NCBI GenBank assembly: GCA_965237415.1
Contig: CBDEFM010000002.1
Location: forward strand, 3,520,001-3,584,000
Reading direction: 5' to 3'
From: Alphaproteobacteria bacterium
GTDB lineage: Bacteria > Pseudomonadota > Alphaproteobacteria > UBA828
Length of the DNA: 64,000 bases
Under the pieces are notes generated by a model. That model worked only from the letters and a program-made list of their open reading frames with translations. It ran no database searches and was not told where the DNA came from. The position numbers and the translations under genes were made by a program. This document shows positions 1 to 64,000 of this stretch, piece by piece; positions within the stretch are counted from its first letter, which is position 1; every line of letters begins with the position of its first letter.

Positions 1-462
1 GCCGCCGCCTGCTTCGCCCTGATCGCCTACGTGGTGGGCAACAGCGTGTTCGCCGACTACCTCCAGGTCCACCACGTGCCAGGCTCCGGCGAGCTTGCGG
101 TCTTCTGCGGTGCTCTGGTCGGCGCGGGACTGGGTTTCCTCTGGTTCAACGCCCCGCCGGCGATGGTCTTCATGGGGGACACCGGCTCGCTCTCCGCCGG
201 TGCAGCGCTCGGCCTCGTCGCGGTGATGACCAAGCACGAGATTGTGCTCGCCATCGTGGGCGGGCTGTTCGTGCTCGAAGCGGTCTCGGTGATCGTGCAG
301 GTCGCCTCGTTCAAGCTCCTTGGTCGGCGGGTCTTCGCGATGGCACCGCTGCACCATCATTTCGAGAAGAAGGGGTTCGCGGAACCGACCATCGTCATTC
401 GCTTCTGGGTGATTGCCGTGATCCTCGCCCTGATCGGGCTCTCGACGCTCAAGCTGAGGTGA
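1..462 (+). CDS. mraY: Phospho-N-acetylmuramoyl-pentapeptide transferase (5'-truncated by window edge)
   Basis: Frame open from base 1; motifs [18 protein letters not shown] and MAPLHHHFE; precedes murD. Confidence 0.97.
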
Positions 463-466
463 GCCT

Positions 467-1846
467 GTGATCCGGGTCCCGCTCTATCGCAACCGGCCGG
501 TGGCCGTGCTCGGGCTCGCCCGCTCCGGCCTCGCCGCAGCGCGGGCGCTCAGCGCCGGCGGTGCCCGCGTGCTCTGTTGGGACGATCTGCCGGCGGCGCG
601 CGCGGCGGCACGGGACCAAGGCTTCGAGGTGCGACCCGCTGGCGCCGAGGACGGCATTGCTGCTCTGGTGCCAAGCCCCGGTGTCCCGCTCTCACACCCC
701 GCCATCGTTGCCGCCCACGATGCTGGCGTCGAGTTGGTCGGCGATATCGAGCTCCTCTGGCGCACGTTGCCGGAGCCCCGCTACATCGGCGTCACCGGCA
801 CCAACGGCAAATCGACGACGACGGCGCTCATCGGTCATCTGCTGCGTTCGGCCGGCACCCGCCACGTTCGGGTCGGCGGCAATCTGGGGACCGCCGCCCT
901 CGATCTTGCGCCGGTGCCAGGCGACGGGACCTTCGTCCTCGAGCTCTCCTCCTACCAGCTCGATTTGACCGTCGAGACGACCTTCGACATCGGCGTGCTC
1001 CTGAATGTCGCTCCGGACCATCTCGACCGTCACGGAACCATGGCGGCCTACGTCGACGCGAAGCGCCAGATTTTCCGCCCCGGCCGGCTCGGGACTGCCG
1101 TCATCGGCATCGACGATCCGATCTCGCGCGTCGTCCACGAGTCGCTCCGGGAGCGGGCACAGCTCCAGGTGGTGCCGGTGACCGTGGCGGCCCGATCGCG
1201 CCAAGGCGTTTCCGTCGCAAAGGGGATTCTTCACGAGAATGGCAAGGCGGTCTGCGACCTTTCGCAGGCGGCAGCATTGCCCGGAACGCACAACTGGCAG
1301 AACGCCGCGGCGGCCTTCGCAGCGGCACGGGCCTGCGGGCTCCCGCCCGACCGGCTGGCGCAGGCGCTCCTGGATTTTCCCGGCCTGCCCCACCGGATGG
1401 AGAAGATCGGCAGCGTCGGTGGCATCCCGGTCATCAACGACAGCAAGGCGACGAATGCCGAGGCGGCGGCGCGGGCGATCGCTTGCTTCGAGAATGTCTA
1501 CTGGATCGCCGGCGGGCGGCCCAAGGAAGGCGGAATCGACGCCATCGCGCCCGTCTTCCCGCGCATCGCCCATGCTTTCCTCATCGGCGAGGCCGAGGAG
1601 CGCTTCGCGACCACGCTCGAGGGTCAACTGCCGGTAACCCGCTGCGGCACCCTCGACCGCGCCGTGGCGGCCGCGCTCGACGCCGCCTGCCAGAACGGGC
1701 GCGAGGGCACCGTAGTGCTGTTCTCGCCGGCCTGTGCATCGTTCGATCAGTTCAGCGACTTCGAGCAGCGCGGCGATCGGTTTCGCGCGCTGGTTGCCGT
1801 CGATCGGGCCGCCGCCGGGGAGGAGGCTAAGTCGTGCACGCGGTGA
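467..1846 (+). CDS. murD: UDP-MurNAc-L-Ala:D-Glu ligase
   Basis: GLARSG, SPG, GVTGTNGKSTTT, ELSSYQL, DHLDRH, NDSKATN, SPACASFDQF; dcw position. Confidence 0.96.
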   Translation: MIRVPLYRNRPVAVLGLARSGLAAARALSAGGARVLCWDDLPAARAAARDQGFEVRPAGAEDGIAALVPSPGVPLSHPAIVAAHDAGVELVGDIELLWRTLPEPRYIGVTGTNGKSTTTALIGHLLRSAGTRHVRVGGNLGTAALDLAPVPGDGTFVLELSSYQLDLTVETTFDIGVLLNVAPDHLDRHGTMAAYVDAKRQIFRPGRLGTAVIGIDDPISRVVHESLRERAQLQVVPVTVAARSRQGVSVAKGILHENGKAVCDLSQAAALPGTHNWQNAAAAFAAARACGLPPDRLAQALLDFPGLPHRMEKIGSVGGIPVINDSKATNAEAAARAIACFENVYWIAGGRPKEGGIDAIAPVFPRIAHAFLIGEAEERFATTLEGQLPVTRCGTLDRAVAAALDAACQNGREGTVVLFSPACASFDQFSDFEQRGDRFRALVAVDRAAAGEEAKSCTR

Positions 1847-2970
1847 CGCCCTTCTCCCGCGCGGACACGAGCCTGCTCGGCCGCTGGTGGTGGGCTGTCG
1901 ACCGCTGGGTGCTGACAGCGGTGCTGTTGCTCATGCTGGTCGGCGCGGCCCTGGCGCTGGCCGCCAGCCCGGCCGCCGCCGAGCGGATCGGCCTCGATTC
2001 CTTCCACTTTGCCCGCCAGCACCTGCTCTTCCTGCCGGTGGCGCTGATCGTGATGCTTGGCGTGTCGCTGCTCTCCCGCGCCGGCGTCAAGCGGATCGGC
2101 ACCACAGGCACCGTCCTGAGCATCGCTCTTCTTGCACTCACGCTCATCATCGGGGCGGAGCTGAACGGTGCGCGCCGGTGGTTGCCGCTGGGCGGTTTTC
2201 ACCTGCAGCCGTCCGAATTCGCCAAGCCCTGCCTTGCAGTGTTCATGGCTGCGGTCCTCGCGCGATCTAAGGAAGAGCAGCTGCCCTACGGCAAGCTCTT
2301 CGCGTCGGTCCCCGTGATCCTCGCCGCGCTTCTTCTCGTCCTGCAGCCGGATATCGGGATGGCGACGACGGTGGCCGCCGTCTGGTTCGTGCAGATGTTC
2401 GTGGCCGGCATGCCACTCGCGCTTGCAGTGGTGGGCGGCACAGCGACGGCAGGCGGCCTCTTTTTCGCCTACCACCATCTGACGCATGTCAAGAACCGCA
2501 TCGACCAGTTCATCGACCCCACGACCGGCGATACCTATCAGGTCGACACCTCGCTGCGCGCCTTCGAGGCCGGGGGGCTGTTCGGCCGCGGGCCGGGCGA
2601 GGGGACCGTCAAGAACGCGCTGCCCGATGCGCACACCGACTTCATCTTTGCCGTTGCCGCCGAGGAGTTCGGCGTCATCGCCTGCATCGTCATCATCGGG
2701 CTGTTCGCCTTCATCGTCTTCCGCGGATTCGCCCGCGCCATGCGCGGCGGCGATCTGTTCTCGCTGATCGCGGTCGCCGGCCTGCTCGCCCAATTCGGCT
2801 TCCAGGCCCTGATCAACATGGGAGTCGCAATCAGACTCCTTCCCGCCAAGGGGATGACCCTTCCGTTCCTGAGCTACGGCGGCTCGTCGGCGATGGCGAC
2901 CGCAATCGGCCTCGGAATGGTGCTCGCGCTGACCCGCGAACGGCGGAGCGGAGAAGGATACGTGCTTTGA
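1834..2970 (+). CDS. ftsW: SEDS peptidoglycan polymerase FtsW
   Basis: AGGAGG 7 nt before GTG; [39 protein letters not shown]. Confidence 0.96.
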
Positions 2971-4121
2971 GAACGCCTGCGCCCAACCCTCCCATTCTCC
3001 TCGCAGCAGGCGGAACTGGCGGCCACGTGTTTCCGGCGGAGGCCCTTGCGGCGGAGCTGGAAGCACGTGGCCGTCGTCTTGTTCTCATGACGGATCGGAG
3101 GGGCGTCGCATTCGGCGACGTTCTGGGGCGCATCGAAAGACACGCCATCGCCAGCCGGAGCCCGAGCGTACGCGGGCCGTTGGCGCGCGGCCTCGCCGTG
3201 CTCGGGCTCGTGCGTGCGGTCATACAGGCCGCGTGCGTGCTGCGCCGGATTCGCCCGGCGGCGGCCGTGGGATTCGGCGGCTATCCGTCGGTGCCGCCGC
3301 TGGTGGCGAGCGGGCGGCTCGGCATCCCGAGCGTGCTGCACGAGCAGAATGCGGTGCTCGGGCGCGCCAACCGGATGCTCGCCCGCCGCGCGGCGGCGAT
3401 CGCCACGTCGTTTCCAGAGACCGAGCGGATTCCCCGCAACCGTGCGGGCCTCGTCACGCATGTGGGAAACCCCGTGCGCGCCGCCATCGCGGCGTTGCGC
3501 GGCACTCAGTACGACCCGCCCGCACCGGACGGGCCGTTCCGCCTGCTGGTGACCGGCGGCAGCCAGGGTGCGCGGGTTTTCGCCGAAATCGTACCGGCGG
3601 CGGTGGCGGCGCTGCCGCAGTCTCTCCGGCGGCGGATCGAGGTGAGCCAGCAATGCCGCCCGGAGGACCTGGCTGGAGTCGAGCGCAGCTACGGCGAGGC
3701 GGGGGTGGAGGCGCGGCTCGCGCGCTTCTTCGAGGACATGCCGGCGCGCCTCGGCGAGGCGCACCTCGTGATCTGCCGCGCAGGCGCGTCGACCATCGCC
3801 GAGCTCGCCGCAGCGGGACGGCCGGCGATCCTGGTGCCGCTGCCGATCGCCGCGGACGACCACCAGAGCGCGAACGGGCGGGCCATGGTGGCAGCCGGTG
3901 CGGCCATCATGATCGCGCAGCCATCGTTCACGTCGGCGCGGCTCGCTCAGGAGCTCGAGACGCTCATGGCAGAGCCCGCCGAGCTGACCCGGCGCGCGGC
4001 CTCGGCACAGAGCTTCGCCCGGCCCGATGCGGCACACGCACTGGCCGACCTCGTCGAGGGCCTGATCGGCGGCCCGGCCCAACAGGCGGCGTTGGCGGAA
4101 CGCGGCGGGGGCGCGGCATGA
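2967..4121 (+). CDS. murG: Undecaprenyl-PP-MurNAc-pentapeptide GlcNAc transferase
   Basis: [39 protein letters not shown]. Confidence 0.97.
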
Positions 4122-5563
4122 AGGCGATGCCCTTCACCATCGGCACGATCCACTTCGTCGGCATCGGCGGAATCGGCATGAGCGGCATTGCCGAGATCAT
4201 GCATAACCTCGGCTACCGGGTCCAAGGCAGCGACATCGCCGAGAGCGCGACCGTGCGTCGCCTGCGCGCGCTGGGCATTCCGATCTCCCGCGGCCACGGT
4301 GCCGAGACCATCGACGACGTGGCGGTGCTGGTCGTCTCGTCGGCCATCGCCGAAGACAACGTCGAGATCGTGGCCGCCGGCGAGCGCCACATCCCCGTGG
4401 TGCAACGGGCCGAGATGCTGGCCGAGCTGATGCGGCTCAAGTGGTCGGTGGCGGTTGCCGGCACCCACGGCAAGACGACCACGACCTCGATCATCGCAGC
4501 CATGCTCGACTGCGCCGGGATGGATCCGACGGTCATCAACGGTGGCATCATCAATGCCTACGGCACCAACGCACGCCTGGGCGCCGGCGATTGGATGGTC
4601 GTCGAGGCCGACGAGTCCGACGGCAGCTTTGTCAAGCTGCCGGCCATCGCCGCCGTCATCACCAATATCGACCGCGAGCACATGGAGTTTTACGGCGACT
4701 TCGACGCCGTGCGTTGGGCCTATCAGTCCTTTGTCGAGAACATCCCCTTCTACGGTGTCGCCGCGCTCTGCATCGACCACCCGGAGGTGCAGGCCCTGAT
4801 CGGGCGCATCGAGGACCGGCGCATCGTGACATACGGCTTGAGCCCCCAAGCCGAGGTGAGGGCGGTCAACATCGCTGGCGACCTGCTGGGCTCGACCTTC
4901 GATGTCGTCGTCTCCGGCTACGTCCACGAGCGGCACGGCACCATGGAGGGTGTGCGGCTCCCGATGCTGGGCGCGCACAACGTGCAGAACGCCCTCGCGG
5001 CGATCGCCGTCGGCCGCGAGATGGGCTTTCCCGAGGCCGTGATCCGCCGCTCGCTGGCGGAATTTGCAGGTGTCGAGCGCCGCTTCACCAAGGTCGGCGT
5101 CGTTGGCGGGGTCACGGTGATCGACGATTACGGACACCACCCGGTCGAGATCGCCGCCGTCCTCAGCGCCGCACGCAGCGCTTATCACCGGCGCATCGTC
5201 GCCGTCGTGCAGCCCCATCGCTACACGCGCCTGCGCGATCTCTTCGAGGAGTTCTGCAGCTGCTTCAACGACGCAGACACGGTCGTCGTCGCCGACGTTC
5301 ATCCTGCCGGCGAGCAGCCCATCGAAGGGATCGACCGCGAGGCGTTGGTCGAGGGCCTGTGGCGCCACGGCCACCGCCATGTGCTCCCGCTCGAGGAGCC
5401 CGAAGCCTTGCCGGCAATGATCGACACCCTGGTGGAGCCCGGCGACCTCGTCGTCTGCCTCGGCGCCGGCAGCATCACCCACTGGGCACGGGCGCTTCCC
5501 GCCGCCCTCGAAGGCCTCGGGGACGGCGCGAGGGCGGCAAGCCCGGCCGGGCAGTCGTCATGA
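4118..5563 (+). CDS. murC: UDP-MurNAc:L-Ala ligase
   Basis: ATG overlaps murG stop (ATGA); [45 protein letters not shown]. Confidence 0.97.
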
Positions 5564-6522
5564 TGGCGAGCAGCAAGATGGCAGACTGGGACGACAGGCT
5601 GCCAAGGGTTCGCGGCCGCTATGCGTTCGACGTTGACCTCTCCCGGACGGTCTGGTTCCGCGCCGGCGGCCGCGCCGATGTCGTGTTTCGGCCGGCGGAT
5701 ATTGACGATCTCGCGCACTTCCTCGCTGCCCGCCCTGCCGATGTGCCGGTAACCGTGATCGGCCTCGGCTCCAACCTTCTGGTGCGCGACGGCGGCGTGG
5801 AGGGCGTTGTCGTCCGCCTGCGGCAGGGATTTCGCGATGTGCGCGTGCGTTGGCAGGATGAGCGCGCGCTGGTCGATGCCGGCGCCGGCGCTCTCGACAT
5901 GAACGTCGCTCGCTATTGCCGCGATCAAGGGGTCGACGGCCTGGCCTTTCTCAGCGGCATTCCCGGCACCATCGGCGGCGCGCTCCGCATGAATGCGGGC
6001 GCCTACGGCTACGAGATGGCCGATGTTCTCGTCGAGGCGCGGGCGCTTGACGGCGACGGCACCATGCACGTGCTCGCGCCGGATGCGATGGGCCTCTCCT
6101 ACCGCCATTCGGACGTGCCGGACGACTGGATACTTGTCTCGGCCGTACTCGCCGGGCGTCGTGGAGAACCCGCTGCGATCGCCCGTCATATGGAAGAGAT
6201 CAACGCCGCGCGGGAAGCGAGTCAGCCGATCCGCGCCCGCACCGGCGGCAGCACCTTCACCAACCCCGAAGGCCACAAGGCGTGGGAGTTGATCGACAAG
6301 GCCGGCTGCCGCGGCCTCGCCCGGGGCGGAGCCCAGATTTCGGAGCAGCACTGCAACTTTATCGTCAATGCCGGCGGCGCTACGGCCTCGGACATCGAGG
6401 GGCTCGGCGAGGAGGTTCGCCGCCGCGTCGAGCAGAAAACCGGCCTCTCGCTCAAGTGGGAGATTCGCAGGATCGGCCGACACGGCTGCTGGCCCGAGGA
6501 TAGAGGGGAAGGCGAAGTATGA
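5560..6522 (+). CDS. murB: UDP-N-acetylenolpyruvoylglucosamine reductase
   Basis: ATGA overlap with murC stop; [37 protein letters not shown]. Confidence 0.96.
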
Positions 6523-7439
6523 GCGCCGCAGGCAAGCATGTCGCCGTGCTAAAGGGCGGCTGGTCCGCCGAGCGCGAGGTGTCGCTGGTGTCCGGTGACG
6601 CCGTGGAGCGTGCGCTTGCCGAGGGCGGCTATCGCGTGACTGGCATCGACGTAACCCGAGACCTGCCGGCAACCCTGGCCGAGGTCCGACCGGACGTTGT
6701 GTTCAATGCCCTGCACGGCTCCATCGGCGAGGACGGATGCGTCCAGGGGCTGCTCGAGGTCATGGGCCTGCCCTACTCCCATTCGGGCGTGCTCGCCTCT
6801 GCGCTGGCAATGGACAAGCCCGCGGCGAAGCAGCTCTTCGCCGATGCCGGGCTCGCCTGCCCCGAGGGCCGCGTGATGCGCCGCACCGAGATCGCCGCCG
6901 GCGCCGCCGGCGAGCCGCCCTACGTCATCAAGCCACTCGACCAGGGCTCCAGCGTGGGCGTCCAGCTCGTTTTCAGCGGCGACAACGCGGTGCTGCCCAA
7001 CGGCGATTGGCCCTTTGGCGATCAGGTGCTTGTCGAGCGCTACATCCCGGGGCGCGAGATCCAGGTAGCGGTGATGGGGGAGCGCGCGCTCGGCGCCATC
7101 GAGATCCGGCCGAAGGGGCGCTTCTACGACTACGAGGCCAAGTACACTGAGGGCCGCGCCGACCACCACATGCCAGCCCCGATCCATCCGGACGCCTATG
7201 CCGAAGCGCTGGAGATCGCGCTCAAAGCCCACCGGGCGCTCGGCTGCCGGGGCGTGAGCCGCGCCGATCTCCGCTACGACGACACGGCGGGCGAGCCGGG
7301 CCGCTTCTACTTGCTCGAAATCAATACCCAACCGGGCATGACGCCGCTCTCGCTCGTGCCCGAGATCGCCGCCGACGCGGGCATCAGCTTCGAGGAGCTC
7401 GTCCGCTGGCTCGTGGAGAACGCCGCATGCGACAGCTGA
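6519..7439 (+). CDS. ddl: D-Ala-D-Ala ligase
   Basis: GGWSAEREVSL, LHG-GEDG, GSSVG, YDYEAKY, EINTQPGMT. Confidence 0.97.
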   Translation: MSAAGKHVAVLKGGWSAEREVSLVSGDAVERALAEGGYRVTGIDVTRDLPATLAEVRPDVVFNALHGSIGEDGCVQGLLEVMGLPYSHSGVLASALAMDKPAAKQLFADAGLACPEGRVMRRTEIAAGAAGEPPYVIKPLDQGSSVGVQLVFSGDNAVLPNGDWPFGDQVLVERYIPGREIQVAVMGERALGAIEIRPKGRFYDYEAKYTEGRADHHMPAPIHPDAYAEALEIALKAHRALGCRGVSRADLRYDDTAGEPGRFYLLEINTQPGMTPLSLVPEIAADAGISFEELVRWLVENAACDS

Positions 7440-8272
7440 GCCTCTTCGGCACACGGAAGGAGGCCGCGCGGCCGGCGCCGCGCCCGGGCGTGTCCCGCCT
7501 TGCCTCGCGGCGCGTGCTCAAGTGGGCGGCCATTGCGCTGACGGGCGGCGGGATCGTTGCTGCGGCGATCTGGGTCGTCCAGCCCGGCACGCTCAAGGGC
7601 GTGGGCGACGGCATCAGAGCGGGCTTCGTTTCGGCGACGGCAGACGCGGGCATGACGGTGCAGCGCATCCACACCGAGGGCCAGAACCAATCGTCGCCCG
7701 ACGCGATCCACGCTGCCGTGAGTATCGATTTCGGTACGCCCATCTTCGACGTGGATCTAGCCGCCGCGCGCGACCGTATTCAGGCCATCGGCTGGGTCGA
7801 GAGCGTGACCGTCGAACGCCATCTGCCGTCCACGATCCATGTGCGCATTGTCGAGCGCACGCCGGTAGCGCTGTGGCAGCGCAATCAACGATTGGTCATG
7901 GTCGACCGCGCCGGCGCGGAAATCGCCGCCGAATCAGTCGCTCAGTTTGCCCATTTGCCGATCATCGTGGGCGACGGTGCGCTCGACCACATGCCAACCC
8001 TGCTCGATGCGATGGCGACCAACCCGGCGCTGTCGGGGCGTGTGCAGGCGGCCATCTGGATCGGCGGGCGGCGCTGGACGCTCCATTTCGACAACGGCCT
8101 TGAGGCCAAGCTCCCCGAGATCGAGATCGGAGAAGCCTGGGCGCGCCTCGTCAGGGAGATCGGCGACCACCGCCTCCTCGACGAGCCGATCGCGGTCGTC
8201 GACCTGCGCCTCCCCGACCGGACGATTTTCCGCGCCCGGCCGCCCGAGCTGCCCGCCGACGACCGCACATGA
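7427..8272 (+). CDS. ftsQ: Cell division protein FtsQ
   Basis: Short cytoplasmic tail, single TM, POTRA-like WVESVTVERHLP, C-terminal VDLRLPDR; between ddl and ftsA. Confidence 0.93.
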   Translation: MRQLSLFGTRKEAARPAPRPGVSRLASRRVLKWAAIALTGGGIVAAAIWVVQPGTLKGVGDGIRAGFVSATADAGMTVQRIHTEGQNQSSPDAIHAAVSIDFGTPIFDVDLAAARDRIQAIGWVESVTVERHLPSTIHVRIVERTPVALWQRNQRLVMVDRAGAEIAAESVAQFAHLPIIVGDGALDHMPTLLDAMATNPALSGRVQAAIWIGGRRWTLHFDNGLEAKLPEIEIGEAWARLVREIGDHRLLDEPIAVVDLRLPDRTIFRARPPELPADDRT

Positions 8273-8294
8273 AGAGACTGGGAGCTCTGACGCT

Positions 8295-9557
8295 GTGATC
8301 GCAGCCCTCGACATCGGCACGACCAAGGTGGCCTGCCTCGTCGCCCACCGCGACGCCGAAGGCACGCTCTCCGTCGTCGGCAGCGGTCAGGAGGTCGCCG
8401 CCGGCATGCACGCCGGCCGGGTCGTCGACATGGCCCAGGCGGAGGAGGCGATCCGTACCGCTGTCCACCGCGCTGAACGGATGGCTGGCGAGACCGTTCG
8501 CAGCGTCTTCGTCGGCACCTCGGGCGGCGCACCGAGCTCGAGTTTCGCCGATGTCGAGGTCGACGTCGGCGGCCGCGAGATCGCGGAGCGCCACATTCAG
8601 CGCGCGTTCGACCAGTTGCAGCTGTCGGACGACGGGCGCGAGCGCGACATCCTGCACGCCGTGCCCATCGACTACGCCCTCGACGGAGCGCCGGGCATCA
8701 GGGATCCGCGCGGCATGTACGGCGAGAGCCTCCAGGTTCGTCTGCATGTGGTGAGCGTTCCGAACGGTAGTTTGCGCAATCTGCTTACCTGCGTCTCCCA
8801 CTGCGATCTGCAGGTAGCTGTACCTGTGGCGGCCGCCTACGCCTCGGGCCTCGCATGCCTGGTCTCCGACGAGATCGATCTTGGGGCTACCTGCGTCGAC
8901 ATCGGCGGCGGCACGACCAAGCTCGCCATCTTCAGTGGCGGCAATCTGGTGTGGACGGAGACCCTCCCAATCGGCGGGGATCACGTCACCAATGACATCG
9001 CACAAGGACTGTCGACACCGATCGCGAGCGCGGAGCGCATGAAGCGCCTCCATGGGAGCCCGGCAGACGAGACGGCGGACGCAAACGAAACCATCGAGGT
9101 GCCGGAGATCGGGCCTGAGAACGGCCACTCCGGCGCTGCCCACCATGTGCCGCGCCCCATGCTCACGCGGATCGTGCGTGCCCGCCTCGAAGAGATCTTC
9201 GAGTTTGCCCGCGCCCGAATCGAAGCGAGCGGGCTCGACAGGTGGTCGGGAAACCGCGTCGTCATCAGCGGCGGCGCGAGCCAGACCTCTGACCTCGCCG
9301 ACCTCGCCGGCCGAATCCTCGACAAGCAGGTCCGGTTGGCCCGCCCACTCTCCCTGCCCGGTCTGGCGCAAGCCGTCTCAGGCCCCGAATTCGCGACCTG
9401 CGCCGGCCTGCTCGTCTATGCGGCGCGAAAGCACGCAGAGCCATGGGCCGTGCCTGCGCGCGACACCGCTGCCGGGCCCTTCACCAACACTCTCGCGCGC
9501 CTCGGCCGGTGGCTGAGGGGCAACCTCTGGGAACACACCGACCAACGAACACCGTAG
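8295..9557 (+). CDS. ftsA: Cell division protein FtsA (start GTG 8295 inferred)
   Basis: [38 protein letters not shown]-terminal amphipathic LGRWLRGN. Confidence 0.95.
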
Positions 9558-9568
9558 AGGAGGACACC

Positions 9569-11473
9569 ATGACCATCGATTTCATGCCGGAACGGCAACC
9601 GGAAAACAGACCACGTATCACGGTCTTCGGTGTCGGCGGTGCCGGCAGCAATGCCGTGAACAACATGATCGCCGGCGACCTGGAGGGCGTCGAGTTTGTC
9701 GTCGCCAATACCGACGCGCAGTCCCTCTTCCAGTCGATGTGCGAGCATCGGGTGCGCCTCGGTGCCAACATCACGCAAGGGCTGGGCGCCGGCGCCCGTG
9801 CCGACATCGGCAAAGTGGCCGCAGAAGAAGCCCTCGACGACATCCAGAGCTATCTCGAGGGGAACAACATGGTGTTCATTGCCGCGGGCATGGGCGGCGG
9901 CACGGGAACCGGCGCAGCGCCGGTGATCGCGCGTGCCGCGCGCGAGCACGGCATCCTGACGGTCGGCGTCGTCACCAAGCCGTTCCACTTCGAAGGATCC
10001 CAGCGCATGCGGATCGCGGAGCGCGGCATTCAGGAGCTCCACCAGTATGTGGACACGCTGATCGTCATCCCGAACCAGAACCTGTTCCGCGTGGCCAGCG
10101 AAGAGACCACCTTCGCAGACGCCTTCGGCATGGCTGACAACGTGCTGCACGCAGGCGTGCGCGGCGTGACCGATCTCATGGTCAACCCCGGCCTCATCAA
10201 CCTCGATTTCGCTGACGTCCGCACGGTGATGGGCACCATGGGCAAGGCGATGATGGGCACCGGGGAGGCCGAAGGCGAGAATCGCGCCACGGAAGCGGCC
10301 GAGGCGGCGATCAACAACCCGCTTCTCGACAATGCGTCGATCGAAGGGGCGCGCGGTGTTCTGATTAACGTGACCGGCGGCACCGACGTCACGCTTCACG
10401 AGGTGGACGCGGCGGCCTCGCGCATCTGCAAGCAGGTGGACGAGGAAGCCACCATCATCTTCGGCACCAGCCTCGATCAGAAGATGAACGGTCACATGCG
10501 CGTCGCCGTGATTGCCACCGGCATTGACTCGGATGAGGTTCGTGCACCGGTGCCCGAGTCTACCGACAATATCCATGTCCTCGGCTTTTCCGACCGTAAG
10601 GGGACGAGCAGCGGTGGCGGCGCAGTGTCGTCGGCAGAGCCTGAGAAGGAGGCAGTCGATTCGGTGGTGGCGCCGTCCTCCGCCGCCACCGAAACCGACG
10701 AGAACGATATCGTGATCCCTGTCGCAGAGGCAGTCGCCGAATCGGCCGCAGCCGTGGGCGGTGGCGGAACGCAGTCCGCTCCGGCGGTCTCCGCCACACC
10801 GCGTCCGGCCACGACTTCGCGTGCTCACGCCCCTGCGTCGCCTGAGCCGCGGGCAAAGCAGGAGCACAAGGCGGTGGCGGCAAGTGCATCCGGCGGCGTT
10901 GCCGCCCGGGCGACCGTTGCAAACGCCAAAGCGAAAGCCCAGCGGCCCGCAGCGCGGTTCGGTCCTCCCGCAGCCAAGGCGCCCGAAGCCAGGAGACCCG
11001 AAGCCCGGGCACCCGAAGCTAGGACGCCCGAGCGAAAGGTCGCCCCACCGATCGAGCGCCCGGCCCCTGCACCTCGCCGCGCGGACGCAAACGATGCGCC
11101 GTCGCCCGACAGACCCTCGCTCTTCGAGCGGATGACCGGCACCGGGCGGGCGCGTCGGAACGGTGCCGACGGCGACGGGCTTCCCGCCCGCAGGGATCCG
11201 CGCATGCCCACGTCGGCGGAGGCGAAGCCCAACGGTCAGCAGAGGAGCGGTCCGGAGGCGCGGCTTCGCACTGACTTGCCGCCGCGGACCACGACTGCGC
11301 CGATGCTGGGCAAGGATGTGCCCAAGATGACGGCATCGGCACCCGCGCCGGCACCGGCAACGGCGAAGCCGCCCGAGCTGTTCCATGACGGGCATTCGCA
11401 GTCTGCGAGAGCGCCTGGAAGTACGAATGACCCGCTCGATATACCGGCTTTTCTCCGTCGACAGGCCAACTGA
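9569..11473 (+). CDS. ftsZ: Cell division protein FtsZ, 634 aa with long C-terminal linker
   Basis: GAGGAGG RBS; [28 protein letters not shown]-terminal [12 protein letters not shown]. Confidence 0.98.
10982..11035 (+). repeat. 15-bp-period imperfect tandem repeat (PEARx x4) in the ftsZ linker
   Basis: CCCGAAGC at 10982, 10997, 11012 and CCCGAGCG at 11027. Confidence 0.85.
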
Positions 11474-11487
11474 GCGCGAGAAAGGAC

Positions 11488-11505
11488 CGTAACAACTCGT
11501 AACAA
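11488..11505. promoter_or_regulatory. Direct repeat CGTAACAA-N2-CGTAACAA upstream of lpxC; candidate transcription-factor site
   Basis: Exact 8-bp direct repeat with 10-bp period in an AT-richer intergenic patch; function inferred. Confidence 0.45.
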
Positions 11506-11687
11506 ACAGTGATTTGCGCGCTGGCGGCGCGTTTGCCAGGATCGTCTCCGATCTTGATCGCCGAATCCCTTCGCGGTTGGGTCGGGTTGCTCTGGCAAAC
11601 GTGCCGTCTGCCGCGGCACGCCCGGCAGGACGAAGGGGGCGGCGATATGGTGTGAATGGCCAGAGGGCGACCCGCGCCCATGAAACA

Positions 11688-12602
11688 ATGACTCCGCAGC
11701 AAACCCTCAAATCGGCCATTCATTGCGCCGGCATCGGCGTACACAGCAATCGCAAGGTGCGCATGGAGCTGCGCCCGGCGCCGCCGGGTACCGGCATCGT
11801 GTTTTGCCGCACCGACCAGCCGGCGGGCTCCTGTCGAACGATCGAGGCGGTCTACGGGAACGTCGTGGACGCGACTCTCTGCACGGCGATCGGCAACGGC
11901 AGGGTCTCGGTGCGGACGATCGAGCACCTCATGGCCGCATTTGCCGGTTGCGGAATCGACAATGCGGTGGTCGAGCTGGACAGCGAGGAGGTTCCCGCGA
12001 TGGACGGGAGCGCCGCGCCATTCGTCTTTCTCATCGAATGCGCCGGAGTCGTCGAGCAATGCGCCCCCCGGCGCATGATCGAGGTGCTGAAGCCGGTCAG
12101 GCTCGGCGACGAGAACCGGCATATCAGCGTCACCCCGGCAGAGAGGTTTTCCATTCGCTGCGAAATCGACTTCGATCATCCTGCTCTAGGGTATCAGTCG
12201 GTCGTTTTCGATCCGCTCTGCTCCAGCTTCCGCGCCGAGATTGCGCGGGCGCGAACCTTCTGCAGGGAATCGGATGTGGAGAGCATCCTGGCTGCCGGCA
12301 TGGGCCGCGGCGGGTCTCTGGAGAATACCGTGGTCATCGGTGAGGACGGCCCTCTCAACGAGGGCGGTCTGCGCTATGCCGACGAGTGCGCGCGGCACAA
12401 GGCGCTCGACTGCTTCGGCGACCTCTACCTTGCCGGTGCGCCGATAATCGGTCACGTCCGCTGCCTGCGCTCCGGCCACGGCATGAACCACGCGCTCCTC
12501 TCCGCCCTGTTGGAGGATCCCGATGCGTGGCGGTTCACCGGAGCGGAGCACGATGCGGGCTTTGGTGAGCCGGACCGCGAACCGGTTGCCGCCATCGCGT
12601 AA
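11688..12602 (+). CDS. lpxC: UDP-3-O-acyl-GlcNAc deacetylase (start uncertain: ATG 11688 or GTG 11652)
   Basis: GIGVHS, TIEHLMAA, GIDN, PAMDGSA, ARARTF, HKALDCFGDL, SGH. Confidence 0.96.
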   Translation: MTPQQTLKSAIHCAGIGVHSNRKVRMELRPAPPGTGIVFCRTDQPAGSCRTIEAVYGNVVDATLCTAIGNGRVSVRTIEHLMAAFAGCGIDNAVVELDSEEVPAMDGSAAPFVFLIECAGVVEQCAPRRMIEVLKPVRLGDENRHISVTPAERFSIRCEIDFDHPALGYQSVVFDPLCSSFRAEIARARTFCRESDVESILAAGMGRGGSLENTVVIGEDGPLNEGGLRYADECARHKALDCFGDLYLAGAPIIGHVRCLRSGHGMNHALLSALLEDPDAWRFTGAEHDAGFGEPDREPVAAIA

Positions 12603-12770
12603 TCCGACGCCGCTGAACGGCGGTGCTGCGCGTCTGACTCCCAGTCCCCAAGGTTCGAGAGCGGTGAGCGTTGCCGACGCGTGCCGCCTACGCCGCGCGG
12701 ACCGGTCTGTCCCGCACACTCCGCCGGCGCCCGACATAGACCCCCGATCAACCGCGATGAGAACAGAACG

Positions 12771-13793
12771 GTGAAGGCCTGGGAGCTCGGCACGCAGCAA
12801 GGCAGCGTCGACAGCCTGCGGATCGTCGAACGACCCGATCCCGTGCCGGCAGCAGGCGAGGCCGTGGTCAGAATGCGGGCCAGCTCGCTCAACTATCGGG
12901 ATCACATGATTCTCAACCTGATCGACAGTGCGCCCAAGCCGGCCAATAGGATTCCCCTGAGCGACGGTGCCGGCGAGGTCGTGGCGGTGGGCGACGGTGT
13001 GGACTCGGTCAAGCCCGGCGACCGGGTGATGGTGAGCTTTTTCACCGGCTGGCTCGATGGCCCGCTCCAACCCTCTCATTTCGGCACCGACCTCGGCGGC
13101 GGTTGCGACGGGACCCTGGTGGAGCTTGCTGCCTTCCCGGCATCGTCGCTCGTCGCAATCCCCGATTCACTGAGCGACGAAGAGGCCGCCTGCCTACCCT
13201 GCGCCGCGCTCACCGCCTGGGTCTCGCTGGTCGAGTTCGGGCAGATGAAGGCGGGCGACACGGTGCTGTTGCTCGGCACGGGCGGTGTGTCCATCTTCGG
13301 TCTTCAATTCGCGCAGATGATGGGGGCCGACGCGGTCATCACCTCCTCGAGCGACGAGAAGCTCGCCCGCGCCCACGCGCTGGGCGCCGCCCAAGGCATC
13401 AACTACACGCGCGATCCGGCCTGGGGAAGGACCGTCGCCGAGTTGACCGGCGGCGCCGATCTCATCATCGAGACCGGCGGCGCCGCCACCCTCGCGCAGA
13501 GCATCGAGGTCGCCGCCTTCCACGCGCGCATTGCGCTGATCGGCATGCTGGGCGGAGTCGGCATCCAGAACGACCCGCTCGCGCTAATCTGGAAGAACGT
13601 CCATCTCAAGGGCGTCCTGGTGGGCAGCCGGCGCGCCCTCGAAGAAATGACGAAGGCGATCGACCGTAACGGGCTCAAGCCGGTCATCGACCGGCGCTTC
13701 CCATTCGTCGAGGCGCCGGACGCCTATCGCCACCTCGCCTCCGGCGCGCATTTCGGGAAGGTCGTGATCTCCCACGACGACGCGACGGCGTAA
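12771..13793 (+). CDS. MDR-family NAD(P)-dependent oxidoreductase (zinc-binding alcohol dehydrogenase-like)
   Basis: SLNYRD, PLSDGAGEV, LPCAALTAW, GTGGVS, HFGKVVI. Confidence 0.9.
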   Translation: MKAWELGTQQGSVDSLRIVERPDPVPAAGEAVVRMRASSLNYRDHMILNLIDSAPKPANRIPLSDGAGEVVAVGDGVDSVKPGDRVMVSFFTGWLDGPLQPSHFGTDLGGGCDGTLVELAAFPASSLVAIPDSLSDEEAACLPCAALTAWVSLVEFGQMKAGDTVLLLGTGGVSIFGLQFAQMMGADAVITSSSDEKLARAHALGAAQGINYTRDPAWGRTVAELTGGADLIIETGGAATLAQSIEVAAFHARIALIGMLGGVGIQNDPLALIWKNVHLKGVLVGSRRALEEMTKAIDRNGLKPVIDRRFPFVEAPDAYRHLASGAHFGKVVISHDDATA

Positions 13794-13806
13794 TCCCAGC
13801 GCCCCG

Positions 13807-14253
13807 TCAGTAGGTGTTCAGCTTTTCGAGGTTGGTCTTCCGCAGCTCATCCTCGGTCAGGCCGAGATCGTAGGCGGGCGAGAGGATCATCTCGGCCGCC
13901 GCTACCGCAATCCGCACATAGGCGCTCATGCGGGGCCGGTACGGACCCCACGCGGCATCGAAGGCGTCATGGAGAGCGGCATCGGCGTCGCCCTGGCGAA
14001 CGATCGTGGCCATGCCTGTGACCCGCACGGCCCTGCGGGTGACGACGTCGGTGAAGCAGACCTCGATTGCGGGATTGCGACGCAGGTTCGCGACCGTCCC
14101 CGGCGAGCGGATATGGCCGAAGGCGAGGGTTCGGTTGTCAAGAATCACGAATGTCGCCTTGGGCGAGACCGACGGCGTGCCGTCGGCGTTCACGGTCGCA
14201 ACGGCGCCGGCGGAAAACCGTCCAATCAGCGTCTGCATCTCCTCGGTCAGCAT
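13807..14253 (-). CDS. Pyridoxamine 5'-phosphate oxidase-like (split-barrel FMN-binding) protein
   Basis: VATVNADGTPSVSPK, SPGTVANLRRNPAIEV; GGAG-like RBS before ATG. Confidence 0.82.
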   Translation of the reverse strand: MLTEEMQTLIGRFSAGAVATVNADGTPSVSPKATFVILDNRTLAFGHIRSPGTVANLRRNPAIEVCFTDVVTRRAVRVTGMATIVRQGDADAALHDAFDAAWGPYRPRMSAYVRIAVAAAEMILSPAYDLGLTEDELRKTNLEKLNTY

Positions 14254-14281
14254 CGGGCCCTCTCCGAAGGCGCAATTCGAA

Positions 14282-14749
14282 TTAGGGGTTCGGCCCCCAG
14301 TCGGGGTCGTCGCTCGGCGCGGCCGGGATCTCGCCCGCGAGCAGGCCCTTGCCCGGGATGTGGTTGATCTCCAGGCGAATACCGTCCGGATCCTCGAAGA
14401 CCACGAAATAGTAGCCGGGCGCCCATTCCCGCTCCATCGGCCCGCGATCGATCTTCGCGCCCATCTCGCGCAACTTCGCTGCCGCCTTGTCCACGTCCTC
14501 GCGCGAGCGTGCGCGCAGGCAAAGGTGATGCAGCCCAACGCGGCTCTGCACGAAGCGCTCGCCTTCATAAGCCGGTGCCGCACGCTGAATGCCGAGCGCC
14601 GTACGCCCGCCCACGTGATAGACGAAGTTGTTGCCGTCGAAGACCTTGTGCATGCCGAGGAAGGGCAGCAGCTCGCAATAGAACGCCCGCGCTTCGTCGA
14701 AGCGGCTCACGGTCAGGACGACGTGCGCCATGCCGTTGATCTCGATCAT
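14282..14749 (-). CDS. VOC/glyoxalase family protein
   Basis: HVVLTV...RAFY, GLHHLCLR, YYFVVFEDPDGIRLEIN. Confidence 0.9.
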   Translation of the reverse strand: MIEINGMAHVVLTVSRFDEARAFYCELLPFLGMHKVFDGNNFVYHVGGRTALGIQRAAPAYEGERFVQSRVGLHHLCLRARSREDVDKAAAKLREMGAKIDRGPMEREWAPGYYFVVFEDPDGIRLEINHIPGKGLLAGEIPAAPSDDPDWGPNP

Positions 14750-14786
14750 GGGGCTTCTCTCAATCGCCGAGCACCGTGTTATCTGG

Positions 14787-15845
14787 TCAGGCCGCCTTCG
14801 AGCCCTGCGGCGCACCGTCGCCGAGGCGGTTGAAGACGGCGAGCGATTCCTCGATCAGCGCCCGCTCCAGCCCGCGCACAATGAAGACGACGCGGGATTG
14901 GCGGCTTTCGTCCGGCCAGGCGTCGAGGTGAATCGGTGGATGAATGATGTGTTGCACGCCGTTGATGACGACCGGCGTATCGGCGCCCTCGACATTAAGC
15001 AGCCCCTTGACCCGCAGGATGTGCTCGCCGTGGGTGTGTAGCAGCATGGTGAGCCAGATGCCGAAGACGGTCCAATCAATCGGCTCGTCATGGATCAGGC
15101 AGAAGGCGTGGATGCTGGCGTCGTGCCGGTTGACGTCGTGGCCATGCCCTGTATGCGCATGGGATGCAGCCGCCTCCGCCTCGATCCAGCGCAGCACCTC
15201 CCCACCCTTGGCGGCGGCATCGTAGACGTCGGCGCGGAGAACGCGCTCCACGTCGACCGCGCCGTGCTGGCCGATCAGGAACTCGGCGGAGGGGTTGATC
15301 TGCTCCAGGCGATGTCTCAGCGCTTCCGCCGCCTCCGGCTCCGCGATATCGGTCTTGGTCAGCACGATGCGGTCCGCCACCGCCGCCTGCTTGCGCGGTT
15401 CCTCCTGGCGCTCAAGCTGGTCGAGACCGTTCACGGCATCGACCGTGGTGATGATCGTGCCGAGCCGATAGTGGTGGCGGATCGACACGTCGTTCATGAG
15501 CGTCGCCAGGATGGGCGCGGGATCGGCAAGGCCCGTGGTCTCGACGATCACGCGGCGATAGGGCGGCACGATGCCTCTGGCCCGCTTGTCGTGGACCTCC
15601 ATGATCGCCTGCTTGAGGTCGTCGCGGATCGTGCAGCAGAGACAGCCGCTTGAAAGCAGGACCGTGCTCTCGTCTACCGCTTCGACGAGCTGATGGTCGA
15701 TGCCGACCTCGCCGAACTCGTTGATGAGGACTGCCGCATCGCCGAGCGCGGGGTGCTTCAGCAGGCGGTTGAGCAGCGTCGTCTTGCCGCTGCCCAGGAA
15801 ACCCGTCAGCACGATGATCGGCGTCAGCTCACTATAGGCGCTCAG
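14787..15845 (-). CDS. COG0523/CobW-family G3E GTPase metallochaperone (start uncertain: CTG 15845 or GTG 15914)
   Basis: [28 protein letters not shown], His-rich linker, LRVKG, VQH. Confidence 0.92.
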
Positions 15846-15929
15846 CGCAATGACTCCTGCATCGCATTCGCTCCGGGGCCTGGGCGACAGGCGGGCGTTG
15901 GGGCAGGTTGGCACCTACCTCGGAGGCGT

Positions 15930-16823
15930 TCAGGCCGCATCCTCGGCCGCAATGCTGCCCTTGCGTCGATGGTGCTTCGCCTCCTCGGCAACCGCCGATG
16001 CATCCGCGTCGTAGACGAGCCGGTCAGCGCCCGCGAGCGTGATGAAGCGCTTGCCGCGCGCGCGCCCGATCAGCGTAAGCCCGGCCTGACGGGCGAGCTC
16101 GACACCCCAGGCGGTAAAGCCCGAGCGCGAGATCAGGATCGGTATGCCCATCGTCACGGTCTTGATCACCATCTCGCTAGTGAGCCGCCCGGTGGTGTAC
16201 ATGATCTTGCCGGAGGCACCGATGCCGTGGCGGAACATGTAGCCCGCAATCTTGTCGATGGCGTTGTGCCGCCCGACATCCTCCATGTAGACGAGGGGCC
16301 GCGCCTCCTCGCACAGCACGCAGCCGTGGATTGCGCCGGCCGCGAGGTAGAGGCTCGGCTGCATGTTGATCGCCCGGCTCAGTGCATAGAGCGACGAGGT
16401 CTTGAGGCGGGCCTCCGGGTCCAGCACCGTCGCCTCGAAGCGCTCCATCAGGTCGCCGAACACGGTGCCCTGGGCGCAGCCGGAGGTGAGGGTCTTCTTG
16501 CGGAGCGTCGCCTCGTAATCGGTCGCGCGCCTGGTGCGGACGACGACCGTCTCGATGTCCTCGTCGTAGTCGACGGCCGTCACCTCGTCGTCCTGGCGCA
16601 GCATGTTCTGGTTGAGCAGGTAGCCGAGCGCCAGGTAGTCCGGGTAGTCGCGGATCGTCATCACCGTGACGATCTCCTGCGAATTGAGGAAGAGCGTCAG
16701 CGGGCGTTCCTCGACGACGCGAGCCTCGATCGCCGCGCCATCCTGATCCACGCCGCCCAAGAGGCGGGTGAGGCGCCCATCCTCTGGGTCCGGCTTGACG
16801 ATGAATCGACGCTCATTGTCCAT
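15930..16823 (-). CDS. fdhD: Formate dehydrogenase accessory sulfurtransferase
   Basis: [41 protein letters not shown]. Confidence 0.93.
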
Positions 16824-16949
16824 GACGCGCAGGGTGCCACGCTCTCGCACCGGGTTCCAGAACTCCTCGATTGCCATTCGCGGCAGTTGGCTCCCGTTCC
16901 CGACGGCGCTCTGCGATACTATCGAAGGAAGCGCTGGAGTCGCCGACTC

Positions 16950-18386
16950 ATGACACGCAAGACATCCCCGGCCGTGCCGCCGGCGCCCGAGGCGACCGCG
17001 GGCAACGCGCCCAACCGCATGTGGGGCAGCCGCTTCGAGGTGTCGCCCGACGAGGTGATGGAGGCGATCAACGCCTCCATCGACTTCGACCGGAGGCTCT
17101 ACGCCGAGGATATCGCGGGCTCCGTCGCTCACGTCACCATGCTGGCGGCGCAAGGGATCGTGACGCAACAAGACGCGGACGCGATTACGGAAGGCTTGCA
17201 CCAGGTGCGGGATGAAATCGAGGCCGGAGGCTTCCCCTTCGACCGCGCGCTCGAAGACATCCACATGAATATCGAGGCTCGGCTTGCCGCGCTGATCGGC
17301 CCGGCCGCCGGCCGCCTCCACACCGCCCGCTCACGCAACGACCAGGTCGCGACCGATCTGCGTCTCTGGCTGCGGGCGCGTCTGGACCAGGCCGACGAGG
17401 CCTGCCGTGGGCTTCAGGCCGCACTTATCGACCGGGCCGAGGAGCACGTGGCCACCGTCATGCCGGGCTTCACTCACCTGCAGGTGGCGCAGCCGGTCTC
17501 CTTCGGCCACCACTTGCTGGCTTATGTCGAGATGATAGGTCGCGACCGGGGGCGGCTTGCCGATTGCCGCGGGCGCCTGAACGAGTCACCGCTCGGCGCC
17601 GCCGCGCTGGCCGGCACTTCGTATCCGATAAACCGAGCCATGACCGCAGAGCTCCTCGGCTTCGACCGGCCTTCGGCCAATTCCATCGACGCAGTCTCCG
17701 ACCGCGACTTCGTGGTGGAGGCGCTGGCGGCGGCGTCGCTGGTCGCCATGCATCTCTCGCGGCTCGCGGAGGAGCTCGTGCTCTGGTCGAGCGCGCAGTT
17801 CGGCTTCATCGCACTCTCCGACCGCTTTTCGACTGGCAGCTCCATCATGCCGCAGAAGCGAAACCCCGACGCCGCCGAGTTGGTGCGGGGCAAGACTGGG
17901 CGCATCGTCGGCGCGCTGATCGGCGTCCTCGTCGTGATGAAGGGCCTCGCGCTCACCTATTCGAAGGACATGCAGGAGGACAAAGAACCCCTCTTCGATG
18001 CCTTCGATTCGCTCGCGCTCTGTCTTGCAGCCGCGACCGGCATGGTCCGCGACATGACCGTGAAGGCGGACGCGATGGCTCGCGCCGCCGGGACCGGCCA
18101 CGCGACGGCAACCGACCTCGCCGACTGGTTGGTGCAGGAGGTGGGTGTTCCCTTCCGCGAAGCCCACGCGATCACCGGGCAAATCGTGAAGCTCGCCGAC
18201 GAGAAAGGCTGCGATCTCAAGGATCTGGCGCTCGCCGACCTGCAGGCCATCACGCCGCGGATCACCGCCGATGTGGTGGCGCTACTCGACCCCGCCCAAG
18301 CCATCGCACGCCGCACCAGCGAGGGCGGCACCGCGCCGAGCGAGGTGGCGAAGCAAGTTGTACGCGCCCGGCAGCGTTTTCTATAG
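16950..18386 (+). CDS. argH: Argininosuccinate lyase
   Basis: [43 protein letters not shown]. Confidence 0.97.
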
Positions 18387-18434
18387 AGGTGCGCCCCGGT
18401 TGCAGCGCCGGGGTCGCGCGGAGGGCCGGATCGT

Positions 18435-18587
18435 ATGATACGCAAACTCAGCCTCCTGATGACGATCGTCACCGCGATCGGCCTGATCGTGGCCTTGTCG
18501 AGCTGCGGCAGAAAGGCGCCGCTTGAGCCGCCGCCCGCAGACGCCCAGGCCCCACCCCAGGCTGCGCCCATCCAAACGCTCGCCTGA
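18435..18587 (+). CDS. lptM: 50-aa lipoprotein, LptM/YifL family (absent from ORF track)
   Basis: Manual translation MIRKLSLLMTIVTAIGLIVALSSCGRKAPLEPPP...; lipobox LSSC followed by CGRKxPL; argH-lipoprotein-lysA synteny. Confidence 0.85.
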   Translation: MIRKLSLLMTIVTAIGLIVALSSCGRKAPLEPPPADAQAPPQAAPIQTLA

Positions 18588-18599
18588 CGGGAGACCGCC

Positions 18600-19868
18600 G
18601 TGGACGCTTTCGTCTATCGGGAGGAGAACGGCAGCCGCGTGCTCCATGCCGAGGGGGTTTCGCTCACCGCCGTCGCGGCGCGCTTCGGCACGCCGACGTA
18701 TTGCTACGCGAACGCCGCGCTGGTTGCCCGCTACCAGGCGCTCGGCGCCGCCGCGCCCCATGCGCTCATCTGCTACTCGATCAAGGCGAACGACAACCTC
18801 GCGGTGATCCGCACCCTGGCCCGCCTCGGCTCCGGCGCCGATATCATCTCGGGCGGCGAGCTGCGTCGCGCACTCCAGGCCGGCATCGCGCCGGAGCGGC
18901 TGGTGTTCGCCGGGCCCGGCAAGACGTGCGAGGAGATGGAGCTCGCGCTCGCCAGCGGGGTCGGGCAGTTCAACGTGGAATCCCCCGCCGAGCTTGAAGC
19001 TCTCGCCTCGGCGGCCCGCGCGCAGGGCACGCAGGCGCCCGTGGCGCTCCGCGTGAACCCCGACGTCGATGCCGAAACCCACGACAAGATCGCTACCGGC
19101 CGCCGGGGCGACAAGTTCGGGATCGACGATGGCGACATCGCCGCGCTCTACGCCAGGGCGGCTGCGCTGGAGGGGATCGAGCCGGTTGGCCTTGCGGTGC
19201 ATATCGGCTCGCAGCTCTCGCGCCTCGCGCCCTTCGAGGCCGCCTACGAGCGGGTCATCACCCTGGTGGAGGACCTGCGCGCTGCCGGCCACCCGGTGGA
19301 GCAGATCAACCTCGGCGGCGGGCTTGGCGTGCGCTACCGGGACGAGACGCCGCCCCCCGTCGAGGCCTACGGTGCGCTGGTCGAGCGTGTCCGCCAGCGA
19401 CTCGGCGTCACGGCCATTATCGAGCCGGGCCGTTGGCTGGTGGCGCCGGCGGGGGTCCTGCTCACCCGCGTCATCGCGGTCAAGCAGGCGGGCGAGCGCC
19501 GCTGCGTGATTGTCGACGCCGCCATGAACGATCTGATGCGGCCCGCGCTCTACGATGCGTGGCACGCCATCGAGCCGGTGGCGGAGCCCGCGCCGGGCGT
19601 CTCCACGGTGGAGACCGACATCGCCGGGCCGGTCTGCGAGAGCGCCGATGTGCTGGGCCGCGCCCGCCCGTTACCACCGCTCGCCGCTGGCGACCTCCTG
19701 GCATTGCGCGATGTCGGGGCTTACGGCTCCGTCATGGCATCGACCTACAACAGTCGCCTGCTGGCTGCCGAGGTCATGGTGCGCGGCGACGCTCTTGCCT
19801 CGATCCGGCCGCGCCAGGACTACGAGACGCTGCTGGCCCGCGACCTGGTCCCGTCCTGGCTCGCTTGA
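18600..19868 (+). CDS. lysA: Diaminopimelate decarboxylase
   Basis: YSIKAN, SGGEL, LRVNPDV, HIGSQ, NLGGG, EPGR, GPVCES, GAYG. Confidence 0.96.
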   Translation: MDAFVYREENGSRVLHAEGVSLTAVAARFGTPTYCYANAALVARYQALGAAAPHALICYSIKANDNLAVIRTLARLGSGADIISGGELRRALQAGIAPERLVFAGPGKTCEEMELALASGVGQFNVESPAELEALASAARAQGTQAPVALRVNPDVDAETHDKIATGRRGDKFGIDDGDIAALYARAAALEGIEPVGLAVHIGSQLSRLAPFEAAYERVITLVEDLRAAGHPVEQINLGGGLGVRYRDETPPPVEAYGALVERVRQRLGVTAIIEPGRWLVAPAGVLLTRVIAVKQAGERRCVIVDAAMNDLMRPALYDAWHAIEPVAEPAPGVSTVETDIAGPVCESADVLGRARPLPPLAAGDLLALRDVGAYGSVMASTYNSRLLAAEVMVRGDALASIRPRQDYETLLARDLVPSWLA

Positions 19869-19897
19869 GTGCCGATTCTTCGCGGCGGCCTGCCGCG

Positions 19898-20527
19898 CTA
19901 CTCCTGACCGTCGGCGACGAAGCCGACAGAAACCCGCGCCGCCCCCTCCGGCGGGCTCGCGAGCCAACTTTCGAAGGCCGTCGATTGCCCGCCGTTCAGA
20001 ACCGGGGACACCGCAGCCACCCGCCAACGATGCAGTTCCGTGCCGGCCTCGTCGGCGAGTACCGCCTGCAGCGCAGGCACCGTGCGGCTGTACTCGATGG
20101 TGTTTTCGACGACTCCGCGGACGAGAAGAATTGCCCCGTTGCCCCCTTGCACGCGCTCCGACTCGATATCGGAGATGCGAAGGCCGTCGGCGTGCGGAAC
20201 CCTGATCGAGAGACCCGCCGAATCGTAGACGCCCACCGTGTCCGGCCACATGGCGACGATCACGTTGCGACCGAGCGCGAGCCCGGCAATCACGATCGCG
20301 ATGGCGAACCCGGCCACGAGCCAGCCGATCCAGTCGGAGCGGCTACGCTCGGTCGACGGTGGCGGCGACGACTGCCCGTTCGAGTTGGGTCGCGGGGCCG
20401 CACCGCCTTGCGGCAGCTCGAGCCAGACATGGCCGCAGCTCTTGCATCGCACCCGGCGTCCGGCCTCGCCGAGGGCGGACGGGTCGATCCGATAGCGCGT
20501 CGAGCAGGCGAAGCAACGTATGATCAT
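19898..20527 (-). CDS. MJ0042-type zinc-ribbon / TM / DUF3426 protein (ZitP-like)
   Basis: N-terminal CFAC...VRCKSCGHVW, one TM helix, periplasmic beta domain with GVVENT...VPAL. Confidence 0.82.
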   Translation of the reverse strand: MIIRCFACSTRYRIDPSALGEAGRRVRCKSCGHVWLELPQGGAAPRPNSNGQSSPPPSTERSRSDWIGWLVAGFAIAIVIAGLALGRNVIVAMWPDTVGVYDSAGLSIRVPHADGLRISDIESERVQGGNGAILLVRGVVENTIEYSRTVPALQAVLADEAGTELHRWRVAAVSPVLNGGQSTAFESWLASPPEGAARVSVGFVADGQE

Positions 20528-20687
20528 GGGGGAACGGGCAGGTGCCCTCTCTCCGAATCAGAACTTGTGGTACGGGCGGCGCGACCAAGTAACTTCATCG
20601 CCCGTGCTGTCAACCCCACATGGCCCGGCGGCGCTCGGACGCGCAGCCCGTATGCCCGCCGAACGGTGGCCGAATCGGCGGCCCAGC

Positions 20688-21377
20688 ATGGACTCTAGCC
20701 CGCGCGAGCGTGCCCGGCGATGGGCTCTCCGCGTCGTGCGCGCGGTGCTCTCGGCGGTCGCGCTCTTCGCACTCCTCTGGTCTGGCGGGCTCGCGTGGTT
20801 CGCGGAGGCATCGCGCGAAGGCTCGGACCGGCCGGAGCTGGCCACCGAGGTCATCGTCGTCCCCACCGGCGGCTCCGGAAGGCTGGAGGAAGGCTTACGC
20901 CTGCTTGAGAGCGGCGTCGCACAGATGCTCTTCGTGACCGGAGTCGGCGAGGGAGTGGAGCGCGCGGAGCTTCGCGAGCGCTACGATCCCGCGCTCTGGG
21001 CCTGCTGTGTGGAGCTCGGCTACGAGGCCGAGGATACCGAGTCGAACGCGCGGGAGGCGGCGGCTTGGATGGAAAGCCGCTCCTTTACCAGCCTGCGTCT
21101 GGTCACCAGCGGCTATCACATGCTGCGGGCCATGATGGAGTTCCGAAGCGCCTTGCCAAATGCTACTCTCGTGGCACATCCCGTGTTTCCGGAGCACGTT
21201 AAGGTAGAGCATTGGTGGCGCTATCGTGGGACCGCGGCCCTGATCGCGAGCGAGTTCACCAAATATCTGTGGGCACTGGCGCGCCGGACGCTCGGATTCG
21301 GCCTGGGCCGGCGCACACACTTGGGAACACGCTCCGCTCGGCACTCTGCACGGTCGCCTTCTACACCTGGGGGGTGA
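20688..21377 (+). CDS. YdcF/DUF218 family protein
   Basis: N-terminal TM, VVPTGGSGRL, DTESNA, LVTSGYHMLRA, SEFTK. Confidence 0.88.
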   Translation: MDSSPRERARRWALRVVRAVLSAVALFALLWSGGLAWFAEASREGSDRPELATEVIVVPTGGSGRLEEGLRLLESGVAQMLFVTGVGEGVERAELRERYDPALWACCVELGYEAEDTESNAREAAAWMESRSFTSLRLVTSGYHMLRAMMEFRSALPNATLVAHPVFPEHVKVEHWWRYRGTAALIASEFTKYLWALARRTLGFGLGRRTHLGTRSARHSARSPSTPGG

Positions 21378-22102
21378 TGATCGGCACCGTCATGGTGCCG
21401 ATGCTGCTGTTGCCGCGCCATTGGTTCCGCCAGTTCGTGATCACCTGGTCCGCGGGGAACGGCATGCTGCTGCGGATCATCGCCGGCGTCCATTCGGAAA
21501 TACGGAACCGCGAGCACAGACCCACGGGCGCCGCAATCATAGCGTCCAAGCATCAGTCGGAGTGGGAGGCCCACGTCTTCCTGCACGAGCTCGACGACCC
21601 CGCCTACGTGATCAAGAGGGAGCTGTCGTTCGTCCCCGGCTACGGTTGGTTCTCGGCCAAGGTGAACATGATCTTCGTCGACCGCGAGGGCGGCGCGAAA
21701 TCGCTGCGCGGACTGATCAGGGGTGCGCAGAAGGCGGTGGCACGAGGCCGACCGGTCGTGATCTTCCCCGAGGGCACGCGGGTCATGCCGGGGGAGAAGC
21801 TGCCCTATCGGCCCGGCGTCGCTGCGCTCTATAGCGCCCTCGACGTGCCGGTTGTGCCCGTCGTTCTCAACTCGGGCATGCACTGGCCCAAGGGCTCCTT
21901 CAGGCGCTACCCCGGCACCATCGTCATGGAGTATCTGCCGCCGATCCCGCCGGGGCTGCCGCGGCGCGACTTCATGGAGCGCCTAGAAACGGCGATGGAA
22001 GAAGCATCGCAGAGGCTCTTCGCCGAACTTTACGGCGCACCGGGAGAGGCTGCTTCGAAACAGGCCGAGGAGACTGCGCCGGGACGGGCCGACGCGGCAT
22101 AG
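21374..22102 (+). CDS. Lysophospholipid (1-acyl-sn-glycerol-3-phosphate) acyltransferase, PlsC-like; start uncertain
   Basis: SKHQSEWE, KREL, VDR, IFPEGTR, VVPVVLNSG; GTG/ATG overlaps YdcF stop. Confidence 0.88.
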   Translation: MMIGTVMVPMLLLPRHWFRQFVITWSAGNGMLLRIIAGVHSEIRNREHRPTGAAIIASKHQSEWEAHVFLHELDDPAYVIKRELSFVPGYGWFSAKVNMIFVDREGGAKSLRGLIRGAQKAVARGRPVVIFPEGTRVMPGEKLPYRPGVAALYSALDVPVVPVVLNSGMHWPKGSFRRYPGTIVMEYLPPIPPGLPRRDFMERLETAMEEASQRLFAELYGAPGEAASKQAEETAPGRADAA

Positions 22103-22151
22103 TCCGGCTTTTGACTCTCCTGCCCGAGTCGTCGACCGAACCGTCGTCCGC

Positions 22152-22190
22152 GCGCACCATATTGTATCAAGAGAGCCCGGCTGGTAGAGT
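22152..22190 (+). promoter_or_regulatory. Putative sigma70 promoter of nrdJ with NrdR-box-like element over the -35
   Basis: TTGTAT(22162-67)-17 nt-TAGAGT(22185-90); core CACCATATTG matches 8/10 of CwAtATaTwG. Confidence 0.55.
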
Positions 22191-22201
22191 GGGCGGGTGC
22201 G

Positions 22202-22216
22202 AAACAAAGTGCGAAC
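22202..22216. promoter_or_regulatory. Alphaproteobacterial LexA-box-like site upstream of nrdJ
   Basis: AAAC-aaagtgc-GAAC, one mismatch to GAAC-N7-GAAC, just downstream of the putative -10. Confidence 0.5.
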
Positions 22217-22267
22217 ATCGGCGTATGGCGAGCCGATGGACGCGCACGCGGGGGCGATGGGCCCGTC

Positions 22268-24652
22268 ATGACTGAGATGCTGCCGATCTCGTCCCGAATT
22301 TGGGACATGAAGTACCGCCTGAAGGCGGCAGACGGCACGCCCATCGACGGCACGATCGAGGATAGCTGGCGGCGGGTGGCCCGCGCGCTGGCCTCGGCCG
22401 AGTCGGAGCCCGAGCGCTGGGAGCCGGTGTTCTACGAGGCGCTCCAGGGGTTCAAGCTCCTGCCCGCCGGCCGCATCCTCGCCGGCGCCGGTGCGGAGCG
22501 GCAGGTCACCCTCTTCAACTGCTTCGTGATGGGGCGGATCGCGGACGACATGACCGCGATCTTCGAGCACCTGAAGGAAGCGGCGCTGACCATGCAGCAA
22601 GGCGGCGGCATCGGTTACGACTTCTCGACGCTCCGGCCCAAGGGTGCGCCGGTCAAGGGCGTCGGCGCCGACGCATCGGGGCCGCTTCCGTTCATGGATG
22701 TCTGGGATGCGATGTGCCGCACCATCATGAGCGCCGGCTTTCGCCGCGGGGCGATGATGGGCTGTCTGCGCTGCGATCACCCCGACATCGAGGCCTTCAT
22801 CGAGGCCAAGCGCGACCCTGGCCGGCTCCGCATGTTCAACCTCTCGGTGCTGGTGACCGATGCGTTCATGCAGGCGGTCAAGGACAACGCTTCGTGGGAG
22901 CTCGCCTTCGAGGGCGTCGTCTACCGCACCGTTACGGCGCGCACGCTGTGGGAGCGGATCATCCGCTCGACCTACGCCTACGCCGAGCCCGGCGTGATCT
23001 TCATCGACCGCATCAACCGGACCAACAACCTCGCCTATTGCGAGGAGATCTTCGCCACCAATCCTTGCGGCGAGCAGCCGCTGCCCCCCTATGGCGCCTG
23101 CCTTCTGGGCTCGATCAACCTGGCGAGCCTGGTGCGGGACCCCTTCGAGCAGGACGCCGCGCTCGACATGGCGGTGCTGGAGGCGCTCACCGCCACCGCC
23201 GTCAGGATGCTCGACAACGCGATCGATTGCTCGCGCTTCCCCATCGCGGCACAGCAGGAAGAGGCGCAGGCCAAGCGGCGCATCGGGCTCGGCGTCACCG
23301 GGCTCGCCGACGCGCTCATCATGTGCCGGGCGCGCTACGGCGGCAACACGGCGAACGCCCTGATCGAGCAGTGGATGGGTGGCCTGCAGCGGGCGGCATA
23401 TCTGGCGTCGGCAGAGCTTGCGGCGGAGAAGGGTGTCTTCCCCCTCTACGACCCCGCGCGCTATGCCGAGAGCCCGACGATCCGGCGCCTCGACGAGGAC
23501 GTGCGGGCTGCGATCGACGAATCGGGGGTCCGCAATGCACTGCTCACCTCGGTGGCGCCGACGGGCACGATCTCGCTTGTGGCAGGCAATGTCTCGTCCG
23601 GTATCGAGCCGGTGTTCAGCTACTCATACACGCGCAACGTGCTCATGCCGGACGGCACGCGCCGGGCGGAAACCGTGGACGACCACGCCTATCTGCTGTT
23701 TCGCCGCCTCAAGGGCGATGCGGCGTCGCTGCCGGACTATTTCGTCGACGCTCAGTCGCTTCGCCCAGCCGATCACCTCACCGTCCAGGCGCAGGCCCAG
23801 GCCTTCGTCGACAGCTCCATCTCCAAGACCATCAACTGCCCGGAGGAGATGGAATTCGACGATTTCAAGGACGTCTACCTGCGGGCCTACGATCTTGGCT
23901 GCAAGGGCTGCACCACTTACCGACCCAACCCGGTGACGGGCGCGGTGCTGGAGGGCGCATCCGGCGTGGCAGCGCGCAGGGCGCCCGCGGCCAGTGCCGA
24001 GGGTGCGGCCGCGCCGGTCGCAGACGCGCCTGCGCGCCTTCCCGCCGCCCGGCAGAGCGAGCTGCCGCTGGAGCCGCCGCCGGCCCGGCCGGAGGATGCC
24101 TTCGAGGCGGGCGCGGTCATCCACATGACCCGCCCGCTGGAGCGGCCGGAGGCGCTGCAGGGCAGCACCTACAAGATCCGTTGGCCAGAGCACGACCACG
24201 CCATCTACATCACCATCAACGACATCATCCGCGACGGGCGGCGGCAGCCCTTCGAGATCTTCATCAATTCGAAGAACACCGAGCACTATGCCTGGACGGT
24301 CGCGTTGACGCGGATGATCAGCGCCGTGTTCCGCCGGGGCGGCGACGTGTCGTTCATCGTGGACGAACTCAAGGCGGTCTTCGATCCGAGGGGCGGCCAA
24401 TGGGTTGGCGGCCATTACGTGCCCTCCATTCTCGCCGCCATCGGCGGCGTAATCGAACAGCATCTGGTAAGCATCGGTGCCCTCGTGCCGCCGGAGAGCG
24501 AGATCGTGCGCCTGGAGGCGCCCGCGGCCGCAGACGGTGGTGCGGCGCAGGCCGAGTTGGTGCGGTACTGCGGGCGTTGCGGGCAACCCGGCCTCTTGCA
24601 CCGGGAGGGGTGCGATCTCTGCCCTGCTTGCGGCTACTCCAAGTGTGCGTGA
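22268..24652 (+). CDS. nrdJ: Class II adenosylcobalamin-dependent ribonucleotide reductase with C-terminal TSCPD/zinc-ribbon region
   Basis: LFNCFV, QGGGIG, RRGAMM, TNPCGEQ, CLLGSINL, APTGTIS, SISKTIN, KGCTTYR; C-terminal CGRC...CPACGYSKC; no ATP cone. Confidence 0.93.
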   Translation: MTEMLPISSRIWDMKYRLKAADGTPIDGTIEDSWRRVARALASAESEPERWEPVFYEALQGFKLLPAGRILAGAGAERQVTLFNCFVMGRIADDMTAIFEHLKEAALTMQQGGGIGYDFSTLRPKGAPVKGVGADASGPLPFMDVWDAMCRTIMSAGFRRGAMMGCLRCDHPDIEAFIEAKRDPGRLRMFNLSVLVTDAFMQAVKDNASWELAFEGVVYRTVTARTLWERIIRSTYAYAEPGVIFIDRINRTNNLAYCEEIFATNPCGEQPLPPYGACLLGSINLASLVRDPFEQDAALDMAVLEALTATAVRMLDNAIDCSRFPIAAQQEEAQAKRRIGLGVTGLADALIMCRARYGGNTANALIEQWMGGLQRAAYLASAELAAEKGVFPLYDPARYAESPTIRRLDEDVRAAIDESGVRNALLTSVAPTGTISLVAGNVSSGIEPVFSYSYTRNVLMPDGTRRAETVDDHAYLLFRRLKGDAASLPDYFVDAQSLRPADHLTVQAQAQAFVDSSISKTINCPEEMEFDDFKDVYLRAYDLGCKGCTTYRPNPVTGAVLEGASGVAARRAPAASAEGAAAPVADAPARLPAARQSELPLEPPPARPEDAFEAGAVIHMTRPLERPEALQGSTYKIRWPEHDHAIYITINDIIRDGRRQPFEIFINSKNTEHYAWTVALTRMISAVFRRGGDVSFIVDELKAVFDPRGGQWVGGHYVPSILAAIGGVIEQHLVSIGALVPPESEIVRLEAPAAADGGAAQAELVRYCGRCGQPGLLHREGCDLCPACGYSKCA

Positions 24653-24718
24653 GAAGTCCGGACTGGCGCTTGAACCCTTAGAGCACCCTGATTACCGTTC
24701 TCCGGACCGAGTCCGTCC

Positions 24719-25771
24719 ATGAGAAGACCGATGCGACTCGTTCTCCTCGCCCCCTTCGCCGCGGGCGCAATCGCGATCGCCGTGGCCGGATATACCGGCT
24801 ACTGGTTCATCGCTGCGGGCGAAATCGGGGACCGGATCGACGATTGGGCCGAAAAACAACGCGCCCAGGGGCTCGAGATCGAGACCGGGGGGACGCAGGT
24901 GTCAGGCTTCCCGTTCCGCTTCGAGGTCACTCTGCGCGAGCTGCAAATCCACGACACGCGGAACGGGTGGCGCTGGGCTTCCGATTCGCTGCGCGCGGAA
25001 GCCTCCGCCTGGGACTTCAGCGAAGTCACCGTCTTCCCCGACCGCCGCAATTCGGTTCAGGTTCTTCTCGAAGGCGGCGAATGGCGCGACATCGATGCAG
25101 AGATCGACGACGGGCGGCTCGTCGTCAGGCTGGACGATGACAGGCGCTTCAGGGAGATCATGCTCGACCTGCAGGGGCTTGAGATCGCGGGCGTGTGGCC
25201 GCAGGGGGCCGCGCAGATCGGCAGCCTGCAAGCGAACGGCATCGCCATCGACGACGACGGCAGCGGCGAGGAGGTCCTGAAGACATCGATCGCCGTGCGC
25301 GATGCCGTGCTCCCGAGCGATCTCGCCGAAGGGCTCGGCGAGACCCTCGACTTTCTCGACATCGACGCGAGCGTGGTAGGTTCGATTCCAAGCGAGCGCG
25401 GGACGAACGAGGCGATCACCGCCTGGCGCGACGCCGGCGGCACGCTGGAGCTTACCGGCCTCCGCGTGCGCTGGGGGCCTCTCGGGATCGAAACGAGCGG
25501 GACAATCGCGCTCGACGGGGCCATGCGCCCGATCGCCGCGCTGACCGCCGACATCATCGGCTACGGCGATGTCATCGACGCGCTGATCATGAGCAACCTG
25601 ATCCCCTTGGGCGAGGGCTTCATCGCCAAGGTCGCCTTCAACTTGCTGGCCGAGAAGCCGGAGGACGGCAGCCCTCCGGTGTTGCGCGGGGTGCCCGTGA
25701 CGGCGCAGGACGGCACATTGACCGTGGCCACGATCAAGGTCGCGGAGTTGCCGCCGCTGCCCCTGGAGTAA
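24719..25771 (+). CDS. DUF2125 family protein
   Basis: N-terminal TM with YTGYWF, SGFPFRF, WRDAGGTLE, WGPL motifs. Confidence 0.8.
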   Translation: MRRPMRLVLLAPFAAGAIAIAVAGYTGYWFIAAGEIGDRIDDWAEKQRAQGLEIETGGTQVSGFPFRFEVTLRELQIHDTRNGWRWASDSLRAEASAWDFSEVTVFPDRRNSVQVLLEGGEWRDIDAEIDDGRLVVRLDDDRRFREIMLDLQGLEIAGVWPQGAAQIGSLQANGIAIDDDGSGEEVLKTSIAVRDAVLPSDLAEGLGETLDFLDIDASVVGSIPSERGTNEAITAWRDAGGTLELTGLRVRWGPLGIETSGTIALDGAMRPIAALTADIIGYGDVIDALIMSNLIPLGEGFIAKVAFNLLAEKPEDGSPPVLRGVPVTAQDGTLTVATIKVAELPPLPLE

Positions 25772-25787
25772 GGCAGCGCTCGGGGAG

Positions 25788-26543
25788 CTAAGGCTTCGCC
25801 AAGACCCCGCCGTCGACGATCAGCTCGGTCCCGGTGATGAACGACGCCGCGTCGGAAAGCAGGAAGAGCGTGGCATTTGCCATGTCCCGAGGGGTACCGA
25901 CGCGACCCAGCGGCACCGCTGCCTCCGTGGCTTCCCTGAGCGCGGGCTTGTCGATCCACCGCTGCTGCATTGGCGTCTGCGTGGGCCCCGGCAGGACGGC
26001 GTTGGAACGGATGCCGTCGGCCGCGAACTGGATCGCGATGGACTTCGACATCGCAATCAGGCCGGCCTTGGAAGCCTGGTAGGCATCCTGGGGCGCGTCG
26101 TCGCCGCGCACGCATTGGATGGTGGAGATGTGCACCATCGCGCCGCCGCCCGTCTGCTTCATCAGCGGCACCGCGTGGCGGATGCAGACCGCCGCGCCCT
26201 TAAGGTTGATCGCGAGCACGTCGTCCCAGACGCCGAGGTCGATATCGACCAGCGAGCGGTCGCGGCCGAGCAGTAGGACGCCCGCGGCATTCACCAGGTA
26301 GTCGAGCCGGCCCGCCGCCTCGTAGCAAGCGGCCAGCGCCTGAGCCACGGCCTCCGCATCGCGAAGGTCGGCCTGGACATAGCGGGCGCCGGCGGGCAGA
26401 TCGTCCGGTGCCGGCTTCACATCGAAGAGCGTCGCCTGCGCGCCGGCACCGATCAGATCGCGCGCGATCTGTAGTCCCATGCCGCCGCCGGCGCCTGTCA
26501 CGAAAGCGTTGCGCCCGCTGAAGTCGGCCTGCTTCTGGGTCAT
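25788..26543 (-). CDS. Short-chain dehydrogenase/reductase
   Basis: TGAGGGMG, LVNAAG, YQASK, PG, ITG...VDGG. Confidence 0.93.
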   Translation of the reverse strand: MTQKQADFSGRNAFVTGAGGGMGLQIARDLIGAGAQATLFDVKPAPDDLPAGARYVQADLRDAEAVAQALAACYEAAGRLDYLVNAAGVLLLGRDRSLVDIDLGVWDDVLAINLKGAAVCIRHAVPLMKQTGGGAMVHISTIQCVRGDDAPQDAYQASKAGLIAMSKSIAIQFAADGIRSNAVLPGPTQTPMQQRWIDKPALREATEAAVPLGRVGTPRDMANATLFLLSDAASFITGTELIVDGGVLAKP

Positions 26544-26673
26544 CGGTCCCTCCCTGATTGAAGTATCGCTTTAGCCGCATTTCCAGCGCACTCGCAAGCT
26601 ATCGCTCAAGTGGGCCCTATGGCACGCTTTAGGTGGGGCGCCGCAGCAGGGTGAGCCACCGAGCCGAGGAGTC

Positions 26674-27786
26674 GTGGACAAGCTCGACCGCAGACTGAGC
26701 GTCGCGCCGATGATGGCGCGGACGGACCGCCACTGCCGCTACTTCCTGAGGCAGATCACGGCGCGCACGCTCCTCTACAGCGAGATGATCCATGCCGAGG
26801 CGGTGCTGCGGGGCGATCGTCACCGGCTGCTGGCCTTCGACGAGGCGGAGCATCCTGTGGGCCTCCAGCTCGGCGGAGCGGAGCCCGACGCGCTGGCCCG
26901 CGCGGCGGAGGTTGGCCAGGTTTTCGGCTACGACGAGATCAATCTTAATATCGGCTGCCCCAGCCCCCGCGTCCGCGCCGGCCGCTTCGGCGCAGCCCTC
27001 ATGGAGGCGCCGGATCTGGTGGCGGATTGCGCGCGCGCGATGATCCGCGCCGTCGATGTTCCCGTCACGGTCAAGTGCCGCATCGGTGTCGCGCGGGACG
27101 CGCGCGGAGCGCACGACGGCCGGGGTGCCTATGAGGACCTGAAGGCCTTCGTCGAAACGGTCGCCGCCGCTGGCGTGAAGAGCTTCGCCGTGCATGCGCG
27201 GATCGCGGTGCTGGACGGCCTGAGCCCGGTCGAGAACCGGGAGATTCCGCCGCTCCGCTACGACGCGGTTTACCGCCTGAAGCAGGACGTGCCGACGCTA
27301 GAGGTGGTCATCAACGGCGGCGTCGCCAGCCTCGACGAAGCGGAGGCGCACCTCCACGCAGTCGACGGTGCCATGATCGGACGCGCGGCCTACGCCAATC
27401 CCGCCATTCTGCTTGCCGCCGATCGGCGCATCTTCGGTGCGCCGGCGCGTGCCCTGCCGAGCCGGCACGACATCGCCCGTGTCATGCTGCCCTATGTGCG
27501 CCAGACCTGCGCGGACGGCGTGCCGCTCCACCACATCACCCGTCACATGCTCGGGCTCTTCGCAAACCGGCCCGGCGGGCGCGCCTGGCGGCGCGCTCTC
27601 GGTGGGGGCGGCCATCGCCCCGGCGCCGGTGCCGAGGTCATCGATGAGGCGCTCGCGCTGGTGCCGGAGCGGCTCTCAGCCGATGAGGTCCCGCCCCACG
27701 ATGCCGGGTGGCCCAGCGCGGACCGAGGCAGCCGCGGCTTCACGCCGGCGCGGGAATCCCCTTCCATCAACTCTCCCGCCCGCTAA
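26674..27786 (+). CDS. dusA: tRNA-dihydrouridine(20/20a) synthase
   Basis: SVAPMM, TDRHCR, YDEINLNIGCPS, VKCRIG, ENREIPPL, INGG, GRAAY. Confidence 0.93.
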   Translation: MDKLDRRLSVAPMMARTDRHCRYFLRQITARTLLYSEMIHAEAVLRGDRHRLLAFDEAEHPVGLQLGGAEPDALARAAEVGQVFGYDEINLNIGCPSPRVRAGRFGAALMEAPDLVADCARAMIRAVDVPVTVKCRIGVARDARGAHDGRGAYEDLKAFVETVAAAGVKSFAVHARIAVLDGLSPVENREIPPLRYDAVYRLKQDVPTLEVVINGGVASLDEAEAHLHAVDGAMIGRAAYANPAILLAADRRIFGAPARALPSRHDIARVMLPYVRQTCADGVPLHHITRHMLGLFANRPGGRAWRRALGGGGHRPGAGAEVIDEALALVPERLSADEVPPHDAGWPSADRGSRGFTPARESPSINSPAR

Positions 27787-27842
27787 GATGACACGCCCGC
27801 GGCCGAGACGGCCGTGAATTGTATGCACGGGGACGGGGAACG

Positions 27843-29942
27843 ATGGCGAGAATCGGCGTCGATGTCGGGGGGACGTTCACCGATCTCATCCTGGAGACCG
27901 ACAGTGCCGCCAACGGCGGCGGCCGGGTCTTCGTGCACAAGGTGCCGAGTACGCCGGAAGACCAGTCGCGCGGAGTCATCCAAGGCGTCCTCGAGATCTG
28001 CGCCGAGGCAGGCATTGCGCCGGGCGACATCGAGCAAATCGTGCACGGCACGACCATCGCGACGAACACGGTGATCGAGTACTCCGGCGCCGAGGTCGGA
28101 ATGCTTACCACACGGGGCTTTCGCGACATCCTGCACATGGCGCGGCACAAGCGGCCCCATAACTTCTCCGTGCAGTTCGACGTCCCCTGGCAGTCGCGCC
28201 CGCTGGTCAAGCGCCGGAACCGCATCCCGATTACCGAGCGCATCCTGCCGCCTGAGGGCAACGTCGAGACCGCGCTCGACGAGGACGAGGTGCGCGCCGC
28301 CGCCGAGCTGCTCAAGTCGCGCGACGTGGATGCCATCATCGTCTGCTTCCTCTTCGCCTTTTTGAACGATGAGCACGAGCAGCGTGCCAAGGAGATCGTC
28401 AAGGAGGTGATTCCAGATGCCTACGTCAGCTGCTCCTCCGAGGTGGTTGACGTGATCCGGGAATACGAGCGCTTCTCGACGGCGGCGATGAACGCCTTCA
28501 TCGGGCCCCGCACGTCCTTCTATCTCAACAATCTGGACACGGCGCTGAAGGAGAATGGCGTCAACGCCCAGATTCGCGTCATGCAGTCCAACGGTGGCGT
28601 GACCACGCTTGCCGGCGCGGCCGAGCGCCCGGTGACGATCCTGATGTCCGGGCCCGCTGGCGGCGTCATCGGTGGCCAGTGGGCGGGGGACATGTCGGGC
28701 GTGCGCAACCTGATCACGGTCGATATCGGCGGCACGTCGGCGGACATCAGCGTGGTGCCGGACGGCGAGGTCCGCATCATGAACCCGCGGGACACGCAGG
28801 TCGGCGGCTACCCGGTTCTGGCGCCGATGATCGACCTCGCGACGATCGGCGCCGGCGGCGGGTCGATCGCCTATGTCGACGAAGGCGGTGCCTTTCGCGT
28901 GGGTCCCCGCTCCGCCGGTGCAGCGCCGGGGCCGGCCTGCTACGGCCACGGCGGCACCGAGCCGACCGTGACCGATGCCCAGGTGGTGCTCGGCCGGCTC
29001 GATCCGGAGCAGTTCCTCGGCGGCGGCCTGGAGCTCGATCCGGCGAAGTCGCGCAAGGCGCTCGAAGACAATCTCTGCGGCCCGCTCGACATGTCGCTCG
29101 AAGAGGCGGCGCTCGGCGTGATCCGGGTGATCAACTCCAACATGTCCCTCGCGATCCGCGCCAACTCGGTCGCCAAGGGCGTCGACCCGCGGGATTATGC
29201 TCTGGTCGCCTTCGGCGGCGCCGGGCCGCTGCACGGTGTGGCACTTGCGCGCTCGGTCTTCGCGCGCGAGGTGATCGTGCCGCCGGCACCGGGCATCAAT
29301 GCCGCGACCGGGCTGCTCGCCACCGACATGCGCTACGAGTTCACCCGCTCGGTGCTGTGCGTCCTTACCAAGGCGGGCCAGGACGAGATCAACAGCCTGA
29401 ACGCCGAGACCGAAACCCTTGTGCAACGCGCGCGCGACGCCCTGGCAGCGGATGGCGTGGCGCCCGAGAACCAGCGCGTCGTCAGGATCGCCGAGTGCCG
29501 CTATCAGGGGCAGGGCTTCGAGCTTCGTGGCACCATGCCGGACGGCCCGCTGGCGCTGGATAACCGGGCAGAGCTCCTGGCGAGCTTCCATGAGCGGCAC
29601 CGGCAGGATTACGGCCACGCCTTCGAGGACCAGGAGGTCGAGGTCATCACGCTTCGGGTCGTCGCTTCGGCCGGAATCGGCGCGCTCAGTTGGCCGGAAT
29701 TACCGGCCGGCAGCGGACGCAACCCGGAAGATGCGTTGCTCTATCGCCGCGCCACCACCTTCGACGACGGCCGTGCCTACGAAACGCCGCGCTTCGACCG
29801 AGGCAAGCTCAAGGCCGGGCAGCATATCGACGGCCCCGCCATCGTCATCCAGACCGATTCGACCACGATCGTCCCGCCCGGCTACGAGGCGACGGTCGCG
29901 CAATCGGGCAATCTACACGTCAGGGAGGTCGCCGATTCATGA
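27843..29942 (+). CDS. Hydantoinase/oxoprolinase subunit A (ATP-binding)
   Basis: GVDVGGTFTD, HGTT, REYER, SGPAGG, DIGGTS, GAGGGS, SAGAAPGP, FGGAGPLH. Confidence 0.93.
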   Translation: MARIGVDVGGTFTDLILETDSAANGGGRVFVHKVPSTPEDQSRGVIQGVLEICAEAGIAPGDIEQIVHGTTIATNTVIEYSGAEVGMLTTRGFRDILHMARHKRPHNFSVQFDVPWQSRPLVKRRNRIPITERILPPEGNVETALDEDEVRAAAELLKSRDVDAIIVCFLFAFLNDEHEQRAKEIVKEVIPDAYVSCSSEVVDVIREYERFSTAAMNAFIGPRTSFYLNNLDTALKENGVNAQIRVMQSNGGVTTLAGAAERPVTILMSGPAGGVIGGQWAGDMSGVRNLITVDIGGTSADISVVPDGEVRIMNPRDTQVGGYPVLAPMIDLATIGAGGGSIAYVDEGGAFRVGPRSAGAAPGPACYGHGGTEPTVTDAQVVLGRLDPEQFLGGGLELDPAKSRKALEDNLCGPLDMSLEEAALGVIRVINSNMSLAIRANSVAKGVDPRDYALVAFGGAGPLHGVALARSVFAREVIVPPAPGINAATGLLATDMRYEFTRSVLCVLTKAGQDEINSLNAETETLVQRARDALAADGVAPENQRVVRIAECRYQGQGFELRGTMPDGPLALDNRAELLASFHERHRQDYGHAFEDQEVEVITLRVVASAGIGALSWPELPAGSGRNPEDALLYRRATTFDDGRAYETPRFDRGKLKAGQHIDGPAIVIQTDSTTIVPPGYEATVAQSGNLHVREVADS

Positions 29943-31711
29943 CCGCCGAGCAGATCGAAGTCGACCCGATCACCTTGCAGGTGATCGGCGGTGCGTTGCA
30001 CACGATTGCGAAGGAGATGGGGCATGTGCTCTACCGCATGTCCTACTCGTCGATCATTCGGGAGTCGGAGGATCTCGGCGCCGGGCTCTTCGACCGCAAC
30101 TTCAATACGCTTTGCGAATCTGATTCGACGCCGATGCATATTGGCTCCATCCCGGCCTACCTGAGGGGGATCGACAAAACCCTGCACGACCCCTGGCAGC
30201 CCGGCGATATCGTGATTCACAACCATCCCTATTACGGCGCGAGCCACTCGCCGGACATCGCCGCGGTGGCGCCGGTCTTCTACGACGGCGAGCTCGTGGG
30301 CTACTCGGCCAACACGGCACACCATGTGGATATCGGCGCGGCCACGCCGGGCCTCATCATCGACGTGCCGGACGTGTTCGCCGAGGGCATGCTGTTCAAG
30401 GGCGTGAAGCTCTATGAGGGCGGCAAACTCAACCGCGCGCTCTGGCAATTTATCGAGACCAACACAAGGGTACCGAGCCAGGTGATGGGCGACGTCGAAG
30501 CCCAGGTCGCCTCCGCCGAGCTCGGTGTCAAGCGCTTCGTCGAACTCCTGGACCAGCACGGCAAGGCCGTGGTGTTCGCGGCGACCGAGCAGCTCATGGA
30601 CTATTCCGAGCATATGCTGCGCCGCCAGATCGCGGCGATTCCCGACGGCGAATACAGGGCCGAGGGCTTCCTGGACGACGACGGGCGGAACCGCAAGCAG
30701 CCGCTCCCGGTCAAGGTCGCGGTGCGCATTGAGGGCGATTCGGTCGAGGTCGACCTCACCGGCTCCGCCCCGCAGGTGCCGACCGCCTTCAACGTGCCCT
30801 TCGAAGGCTCGACCAAGGTCGCCTGCTACTTTGCCTTTCGCGCGCTCCTGCTCGACACGGCGACGACCAGCGAGCATGTGCCGCAGAACGAGGGCTCGTT
30901 CCGGCCCATCACGGTCACCGCGCCCAAGGGCACGATCTTCAATCCCGAGTATCCGGCGGCGGCGGAGGCGCGCTTCAACCAGATCCAGCGCGTGGTCGAC
31001 TGCATCGCCAAGGCGCTCGCGCCGGTGATCCCGGAGAAGGTGACGGCGGGCTCATCGGCCGATGTTTCGGCGATCGCCTATTCCGGCGTCAGGCCCGACG
31101 GCCAGTACTGGATCTTCATCGAGGTCAACGAGGGCGCCTGCGGCGGGCGACCGCACTCGGACGGGCCGGACACCATCGAGGAGCTGATGCGGAATACGCG
31201 CAACAACCCGATCGAGGATCTCGGCATGCACCTGCCGCTTCTCTGCGATCGCTACGAGCTCCGCGACGATGTGATGCCGGGCGCGGGCCGTCATCGCGGC
31301 GGCATCGGCGTGATCAAGGTGCAGCGCTACCTCACGCCTGGCTTCCTCACCCATGAGGCGGACCGACATGACGACCCGCCCTGGGGCTTTCGCGGCGGGA
31401 CCGCTGGCCGCGGCGGGCGCCTCATCAAGTACAACATCGCGGATCCGGACCGGGTCGACGATCTGCCGGCAAAGATCCACGGGCTGCGCAACCAGACCGG
31501 CGATTGCATCGGCTTCATGGGGCCGTGCGGGGGCGGCTACGGGGATCCGCTGGAGCGCCCGGCCGAGCAGGTGCGCGAGGACGTGCTCGACGACTTCTGC
31601 ACCCGCGAGCACGCTAATCAGGCTTACGGGGTCGTTATCACCGAGGGGCTGGAGCTCGACGTGGCCGCCACCGAAGCGCGGCGCGCCGAGATGGCGAAAC
31701 AGGTGGCTTAG
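29939..31711 (+). CDS. Hydantoinase/oxoprolinase subunit B
   Basis: ATGA overlap; SSIIRESED, HNHPY-GASH-PD, HHVDIG, GAGRHRGG, GGGYGDP. Confidence 0.93.
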   Translation: MTAEQIEVDPITLQVIGGALHTIAKEMGHVLYRMSYSSIIRESEDLGAGLFDRNFNTLCESDSTPMHIGSIPAYLRGIDKTLHDPWQPGDIVIHNHPYYGASHSPDIAAVAPVFYDGELVGYSANTAHHVDIGAATPGLIIDVPDVFAEGMLFKGVKLYEGGKLNRALWQFIETNTRVPSQVMGDVEAQVASAELGVKRFVELLDQHGKAVVFAATEQLMDYSEHMLRRQIAAIPDGEYRAEGFLDDDGRNRKQPLPVKVAVRIEGDSVEVDLTGSAPQVPTAFNVPFEGSTKVACYFAFRALLLDTATTSEHVPQNEGSFRPITVTAPKGTIFNPEYPAAAEARFNQIQRVVDCIAKALAPVIPEKVTAGSSADVSAIAYSGVRPDGQYWIFIEVNEGACGGRPHSDGPDTIEELMRNTRNNPIEDLGMHLPLLCDRYELRDDVMPGAGRHRGGIGVIKVQRYLTPGFLTHEADRHDDPPWGFRGGTAGRGGRLIKYNIADPDRVDDLPAKIHGLRNQTGDCIGFMGPCGGGYGDPLERPAEQVREDVLDDFCTREHANQAYGVVITEGLELDVAATEARRAEMAKQVA

Positions 31712-32493
31712 AGACGGAAGCGATCGCCGAGGTAAACGCGGCGAACTTCGTCGTGTGAGACGATCTCCGAAGGGGCGCCCTCCATCAACAGGGTGCCCTC
31801 GTTGATAATGTAGGCGCGATCGACGATTTCGAGCGCTTCCCTCACATTGTGGTCCGTCAGCAGCACGCCGATGCCGCGGTCCTTGAGGTGGGCCACGAGG
31901 TCGCGAATCTCCGCGACCGCGATCGGGTCAATTCCCGACAGCGGCTCGTCGAGCAGCATGAAGCGCGGCTTCGAGGCGAGGGCACGGGCGATCTCCACGC
32001 GCCGCCTCTCACCGCCCGAGAGCGCGAGCGAGGGCGTGCGGCGCAAGTGGGTGATCGAGAACTCGGCAAGCAGCTCGTCGAGTGCGAGCTCGCGCTCGTC
32101 GCGCGCCGGCACCGACACTTCCAACACCGCGCGGATGTTGTTCTCCACCGTGAGCCCGCGAAAGATCGAGGCCTCCTGCGGCAGGTAGCCGAGGCCGAGC
32201 CGGGCGCGGCGATACATGGGAAGCCCCGTAATGTCGTGCCCGTCGAGGAAGACGCGGCCATAGTCCGCCGCCACCAACCCGGTCATTAGGTAGAAGCAGG
32301 TCGTCTTGCCGGCACCGTTGGGCCCGAGCAGGCCGACCGCCTCGCCCCGTTGGACGGTCAGGCTGAGGCCGCGCAGGACCGGCCGCTTCCTGAAGCTCTT
32401 GCCGAGGTTCTCGGCACGCAGGCCCGGGTTGCCGGCAAGAACAACGGGTGTCGCGGGGCTGCCGTCGAGGCCGACGGTCACCGGCGAAGTCAT
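31708..32493 (-). CDS. lptB: LPS export ABC transporter ATPase
   Basis: GPNGAGKTT, YLPQEASIF, LSGGERRR, LLDEP, TDHNVRE, VYLG. Confidence 0.96.
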   Translation of the reverse strand: MTSPVTVGLDGSPATPVVLAGNPGLRAENLGKSFRKRPVLRGLSLTVQRGEAVGLLGPNGAGKTTCFYLMTGLVAADYGRVFLDGHDITGLPMYRRARLGLGYLPQEASIFRGLTVENNIRAVLEVSVPARDERELALDELLAEFSITHLRRTPSLALSGGERRRVEIARALASKPRFMLLDEPLSGIDPIAVAEIRDLVAHLKDRGIGVLLTDHNVREALEIVDRAYIINEGTLLMEGAPSEIVSHDEVRRVYLGDRFRL

Positions 32494-32522
32494 GCGGCTA
32501 TCACCCTGCTGCCGATCACGCG

Positions 32523-33077
32523 CTACTCGCTTTCCTCCTCCGGGACGAAGAGGCCGTGCACGCGCGCGCTGCCCGCGCCGGACACTCTGCTCACCCCGGT
32601 CTCGAGATTCATCGTCAGCGACTCACCCTCGACGATGTTGTTGCCCTGGTGCAGGACCACCCCACCGGCGAGGTCGATGCGGCCTTGTTCTACGTTGTAG
32701 ACGCCGCTTTGCCCCTGCGCCGTTTCCCCCGGCGAGGTGATGACGACGTTCCCTTCGGCATCGATGCGCGAGACTCCCAGGTTGCCCTGACCGCCCTCCG
32801 CCTCGCGGTAATGGACCGTGAGCATGTCGGCGTTCAGCACCAAGTCGCCCTGAACCGCGTTGACGCTCCCCTCGAAGATGGCGACGTTTTCCAACTGCCG
32901 CACTTCGAGCGTATCGGCGGTGATCTCGATCGCCTGGCCAGTTTCGGTGGCTCCATCATCCGCTTCCTGCGCCGTACCTGCCCCGGCCAGCGCAACCGAC
33001 GCCCCGAGCACAGCTGCGAGCAGAGCCATCCGCGACGTGCGCCGCGCCCGTCCGCGCCGACTAGCCCCGGCTCTCAT
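32523..33077 (-). CDS. lptA: LPS transport periplasmic protein (start uncertain)
   Basis: Signal peptide, IEITADTLEV, FEGSVNAVQG, AEGNV OstA-like repeats; synteny. Confidence 0.88.
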   Translation of the reverse strand: MRAGASRRGRARRTSRMALLAAVLGASVALAGAGTAQEADDGATETGQAIEITADTLEVRQLENVAIFEGSVNAVQGDLVLNADMLTVHYREAEGGQGNLGVSRIDAEGNVVITSPGETAQGQSGVYNVEQGRIDLAGGVVLHQGNNIVEGESLTMNLETGVSRVSGAGSARVHGLFVPEEESE

Positions 33078-33792
33078 CGTCTTGCCCTCCCAACGCGCCA
33101 TCGATTCCTCCCACCGCATGCGGGAATAGGGTCATCCGCACCCGGCCGCCGAACGTCATGACCTGCCCCTGGTCGTGGAGCGCGAAATTGCCGGCATCGA
33201 GCAGCCCGTGCGGGCCCTTGCCGCTCACGGGTTCGTCGCCCTTCGCGATCCCTGCCGGCAGGTCGATATGGGCCTCGGTGGTGATAAACTCATGCCCCGC
33301 ATCCGAACGTACCGTGACATCGCCGGCGAGGTCGAGGCGCTCGATGTCGCGCTGGTACCGGCCCTCGTTCGCTGTGAGCGCCAACATGCCGTTCCCTGCC
33401 TGGTCGCCGAAGAAGTCGGCCTCGATACCGCTGAGATGCACGACGGGCGAATCGCTCTCCGGCTGGAATGCTTCCTCCCCCCTCACGGCGTAGGGCCGGT
33501 TCTTTGCATCGGTGCCCTGATAGCTGGCCTTCACCATCGTCAATCTGCCGTCGATCCCCGCGTCCGTGGTCAGCGGGATGTGGAGACCCTCCTCCCCATC
33601 GCCGATGAGCGGCCACGCGACCACGAGGCCGAGCAAGGCGGCGGCCATCGCCGGCAGCAGATAGCGCATGAGGCCGACGAAACCGCTGTATCTTCCGGGG
33701 CTGCCGCCGGCTGCACCGGCCCGCGCCCGGTAGTATCGAAGCTTGCCTGTCGGCACGGGGCTACCCGGCGCGTTGCGGGCTCCGGCACTCAT
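33061..33792 (-). CDS. lptC: LPS export periplasmic protein
   Basis: RYSGFV...LP TM signature, YQGTD-RPY; between kdsD and lptA. Confidence 0.83.
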   Translation of the reverse strand: MSAGARNAPGSPVPTGKLRYYRARAGAAGGSPGRYSGFVGLMRYLLPAMAAALLGLVVAWPLIGDGEEGLHIPLTTDAGIDGRLTMVKASYQGTDAKNRPYAVRGEEAFQPESDSPVVHLSGIEADFFGDQAGNGMLALTANEGRYQRDIERLDLAGDVTVRSDAGHEFITTEAHIDLPAGIAKGDEPVSGKGPHGLLDAGNFALHDQGQVMTFGGRVRMTLFPHAVGGIDGALGGQDDESRG

Positions 33793-34811
33793 GCGAGACC
33801 TACCCGCAGGCAATCGTGGATATGCACGACGCCGACCGGTCGCTTCTCTTCGACCACGAAGATGTTGGTGATCTGGCACCGGTTCATGAGGTGCACGGCC
33901 TCTGCGCCGAGCGCGCCGGAATGAATGGTCACCGGATTGACGGTCATGATTTCGGAGACCGGTCTTTGTAGCAGGCCCGAATCCATGTGACGTCTGAGGT
34001 CGCCGTCGGTCACGATGCCGACCAGCGCACCTTCGCCGTCGATGGCACCGACGCAGCCGAGGCGCTTGGCGGTCATGACGATCAGGGCCTCCGCCATCGC
34101 CGCATCGGCGCGGACGAGCGGCAGGGAATCGCCCGCGTGCATGATGTCGGCGACCCAGACCAGCCGCCGGCCGAGTTTGCCGCCGGGATGGTAGAGCTTG
34201 AAGTCCTCCGCCGTGAGCCCCTTACGCTCCAGCAGGGCGACCGCGAGCGCATCGCCGAGCGCCAGCATCATGATGGTCGACGTCGTCGGCGCCAGGCCGA
34301 GCGTTCCCGCTTCCGGCTCGTCCGGCAGAACGAGCGCGACGGTGACTGCGTTGGCAAGTGTGCTGGGCGCTTTCCCCACGATGGCGACAAGCGGAATGCG
34401 GAAGCGCTTGGCGTAGTTCAGGAGATCGGCGAGCTCAGGCGTCTCACCCGAGTTCGACAGCATCAGCAACGTGTCTGCATCGGTGATCATGCCGAGATCG
34501 CCGTGGCTAGCCTCCGCCGGGTGAACGAAGAGCGCCGGTGCCCCGGTCGAGGCGAAGGTCGACGCAATCTTGTTGGCGATGTGGCCGCTTTTGCCCATGC
34601 CGGAGACCACGATCCGGCCCTGGGTGGCGGCGAAAATCTTGGTCGCATCGACGAAGCGCCCGGTCAACGCCTCCGAGAGCCGTGCGAGCGCGCGCGATTC
34701 CTGGCTCACCACCCGACGGGCGGCGGCCAGATCGGCATGCTCGATAGCGTCGAGCGCGGCGGATGCAGCAGTCGGGCTCACGGTTTCCGAATTTTGTTTA
34801 AAGCGTGGCAA
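33789..34811 (-). CDS. kdsD: KpsF/GutQ arabinose-5-phosphate isomerase (SIS + CBS); start uncertain
   Basis: GMGKSGHI, HPAEASHGDLG, SNSGET, APTTST, HPGGKLG, TDGDLRR. Confidence 0.95.
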   Translation of the reverse strand: MPRFKQNSETVSPTAASAALDAIEHADLAAARRVVSQESRALARLSEALTGRFVDATKIFAATQGRIVVSGMGKSGHIANKIASTFASTGAPALFVHPAEASHGDLGMITDADTLLMLSNSGETPELADLLNYAKRFRIPLVAIVGKAPSTLANAVTVALVLPDEPEAGTLGLAPTTSTIMMLALGDALAVALLERKGLTAEDFKLYHPGGKLGRRLVWVADIMHAGDSLPLVRADAAMAEALIVMTAKRLGCVGAIDGEGALVGIVTDGDLRRHMDSGLLQRPVSEIMTVNPVTIHSGALGAEAVHLMNRCQITNIFVVEEKRPVGVVHIHDCLRVGLA

Positions 34812-34877
34812 GCATGATGCCGACCAGGCCGTCCGTCAACGTATATTGCCAGTCTTGTAGCGGTTCGATCTGCCGCA

Positions 34878-34904
34878 ACCCCATATATTGTATGCAATAT
34901 TGGG
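34878..34904. promoter_or_regulatory. AT-rich palindromic operator-like element between divergent kdsD and bioB
   Basis: ATATTGTA-TGCAATAT (34885-34900) is a 7/8 palindrome; overlaps NrdR-box-like ACCCCATATATTGTAT. Confidence 0.55.
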
Positions 34905-35023
34905 CATAGCAACCCTGCGCACACGCTTGCCGCAGCGCGGGACGGGTCTTTCCAGGCCGCATTCCTTGACCCGGCGGCGGGCGGGCCTATCCTGCGCCCG
35001 TCGAGGGCTGGAGACGAACGATC

Positions 35024-36019
35024 ATGGAATCTGTCGAAGCGATCGCCGCGGACGCGCCTCCCAGTGCGGCCACCGCGCTCAGGCATGACTGGTCGGCGCC
35101 GGAGGCGGAGGCGCTGCTGGCACTGCCCTTCGCCGAGCTGATGTTCCGTGCGCAGACCGTCCATCGCCGTCACTTCGACCCGAACCAGGTGCAGATGTCG
35201 ACGCTGCTGAGCATAAAGACCGGCGGCTGCCCGGAAGACTGCGCCTATTGTCCGCAGAGCGCCCGCTACGACACCGGGCTCGCAGCCGAGAAGCTGATGT
35301 CACTCGATACGGTGCTGGCCGAGGCCCGGCGCGCCCGGGACGCGGGCGCCACCCGCTACTGCATGGGCGCCGCCTGGAGGAGCCCCAAGGACCGCGACCT
35401 CGATGCGGTGGCCGACATGGTCGCGGGCGTCAAGGCGCTCGGCATGGAGACCTGCGTCACCCTCGGGATGCTGAGCGCGTCTCAGGCGGAGCGGCTCGCC
35501 CATGCCGGCCTCGACTACTACAACCACAATCTCGACACCTCGGAATCGTTCTACGGCGAGATCATCACCACACGCACCTATCAGGACCGGCTCGAGACCC
35601 TGGGCCATGTCCGCGACGCCGGCATTAGCGTCTGCTGCGGCGGCATCGTCGGCATGGGCGAATCGTTGCGCGATCGCGCGGACATGATCGCCACGCTCGC
35701 GAGCCTGCCGACCCATCCGGAGAGCGTGCCCATCAACATGTTGGTGCAGGTCGAGGGCACACCGCTTAACGGCGTCGATGCGCTCGATCCCTTCGAATTC
35801 GTGCGCACGGTGGCGACGACGCGCATCACCATGCCGCGCTCCGTGGTCCGTCTCTCCGCCGGGCGCGAGCAGATGTCGGACGAGATGCAGGCGCTGGCCT
35901 TTCTCGCCGGCGCCAACTCGGTGTTCGTGGGGCCGGAGCTGCTGACGACGCCCAATCCCGCGCGCGAGCGCGACACCCGACTCTTCGCCCGCCTCGGCAT
36001 CGCGCCGATGCCGGCTTAG
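35024..36019 (+). CDS. bioB: Biotin synthase
   Basis: Radical [40 protein letters not shown]. Confidence 0.97.
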
Positions 36020-36051
36020 GCGGGGGAGGGGCCGCGCTCCCAACGCTCGCC

Positions 36052-37359
36052 GTGGCGCGCCGCATACCTGCCGACCCTTTCGCGCCGTCGGCGCCCGGTT
36101 GGCTCGCCGAGGGCTACGGTCACATCTGGCTGCCCTACACCCAGATGGCGACCGTGTCGCCGCCGCTGCCGGTAGCCGCAACCAGGGGCTCCCGCATCGT
36201 CCTCACCGACGGCCGTGAGCTGATCGACGGAATCGCGTCGTGGTGGACCGCCTGCCACGGCTACAACCACCCCCACATCCGTGCCGCCGTGGCCGAGCAG
36301 CTGGACACCATGCCCCACGTGATGTTCGGCGGCCTCGCCAACGAGCCGGCGCTCAGGCTGGCGCGCCGCCTGGCCTGCTTGCTCCCCGATCCGCTGGGCC
36401 GGGTGTTCTTCTCGGAGTCAGGCTCAGTGGCGGTGGAGATCGCGCTCAAGATGGCGCTGCAGTACTGGCTCAACCAGGGGGTTCGTGGGCGCCACCGCTT
36501 CGTGAGCTTCCAGGGCGCCTATCACGGAGACACCTTCGCCGCCATGTCGGTGTGCGACCCCGAGGAAGGCATGCACAGCCTGTTCGCCGGCGCTCTGCCA
36601 AAGCAGCACGTCGTGCCGCTGCCCGCTGACGACGCGGGCATGACCGCCTTCGACGCCTATCTTGCCCGGCATGGGGAGGACATGGCGGCGGTCATCGTCG
36701 AGCCGCTGGTCCAGGGCGCGGGCGGCATGCGCTTCCATGCGCCGGAGACGCTGCACGCGCTACGCGCAGCCTGCGACAAGCACGGTCTGCTGCTCATCGC
36801 CGACGAGATCATGACCGGGTTCGGCCGCACCGGTACGCTCTTCGCTTGCGAACAGGCGCAAGTGGTGCCGGACATCGTCACGCTCTCCAAGGCGCTCACC
36901 GGCGGCACCATGGCGCTCGCCGCCACGGTCGCGAGCGATCGGGTGTTCGAGGCCTTCCTTTCGGACGATGCCGACGCCGCGCTCATGCACGGGCCGACGT
37001 TCATGGCCAACCCGCTCGCTTGCGCCGCCGCCAATGCCTCGCTCGATCTGTTCGAGCGGGAGCCGCGCCTCGCCCAGGCGCGCGCGATCGAAGGCCACCT
37101 CGCCGCCGCTCTCGAGTCTGCGCGAACGCTCGCAGGCGTGGTCGATGTCCGTGTGAAGGGCGCGATCGGCGTCATCCAGCTCGACGACATGAGCCGCATC
37201 GACTGGCTCAAGGCGCGCTTCGTGGACGCCGGAGTCTGGGTCCGCCCCTTTGCCGATATCGCTTACGTCACGCCCGCGCTCACCATCGACGAAGCCGACC
37301 TCACCCGGCTCACGGACGCGCTCGTCGCCGTCGTGACCGCGTGGTCCAGGGATCGCTGA
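36052..37359 (+). CDS. bioA: Adenosylmethionine-8-amino-7-oxononanoate transaminase
   Basis: IWLPYTQM, DGIASWW, HVMFGG, SGSVAVE, YHGDT, DEIMTGFGRTG, SKALTGG, HGPTFM. Confidence 0.94.
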   Translation: MARRIPADPFAPSAPGWLAEGYGHIWLPYTQMATVSPPLPVAATRGSRIVLTDGRELIDGIASWWTACHGYNHPHIRAAVAEQLDTMPHVMFGGLANEPALRLARRLACLLPDPLGRVFFSESGSVAVEIALKMALQYWLNQGVRGRHRFVSFQGAYHGDTFAAMSVCDPEEGMHSLFAGALPKQHVVPLPADDAGMTAFDAYLARHGEDMAAVIVEPLVQGAGGMRFHAPETLHALRAACDKHGLLLIADEIMTGFGRTGTLFACEQAQVVPDIVTLSKALTGGTMALAATVASDRVFEAFLSDDADAALMHGPTFMANPLACAAANASLDLFEREPRLAQARAIEGHLAAALESARTLAGVVDVRVKGAIGVIQLDDMSRIDWLKARFVDAGVWVRPFADIAYVTPALTIDEADLTRLTDALVAVVTAWSRDR

Positions 37360-37381
37360 AGCGCGCGTCCTCCGCGCTGCC

Positions 37382-38947
37382 TCAATCGAAAACGATCGAT
37401 GGCAGCCAGGTGGTGAGCTCCGGGAAGATGCCGAGCACGGCGAGGGCGACCAGCTGGATCAGGACGAAGGGAATGACGCCCTTGTAGATGTCGATGGTGC
37501 GGACCTGACGCGGCGCCACACCTCGCAGGTAGAAGAGCGAGAAGCCGAAGGGCGGGGTCAGGAACGAGGTCTGCAGGTTGACCGCCATCATGATGCCGAG
37601 CCAGATCGGGTTGATGTCCATCCGCAGCAACACCGGCGCGATGATCGGCACCACCACGAAGGTGATCTCGATGAAATCGAGGAAGAAGCCGAGCGCGAAC
37701 ATGATCAGCATGACCACGAACATCGCGCCGACGACTCCGCCCGGAATGTCGGAGAGCGCCTCGTGCACCATGTCGTCGCCGCCGAGGCCGCGGAAGACCA
37801 ATGAGAAGAGAGCGGCGCCGATGAGGATGACAAAGACCATGGCGCTGATCTGCATGGTCGAACGCATGACGGGGACGAGGACGCCGACACGCCAGACTCG
37901 CCAGAGGCTCGTGCCGATGCCATAGACGACGAGCGCGCTGCAGACGAAGGCGGCGATGACCGGCGCGCTAATGCCGCTCCGCGTGACGACGAGGTCGAAC
38001 TGGTTGGCCAGAATCATCATCACGATCAGCCCGCCACCCGCGGCATAGAGCGGTAAGCCGCCACCGCGCGCGAGCCGGGCGCCGGCGAGGATCAGCGAGC
38101 CCACCGCGCCGACCGCCGCCGCCTCGGTGGGCGTCGCGATGCCGGCAAGGATCGAGCCGAGTACGGCGATGATGAGCACGATCGGCGGCACCAGCGCGCG
38201 GCCGATACGCCGCCACAATTCGCGCCAGTCGTCACCCAGCTCGTCGCGCGGGATGGCCGGCGCCGCCGCCGGCCGCAACCAGGCCACGACGATCAGATAG
38301 AGCATATAGAGCGCGACGAGCACCATCCCAGGGAGCAGGGCGCCGGCGAACAGGTCGCCGACCGAGACCGGCTCGGGCGACCAGTTGCCGATGGCGCGCT
38401 GGGCATCGACATAGGCGTTGGAGATCTGCTCGCCGAGGATCACCAGCACGATGGAGGGCGGGATGATCTGGCCGAGCGTACCGGAGGCGCAGATCGCCCC
38501 GGTCGCGAGCTTGGGATCGTAGCCGCGCCGGAGCATCGTCGGCAGCGAGAGAAGTCCCATGGTCACGACGGTCGCGCCGACGATCCCGGTGGACGCGGCG
38601 AGCAGCGCGCCGACCGCGATCACCGAAATCCCGAGACCGCCACGCAGCCCGCCGAAGAGCCGACCCATGGCCTCGAGCAGCTCTTCCGCCACCTTCGAGC
38701 GTTCCAGCATCACGCCCATGAAGACGAAGAGCGGCACCGCGATCAGAACCTCGTTCCACATCGCATTGCCGAAGATGCGCTGCGGCATGGCGCGCATGAA
38801 GCTGATGTCGAAGGCACCGAATGCGTACGAGAAAAGCCCGAACAGTGCGGCCACGCCAGAGAGCGTGAAGGCGACCGGGAATCCCGCCAGAAGGCAGCCG
38901 AGGGTCGTCACGAACATGACGATGACGAGGATCTCGCCGACGTCCAT
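37382..38947 (-). CDS. TRAP transporter large permease (DctM family)
   Basis: GFPVAF, AVPLFVFMG, GTLGQIIPPS, TPTEAA, TSFLTPPFG. Confidence 0.95.
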   Translation of the reverse strand: MDVGEILVIVMFVTTLGCLLAGFPVAFTLSGVAALFGLFSYAFGAFDISFMRAMPQRIFGNAMWNEVLIAVPLFVFMGVMLERSKVAEELLEAMGRLFGGLRGGLGISVIAVGALLAASTGIVGATVVTMGLLSLPTMLRRGYDPKLATGAICASGTLGQIIPPSIVLVILGEQISNAYVDAQRAIGNWSPEPVSVGDLFAGALLPGMVLVALYMLYLIVVAWLRPAAAPAIPRDELGDDWRELWRRIGRALVPPIVLIIAVLGSILAGIATPTEAAAVGAVGSLILAGARLARGGGLPLYAAGGGLIVMMILANQFDLVVTRSGISAPVIAAFVCSALVVYGIGTSLWRVWRVGVLVPVMRSTMQISAMVFVILIGAALFSLVFRGLGGDDMVHEALSDIPGGVVGAMFVVMLIMFALGFFLDFIEITFVVVPIIAPVLLRMDINPIWLGIMMAVNLQTSFLTPPFGFSLFYLRGVAPRQVRTIDIYKGVIPFVLIQLVALAVLGIFPELTTWLPSIVFD

Positions 38948-38953
38948 GGCGGG

Positions 38954-39517
38954 TCAGGCGGCCTCGCCGCCCGGCTCTGCGGTTGCGTCGTGGCGCGATT
39001 GACGGCCGGCGAGGGTGAGTATTGCGTGGAGCGCGAGGGAGAGGCCCTGCAAGATGATGAGAACCACGAACGCGAGGATCATCGACTTGAGCGCATAGAC
39101 CGCATGAATGCCGCTGGTCTCCTTCGAGCCTTCGAACACCGACCAGGATTGCGCCAGATAGGGCCAGGTCGCCCAGCCGATGATCACGCAGACCGGCAGC
39201 AGAAAGAGGATGACACCAAGAAGATCGATGAGTGCGCGCCGGCGCGGTCGCGCGTCCCGGTAAAAGATATCGACCCGGACGTGGCCGCCGTGAAGCAGCG
39301 TGTAGCCGGCACCCACCATGAACAGGGTGGCGTGGAGGTAGATCACCCCTTCCTGCATCGCGATGAAGCCCACACCGAAGATGTAGCGCATCACCACGAC
39401 GACGAACTGGAGGAGCACCATAAGAAGAGCGAGCCACGACGCGACGCGACCGATGTGCTCGTTAGCGGCGTCGATTACGCGCGTGAGCGCGGCTAATGCG
39501 GAGAGAAACGCCTGCAT
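38954..39517 (-). CDS. TRAP transporter small permease (DctQ family)
   Basis: Four TM helices, RYIF, GHVRVDIFY. Confidence 0.93.
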   Translation of the reverse strand: MQAFLSALAALTRVIDAANEHIGRVASWLALLMVLLQFVVVVMRYIFGVGFIAMQEGVIYLHATLFMVGAGYTLLHGGHVRVDIFYRDARPRRRALIDLLGVILFLLPVCVIIGWATWPYLAQSWSVFEGSKETSGIHAVYALKSMILAFVVLIILQGLSLALHAILTLAGRQSRHDATAEPGGEAA

Positions 39518-39619
39518 CTTATCTCAGGCGATCGGCACTCCGGCCCGGCAGCAGCCCTCACGTACGTCGCCCCGAAGCCCCGCGCCGGCGGTGGATCGAT
39601 TCCGTCTCGCCGGCGAGAT

Positions 39620-39648
39620 TCGGGGCGGGCCTCCACCGCCCGCCCCGA
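39620..39648 (-). other. GC-rich intercistronic hairpin just downstream of the TRAP binding-protein gene
   Basis: TCGGGGCGGGC-7 nt-GCCCGCCCCGA; no U-tract; adjacent perfect palindrome TCTCGCCGGCGAGA at 39605-39618. Confidence 0.6.
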
Positions 39649-39656
39649 GTATGCGT

Positions 39657-40775
39657 CTAGCTGCCGTAGGAGAACGGAAGAAGCCTCGCGTTCCCGTAAG
39701 CCAGGTTCGAGAGCTTGTCGTAGGCGAGCGCCTTCTTGCGGAAGGCGATCAAGCTCTCGAAGACGCGCTGTGTGAGGCCGCCTTCGGCGCCGACCTCGGC
39801 CACCACCTGACCGGACGCCTCGCCGAGCGCGTTCAGCATCTCGTCCGACACGCGCCGCACCTGAACGCCATGCTCGTTGATGAGCGTCTCCAGCGCGTCG
39901 CTGTTGCGCGCGTTGAACTCGGCCAGGACGTAGCTGTTCTCGGCGGCGGCGGCGGTCTGGAACAGGCTCTGATCCGAGGCGCTGAGGCTTTCCCACACTT
40001 CCTTGTTGATGCCGAAGCTCAGGACCGTGCCGGGCTCGTGGAAGCCGGGCCAGTAGTAGTACTTGGTGATCTTGTAGAACCCGAAGGCGAGGTCGTTCCA
40101 CGGCCCCACCCATTCGGTGGCGTCGATCGTGCCCGACTGCAGCGCCGGGAAGATCTCACCGCCGGGCAGGGCGATGGCGGTCGCGCCGACGCGGCGCAGG
40201 ACCTCGCCGCCGAGGCCCGGCATGCGCATCTTGAGGCCCTTGAAGTCCTCGACCGAGTTCATCTCCTTGTTGAACCAGCCGCCCCACTGGACGCCCGTGT
40301 TCCCGGCCATCAGTGGCTTCAGGTTGAAGTCAGCCCCGAGTTCGTCCCAGAGCTCCTGGCCGCCCGCATGGTAGATCCAGGCGTCGACCTCGCTCGCCGT
40401 CAGCCCGAAGGGAACGGTGGCGAAGAAGTTGAAGGCCTTGGACTTGCCCTGCCAGTAGTACTCGGCGGCGTGGTACATGTCCGCAGTCCCCTGGGAGACG
40501 GCGTCGAAGGATTCGAAGGGCGGTACCAGTTCGCCGGCAGCGAACAGCTTGACCTCGATGCGGCCCTCGGTCCCGCTGGTGATGCGGTCGGCGAGACGCT
40601 GCGCGCCGGTCCCGAGGCCGGGGAAGTTCTTCGGCCACGTCGTGACCATCTTCAGTTGCCTCGTGCCCTGCGAGATCGCGGGTGCGGGGAAGCTCGATGC
40701 CGCGGCGGCTGCCACGGCGGCCCCTGCGATAGCCGTTCCCTTGAGGAGGCTGCGTCGTCCTATCTTCATGCTCAT
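39657..40775 (-). CDS. TRAP substrate-binding protein (DctP, TakP-like), Tat-exported
   Basis: GRRSLLK twin-arginine signal, FPAPAI, WPKNFPG, YYWQGK, KMRMPG, EWVGPWND. Confidence 0.93.
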   Translation of the reverse strand: MSMKIGRRSLLKGTAIAGAAVAAAAASSFPAPAISQGTRQLKMVTTWPKNFPGLGTGAQRLADRITSGTEGRIEVKLFAAGELVPPFESFDAVSQGTADMYHAAEYYWQGKSKAFNFFATVPFGLTASEVDAWIYHAGGQELWDELGADFNLKPLMAGNTGVQWGGWFNKEMNSVEDFKGLKMRMPGLGGEVLRRVGATAIALPGGEIFPALQSGTIDATEWVGPWNDLAFGFYKITKYYYWPGFHEPGTVLSFGINKEVWESLSASDQSLFQTAAAAENSYVLAEFNARNSDALETLINEHGVQVRRVSDEMLNALGEASGQVVAEVGAEGGLTQRVFESLIAFRKKALAYDKLSNLAYGNARLLPFSYGS

Positions 40776-40804
40776 GTCCTTGGGTCTCCCCTGGATGGTT
40801 GTGG

Positions 40805-41602
40805 TCAGTGATTCGAGACGTCCTGGCCGCCTTCACGAGCGTCCAGGATCGTCCAGCCGTCGGCGCCATGCACCTCCAGCGGGCGAAAGCGCGCCTTGTA
40901 GTCCATCTTGTCGCAGCCGTCGATCCAGTAGCCGAGATAGAGGTAGGGCAAGGCCCGCTCGCGGGCGTCGCCCAAGAGGCTCAGGATCATGTAGCTGCCT
41001 GGGCTGTCCTTGACCCGTAAGGGCTCGTAGAAGGAATAGACCGCCGACAGCCCATCGGCGACGATATCGAAAACGCAGACGCCGTAGAGGCGCCCGCCGG
41101 AGCTGCGAAACTCGGCAAGGCGGGTTTCGACGGCGCTTTCCTCGACGAGGGCGCCGTAACCCTCGCGCCCCATGCTCGCCATCGTGCCGTCGGGGTGCCG
41201 GGCCGCCAGGTAACGTTGAAAGAGCGCGTGGTGATCGGGCCGGGCCAGTGCCGGCATCACGCTCATCGTGACTTCTGCATTTCTCGCGATGACGCGACGG
41301 AGCGACCGGCTCGGCGTAAACGCGTTCACACAGACCCGCGCCGAGACGCAGGCCCGGCAACCGGGACACGCCGGGCGGTAGGCCGCGAGGTGGCTGCGGC
41401 GAAAGCCCCCGCGCAGCATCTCGTCGTAGGCCAGGTCCGCACGCGGGCCGGCGAGCGCCGTGACGATCGAGCGCTCCCGGCGTCCCGGAAGGTAAGGGCA
41501 GCGCCGGAGCGGCGTCACACCCAAGAAGCTGAGCCCGCCGCCGAACGGAGCCCCGGCCCGCGCCGGGGCTTGTCTCTCAAGCGGACGGTTCTCGCTGGTC
41601 AT
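40805..41602 (-). CDS. Bacterial arginyl/leucyl-tRNA-protein transferase (Ate/Bpt family)
   Basis: CPYL, GFRRS, RPACPGCRAC, LSAVYSFY, YLYLGYWI-GC-KMDYK. Confidence 0.92.
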   Translation of the reverse strand: MTSENRPLERQAPARAGAPFGGGLSFLGVTPLRRCPYLPGRRERSIVTALAGPRADLAYDEMLRGGFRRSHLAAYRPACPGCRACVSARVCVNAFTPSRSLRRVIARNAEVTMSVMPALARPDHHALFQRYLAARHPDGTMASMGREGYGALVEESAVETRLAEFRSSGGRLYGVCVFDIVADGLSAVYSFYEPLRVKDSPGSYMILSLLGDARERALPYLYLGYWIDGCDKMDYKARFRPLEVHGADGWTILDAREGGQDVSNH

Positions 41603-41651
41603 CCGCTCGATTATAGGCCTGTGCCTCAGTTCGCCAAGCAGGCGGTTGAGT

Positions 41652-42914
41652 TCAGACCGCGCGCCAGCCGATATCCCGGCGGCAGAAGCCCTCCGGCCAG
41701 TCGATTCGCCGGACGGCCTCGTAGGCCAGGCTCTGGGCGGCGGCAACGGTCGTGCCCAGCGCAGTGACGCCCAGCACGCGCCCGCCTGCGGCAGCGATGC
41801 CGGCGTCGCCGCGCGCTGTCCCAGCATGGAACACGGTGACATTGCCCAACGCTTCGGCCGCGTCGATGCCGCGAATCGTGCTGCCCTTCTCGTAGGCGCC
41901 GGGATAGCCCTTGGTCGCGAGCACGACGCAGAGCGCGGCCTCGTCGCGCCAGCGCAGGTCGAAGTCCCTGAGCTCGCCGTCATGCGCGGCCATCAGCGCG
42001 GCCAGAAGGTCGGACTTGAGCCGCGGCACGAGCACTTGGCACTCCGGGTCGCCGAATCGGGCGTTGACCTCGAGCAGCTTGGGCCCATCTGCGGTGAGCA
42101 TGAGGCCGGCGTAGAAGACGCCGGTATAGGGCGTGCCGTCCTCCGCCAGGCCGCGCACGAGCGGCGCCACAATCCGCTCGCGCGCCTCCTCGCAAAGCGC
42201 CGGAGTCATTGCCGGCGCCGGGGAGTAGGCGCCCATGCCGCCGGTGTTCGGCCCGGTATCGCCCTCGCCGACGGCCTTGTGGTCCTGCGCCGTCTCCAGC
42301 GGCAACACCGTCTCGCCGTCGATCAGGGCGAAATAGCTGGCCTCCTCGCCCACCAGCATCTCCTCGATCACGAGCTCCGCGCCGGCCTCGCCGAAGGCGC
42401 CATCCAGCGCGGCCCGCGCTGCATCGAGGGCCTCATCCTCCGTCTCGGCGAGCACAACTCCTTTGCCGGCGGCGAGCCCGTCGGCCTTGACCACCACCGG
42501 TGCTCCTTGCTCGGCGATGAACGCCTCGGCCTCCGCGAGCGAATCCGCGCGCCGATAGGCGGCGGTCGGCACGCCGTGGCGCGCGCACATGTCCTTCATG
42601 AAGCCTTTCGATCCCTCGATTCGCGCGGCGGCCGCGCGCGGGCCGAAGGCGGCGATGCCGTCGGCCTCGAGTCGGTCGACGAGGCCTGCGCAAAGCGGCG
42701 CCTCCGGCCCCACCACGACGAAGTCGATCGTCTGCTCGCGGCAGAACGAGACCAGTCCGTCGAAGTCCATGGGGTCCAGCGCTACGCACGTCGCCTCGTT
42801 CTCGATCCCGGCGTTCCCCGGCGCGCACCAGAGCGCGCCCAGCAGCGGCGACGCTGCGAGCTGCCAGCAGAGAGCATGCTCGCGCCCGCCCGAACCCACG
42901 ACCAGAACATTCAT
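41652..42914 (-). CDS. purD: Phosphoribosylamine-glycine ligase
   Basis: GSGGREHAL, GPEAPL, KADGLAAGKGV, QDHK, GPNTGGMG, NARFGDPE. Confidence 0.97.
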   Translation of the reverse strand: MNVLVVGSGGREHALCWQLAASPLLGALWCAPGNAGIENEATCVALDPMDFDGLVSFCREQTIDFVVVGPEAPLCAGLVDRLEADGIAAFGPRAAAARIEGSKGFMKDMCARHGVPTAAYRRADSLAEAEAFIAEQGAPVVVKADGLAAGKGVVLAETEDEALDAARAALDGAFGEAGAELVIEEMLVGEEASYFALIDGETVLPLETAQDHKAVGEGDTGPNTGGMGAYSPAPAMTPALCEEARERIVAPLVRGLAEDGTPYTGVFYAGLMLTADGPKLLEVNARFGDPECQVLVPRLKSDLLAALMAAHDGELRDFDLRWRDEAALCVVLATKGYPGAYEKGSTIRGIDAAEALGNVTVFHAGTARGDAGIAAAGGRVLGVTALGTTVAAAQSLAYEAVRRIDWPEGFCRRDIGWRAV

Positions 42915-43021
42915 GTGCGTCTCTCCGCGCCGATTCAGCCCGGCGCTACGGTACACGCTCAGGCCCGCGCCAGCCCCCGTTCCTCTCGCGATTTTCTTGC
43001 GAAAATGGCCGCTGTTGCCGC

Positions 43022-43050
43022 TTGACGGTGGATAGGCGCGCCACTAGGAT
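43022..43050 (+). promoter_or_regulatory. Sigma70 promoter of the str operon
   Basis: TTGACG-17 nt-TAGGAT followed by GC-rich discriminator GCGCCTC. Confidence 0.75.
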
Positions 43051-43229
43051 GCGCCTCCTTCTTGCCGACGAGGCTGGTCGGCGCGCCTCCGGGCGCCCGC
43101 TGCTATGCCTTGTGTTCGAGAGTGATTCCGATGGGTCGGCGCAGGCCGGCGGCGGGGAAGCGGGCAGTTTCCGCTTGCCCCGGTCCACCTGCACGCGCCG
43201 CACTGCCTGTTGAACCGGGAACCGCCGCA

Positions 43230-43601
43230 ATGCCGACGATCAACCAACTGATTCGCAAGCCGCGCACGCCGCCCGCCGCACGCAACAAGGTGCCGGCGCT
43301 GCAGGCCTGCCCGCAGAAGCGCGGCGTGTGTACCCGGGTCTACACGACCACGCCGAAGAAGCCGAACTCGGCGCTGCGCAAGGTCGCGCGCGTTAGACTC
43401 ACCAACGGTTTCGAGGTGACGAGCTACATTCCCGGCGAGGGGCATAACCTTCAGGAGCACTCGGTGGTGATGATTCGCGGCGGCCGAGTAAAGGACCTGC
43501 CGGGCGTGCGCTACCACATCATTCGCGGCTCGCTCGACACCCAGGGCATCCAGGACCGCCGCCAGCGGCGCTCCAAATACGGCGCCAAGCGCCCGAAATA
43601 G
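43230..43601 (+). CDS. rpsL: 30S ribosomal protein S12
   Basis: [27 protein letters not shown]. Confidence 0.99.
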
Positions 43602-43622
43602 AGAAACAGAGGGAACTGCCCG

Positions 43623-44093
43623 GTGTCTCGCCGTCGCGCTGCAGAGCGTCGAACCGTCAATCCCGACCCCCGCCACGGGGATTTGGTGCTGGCGAAGTTC
43701 ATGAACTCCCTGATGCTCGACGGCAAGAAGTCCACTGCCGAGCGCATCGTCTATGGCGCCCTCGACCGGATTCGGGAGAAGACCGGTCAGGACCCGGTCA
43801 GGGTGTTCCACGAGGCGCTCGACAATGTGAAGCCCGCCGTCGAGGTGCGCTCCCGCCGCGTCGGCGGCGCCACCTACCAGGTGCCGACCGAGGTCCGGCC
43901 GGACCGTCGCCAGACGCTCGGGATCCGCTGGCTCATCGGCGCGACGCGCGGCCGCTCCGAGACGACGATGGTCGACCGGCTCAGCAACGAACTCCTCGAC
44001 GCCGCGGCCAACCGCGGCGTTACTGTCAAGAAGCGGGAAGACACCCACCGCATGGCCGAGGCCAACCGCGCTTTTTCGCACTACCGCTGGTAG
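43623..44093 (+). CDS. rpsG: 30S ribosomal protein S7
   Basis: [24 protein letters not shown]. Confidence 0.99.
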
Positions 44094-44123
44094 GCGCAGG
44101 CGTTCGCGGACAAGAAAAAGATC

Positions 44124-46199
<2,076 letters not shown>

Positions 46200-46239
46200 T
46201 CGAGTGGCCGCGACCAAGACCTCCTGAGAGAGAGCACCG

Positions 46240-47431
<1,192 letters not shown>

Positions 47432-47466
47432 TCAAGGCGAGCAGGGGAAGGGGCCGGACAGGCACA

Positions 47467-47781
47467 ATGGCCATCGACAGCCAAAATATCAGGATCCGCC
47501 TCAAGGCGTTCGATCACCGCGTGCTCGACGCGTCGACGAGCGAGATCGTGAACACGGCCAAGCGTACCGGCGCGCAGGTGCGCGGCCCGATCCCGCTGCC
47601 GACCAGGATCGAGAAGTACACGGTGCTGCGCTCGCCCCATATCGACAAGAAGTCGCGTGAGCAGTTCGAGATCCGCACCCACAAGCGGCTTCTCGATATC
47701 GTCGATCCCACGCCGCAGACCGTCGATGCACTCATGAAGTTGGACCTCGCCGCCGGGGTCGACGTCGAGATCAGGTTGTAG
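47467..47781 (+). CDS. rpsJ: 30S ribosomal protein S10
   Basis: [25 protein letters not shown]. Confidence 0.99.
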
Positions 47782-47790
47782 GAGGGCGTT

Positions 47791-48591
47791 ATGGCAGGCC
47801 AGGCGGCAGCGCGCAGACGCACGGGGGTGATTACCGAGAAGCTCGGCATGTCGCGCGTCTTCAACGACGCCGGCGAGCATGTGCCGGTGACCGTGCTGCG
47901 CATCGAGAACTGCCAGGTTATTGCCCAGCGGACCCAGGGTCAGGGCGGCTATGTCGCCCTGCAGCTCGGCGCCGGCCGCGTCAAGGTCAAGAATACCTCC
48001 CGCGCCCTGCGCGGCCACTTCGCGAAGGCGCGGATCGAGCCCAAGCGCCATCTGATCGAATTCCGCGTCAGCGAGGATGCGCTCGTGGATGTGGGTGCCA
48101 CGCTCGGCGCCGACCACTTCGCTGCCGGGCAGTTCGTCGATGCGGTCGGCACCTCCATCGGCAAGGGCTTCGCCGGCGCGATGAAGCGGCACAACTTCAG
48201 CGGCCTGCGCGCGAGCCACGGCGTTTCCGTCTCGCACCGCTCCCACGGCTCGACCGGCCAGTGCCAGGATCCCGGCAAGGTGTTCAAGGGCAAGAAGATG
48301 GCGGGCCAACTCGGCAATGCGCGCGCGACCGTGCAGAACCTCGAGGTCGTGGCGACGGATGCGGCGCGAGGCCTGATCATGGTGAAGGGCGGCGTCCCCG
48401 GCCCGAAGGGCGGCGTCGTGCTTCTGTCGGATGCGAAGAAGCGCCGCCTGCCGGACGACGTTCCGTTCCCGGCGGGCCTCCTGGCGGAGCCTGAACCGGA
48501 GGTGGCTGAAGAGACTGCGCCCGCAGTTGAGGCGGCGGCGGAGAGCGGCGATGAAGATGCGGCCGACGGCGGTGAGGAGGAGTCCTCGTGA
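47791..48591 (+). CDS. rplC: 50S ribosomal protein L3 (acidic C-terminal tail)
   Basis: [25 protein letters not shown]. Confidence 0.98.
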
Positions 48592-49208
48592 AGGTCGACG
48601 TCATCGACTTCGACGCCAAGCGCGTTGGCAAGATCGAGCTTGCCGACGAGGTGTTCGGCGTGGCCGTGCGGCCCGACCTGATGCACCGCACGGTACGCTG
48701 GCAGCTCGCGAAGCGGCGCGCCGGCACGCACAAGACCAAGTCGGTCGCGGAGATCCGTGGGTCCACGCGCAAGCCCTTCAAGCAGAAGGGCACGGGCCGC
48801 GCCCGCGCAGGCTCCCGCCGGGCGCCGCACCACCGGGGCGGCGTGGCGATATTCGGCCCTGTGCTGCGCGATCACGCTCACAAGCTGCCCAAGAAGGTCC
48901 GCAAGCTCGCGCTCAAGTCCGCGCTCTCCAGCAAGCAGGCCGACGGCAAGCTCTTGATCGTCGACTCCCTCGACCTCGACTCGGCCAAGACCCGTGTTCT
49001 TGCCGAGCGGCTCGCAGGTTTAGGCTGGTCGTCGGCGCTGATAATCGATGGCGACGAGATCGATAGCGGTTTCGCCAGAGCGGCTCGCAATCTGACCGGG
49101 GTTCAGGTGCTCCCCCAGATGGGCGCCAATGTCTACGACATCCTCCGCCGCGATCGCCTGGTGCTGACTCGCAAGGCGGTGGAAGACCTGCAGGCGCGGC
49201 TGACATGA
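48588..49208 (+). CDS. rplD: 50S ribosomal protein L4
   Basis: [18 protein letters not shown]. Confidence 0.98.
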
Positions 49209-49510
49209 GCACGGAACCCAAGGAGCGCTGGTACGACACGATCCTCGGTCCCGTGGTGACCGAGAAGTCGACCCAGGGCTCGGAACACAACCAGGTCACC
49301 TTCAAGGTGCGTACCGACGCAACCAAGCCGCAGATCAAGGAGGCCGTCGAAGGCCTGTTCGAGGTCAAGGTGCGGAAGGTCAACACGAGCCTGGTCAAGG
49401 GCAAGGTCAAGCGGGGCCGCGGCGGCCGGCTTGGCAAGCGCTCGGATTGGAAGAAGGCAACGGTATCGCTCGGCGAGGGCGATACGATCGACGTGATGAC
49501 CGGGCTTTAG
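49205..49510 (+). CDS. rplW: 50S ribosomal protein L23
   Basis: [22 protein letters not shown]. Confidence 0.97.
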
Positions 49511-49513
49511 GCA

Positions 49514-50341
49514 ATGGCTCTCAAGCACTTCAAGCCGACCACGCCAGGGCGCCGCCAGCTCATCCTGGTGGACCGCTCCGATCTCTGGAAGGGAAAGCCG
49601 GTCAAGGCGCTCACCGAGGGGCTCAGCCAGAAGGGTGGGCGCAACAGCGACGGCCGCATCACCATGCGCCACCGCGGCGGGGGCCACAAGCGCCGCTACC
49701 GCAACATCGACTTCAAGCGCCGCAAATTCGACGTGCCGGCGACGGTGGAGCGGCTCGAGTACGACCCCAACCGCTCGGCCTTCATCGCGCTGGTCCGCTA
49801 TGAAGACGGCGAGCAGGCTTACATCCTGGCCCCGCAGCGGGTCTCGCCGGGCGATAAGGTGGTCTCCGGCGATCGCTGCGACATCAAGCCCGGCAACGCG
49901 ATGCCGATGAGCAACATCCCCGTCGGCACCATCATCCATAACGTCGAGATGAAGCCGGGGAAGGGCGGCCAGATCGCACGCTCCGCCGGCAACTACGTGC
50001 AGCTGGTCGGCAAGGATCAGGGCTACGCCCTGCTCCGGTTGCCGTCCGGCGAGCAGCGGATGGTCCATGCCCGATGTATGGCCACCATCGGCGCGGTCTC
50101 CAACCCCGATAACCAGAACACCAATCAGGGCAAGGCGGGCCGGATGCGTTGGAGAGGTCGTCGGCCGTCGGTGCGTGGCGTCGCCATGAACCCGGTCGAC
50201 CATCCCCACGGCGGCGGCGAGGGGAAGTCCTCGGGCGGGCGACATCCGGTCACCCCCTGGGGCGTGCCGACCAAGGGCAAGCGCACGCGGAGCAACAAGC
50301 GAACCGACCGCTTCATCATGCGGCGTCGGGGCAAGAAATAG
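49514..50341 (+). CDS. rplB: 50S ribosomal protein L2
   Basis: [25 protein letters not shown]. Confidence 0.99.
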
Positions 50342-50356
50342 GGCGGGGGACAGTCG

Positions 50357-50635
50357 ATGGCGCGTTCCGTATGGAAGGGCCCCTTCGTCGACGGCTATCT
50401 TCTCAAGAAGGCCGAGCAGGCGCGGGCGAGCGGCCGCAAGGATATCATCCGCACGTGGTCGCGGCGATCCACGATCCTGCCGCAGTTCGTGGGCCTCACC
50501 TTTGGCGTCTACAACGGGCGCAAGTTCCTGCCGGTGCTGGTCAACGAGAACATGGTCGGCCACAAGTTCGGCGAGTTTTCGCCGACGCGGGTCTTCCACG
50601 GCCATGCCGGCGACAAGAGAGCACGGCGGGGCTGA
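50357..50635 (+). CDS. rpsS: 30S ribosomal protein S19
   Basis: [22 protein letters not shown]. Confidence 0.98.
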
Positions 50636-50637
50636 CC

Positions 50638-51018
50638 ATGGGCAAGTTGGCACGTCCCCGGCGGCTGGGTGAGACCGAAGCCCAGGCCAAGATCCGGAAC
50701 CTCCGGATCAGCCCGCAGAAGCTCGGCCTGGTCACCGCGACCATACGAGGACGCCCGGTGGACGAGGCGCTCATCACGCTCGCCAACTCGCGCCGCCGCA
50801 TCGCCGGCGACGTGCGCAAGTGCCTGCAGTCGGCGATCGCGAACGCGGAGAACAATCACGAGCTGGACGTGGACCGGCTCGTCGTCGCCGATGCGGCAGT
50901 CGGCAAGGGACTGGTGATGAAGCGCTGGCGGCCGAGAGCCCGCGGGCGGGCCGGGCGCGTGATAAAGCCGTTCAGCCATCTCACCATCGTGGTGCGCGAA
51001 CGCGCGAAGGGGGCCTGA
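50638..51018 (+). CDS. rplV: 50S ribosomal protein L22
   Basis: [23 protein letters not shown]. Confidence 0.97.
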
Positions 51019-51695
51019 TGGGCCAGAAGGTCAATCCCGTCGGGCTGCGCCTCGGCATCAACCGTACCTGGGACTCGCGCTGGTATGCCGATGACGGCTA
51101 TGCCCAGCTGCTGCACGAGGATCTGCAGATCCGGCAATTCCTGTTCAAGCGGCTGAGCCAGGCGGGCATCGGGCGCATTGTCATCGAGCGCCCGGCCAAG
51201 AAGGCGCGCATCACCATCCACACCGCGCGGCCGGGCGTCGTGATCGGCAAGAAGGGTGCGGACATCGAGCGGCTCCGCACCGACGTCACCAAGATGACGC
51301 GGAGCGATGTCCACCTGAACATCGTCGAGATTCGCAAGCCCGAGATCGAGGCCAAGCTGGTGGCCGAGAATATCGCCCAGCAGCTGGTGCGTCGGGTGGC
51401 CTTTCGGCGCGCCATGAAGCGGGCGGTGCAATCGGCGATCAGGCTCGGCGCGCAAGGCATCCGCATCAACTGCGGCGGCCGGCTGGGCGGCGCTGAGATC
51501 GCGCGAACCGAGTGGTATCGCGAGGGCCGGGTCCCGCTCCACACGCTCAGGGCCGACGTCGATTTCGGGCTCGCCACGGCACGCACGGCCTACGGCACCT
51601 GCGGAGTCAAGGTCTGGGTGTTCAAGGGCGAGATCATGGCGCACGACCCCATGGCGCAGGACAAGCGCGCCATGGAGCAGGCCACGCCCCGCTAG
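51018..51695 (+). CDS. rpsC: 30S ribosomal protein S3
   Basis: [30 protein letters not shown]. Confidence 0.99.
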
Positions 51696-51716
51696 GGCCG
51701 GGACTGGAACCGGATC

Positions 51717-52139
51717 ATGCAGCAGCCGAAATCCACCAAGTACCGCAAGGCTCACAAGGGCCGGATCCATGGCAATGCCAAGGGCGGCACGCAGCTCAAT
51801 TTCGGTGCTTACGGACTGAAGGCGATCACGCCCGGCCGCATGACGGCGCGCGAGATCGAGGCCGGGCGGCGTACCATCACCCGGCACATGAAGCGTGCCG
51901 GCAAGATCTGGATCCGCGTGTTCCCGGACGTGCCTGTTTCCACCAAGCCTGCCGAGGTGCGGATGGGCAAGGGCAAGGGCGCGCCGGAATACTGGGTCGC
52001 GCGGGTCAAGCCCGGGCGCATCATGTTCGAGGTCGACGGTGTGCCGCGCGCGGTGGCGGAAGAGGCGTTCCGGCGTGCGTCCGCAAAGTTCAGGGTGCGC
52101 ACCAAGCTGATCACGCGGCTCGGCGAAGGGGCGTCGTGA
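51717..52139 (+). CDS. rplP: 50S ribosomal protein L16
   Basis: [22 protein letters not shown]. Confidence 0.98.
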
Positions 52140-52345
52140 TGAACGGCGTGGAAATCCGCCTCAAGACCGACGACGAGCTCAAGACGATGCTGCTCGCGTT
52201 GAAGAAGGAGGCGTTCAACCTGCGCTTCCGGCGGGCGTCCGGCCAGCTGGAGAATACCGCGCGCATGCGCGCCGTCAGACGCAACGTGGCCCGCATCAAG
52301 ACGATCGTCGCAGAGCGCAGGCGCGCTGCCGGCGGCGAGGCCTGA
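52139..52345 (+). CDS. rpmC: 50S ribosomal protein L29
   Basis: [23 protein letters not shown]. Confidence 0.96.
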
Positions 52346-52376
52346 GGGTGAGAGCGATGGGTGAAGGAGAGCTGAC

Positions 52377-52625
52377 ATGCCGCGCCGTGTGATGCGGGGC
52401 ACCGTGGTCGGCGACAAGGCGGACAAGACCGTCGTCGTGCGGGTCGACCGCCGCGTCATGCACCCGCTCTACAAGAAGGTCGTGCGCCGCTCCAAGCGCT
52501 ACGCCGCGCATGACGACGGCAACAAGCACAAGGTCGGCGATATCGTGCAGATTCGCGAGTGTGCCCCCATCTCCAAGAGTAAGCGCTGGATCGTGTTCGA
52601 CGATGCCGGCGCCGAGCAGCACTGA
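52377..52625 (+). CDS. rpsQ: 30S ribosomal protein S17
   Basis: [20 protein letters not shown]. Confidence 0.97.
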
Positions 52626-52658
52626 ACGTCACGGCAGGCAGCGGAAGGGTCGGGTACC

Positions 52659-53027
52659 ATGATTCAGATGCAGACAAATCTGGACGTCGCCGACAATTCC
52701 GGTGCCAGGCGCGTGCAGTGCGTGAAGGTGCTCGGTGGCTCGAAGCGCAGGACCGCCTCGGTCGGCGACACGATCGTCGTCACCGTCAAGGAGGCAATCC
52801 CGCGCGGCAAGGTGCGCAAGGGCGAGCTTCACCGCGCCGTCATCGTGCGGACCGCGAAAGAGATCCGGCGCCCGGATGGCAGCGCGATCCGCTTCGACCG
52901 CAATGCGGCTGTGCTCATCACCGCCCAGGGAGAGCCGATCGGGACCCGCATCTTTGGGCCGGTGACCCGCGAGCTCCGTCAGCGCCAGTACATGAAAATC
53001 ATCTCACTCGCGCCCGAGGTGTTGTGA
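52659..53027 (+). CDS. rplN: 50S ribosomal protein L14
   Basis: [22 protein letters not shown]. Confidence 0.99.
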
Positions 53028-53033
53028 GCCGCC

Positions 53034-53357
53034 ATGCGCAAGCGAAAGATACGCAAGGATGACGAGGTCATCGTCCTCACCGGGCGAGACAAGGGTAAGC
53101 GCGGCGCCGTGCTGAGAGTGGTGACCAAGACCGACCGTGTGCTCATCGAGGGCGTCAACGTGACCAAACGCCACGTCAAGCCGACCCAGGCCGATCCGCA
53201 GGGCGGCATCGTCCAGCGGGAGGCGCCGATCCACATCTCGAACGTGGCGCTGATCGATCCCGAAAGCGACCGGCCCACCCGTGTTCGCTACAAGAGGCTC
53301 GCGGACGGGCGCAAGGTGCGTGTCGCGGCCCGCTCGGGGGAAGTGATCGATGTCTGA
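53034..53357 (+). CDS. rplX: 50S ribosomal protein L24
   Basis: KOW-like [22 protein letters not shown]. Confidence 0.98.
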
Positions 53358-53946
53358 GACGAACGGCCAGTCGAACGCTGGGGCAAACGGCGAGTCGAAC
53401 GGGCAGAGCCGGCTCAGGCTGCTCTACGAGAGCGAGATCAGGGCCCAGCTGATAGAGCAGTTCGGCTACACCAATCTCATGCAGGCGCCCAAGCTCGAGA
53501 AGATCGTTCTCAACATGGGCGTGGGCGAAGGGGTGACCGACAACAAGAAGATCGAAGCCGCAGTTCAGAACATGACCCTGATCGCGGGCCAGAAGCCGAT
53601 CATCACCAAGGCGCGCAAGTCTATCGCCGCGTTCAAGGTGCGCACCGGCATGCAGGTCGGCTGCAAGACGACGCTCCGCCGCGAGAGGATGTACGAGTTC
53701 CTTGACCGGCTGATCACAATTGCGCTGCCCCGGGTGCGCGACTTTCGCGGCCTTTCCGGGCGCGCGTTCGACGGCCGGGGCAACTATGCGCTAGGCCTCA
53801 AGGAGCAGATCGTCTTTCCCGAAATCGACTACGACAAGGTCGATCAGGTGCGGGGTATGAATGTCGTCATTTGCACGACGGCGAGGACCGATGATGAGGG
53901 CCGCGCGCTGCTTGCCGGCTTTCAGATGCCGTTCGTCGGCCAGTGA
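53350..53946 (+). CDS. rplE: 50S ribosomal protein L5 with N-terminal extension
   Basis: [28 protein letters not shown]. Confidence 0.98.
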
Positions 53947-53969
53947 GCGCGGAGGAGCCGGGCTGAAAG

Positions 53970-54275
53970 ATGGCGAAGAAGAGCACGATCGAGAAGAACA
54001 AGCGGCGCCAGCAGATGGCGAAGCGGGATGCGGCCAAGCGGGCAGATCTGCGCGCCATCGTGCGCGACCGCTCGCTCCCGGCGGAGGAACGCTTCGCGGC
54101 GCAGCTCAAGCTCGCGCAGCTGCCGCGCAACGGGGCGCAGGTCCGGGTGCGGAACCGCTGTGGGCTGACCGGCCGGCCGCGCGGCAACTACCGCAAGTTC
54201 GGGCTGTCGCGTATTGCACTCCGGGAGCTCGCCTCGGCGGGGCAGGTGCCCGGTATGGTGAAATCGAGCTGGTGA
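53970..54275 (+). CDS. rpsN: 30S ribosomal protein S14 (long, zinc-independent type)
   Basis: 101 aa, [19 protein letters not shown]. Confidence 0.98.
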
Positions 54276-54285
54276 GGCGCACGCC

Positions 54286-54681
54286 ATGATGACCGATCCT
54301 CTGGCGGACATGCTGACCCGTATTCGCAACGGGCAGCAGGCACGCAAGACCTCCGTCATGTCGCCGGCGTCCAAGCTGCGCGGTTCCGTGCTCGATGCTC
54401 TCGAGCGCGAGGGCTTCATCCGCGGCTACGCGGCAGCGGAATCGGATACCGGCAAGCCGGCGTTCTCGATCGAGCTGAAATACCATGAAGGCCGGCCGGT
54501 GATCGCCGAGCTTCAGCGGATATCGAAGCCAGGGCGGCGGGTCTATTCAGGCATTAAGGGCCTGCCCCGGTACTACGGCGGACTAGGGATTTCCATTCTC
54601 TCAACGCCGCGCGGCGTGCTCTCCGACAATGAGGCGCGCAAGCAGAATGTCGGCGGCGAAGTGCTCTGCCGGGTGTTCTGA
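54286..54681 (+). CDS. rpsH: 30S ribosomal protein S8
   Basis: [26 protein letters not shown]. Confidence 0.98.
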
Positions 54682-54682
54682 G

Positions 54683-55216
54683 ATGTCTCGCGTCGGCAAG
54701 AATCCGGTCCCCATCCCCGAAGGCGTCGAGGTGACCATCGACGGCGCGGCGGTCTCTGTGAGCGGCAAGCTGGGCCGCCTCGAAGCCACCATCGCGCCGG
54801 AGGTGAGCGCCGCGCTCGACAACGGCCAGGTCTCCGTCACGCCGCTGGGCGAGAGCAAGCGCGCCCGCCAGATGTGGGGGCTGACCCGGAGCGTGATCAA
54901 CAGCATGGTCGTGGGTGTGAGCCAGGGCTTCCACAAGAACCTGCAGATCGAGGGTGTCGGCTACCGGGCCGCGGTCGAGGGCCGCACGCTCACGCTCGAT
55001 CTCGGCTACAGCCACAGGGTGCGCTACCCGATTCCCGATGGCATCGAGGTCACGTGCGAACGGCCGACGGCGATCAGGGTCGCCGGTTCCGACCGCCAGG
55101 CGGTCGGCCAGGTCGCCGCCGAGATTCGTGCCTTCCGCAAGCCCGAGCCCTACAAAGGCAAGGGCATTCGCTATGTCGGCGAATACGTCCGGCGCAAAGA
55201 GGGCAAGAAGAAGTAG
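54683..55216 (+). CDS. rplF: 50S ribosomal protein L6
   Basis: [21 protein letters not shown]. Confidence 0.98.
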
Positions 55217-55218
55217 CA

Positions 55219-55569
55219 ATGAGCAGGAGCGATTTCGATAAGCGGAAGCAGCGGGTTCGCTTCCGGCTGCGCACCGCCGGCGCCGGCAGGCCGCGACTCA
55301 CGGTCTTCCGCTCCAACCGCCACATTTACGCCCAACTCATCGACGATAGAGAGAGCAGGACCGTGGCCGCCGCATCGACGGTGGAGAGCGCGCTGCGCAG
55401 CGAGAGCGGAGCAGACCGCGCGGCCGCGGGACGCGTCGGCACGCTCATCGCCGAGCGCGCGCTAGCGGCCGGTCACAAGGAGGTCATCTTCGACCGTGGC
55501 GGGTATCAGTATCACGGGCGTGTGAAATCGCTTGCCGAGGCGGCCCGCGAAGGCGGCCTCTCTTTCTAG
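55219..55569 (+). CDS. rplR: 50S ribosomal protein L18
   Basis: [26 protein letters not shown]. Confidence 0.98.
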
Positions 55570-55584
55570 GGGGAAGAGCCCGAT

Positions 55585-56157
55585 ATGGCACGACCATCCA
55601 TGAACAGGGACCGCGGCGGCCGCGGGCGGGAGCGCGAAGAGCCCGAACTGCTGGACAAGCTTGTCAGCATCAACCGCGTCGCCAAGGTGGTGAAGGGCGG
55701 GCGGCGGTTCGGCTTCTCGGCGCTCGTCGTCGTCGGCGACCAGCGCGGGCGCGTGGGCGGCGGCTCGGGCAAGGCGCGCGAGGTGCCGGAGGCGATCCGC
55801 AAGGCCACCGAGCAGGCCAGGCGCCGCATGGTTCGCGTGCCGCTACGCGAGGGGCGGACGCTGCACCATGACGTGCACGGCCGCTTCGGGGCAGGCAAGG
55901 TGATTATCCGCGCTGCACCGCCTGGCACCGGGATCATCGCCGGCGGCCCGATGCGTGCCGTGTTCGAGATGCTGGGCGTGAAGGACGTGGTCGCCAAGTC
56001 GGTGGGATCGTCGAACCCGCAGAACATGGTCAAGGCGACCTTCGATGCGCTCGGGCGCTGCTACTCTCCCCGCGCCGTCGCCGCCAAGCGCAATCGCACG
56101 GTGAGCCAGATCTTCGGCCAGGACGAGTCCGCCAAGGAGCGGACGGGGCAGGAATAG
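55585..56157 (+). CDS. rpsE: 30S ribosomal protein S5
   Basis: [18 protein letters not shown]. Confidence 0.98.
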
Positions 56158-56160
56158 GCC

Positions 56161-56373
56161 ATGGCTGGGAGCAAGGCGTCGGCTCAAGTGCGGGTCACCC
56201 AGATCGGCAGCCCGATCGGCCGGCCGGCGGATCAGCGCGCGACCCTGGTCGGCCTCGGCCTCAACAAGATGCACCGCAGCCGCGTGCTTGAAGATACGCC
56301 TGCCGTGCGCGGCATGATTGACAAGATTTCGCACCTCGTGCGGGCCGAGGCGGTGGACGCGGAGGCGGAGTGA
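56161..56373 (+). CDS. rpmD: 50S ribosomal protein L30
   Basis: [17 protein letters not shown]. Confidence 0.97.
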
Positions 56374-56876
56374 TGAGGCTGAACGAACTCGCCGACCGCG
56401 CCGGTGCGGCCAAGAAGGGCCGCAGGCTCGGGCGCGGCATCGGCTCCGGTCGCGGCAAGACTTCGGGGCGCGGCCACAAGGGCCAGAAGTCGCGAGCCGG
56501 CGTCGCCATCAAGGGATTCGAGGGCGGCCAGATGCCGCTCTACCGGCGGCTGCCCAAGCGGGGCTTCACCAATGCCCGCTTCCGCAAGACCTTCGAGACA
56601 GTGAACATCGGCCGCCTGCAGGAGGCGATCGAGCGGGGGCGGCTCGACGCAGGCGCGCCCGTGACCGAAGCCGCGCTGGCCGCTGCCGGGCTCACGCGCG
56701 GGCGGCACGGCGTGCGCCTTCTGGCCAAGGGGCGGATCGAGAGCGCCGTCATCGTCGAGGTGACCGGCGCGTCGAAGGCCGCCATCGCTGCGGTCGAGGC
56801 GGCCGGCGGCTCGGTGGCCCTCAGCGCGCCGGCCAAGGCCGAAACAACGGCCGAGGAAACGGCAAAGGACGCCTGA
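56373..56876 (+). CDS. rplO: 50S ribosomal protein L15
   Basis: [24 protein letters not shown]. Confidence 0.98.
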
Positions 56877-56881
56877 CGAAC

Positions 56882-58225
56882 GTGGCTTCGGCAGCCGAAC
56901 AACTCGCTGCGAACCTCAATTTCGGGGCCTTCGCCAAGGCGAAGGAGCTTCAGAAGCGCCTGCTCTTCACGCTCGGCGCCCTGATCATCTACCGGCTGGG
57001 TACCTACATCCCGATCCCCGGGATCGACCCGGTGGTGCTCGACGAGGTGTTCCAGCAGCAGGCCGGCGGTATCCTCGGCATGTTCAACATGTTCGCCGGC
57101 GGCGCGCTCGGGCGCATGACGATCTTCGCGCTCAACATCATGCCGTACATCTCGGCGGCGATCATCATTCAGCTGATGACGACGGTCTCGCCGCATCTCG
57201 CCCAGCTCAAGAAGGAAGGCGAGGCCGGGCGCAAGAAGATCAATCAGTACACCCGCTACGGCACCGTCTTCCTCGCCGCGCTGCAGGCCTTCGGCATCTC
57301 CTCAGGCCTCGAGGGCTATAGCGGCCAGGGCGGCGATCTGGTGCTGGATCCGGGCGGCTTCTTCCGCTTGACCACGGTGGTAACTCTGACCGGCGGCACG
57401 ATCTTCTTGATGTGGCTCGGCGAACAAATTACCGCCAGAGGGGTCGGCAACGGCATCTCGCTCATCATCTTCGCCGGCATCGTGGCGGAGTTGCCGGGCG
57501 CGCTCGCGAGCACGCTGGAGCTCGGCCGCACCGGTGCGATCTCCGCAGTCGTGATCATCGCGCTCTTCGTCATGGCGGTCTCCGTCATTGGTTTCATCGT
57601 CTTCATCGAGCGGGCGCAGCGACGAATCGTCGTGCAATATCCCAAACGCCAGGTGGGGCGGCGGATGTTCGGCGGTGAAAGCACCCATCTGCCGTTGAAG
57701 GTCAACACCGCCGGGGTGATCCCGCCGATCTTTGCAAGCTCGATCCTGCTGCTGCCGATCACCGCGCTCAGCATCAACGCGGGCTCCGGGCCCGAGTGGC
57801 TGACGGCGGTGACGAGCTATCTCGGCCGCGGCCAGCCCATCTACATAATCATCTATGCGGCGGCGATCATCTTCTTCACGTTCTTCTACACCTCCGTCAT
57901 CTTCAATCCGGAAGATACGGCCGACAATTTGAAGAAGAACGGCGGCTTTATACCCGGAGTCCGTCCGGGCAAGAACACGGCGGAATATCTCGACTATGTG
58001 CTGACCCGCTTGACCTTCTGGGGCGCGCTCTATCTCACTTCCGTGAGCCTCTTGCCCGAGCTTCTGATTTCGCAATATGCGGTGCCATTCTATTTCGGGG
58101 GTACGAGTCTGCTCATCGTCGTCACCGTCACCATGGATACGGTGGGGCAAATCCAGTCCCATCTGCTCGCGCATCAATACGAAGGACTGATCAAGAAGGC
58201 GAAGCTGAGGGGGAGCCGGCGTTGA
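56882..58225 (+). CDS. secY: Preprotein translocase SecY
   Basis: IFALNIMPYI, WLGEQIT, GNGISLII, GVIPPIFA, IPGVRPG, GGTSLLI. Confidence 0.98.
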   Translation: MASAAEQLAANLNFGAFAKAKELQKRLLFTLGALIIYRLGTYIPIPGIDPVVLDEVFQQQAGGILGMFNMFAGGALGRMTIFALNIMPYISAAIIIQLMTTVSPHLAQLKKEGEAGRKKINQYTRYGTVFLAALQAFGISSGLEGYSGQGGDLVLDPGGFFRLTTVVTLTGGTIFLMWLGEQITARGVGNGISLIIFAGIVAELPGALASTLELGRTGAISAVVIIALFVMAVSVIGFIVFIERAQRRIVVQYPKRQVGRRMFGGESTHLPLKVNTAGVIPPIFASSILLLPITALSINAGSGPEWLTAVTSYLGRGQPIYIIIYAAAIIFFTFFYTSVIFNPEDTADNLKKNGGFIPGVRPGKNTAEYLDYVLTRLTFWGALYLTSVSLLPELLISQYAVPFYFGGTSLLIVVTVTMDTVGQIQSHLLAHQYEGLIKKAKLRGSRR

Positions 58226-58890
58226 ACCTGATCCTTCTCGGCCCACCGGGGGCGGGCAAGGGCACGCAGGCACAACGTTTGGTCGAGCGCTTCGGCATCG
58301 TTCAGATCTCCACGGGCGAGATGCTGCGGGCGGCGGCGAAGGCGGGCACCGCACTCGGTATCGAGGCCAAGGCGATCATGGAGGCCGGCGAGCTTGTGCC
58401 GGACGACCTGATGGTCGCCCTGATCGCCGAGCGGATCGAGCAGCCGGACTGCGCCAGCGGTTTCATCCTCGACGGCTTCCCGCGCACGGTGGCCCAGGCC
58501 GACGCGCTGGACCGCATGCTGGCCGAACGCGGGCTGACGCTCGACAAGGTGGTCGCCATCGAGGTCGATGAGGAGGCGCTGATCGAGCGCATCGTCGGCC
58601 GATTCTCCTGCGCCGACTGCGGCGCCGGCTATCACGACCAATTCAACCGGCCCAGCACCGAGGGCGTGTGCGACCAGTGCCGGGGTGCGAACTTCACGCG
58701 GCGGGCGGATGACAATCGCGAAACCATGACCGCGCGTCTAGCCGCCTATCGCGAGCAGACGGCCCCGATCATCCCGCACTACGAGGCCGGCGGGCGCTTC
58801 GCCAGGATCGACGGCTCGGGCGGCATCGACGCCATCACGGCGGCCATCGTTGCCGCTCTCGAAGACGCCGGCGTGGCGGGCGGGCGCTAG
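58222..58890 (+). CDS. adk: Adenylate kinase with four-Cys LID
   Basis: TTG overlapping secY stop; GPPGAGKGTQA, LDGFPRT, C-x2-C-x16-C-x2-C. Confidence 0.97.
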   Translation: MNLILLGPPGAGKGTQAQRLVERFGIVQISTGEMLRAAAKAGTALGIEAKAIMEAGELVPDDLMVALIAERIEQPDCASGFILDGFPRTVAQADALDRMLAERGLTLDKVVAIEVDEEALIERIVGRFSCADCGAGYHDQFNRPSTEGVCDQCRGANFTRRADDNRETMTARLAAYREQTAPIIPHYEAGGRFARIDGSGGIDAITAAIVAALEDAGVAGGR

Positions 58891-58912
58891 CAGAGCCCAC
58901 CGGGCGGCCTCC

Positions 58913-59602
58913 ATGCCCCAGACGAGATCGACGCATCTCAAGGCGCGGCGCGCCGTCATCGACGCTGCCCGCAGGATGAACGCGCTCGGCCTCAATCACG
59001 GGACCTCGGGCAATGTCGGATACAGGGTCGGCGGGCGCTTCCTGGTCACGCCGTCCGGCCTCGATTACGACGCGATCACGCCCGCAGACATCGTGGATAT
59101 GGACTTCGACGGCAGCCACCAGGGCACCCGGCGCCCCACCAGCGAATGGCGGTTGCACCGCGATATCCTCGCGACAAGGCCGGAGGTCGACGCGGTGCTG
59201 CACAGCCACGCCGTCCATTGCACTGCGCTCGCCGTGCACGGGATGGAAATCCCTGCAGTTCACTACATGGTCGCCGCTGCGGGCGGCACGAACATTCGCT
59301 GCGCGCCCTACCGGACGCCGACGACCCAGGCGCTCTCCGACGTCGCCGTGCCTGCGCTCAAGGAGCGCAGGGCCTGCCTGTTGCAGAATCATGGCGTCGT
59401 CGTCTTGGGCGAGACGCCCGATGCCTGCGTCAATCTGCTCGTCGAAGTCGAGTATCTGGCGGAGCTCTATTGCCGCACGCTCGCCATCGGCGCCGCCACC
59501 GGTAACGAGCCCAAGATCATCTCCCAGCGCAAGATGGCCAAGGTGCTGGAGATTATGAGGACCTACGGCAAACAGTCCGGCGACGATCCTCCGGAGGCGT
59601 AG
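58913..59602 (+). CDS. Class II aldolase/adducin family protein (FucA/Ald2-like)
   Basis: GTSGN, TPSG, PTSEWRLH, HSH, NHG zinc ligands. Confidence 0.9.
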   Translation: MPQTRSTHLKARRAVIDAARRMNALGLNHGTSGNVGYRVGGRFLVTPSGLDYDAITPADIVDMDFDGSHQGTRRPTSEWRLHRDILATRPEVDAVLHSHAVHCTALAVHGMEIPAVHYMVAAAGGTNIRCAPYRTPTTQALSDVAVPALKERRACLLQNHGVVVLGETPDACVNLLVEVEYLAELYCRTLAIGAATGNEPKIISQRKMAKVLEIMRTYGKQSGDDPPEA

Positions 59603-59632
59603 TCCGATTCGCGGGCGCGGGCGGGTTGCGGC

Positions 59633-60853
59633 TTACGCCTTCGCCTGCAATTCGCGAGGCCAGTTCGCGAGGGTTTCAGCGCCGGTTTCCGTGATGCGAA
59701 TGCTCTCGGTGATTTCGAGACCCCAGTCTTCGAACCAGAGCGCGGGCATGAAGTGGATGGTCATGTTCGGCTCAAGCACGGTGCGGTCTCCTGGGCGCAG
59801 GCTGATGGTGCGCTCGCCCCAGTCGGGCGGGTAGCTGAGCCCGACGGAGTAGCCGCATCGGCTCTCCTTCGTCAGGCCGTGCCGCGCGAGCGACTCCGAG
59901 AACGCGCGGTGGATGTCCTCGCACAGGTTCCCCGGCTTCGCCGCATCGAGGCCTGCCTCGATGGCTTCCAACAGCGCGCTTTCTGCGTTGCGCTCGCGAG
60001 CGGACGGTCGGCCCAGGAAAACCGTGCGGCAAAGCGGGCAGTGATAGCGCTTGTAGACGCCCGCAATTTCGAAGAACGTCGCCTCGCCCGCCCGCATCGG
60101 CTTGTCGTCCCACGTGAGGTGCGCCGCCGATGCATCGACGCCGGTGGGGAGCATCGGCACGATGGCGGGATAGTCGCCGCCGGCGCCGTCTACGCCGGTG
60201 ATGGCCGCGTGGTAGATCTCGGCGACCAGCTCGTTCTTGCGCATACCGGGCTCGACCACCTCCATGATGCGCGCGTGCATCTTCTCCACGATGCGCGCCG
60301 CGTTCTTCATGTAGGCGATCTCGGTCTCCGACTTCACGAGCCGTTGCCAGTTCACCAGCCCCGTCGCGTCGAGCAGTGTCGCATCGTGCAGATGCGTCTC
60401 CAGCGAGCGGTACGCGGCGGCGCTGAAGTAGTAGTTGTCCATCTCGACGCCGATCCGCGATCGGTCCCACCCACGCGCGGCGATGACTTCGCTCAAGTAG
60501 TCCATCGGGTGGCGTTCGGTGGACATCACGTAGTGATCCGCGTAGCCGACGATGTCGTCGTGCGCCATGAACACGGTGCGCTTCGCCCCGTTGGCGTCCA
60601 TGCCGCGCCCGAACCACACCGGATCGCCTTCGAGCGCGAGGAGCACGCACTGGTGCACGTAGAACGACCAACCGTCGTAGCCGGTCAGCCACGCCATGTT
60701 CGAGGGGTCGGAGACGACGAGCAGATCGAGCCCTCTCTCGTCCATCGCCCGGCGGGTCTTCGCGATCCGTGCCACGTATTCGTCGCGCGAGAAGGCGAGC
60801 TCGACCGGCGCGGGTGTCCCGATTTCGCTGCTTGTGGGCGACTTGCTGTTCAA
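59633..60853 (-). CDS. doeA: Ectoine hydrolase (M24 fold, DoeA/EutD)
   Basis: WLTGYDGWSFYVHQ, HPMD, EMDNYYF, LVNWQR, GGDYPAIVP, RYHCPL, SYPPDWGERT, LEITES; TTG start with GGAG upstream. Confidence 0.87.
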   Translation of the reverse strand: MNSKSPTSSEIGTPAPVELAFSRDEYVARIAKTRRAMDERGLDLLVVSDPSNMAWLTGYDGWSFYVHQCVLLALEGDPVWFGRGMDANGAKRTVFMAHDDIVGYADHYVMSTERHPMDYLSEVIAARGWDRSRIGVEMDNYYFSAAAYRSLETHLHDATLLDATGLVNWQRLVKSETEIAYMKNAARIVEKMHARIMEVVEPGMRKNELVAEIYHAAITGVDGAGGDYPAIVPMLPTGVDASAAHLTWDDKPMRAGEATFFEIAGVYKRYHCPLCRTVFLGRPSARERNAESALLEAIEAGLDAAKPGNLCEDIHRAFSESLARHGLTKESRCGYSVGLSYPPDWGERTISLRPGDRTVLEPNMTIHFMPALWFEDWGLEITESIRITETGAETLANWPRELQAKA

Positions 60854-60878
60854 GGCTGAAGGTCTCCGAAGAGGCAAA

Positions 60879-60907
60879 ATTATTCCTTCCAACGCTTGAA
60901 TTGTCTA
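60879..60907 (-). promoter_or_regulatory. Putative sigma70 promoter of doeA
   Basis: Minus strand TAGACA-17 nt-AATAAT, ending about 25 nt before TTG 60853. Confidence 0.55.
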
Positions 60908-61016
60908 GGTCGTGGGACGGGAAGGGTTCAGATTCTTTTCGCTCGTCCTCGATGCGCCGCTGTCGAAGCGCCTCAGGATCATGCCCGCAACGCCGAACCA
61001 CTCTGTGAGGGATCCC

Positions 61017-61493
61017 ATGGTGCTCGAAGGCTCCTGCCACTGCCGTGCCGTTCAATTCTCGCTCCAGTCGAAGACGCCGCATCCCTACATGCAGTGCTAC
61101 TGCTCGATCTGCCGAAAGACCGCAGGTGGTGGCGGCTACGCCATCAATCTGGGCGGCGAGGCGGAAGCGCTCAACGTGCGGGGCAAGCGTCACCTGAGAG
61201 TCTATCGGGCGCGGCTCGAGGACGGCAGCGAAAGCCTGGCCGAGCGGCGGTTCTGCGGCCGCTGCGGCAGTGCGCTCTGGGTCTGGGACCCGCGCTGGCC
61301 CGAACTGATCCACCCCTTCGCGTCGGCCATCGACACACCGCTGCCGGCGCCGCCGGAGCGCTGCCACATCATGCTCGACTACGCGCCGGGCTGGGTCAGG
61401 ATCCCGTCGGGCAAGCGCGACCCGCACTTTCCCGAGTATCCCGATCAGTCGCTGGAGGACTGGCACCGGAGCCGCGATCTGCTCGACCCCTGA
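61017..61493 (+). CDS. GFA/CENP-V family zinc protein
   Basis: GSCHC, CYCSICRK, FCGRCGS. Confidence 0.9.
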   Translation: MVLEGSCHCRAVQFSLQSKTPHPYMQCYCSICRKTAGGGGYAINLGGEAEALNVRGKRHLRVYRARLEDGSESLAERRFCGRCGSALWVWDPRWPELIHPFASAIDTPLPAPPERCHIMLDYAPGWVRIPSGKRDPHFPEYPDQSLEDWHRSRDLLDP

Positions 61494-61570
61494 TGCGGGA
61501 GTGCCGAGACGTCGGCCGCTTGGTATAGGACGGCCTGGCAGGGCGAATCGTTGGCGCGGGGAGAGAGAGC

Positions 61571-62422
61571 ATGGCATCGCAGGGCACGAACGGCGGCACG
61601 GTCAAGGCACTCTGGCGCTATCCAGTCAAGTCCATGGCGGGCACCAAGCTCGACGCGGCGCAGGTCACCGAGGGCGGCATTCTGGGCGACCGGGCCTATG
61701 CCGTAATCGACCGCTCGAGCGGCCGGGTTGGGAGCGCCAAGACCCCGAAGAAGTGGGCCGAGCTGATGGCCCTCGCCGCCGATTTCGTCAGACCGCCGCA
61801 GGCCGGCGCGTCGCTCCCGCCCGTGCGCATCCTCTGGCCCGACGGCACGGCGGTCACCAGCGATGGCGGTGACCCCGATGCCCGCCTCTCCGAAACCCTG
61901 GGGCGGCCGGTCACGCTCACGACGGAGCGCCCGGAAGCGCCCAGCCTCGAACGCCTCGACCCGCTCGCCGAAGAAGAGACCATCGTCGATATCGGCGAGC
62001 TGATGATGGCAGGCCGGTTCTCCGACTATGCGGCGCTTCATCTCATAACCACGGCGACGATGGCGCGCCTCGCCGAGCTACGTCCTGAATCGGCGTTCAA
62101 TGCGCGCCGCTTCCGCCCCAACGTGACGATCGCCACACCAGAGGGAGAGCAAGGCTTCGTCGAGAACGACTGGGTCGGGCGCGAGCTCGCGATCGGCGAC
62201 GAGGTGCGGCTCCGTATCTCCGACCCGACGCCGCGTTGCTCCGTCCCGACCCTAGCGCAGCAGGATCTCGCGAAGGACCCGCAGGTTCTCCGCACCATCG
62301 TCGAGCACAACACGCTCCCTGTCCCCGTGCTCGACGGCGAATCGCTCCCGTGCGCGGGCGTCTACGCCTTCGTCATTCAGGGCGGCATGGTGAAGAGGGG
62401 CGACGCGGTACGGGTTGTTTAG
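61571..62422 (+). CDS. MOSC-domain protein (mARC/YcbX-like)
   Basis: WRYPVKSM, GDRAYA, RRFRPN, ENDW, PRC. Confidence 0.9.
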   Translation: MASQGTNGGTVKALWRYPVKSMAGTKLDAAQVTEGGILGDRAYAVIDRSSGRVGSAKTPKKWAELMALAADFVRPPQAGASLPPVRILWPDGTAVTSDGGDPDARLSETLGRPVTLTTERPEAPSLERLDPLAEEETIVDIGELMMAGRFSDYAALHLITTATMARLAELRPESAFNARRFRPNVTIATPEGEQGFVENDWVGRELAIGDEVRLRISDPTPRCSVPTLAQQDLAKDPQVLRTIVEHNTLPVPVLDGESLPCAGVYAFVIQGGMVKRGDAVRVV

Positions 62423-62444
62423 GTCGCAGGCGTTACCCGTCGCG

Positions 62445-62819
62445 TCAATCGGCGGGGGTGCGCCTCTTCAACTCTATCGGCTGGCCGTGGGGGGTGTGGA
62501 TGGTCGCCTCGGTCCAGTCATCCTTGAGGCCGGCAAGCTCCGCTTCCGAGCCGAGCCCCTTGTCGATTACGAGCTTTTCGAGCGCGCTCAGCCAATGTTC
62601 ATAATAGCGATCCCCGAGGTCGGGATCGCCTCTCTGCTTCGCCGCTGCTATCTCGGCCGAGAGGTAGTCGACCCACTCCGACCAGGTGAACTTTCCAGCC
62701 TCCGACAGCCGCACCGCCATGGCGAAAGCGGCCGCCTCCCACGGTTCCTTGAAGACCGGCCCGTCTTCGGCCTCCCAGGGGAGCTGCGGCAAATCGTCAG
62801 CCGATTGCGCGGCGCTCAT
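62445..62819 (-). CDS. Nitrile hydratase accessory/activator protein (P14K/NhlE-like)
   Basis: PVFKEPWEAAAFA, FTWSEW, YYEHWLSALE, TPHGQPI; ATGA overlap with the upstream gene. Confidence 0.88.
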   Translation of the reverse strand: MSAAQSADDLPQLPWEAEDGPVFKEPWEAAAFAMAVRLSEAGKFTWSEWVDYLSAEIAAAKQRGDPDLGDRYYEHWLSALEKLVIDKGLGSEAELAGLKDDWTEATIHTPHGQPIELKRRTPAD

Positions 62820-63169
62820 GCGCTATCGAGGTAATCGTCGAAGAGGTCGATGTACACGCTGGCGTTCGCGTTGGCGTGGTCGCCCCACAGCTCGCTCCCT
62901 TCGAAGCGCACGCTGTAGACATGCTGAGGGTCGCTGTGGGTGCCCGATGCGGCCGACGTATCCGGAAATGCGAAAACGCCATGATCGCGCGCAATCGTTC
63001 CGGTCTTGCCCCGGATGTAGCGCGGCAGCCGGGTATGGGACACCGGGTTCACGTTGAGGGCCGTGACCGTGTCCCCCACCTTGAACCTGGGTGCGACGTC
63101 CGCATCCATCCGGCATGATGCGCCTCCAGCGACCAGACCTGGAACCAAATCCGGTGTCAGAACTGGCAT
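62816..63169 (-). CDS. Nitrile hydratase beta subunit, C-terminal half as a separate gene (117 aa)
   Basis: PVLTP, RFKVGD, HTRLPRYIRGKTG, PQHVYSVRF, ELWG, DLFDDYL; own GGAGAG RBS and GTG/ATG overlapping the upstream TGA. Confidence 0.9.
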   Translation of the reverse strand: MPVLTPDLVPGLVAGGASCRMDADVAPRFKVGDTVTALNVNPVSHTRLPRYIRGKTGTIARDHGVFAFPDTSAASGTHSDPQHVYSVRFEGSELWGDHANANASVYIDLFDDYLDSA

Positions 63170-63483
63170 CACGACTCTCCCGCCTGGCGAAGGCTCGCGA
63201 TCTTCTCTTCGACTTCGGCCTCGGTCAGCACGCCGCGTTCCACCAGCAGGGTCTCGTAGGCGTGCAGCCAATGCTCGTAATACGAGGTATCCAGATACTC
63301 GGCCGGGCCCATCCGCTCGATGGCGTGGCGGAACATATCCACGTTGAAGTGGCCTTCGGCAAAGTTGGTGAAGAACATGCCGAAGACCCGGCCCTCCCAA
63401 GACTCATGGAACTGAGGCTCGTTTTCTTCGCGAACGATCGGGCCCATGCATTGCATGCCGCCCATGTCGTGAATGCCGTTCAT
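63169..63483 (-). CDS. Nitrile hydratase beta subunit, N-terminal half as a separate gene (104 aa)
   Basis: MNGIHDMGG, WEGRV, FRHAIERM, YYEHWL; AAGGAG RBS. Confidence 0.9.
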   Translation of the reverse strand: MNGIHDMGGMQCMGPIVREENEPQFHESWEGRVFGMFFTNFAEGHFNVDMFRHAIERMGPAEYLDTSYYEHWLHAYETLLVERGVLTEAEVEEKIASLRQAGES

Positions 63484-63506
63484 CGCTGCGCTCCTTTCCG
63501 CCCCGG

Positions 63507-64000
63507 CTAGCTGGCGGGCGCTTCGACCAGCGCCGTGCCGATCATCGAATCGCGGGTTACCAGTGCCGCCAGCTCGTCCTCGCTCAGGTCATCCGTGCCT
63601 GCCGGCCGTTGCGGCAGCACCAGATAGCGGAGCTCGGCATTGCTGTCCCACACCCGCACCTCGATGTCTTCGGACACCTCGACGCCGAATTCCTCGAGGA
63701 CGCCGCGCGGATCGATGACCGAGCGGGCCCGGAAGGGTGCGCTCTTGTACCAGATGGGCGGCAGCCCCAGCGTCGGCCACGGGTAGCAGGAACAGAGCGT
63801 GCAAGTGACCAGGTTGTGCACGTCGTCGGTGTTCTCGACGACGACCATGTCCTCGCCCTGCACGCCGCTGAACCCGAGCTCGGCGATCGCCTTCGTGCCG
63901 TCTTCGAGCAACCTCTGCTTGTAATCCGGGTGCGTCCACGCCCGCGCCACTACCTTGGCGCCGTTGCGCGGACCGACGCGGATCTCGTAGGTCTCCACGA
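63507..64000 (-). CDS. nthA: Nitrile hydratase alpha subunit, cobalt-type (5'-truncated by window edge)
   Basis: GAKVVARAW, metal motif CTLCSCYPW (Thr/Tyr is the Co-type signature), [25 protein letters not shown]. Confidence 0.94.

Follow-up and report, generated by a model that had tools for sequence, protein, structure and literature searches.

The window, a stretch of 64,000 nucleotides, ends within a run of four minus-strand genes whose products match the alpha subunit, the two halves of the beta subunit and the activator of cobalt-type nitrile hydratases (NHases). The original prediction had read this as the order alpha–betaN (104 aa)–betaC (117 aa)–P14K-like activator, and the open reading frames, their coordinates and the family matches agree with it. 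The features are given below in the direction of transcription.

63507 to >64000, minus strand: nthA, Co-type nitrile hydratase alpha; 163 aa visible, including VCTLCSCY, with the 5' end past the window edge
63484 to 63506, minus strand: alpha–betaN spacer of 23 nt; AAGGAG at 63497–63492, 8 nt ahead of the betaN ATG
63169 to 63483, minus strand: betaN, the N-terminal helical half of beta, 104 aa; carries Arg52 and YYEHW
63167 to 63181, minus strand: coupling junction GGGAGAGTCGTGATG; Shine-Dalgarno core in the last betaN codons, TGA and overlapping ATG
62816 to 63169, minus strand: betaC, the C-terminal SH3-like half of beta, 117 aa; carries Arg47
62445 to 62819, minus strand: P14K-type nitrile hydratase accessory protein (activator), 124 aa; 3' of betaC

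About 40–60 residues of the N-terminal portion of nthA lie beyond the window end; in a 97% identical locus (L001) the full-length alpha ORF is at most 223 aa. Though incomplete, the alpha gene passes TIGR01323 in a profile search (274.7 bits; cut-off, 249.85) and scores 263.8 bits with PF02979. BetaN matches PF21006 (131.2 bits) and positions 1–100 of the 226-position TIGR03888 profile (129.6 bits), and betaC matches PF02211 (117.7 bits) and positions 120–226 of TIGR03888 (126.6 bits). Neither half scores as a single beta subunit of about 220 aa, each lying below the TIGR03888 cut-off of 152.2 bits, and both together cover the profile. The activator scores 95.6 bits with TIGR03889 (cut-off 46) and 50.5 bits with PF21006, is 36% identical to betaN across 80 aa (E 6e-12), and has an ATG that overlaps the betaC stop (ATGA, 62819–62816). 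Judged from its sequence, the locus is a genuine cobalt nitrile hydratase operon of predicted activity, in which beta would come as two chains with coupled translation.

The window lies in the core chromosome, with a dcw cluster, a ribosomal protein operon and secY. A plasmid origin of the operon was considered and rejected, as megablast against plasmids gave no match. The murC and argH ORFs have N-terminal extensions with no Pfam match, which we read as ORFs called too long in GC-rich sequence. Neither an amidase nor a cobalt transporter gene adjoins the operon in the window or upstream of alpha in L001, which has a divergent SDR there; the original prediction had proposed looking for such genes past position 64000. 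Plasmid-borne related split operons adjoin amidase and CbtA/CbtB cobalt uptake genes, which is the usual nitrile-to-acid context.

The stop/start junction and its distribution among relatives

On the minus strand the junction reads GGGAGAG-TCG-TGA-TG, in which the betaN TGA (63171–63169) and the betaC ATG (63169–63167) have an A in common and a GGAG core (63180–63177) lies 7 nt 5' of the betaC ATG. The junction in L001, an independent assembly with DNA ~97% identical, is the same as that of the window. A 1-nt stop/start overlap is present in 43 of the 55 split loci described below (T(G/A)ATG in 42 by script, with L041 added on inspection), and a GGAG, GAGG or AGGA core is found at −17 to −4 of the betaC start in 47 of the 55, compared with 410 of 2750 random positions (15%) in the same operons. 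These counts bear out the proposal that betaN and betaC are translationally coupled and that the split does not stem from a random indel. Spacing between stop and start among the split loci takes the form of an overlap of 1 or 4 nt or a gap of 1, 2 or 50 nt. A scan of 62300–64000 returned no promoter-like sites within the operon and one terminator-like site against 0.8 expected, i.e. chance level.

Whether relatives share the split had been named as a check, with all close homologs being fused counting against the prediction. Split beta genes were found in 55 of 78 related species-level genome loci, down to 46% identity, and in six of the eight plasmid loci retrieved. Every split locus has the order alpha–betaN–betaC, with alpha upstream in 54 of 55 and the activator downstream in 52 of 55; where alpha or the activator is missing, the operon lies at a contig end (L002, L026, L043) or no more than about 140 nt from one (L042). 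One locus, L041, has two tandem betaN genes. Among proteins of 64–205 aa, 1103 match betaC at E ≤ 0.001, and the best 120 of these all begin where the domain begins and lack a betaN domain (47–98% identity); the closest fused relative is just 64% identical (157 bits). When the best 150 representatives at 50% identity are considered, 24 of the 105 classifiable entries are split and 81 are fused. ESM Atlas matches consist of short betaC-only clusters alone, in Actinomycetota and Pseudomonadota.

The clade extends through Alpha-, Beta- and some Gammaproteobacteria, while a cyanobacterial group stands separate, and cultured carriers include Agrobacterium, Rhizobium, Burkholderia, Roseobacter, Aminobacter sp. 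MSH1 and cyanobacteria. In the tree the split state is strongly clustered, yet a single clade is rejected by the AU test (p 3.9e-05). One origin for all split forms is thereby rejected, and fission or re-fusion at the linker has therefore occurred more than once. The suggestion of an independent fission does not hold in the sense of one private to this genome, since the clade that includes the operon is large and old; by these comparisons the window copy is a member of a widespread conserved clade and no local accident.

Rates of substitution were compared pairwise with the window, using only ungapped matches of at least 70% identity. The median dN/dS is 0.135 for betaN (n=22) and 0.105 for betaC (n=14), with values of 0.076 for the activator (n=20) and 0.195 for alpha (49 of 50 usable). 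Judged by these ratios, betaN and betaC are both under purifying selection.

Active-site residues, fold and characterised relatives

The motifs FRHAIERM (Arg52), YYEHWL and HTRLPRY are all present and, in line with the claim that the Arg motifs are intact with one Arg per half, the catalytic Arg is invariant in both halves across the alignments. Invariant positions comprise R52, Y68, Y69, E70 and W72 of betaN (41-row alignment), T46, R47, P49, Y51 and R53 of betaC (39-row alignment) and the CTLCSCY of alpha (39-row alignment). Arg47 of betaC corresponds to betaArg149 in the numbering of the Pseudomonas putida enzyme (3QXE); betaArg52 and betaArg150 are said to stabilise the claw (PMC12646544). 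The fold predicted for betaN from the 41-row alignment has a mean pLDDT of 77 and a helix at residues 88–102, in a block with pLDDT of about 90, which fits the helical-looking tail noted earlier. The two halves tile the fused 3QXE beta subunit, betaN aligning with residues 1–93 (103) and betaC, from its residue 2 on, with 104–218, so that no residues are lost at the cut.

A model of the complex of alpha, betaN and betaC, with betaC as the partner, scored 0.84 against 0.00 for the best control, with contact agreement between runs of at least 76% and partner pLDDT of at least 80. Among solved complexes 116 of 157 attain the mark used, as do 2 of 215 mismatched pairs. Because fused NHases have already been solved, the model may be reproducing known structures here, and its score speaks for likeness and not for binding.

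The closest characterised system is the P. putida NRRL-18668 Co-NHase with its P14K protein (3QXE and related entries), which has the same alpha–beta–activator order, a CTLCSC alpha subunit and a P14K-type accessory protein. Its beta subunit is the best PDB match for both halves (betaN, 116.6 bits; betaC, 121.9 bits to 3qxe/3qyh_B), and the end-to-end tiling upholds the claimed likeness to canonical proteobacterial Co-NHase beta. The difference is that the P. putida beta is one chain of 219 aa, whereas here beta is divided between two genes, coupled stop to start within the linker. The Ensifer NHases (CGMCC 7333, 6315 and DA6) were considered as three-subunit enzymes and set aside, as their publications report no subunits beyond alpha and beta, with an activator.

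No characterised member of this split clade was found in the literature, as the original prediction had supposed of the enzyme, and the split-beta NHases found there are only those of Streptomyces (ScNHase, ToyJKL) and thiocyanate hydrolase. The toyocamycin nitrile hydratase ToyJKL is a dedicated nucleoside-pathway enzyme, and we know of no P14K-type activator for it. It is a three-subunit NHase from Streptomyces rimosus cited in PMC7329996, according to which ToyJ (alpha) alone suffices for activity and active-site maturation. The same paper describes the enzyme of Streptomyces canus CGMCC 13662, ScNHase (AnhD, AnhE, AnhA), as a true nitrile hydratase of composition AnhD2E2A2 with beta halves of 10.4 kDa (N) and 11.4 kDa (C), encoded in the order betaN–betaC–alpha with no activator gene, AnhD doubling as a chaperone (PMC7329996). 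Like the window operon, ScNHase has beta as separate N- and C-half genes. Compared with ScNHase, the window operon differs in its alpha–betaN–betaC order and in keeping an activator. Set apart in this way, by gene order and the kept activator, the window operon may be independent of both ToyJKL and ScNHase.

Competing explanations and a proposed mechanism

Halves that lie in adjacent frames and tile a fused beta exactly might point to a frameshift introduced by sequencing or assembly, or to an indel that recently turned a fused nthB into a pseudogene, and three plasmid records leave the region without a CDS, which hints at a pseudogene call. However, the split recurs across the genome and plasmid loci counted above, the junction ATG, Shine-Dalgarno core and overlapping stop are conserved, dN/dS is about 0.1 in both halves, and the best 120 short betaC relatives are all full-length split forms; an artefact of this kind is refuted for practical purposes. 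It is also extremely improbable that the two ORFs are a recoding signal, with a programmed −1 ribosomal frameshift ahead of the betaN stop yielding a fused beta. In most split loci betaC does sit in frame −1 with respect to betaN, as judged by stop-to-start offsets, but this relation is a trivial outcome of the TGATG overlap. There is no conserved slippery heptamer, the bases before the stop vary by clade (e.g. GGGAGAGTCG, ATGGAGGACGCC, AAGGAGGCGGCG), the conserved elements are the ATG and the Shine-Dalgarno core, and the variable stop/start spacing is incompatible with one frameshift site.

Two further readings concern function. Thiocyanate hydrolase is described as an NHase-family cobalt enzyme that likewise has beta as two chains plus an activator (PMC7193024), and the operon might by that token encode a thiocyanate hydrolase-like or other divergent family member and not a nitrile hydratase. 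The matches make this very improbable: alpha passes TIGR01323 and fails the thiocyanate hydrolase gamma profile TIGR03887 (168.8 bits against a cut-off of 291.45), betaC scores only 30.5 bits with the alpha chain of the distant Thiobacillus thioparus enzyme (2DD4, 2dd4_A) compared with 121.9 for the P. putida NHase beta, all 24 PDB matches of betaN are NHase beta subunits with no thiocyanate hydrolase beta at E ≤ 0.001, and the related plasmid split operons lie beside amidase and CbtA/CbtB genes. The split seen here has no relation to that of thiocyanate hydrolase, and the thiocyanate substrate that had been entertained finds no indication. Alternatively, free betaN could also act with alpha as a cobalt or self-subunit-swapping chaperone, like AnhD of S. 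canus, which reportedly makes an AnhD2A complex and activates the apo-enzyme (PMC7329996). The homology between betaN and the activator and the tandem betaN genes of L041 are in keeping with such a role, but a dedicated activator is kept here and in 52 of the 55 split loci, whereas ScNHase lacks one. Since the activator is retained in split operons there is no gap for betaN to fill, and we consider the chaperone role unlikely.

The locus is, with high probability, a functional four-gene coupled operon for a Co-type nitrile hydratase in which beta occurs naturally as two polypeptides, divided within the linker that joins the helical N-domain to the SH3-like C-domain. A ribosome ending betaN at the TGA sits on the betaC ATG, with GGAG in the last betaN codons, and the junction between betaC and the activator overlaps in the same way. 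By analogy with the P. putida and ScNHase literature, this layout would keep betaN and betaC at 1:1, and the three chains would assemble like the canonical alpha–beta protomer, probably as (alpha-betaN-betaC)2. At the cobalt site of alpha (CTLCSC), the oxidised Cys claw would be held by Arg52 of betaN and Arg47 of betaC, and the P14K-type activator would insert cobalt through self-subunit swapping, as it does in P. putida. The enzyme would then hydrate a nitrile to its amide, an activity and substrate class that we infer from the sequence comparisons.

Annotation and meaning of split beta subunits

The clade is already in public records, under uninformative names: the halves are called "SH3-like domain-containing protein" or no gene is given there. 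Three of the six split plasmid records examined give no CDS and pass over one locus tag, and at least some public annotations seem to regard the locus as broken. Because the halves are so named or unlisted, surveys of nitrile metabolism that count nthB miss these enzymes. Split-beta NHases were previously held to be rare (ScNHase, ToyJKL and thiocyanate hydrolase), whereas the split form here proves common and is conserved across many bacteria, though poorly annotated and, it seems, unstudied.

A more speculative reading, which we hold to be quite unlikely, is that split-beta operons are an evolutionary workshop of NHase maturation, in which free betaN pairs with alpha as alpha(betaN)2, in the manner of AnhD in ScNHase, and can duplicate, as in L041, and betaN-like P14K activators arose, or still arise, from such duplicates. 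If this were true, the split clade of proteobacteria would stand as a present-day stage on the way from enzyme subunit to metallochaperone, and repeated fission or re-fusion at one linker would reflect selection on a dual role and not neutral drift. For enzyme engineers, the clade is a natural experiment in which the enzyme is kept although its beta linker is severed and, it appears, sometimes joined again. For evolution, it offers a clear-cut example of repeated fission made stable by translational coupling of stop and start.

A split beta subunit in a cobalt-type nitrile hydratase operon

At the end of the window, four minus-strand ORFs follow one another head to tail, with separate genes for the N-terminal helical (betaN) and C-terminal SH3-like (betaC) halves of the nitrile hydratase (NHase) beta subunit.

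63507..>64000, minus strand: alpha, 163 aa visible, N-terminus beyond the window end
63169-63483, minus strand: betaN, 104 aa
62816-63169, minus strand: betaC, 117 aa
62445-62819, minus strand: accessory protein (activator), 124 aa

Pfam and NCBIfam models assigned alpha to NHase_alpha (TIGR01323, 274.7 bits against a cut-off of 249.85, although the gene is truncated), and it contains the cobalt-type site VCTLCSCY. The two halves matched NHase_beta_N and NHase_beta_C, covering positions 1-100 and 120-226, respectively, of the 226 in profile TIGR03888, and the fourth gene scored 95.6 bits on TIGR03889, the model for the nitrile hydratase accessory protein, whose cut-off is 46. All three joins between genes are tight. 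Alpha and betaN are 23 nt apart, with AAGGAG in the spacer, 8 nt 5' of the ATG. At the betaN-betaC junction (GGGAGAG-TCG-TGA-TG) one base is common to the TGA stop and the ATG, with a GGAG core 7 nt upstream, and betaC meets the activator at ATGA. Every checkable detail of the operon in the original prediction agrees with these results, and the helical tail that it described for betaN is also present in the predicted fold (mean pLDDT 77, from an alignment with 41 relatives), where residues 88-102 form a helix.

The window, at 67% GC, belongs to the core chromosome and includes the dcw cluster, argH, lysA, nrdJ and the ribosomal protein operon as far as secY. On the 3' side of the activator are genes for a MOSC-domain protein (convergent), a GFA-family protein and a DoeA-like ectoine hydrolase, and in the related locus L001 alpha is preceded by a divergent short-chain dehydrogenase; neither an amidase nor a cobalt transporter gene is adjacent to the operon in the window or 5' of alpha in L001. 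The DoeA-type ORF (59633-60892, minus strand; TIGR02993, 693.5 bits against a cut-off of 613) lies between a class II aldolase gene and one of the GFA family, and no other ectoine-degradation family was matched among the nearby ORFs scanned. A hydantoinase/oxoprolinase-family ORF (27819-29942, plus strand) is a further amide- or lactam-metabolising candidate, its top match to caprolactamase subunit alpha (573 bits) being far below the cut-off of 1000. The murC and argH ORFs (3233-5563 and 15693-18386, both plus strand) are extended at the N-terminus by 305 and 442 aa that match no Pfam family, most likely ORF over-extension in GC-rich DNA; that of murC spans the expected place of murG, in another frame.

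Conservation of the split and its annotation

The beta split is real and conserved. A search limited to proteins of 64-205 aa returned 1103 betaC relatives at E <= 0.001, and the best 120 of these (47-98% identity) all have a Met at the domain start and are without a betaN domain; the top fused beta among longer proteins is just 64% identical to betaC (157 bits). Scanning one genome per species gave 78 loci, with betaN and betaC in different stop-to-stop frames in 55 and a single ORF in 23. Of the 55 split loci, 54 have alpha upstream and 52 have the activator downstream; among the four missing cases, three are at a contig end and L042 is ~140 nt from one. L001, from an alphaproteobacterial MAG chromosome that was assembled independently, is collinear with the window at ~97% DNA identity and has the identical junction. 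We therefore rejected an artefact as the source of the split. The original prediction had proposed checking whether relatives share the split, and they do; the split is not peculiar to the window's genome.

The split loci are from Alphaproteobacteria (39), Betaproteobacteria (9), Gammaproteobacteria (2), unclassified Pseudomonadota (2) and Cyanobacteria (3), and 16 of the 23 fused loci in the sample are from gammaproteobacterial MAGs. At the level of 50%-identity clusters, the 150 best representatives comprised 81 fused proteins, 24 clean split-type betaC and 45 fragments or unclear cases. Ten of the 120 best 'longer' betaC relatives begin with betaC at residue 1 (compare proteins P0121 and P0122, and L035:7944-8645 from Panacagrimonas sp.); the two checked, P0121 and P0122, have a ~110-aa C-terminal extension with no Pfam match.

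A tblastn search of plasmids with betaC matched 146 records, and six of the eight examined are split. An amidase gene (with a transporter gene) lies on one side of the operon in these plasmid copies, and the CbtB/CbtA genes for cobalt uptake on the other. Both halves are named 'SH3-like domain-containing protein' in Burkholderia sp. PAMC 26561, Aminobacter sp. MSH1 pUSP2 and Gloeocapsopsis dulcis. The plasmids of Agrobacterium vitis (L079), Rhizobium sp. NIBRBAC000502774 (L082) and A. tumefaciens AF1/95 (L083) have no CDS over betaN/betaC and skip one locus tag, with both ORFs intact and joined at TGATG or TAATG; since the gene table consulted excludes pseudogenes, these are probably pseudogene calls, systematic for split nthB. 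In the split-beta operon of the PAMC 26561 plasmid (L080:1435-2609), nthA and betaN are separated by an inserted IS3-family transposase, which may disrupt the operon.

Junction, selection and predicted assembly

The betaN-betaC junction is a 1-nt overlap of the form T(G/A)ATG in 42 of the 55 split loci, a 2-nt gap (TGACGATG) in seven, an ATGA overlap in one, a 1-nt gap in one and a 50-nt gap in three, all cyanobacterial. The last (L041, a Kiloniellaceae MAG, JBHIDD010000048.1) was scored by script as a 356-nt gap, which actually holds a second betaN gene whose stop overlaps the betaC ATG, so that the overlap class rises to 43 of 55. The two free-standing betaN genes of L041, in tandem at 7333-7644 and 7690-8001, are flanked by alpha and betaC (all within 6708-8351) and both retain Arg52 and YYE(R/H)W; such a duplicated betaN is the arrangement to be expected if the betaN-like activator had arisen by duplication.

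In 47 of the 55 split loci a GGAG/GAGG/AGGA core occurs between positions -17 and -4 relative to the betaC start, as against 410 of 2750 random positions (15%) in the same operons, and the terminal residues of betaN vary (AGES, MEDA, KEAA) yet their codons retain GGAG. Programmed frameshifting across the junction, which would read the two frames as one protein, is unlikely because no slippery heptamer is conserved among the 55 split loci and the spacing is variable. Termination-reinitiation coupling would be the simplest reading of the junction.

Selection maintains both beta halves. Median pairwise dN/dS against the window, from ungapped matches of at least 70% identity only, was 0.135 for betaN (n=22), 0.105 for betaC (n=14), 0.076 for the activator (n=20) and 0.195 for alpha (49 of 50 usable). 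Invariant residues comprise R52, Y68, Y69, E70 and W72 of betaN (41-row alignment), T46, R47, P49, Y51 and R53 of betaC (39 rows) and the CTLCSCY site of alpha (39 rows). R47 of betaC corresponds to betaArg149; in a related Ensifer enzyme betaArg52 and betaArg150 are described as stabilising the cysteine claw (PMC12646544).

Among solved structures, both halves match best to the beta subunit of P. putida NRRL-18668 (3QXE family), a fused chain of 219 aa. BetaN aligns with its residues 1-93 (envelope to 103), and residue 2 of betaC aligns with residue 104, the match extending to 218; relative to this chain, the alignment indicates that no residues are missing at the cut. A three-chain model built from the visible part of alpha and the two beta halves, with an alignment for every chain and betaC as partner, scored 0.84 against 0.00 for the best control. 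Of 157 solved complexes 116 reach this level, as do 2 of 215 mismatched pairs; contact agreement between runs was at least 76% and the partner pLDDT at least 80. The modelled halves resemble a normal beta seated on alpha, which is likeness and not binding, and the pass may reflect memorised structures because fused NHases are already solved.

Family placement and history of the split state

By its sequence, the window's enzyme groups with the P. putida-type Co-NHases, and it would work like them; we infer its activity, stoichiometry, coupling mechanism and substrate. It differs from that canonical family, which has one beta chain. The Streptomyces canus ScNHase (AnhD/AnhE/AnhA) has the order betaN-betaC-alpha and no activator, with AnhD also reported to act as a swapping chaperone (PMC7329996), and the window's enzyme departs from it in both order and activator. 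Thiocyanate hydrolase, whose substrate the original prediction had kept open beside nitriles, was rejected: alpha scored 168.8 against a model cut-off of 291.45, and betaC only 30.5 bits to chain A of the thiocyanate hydrolase structure 2DD4. Searches of the open-access literature gave no split-beta NHase-family enzymes beyond ScNHase, toyocamycin NHase (as cited in PMC7329996) and thiocyanate hydrolase, and a subscription journal may hold another description. The order alpha-betaN-betaC-activator for a true NHase is not among the six gene organisations in the available part of a 2020 review (PMC7193024), and a text search for nitrile hydratase gave 0 occurrences in the MSH1 genome paper.

The alpha tree (76 rows; L002, L040 and L045 omitted for short or missing matches) required three changes of the split/fused label, as against 18.6 in shuffles, with none of 500 shuffles as low. 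In a quick IQ-TREE run on concatenated alpha, betaN and betaC (83 rows: the window, 74 genome and 8 plasmid loci; L002, L026, L040 and L045 omitted) there were five changes, at least three forced by starred branches. The window's own clade has 23 rows, all of them split (SH-aLRT 99), and is nested in a 58-row clade (SH-aLRT 96) of 55 split and three fused rows. In this tree the fused enzyme of Pantoea sp. At-9b is nested among split Agrobacterium, Rhizobium and Burkholderia enzymes, and the cyanobacterial split group is separate from the other split rows. Forcing all 60 split rows together cost 113 log-likelihood units (p-AU 3.9e-05), and a single grouping was rejected. Taken with the label changes, this indicates that the split/fused state has altered more than once, on an unrooted tree that leaves the direction, fission or re-fusion, unpolarised. 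The main value of the finding would lie in the unexpected breadth of the split form, in its mis-annotation and in the repeated switching of state at a single linker.
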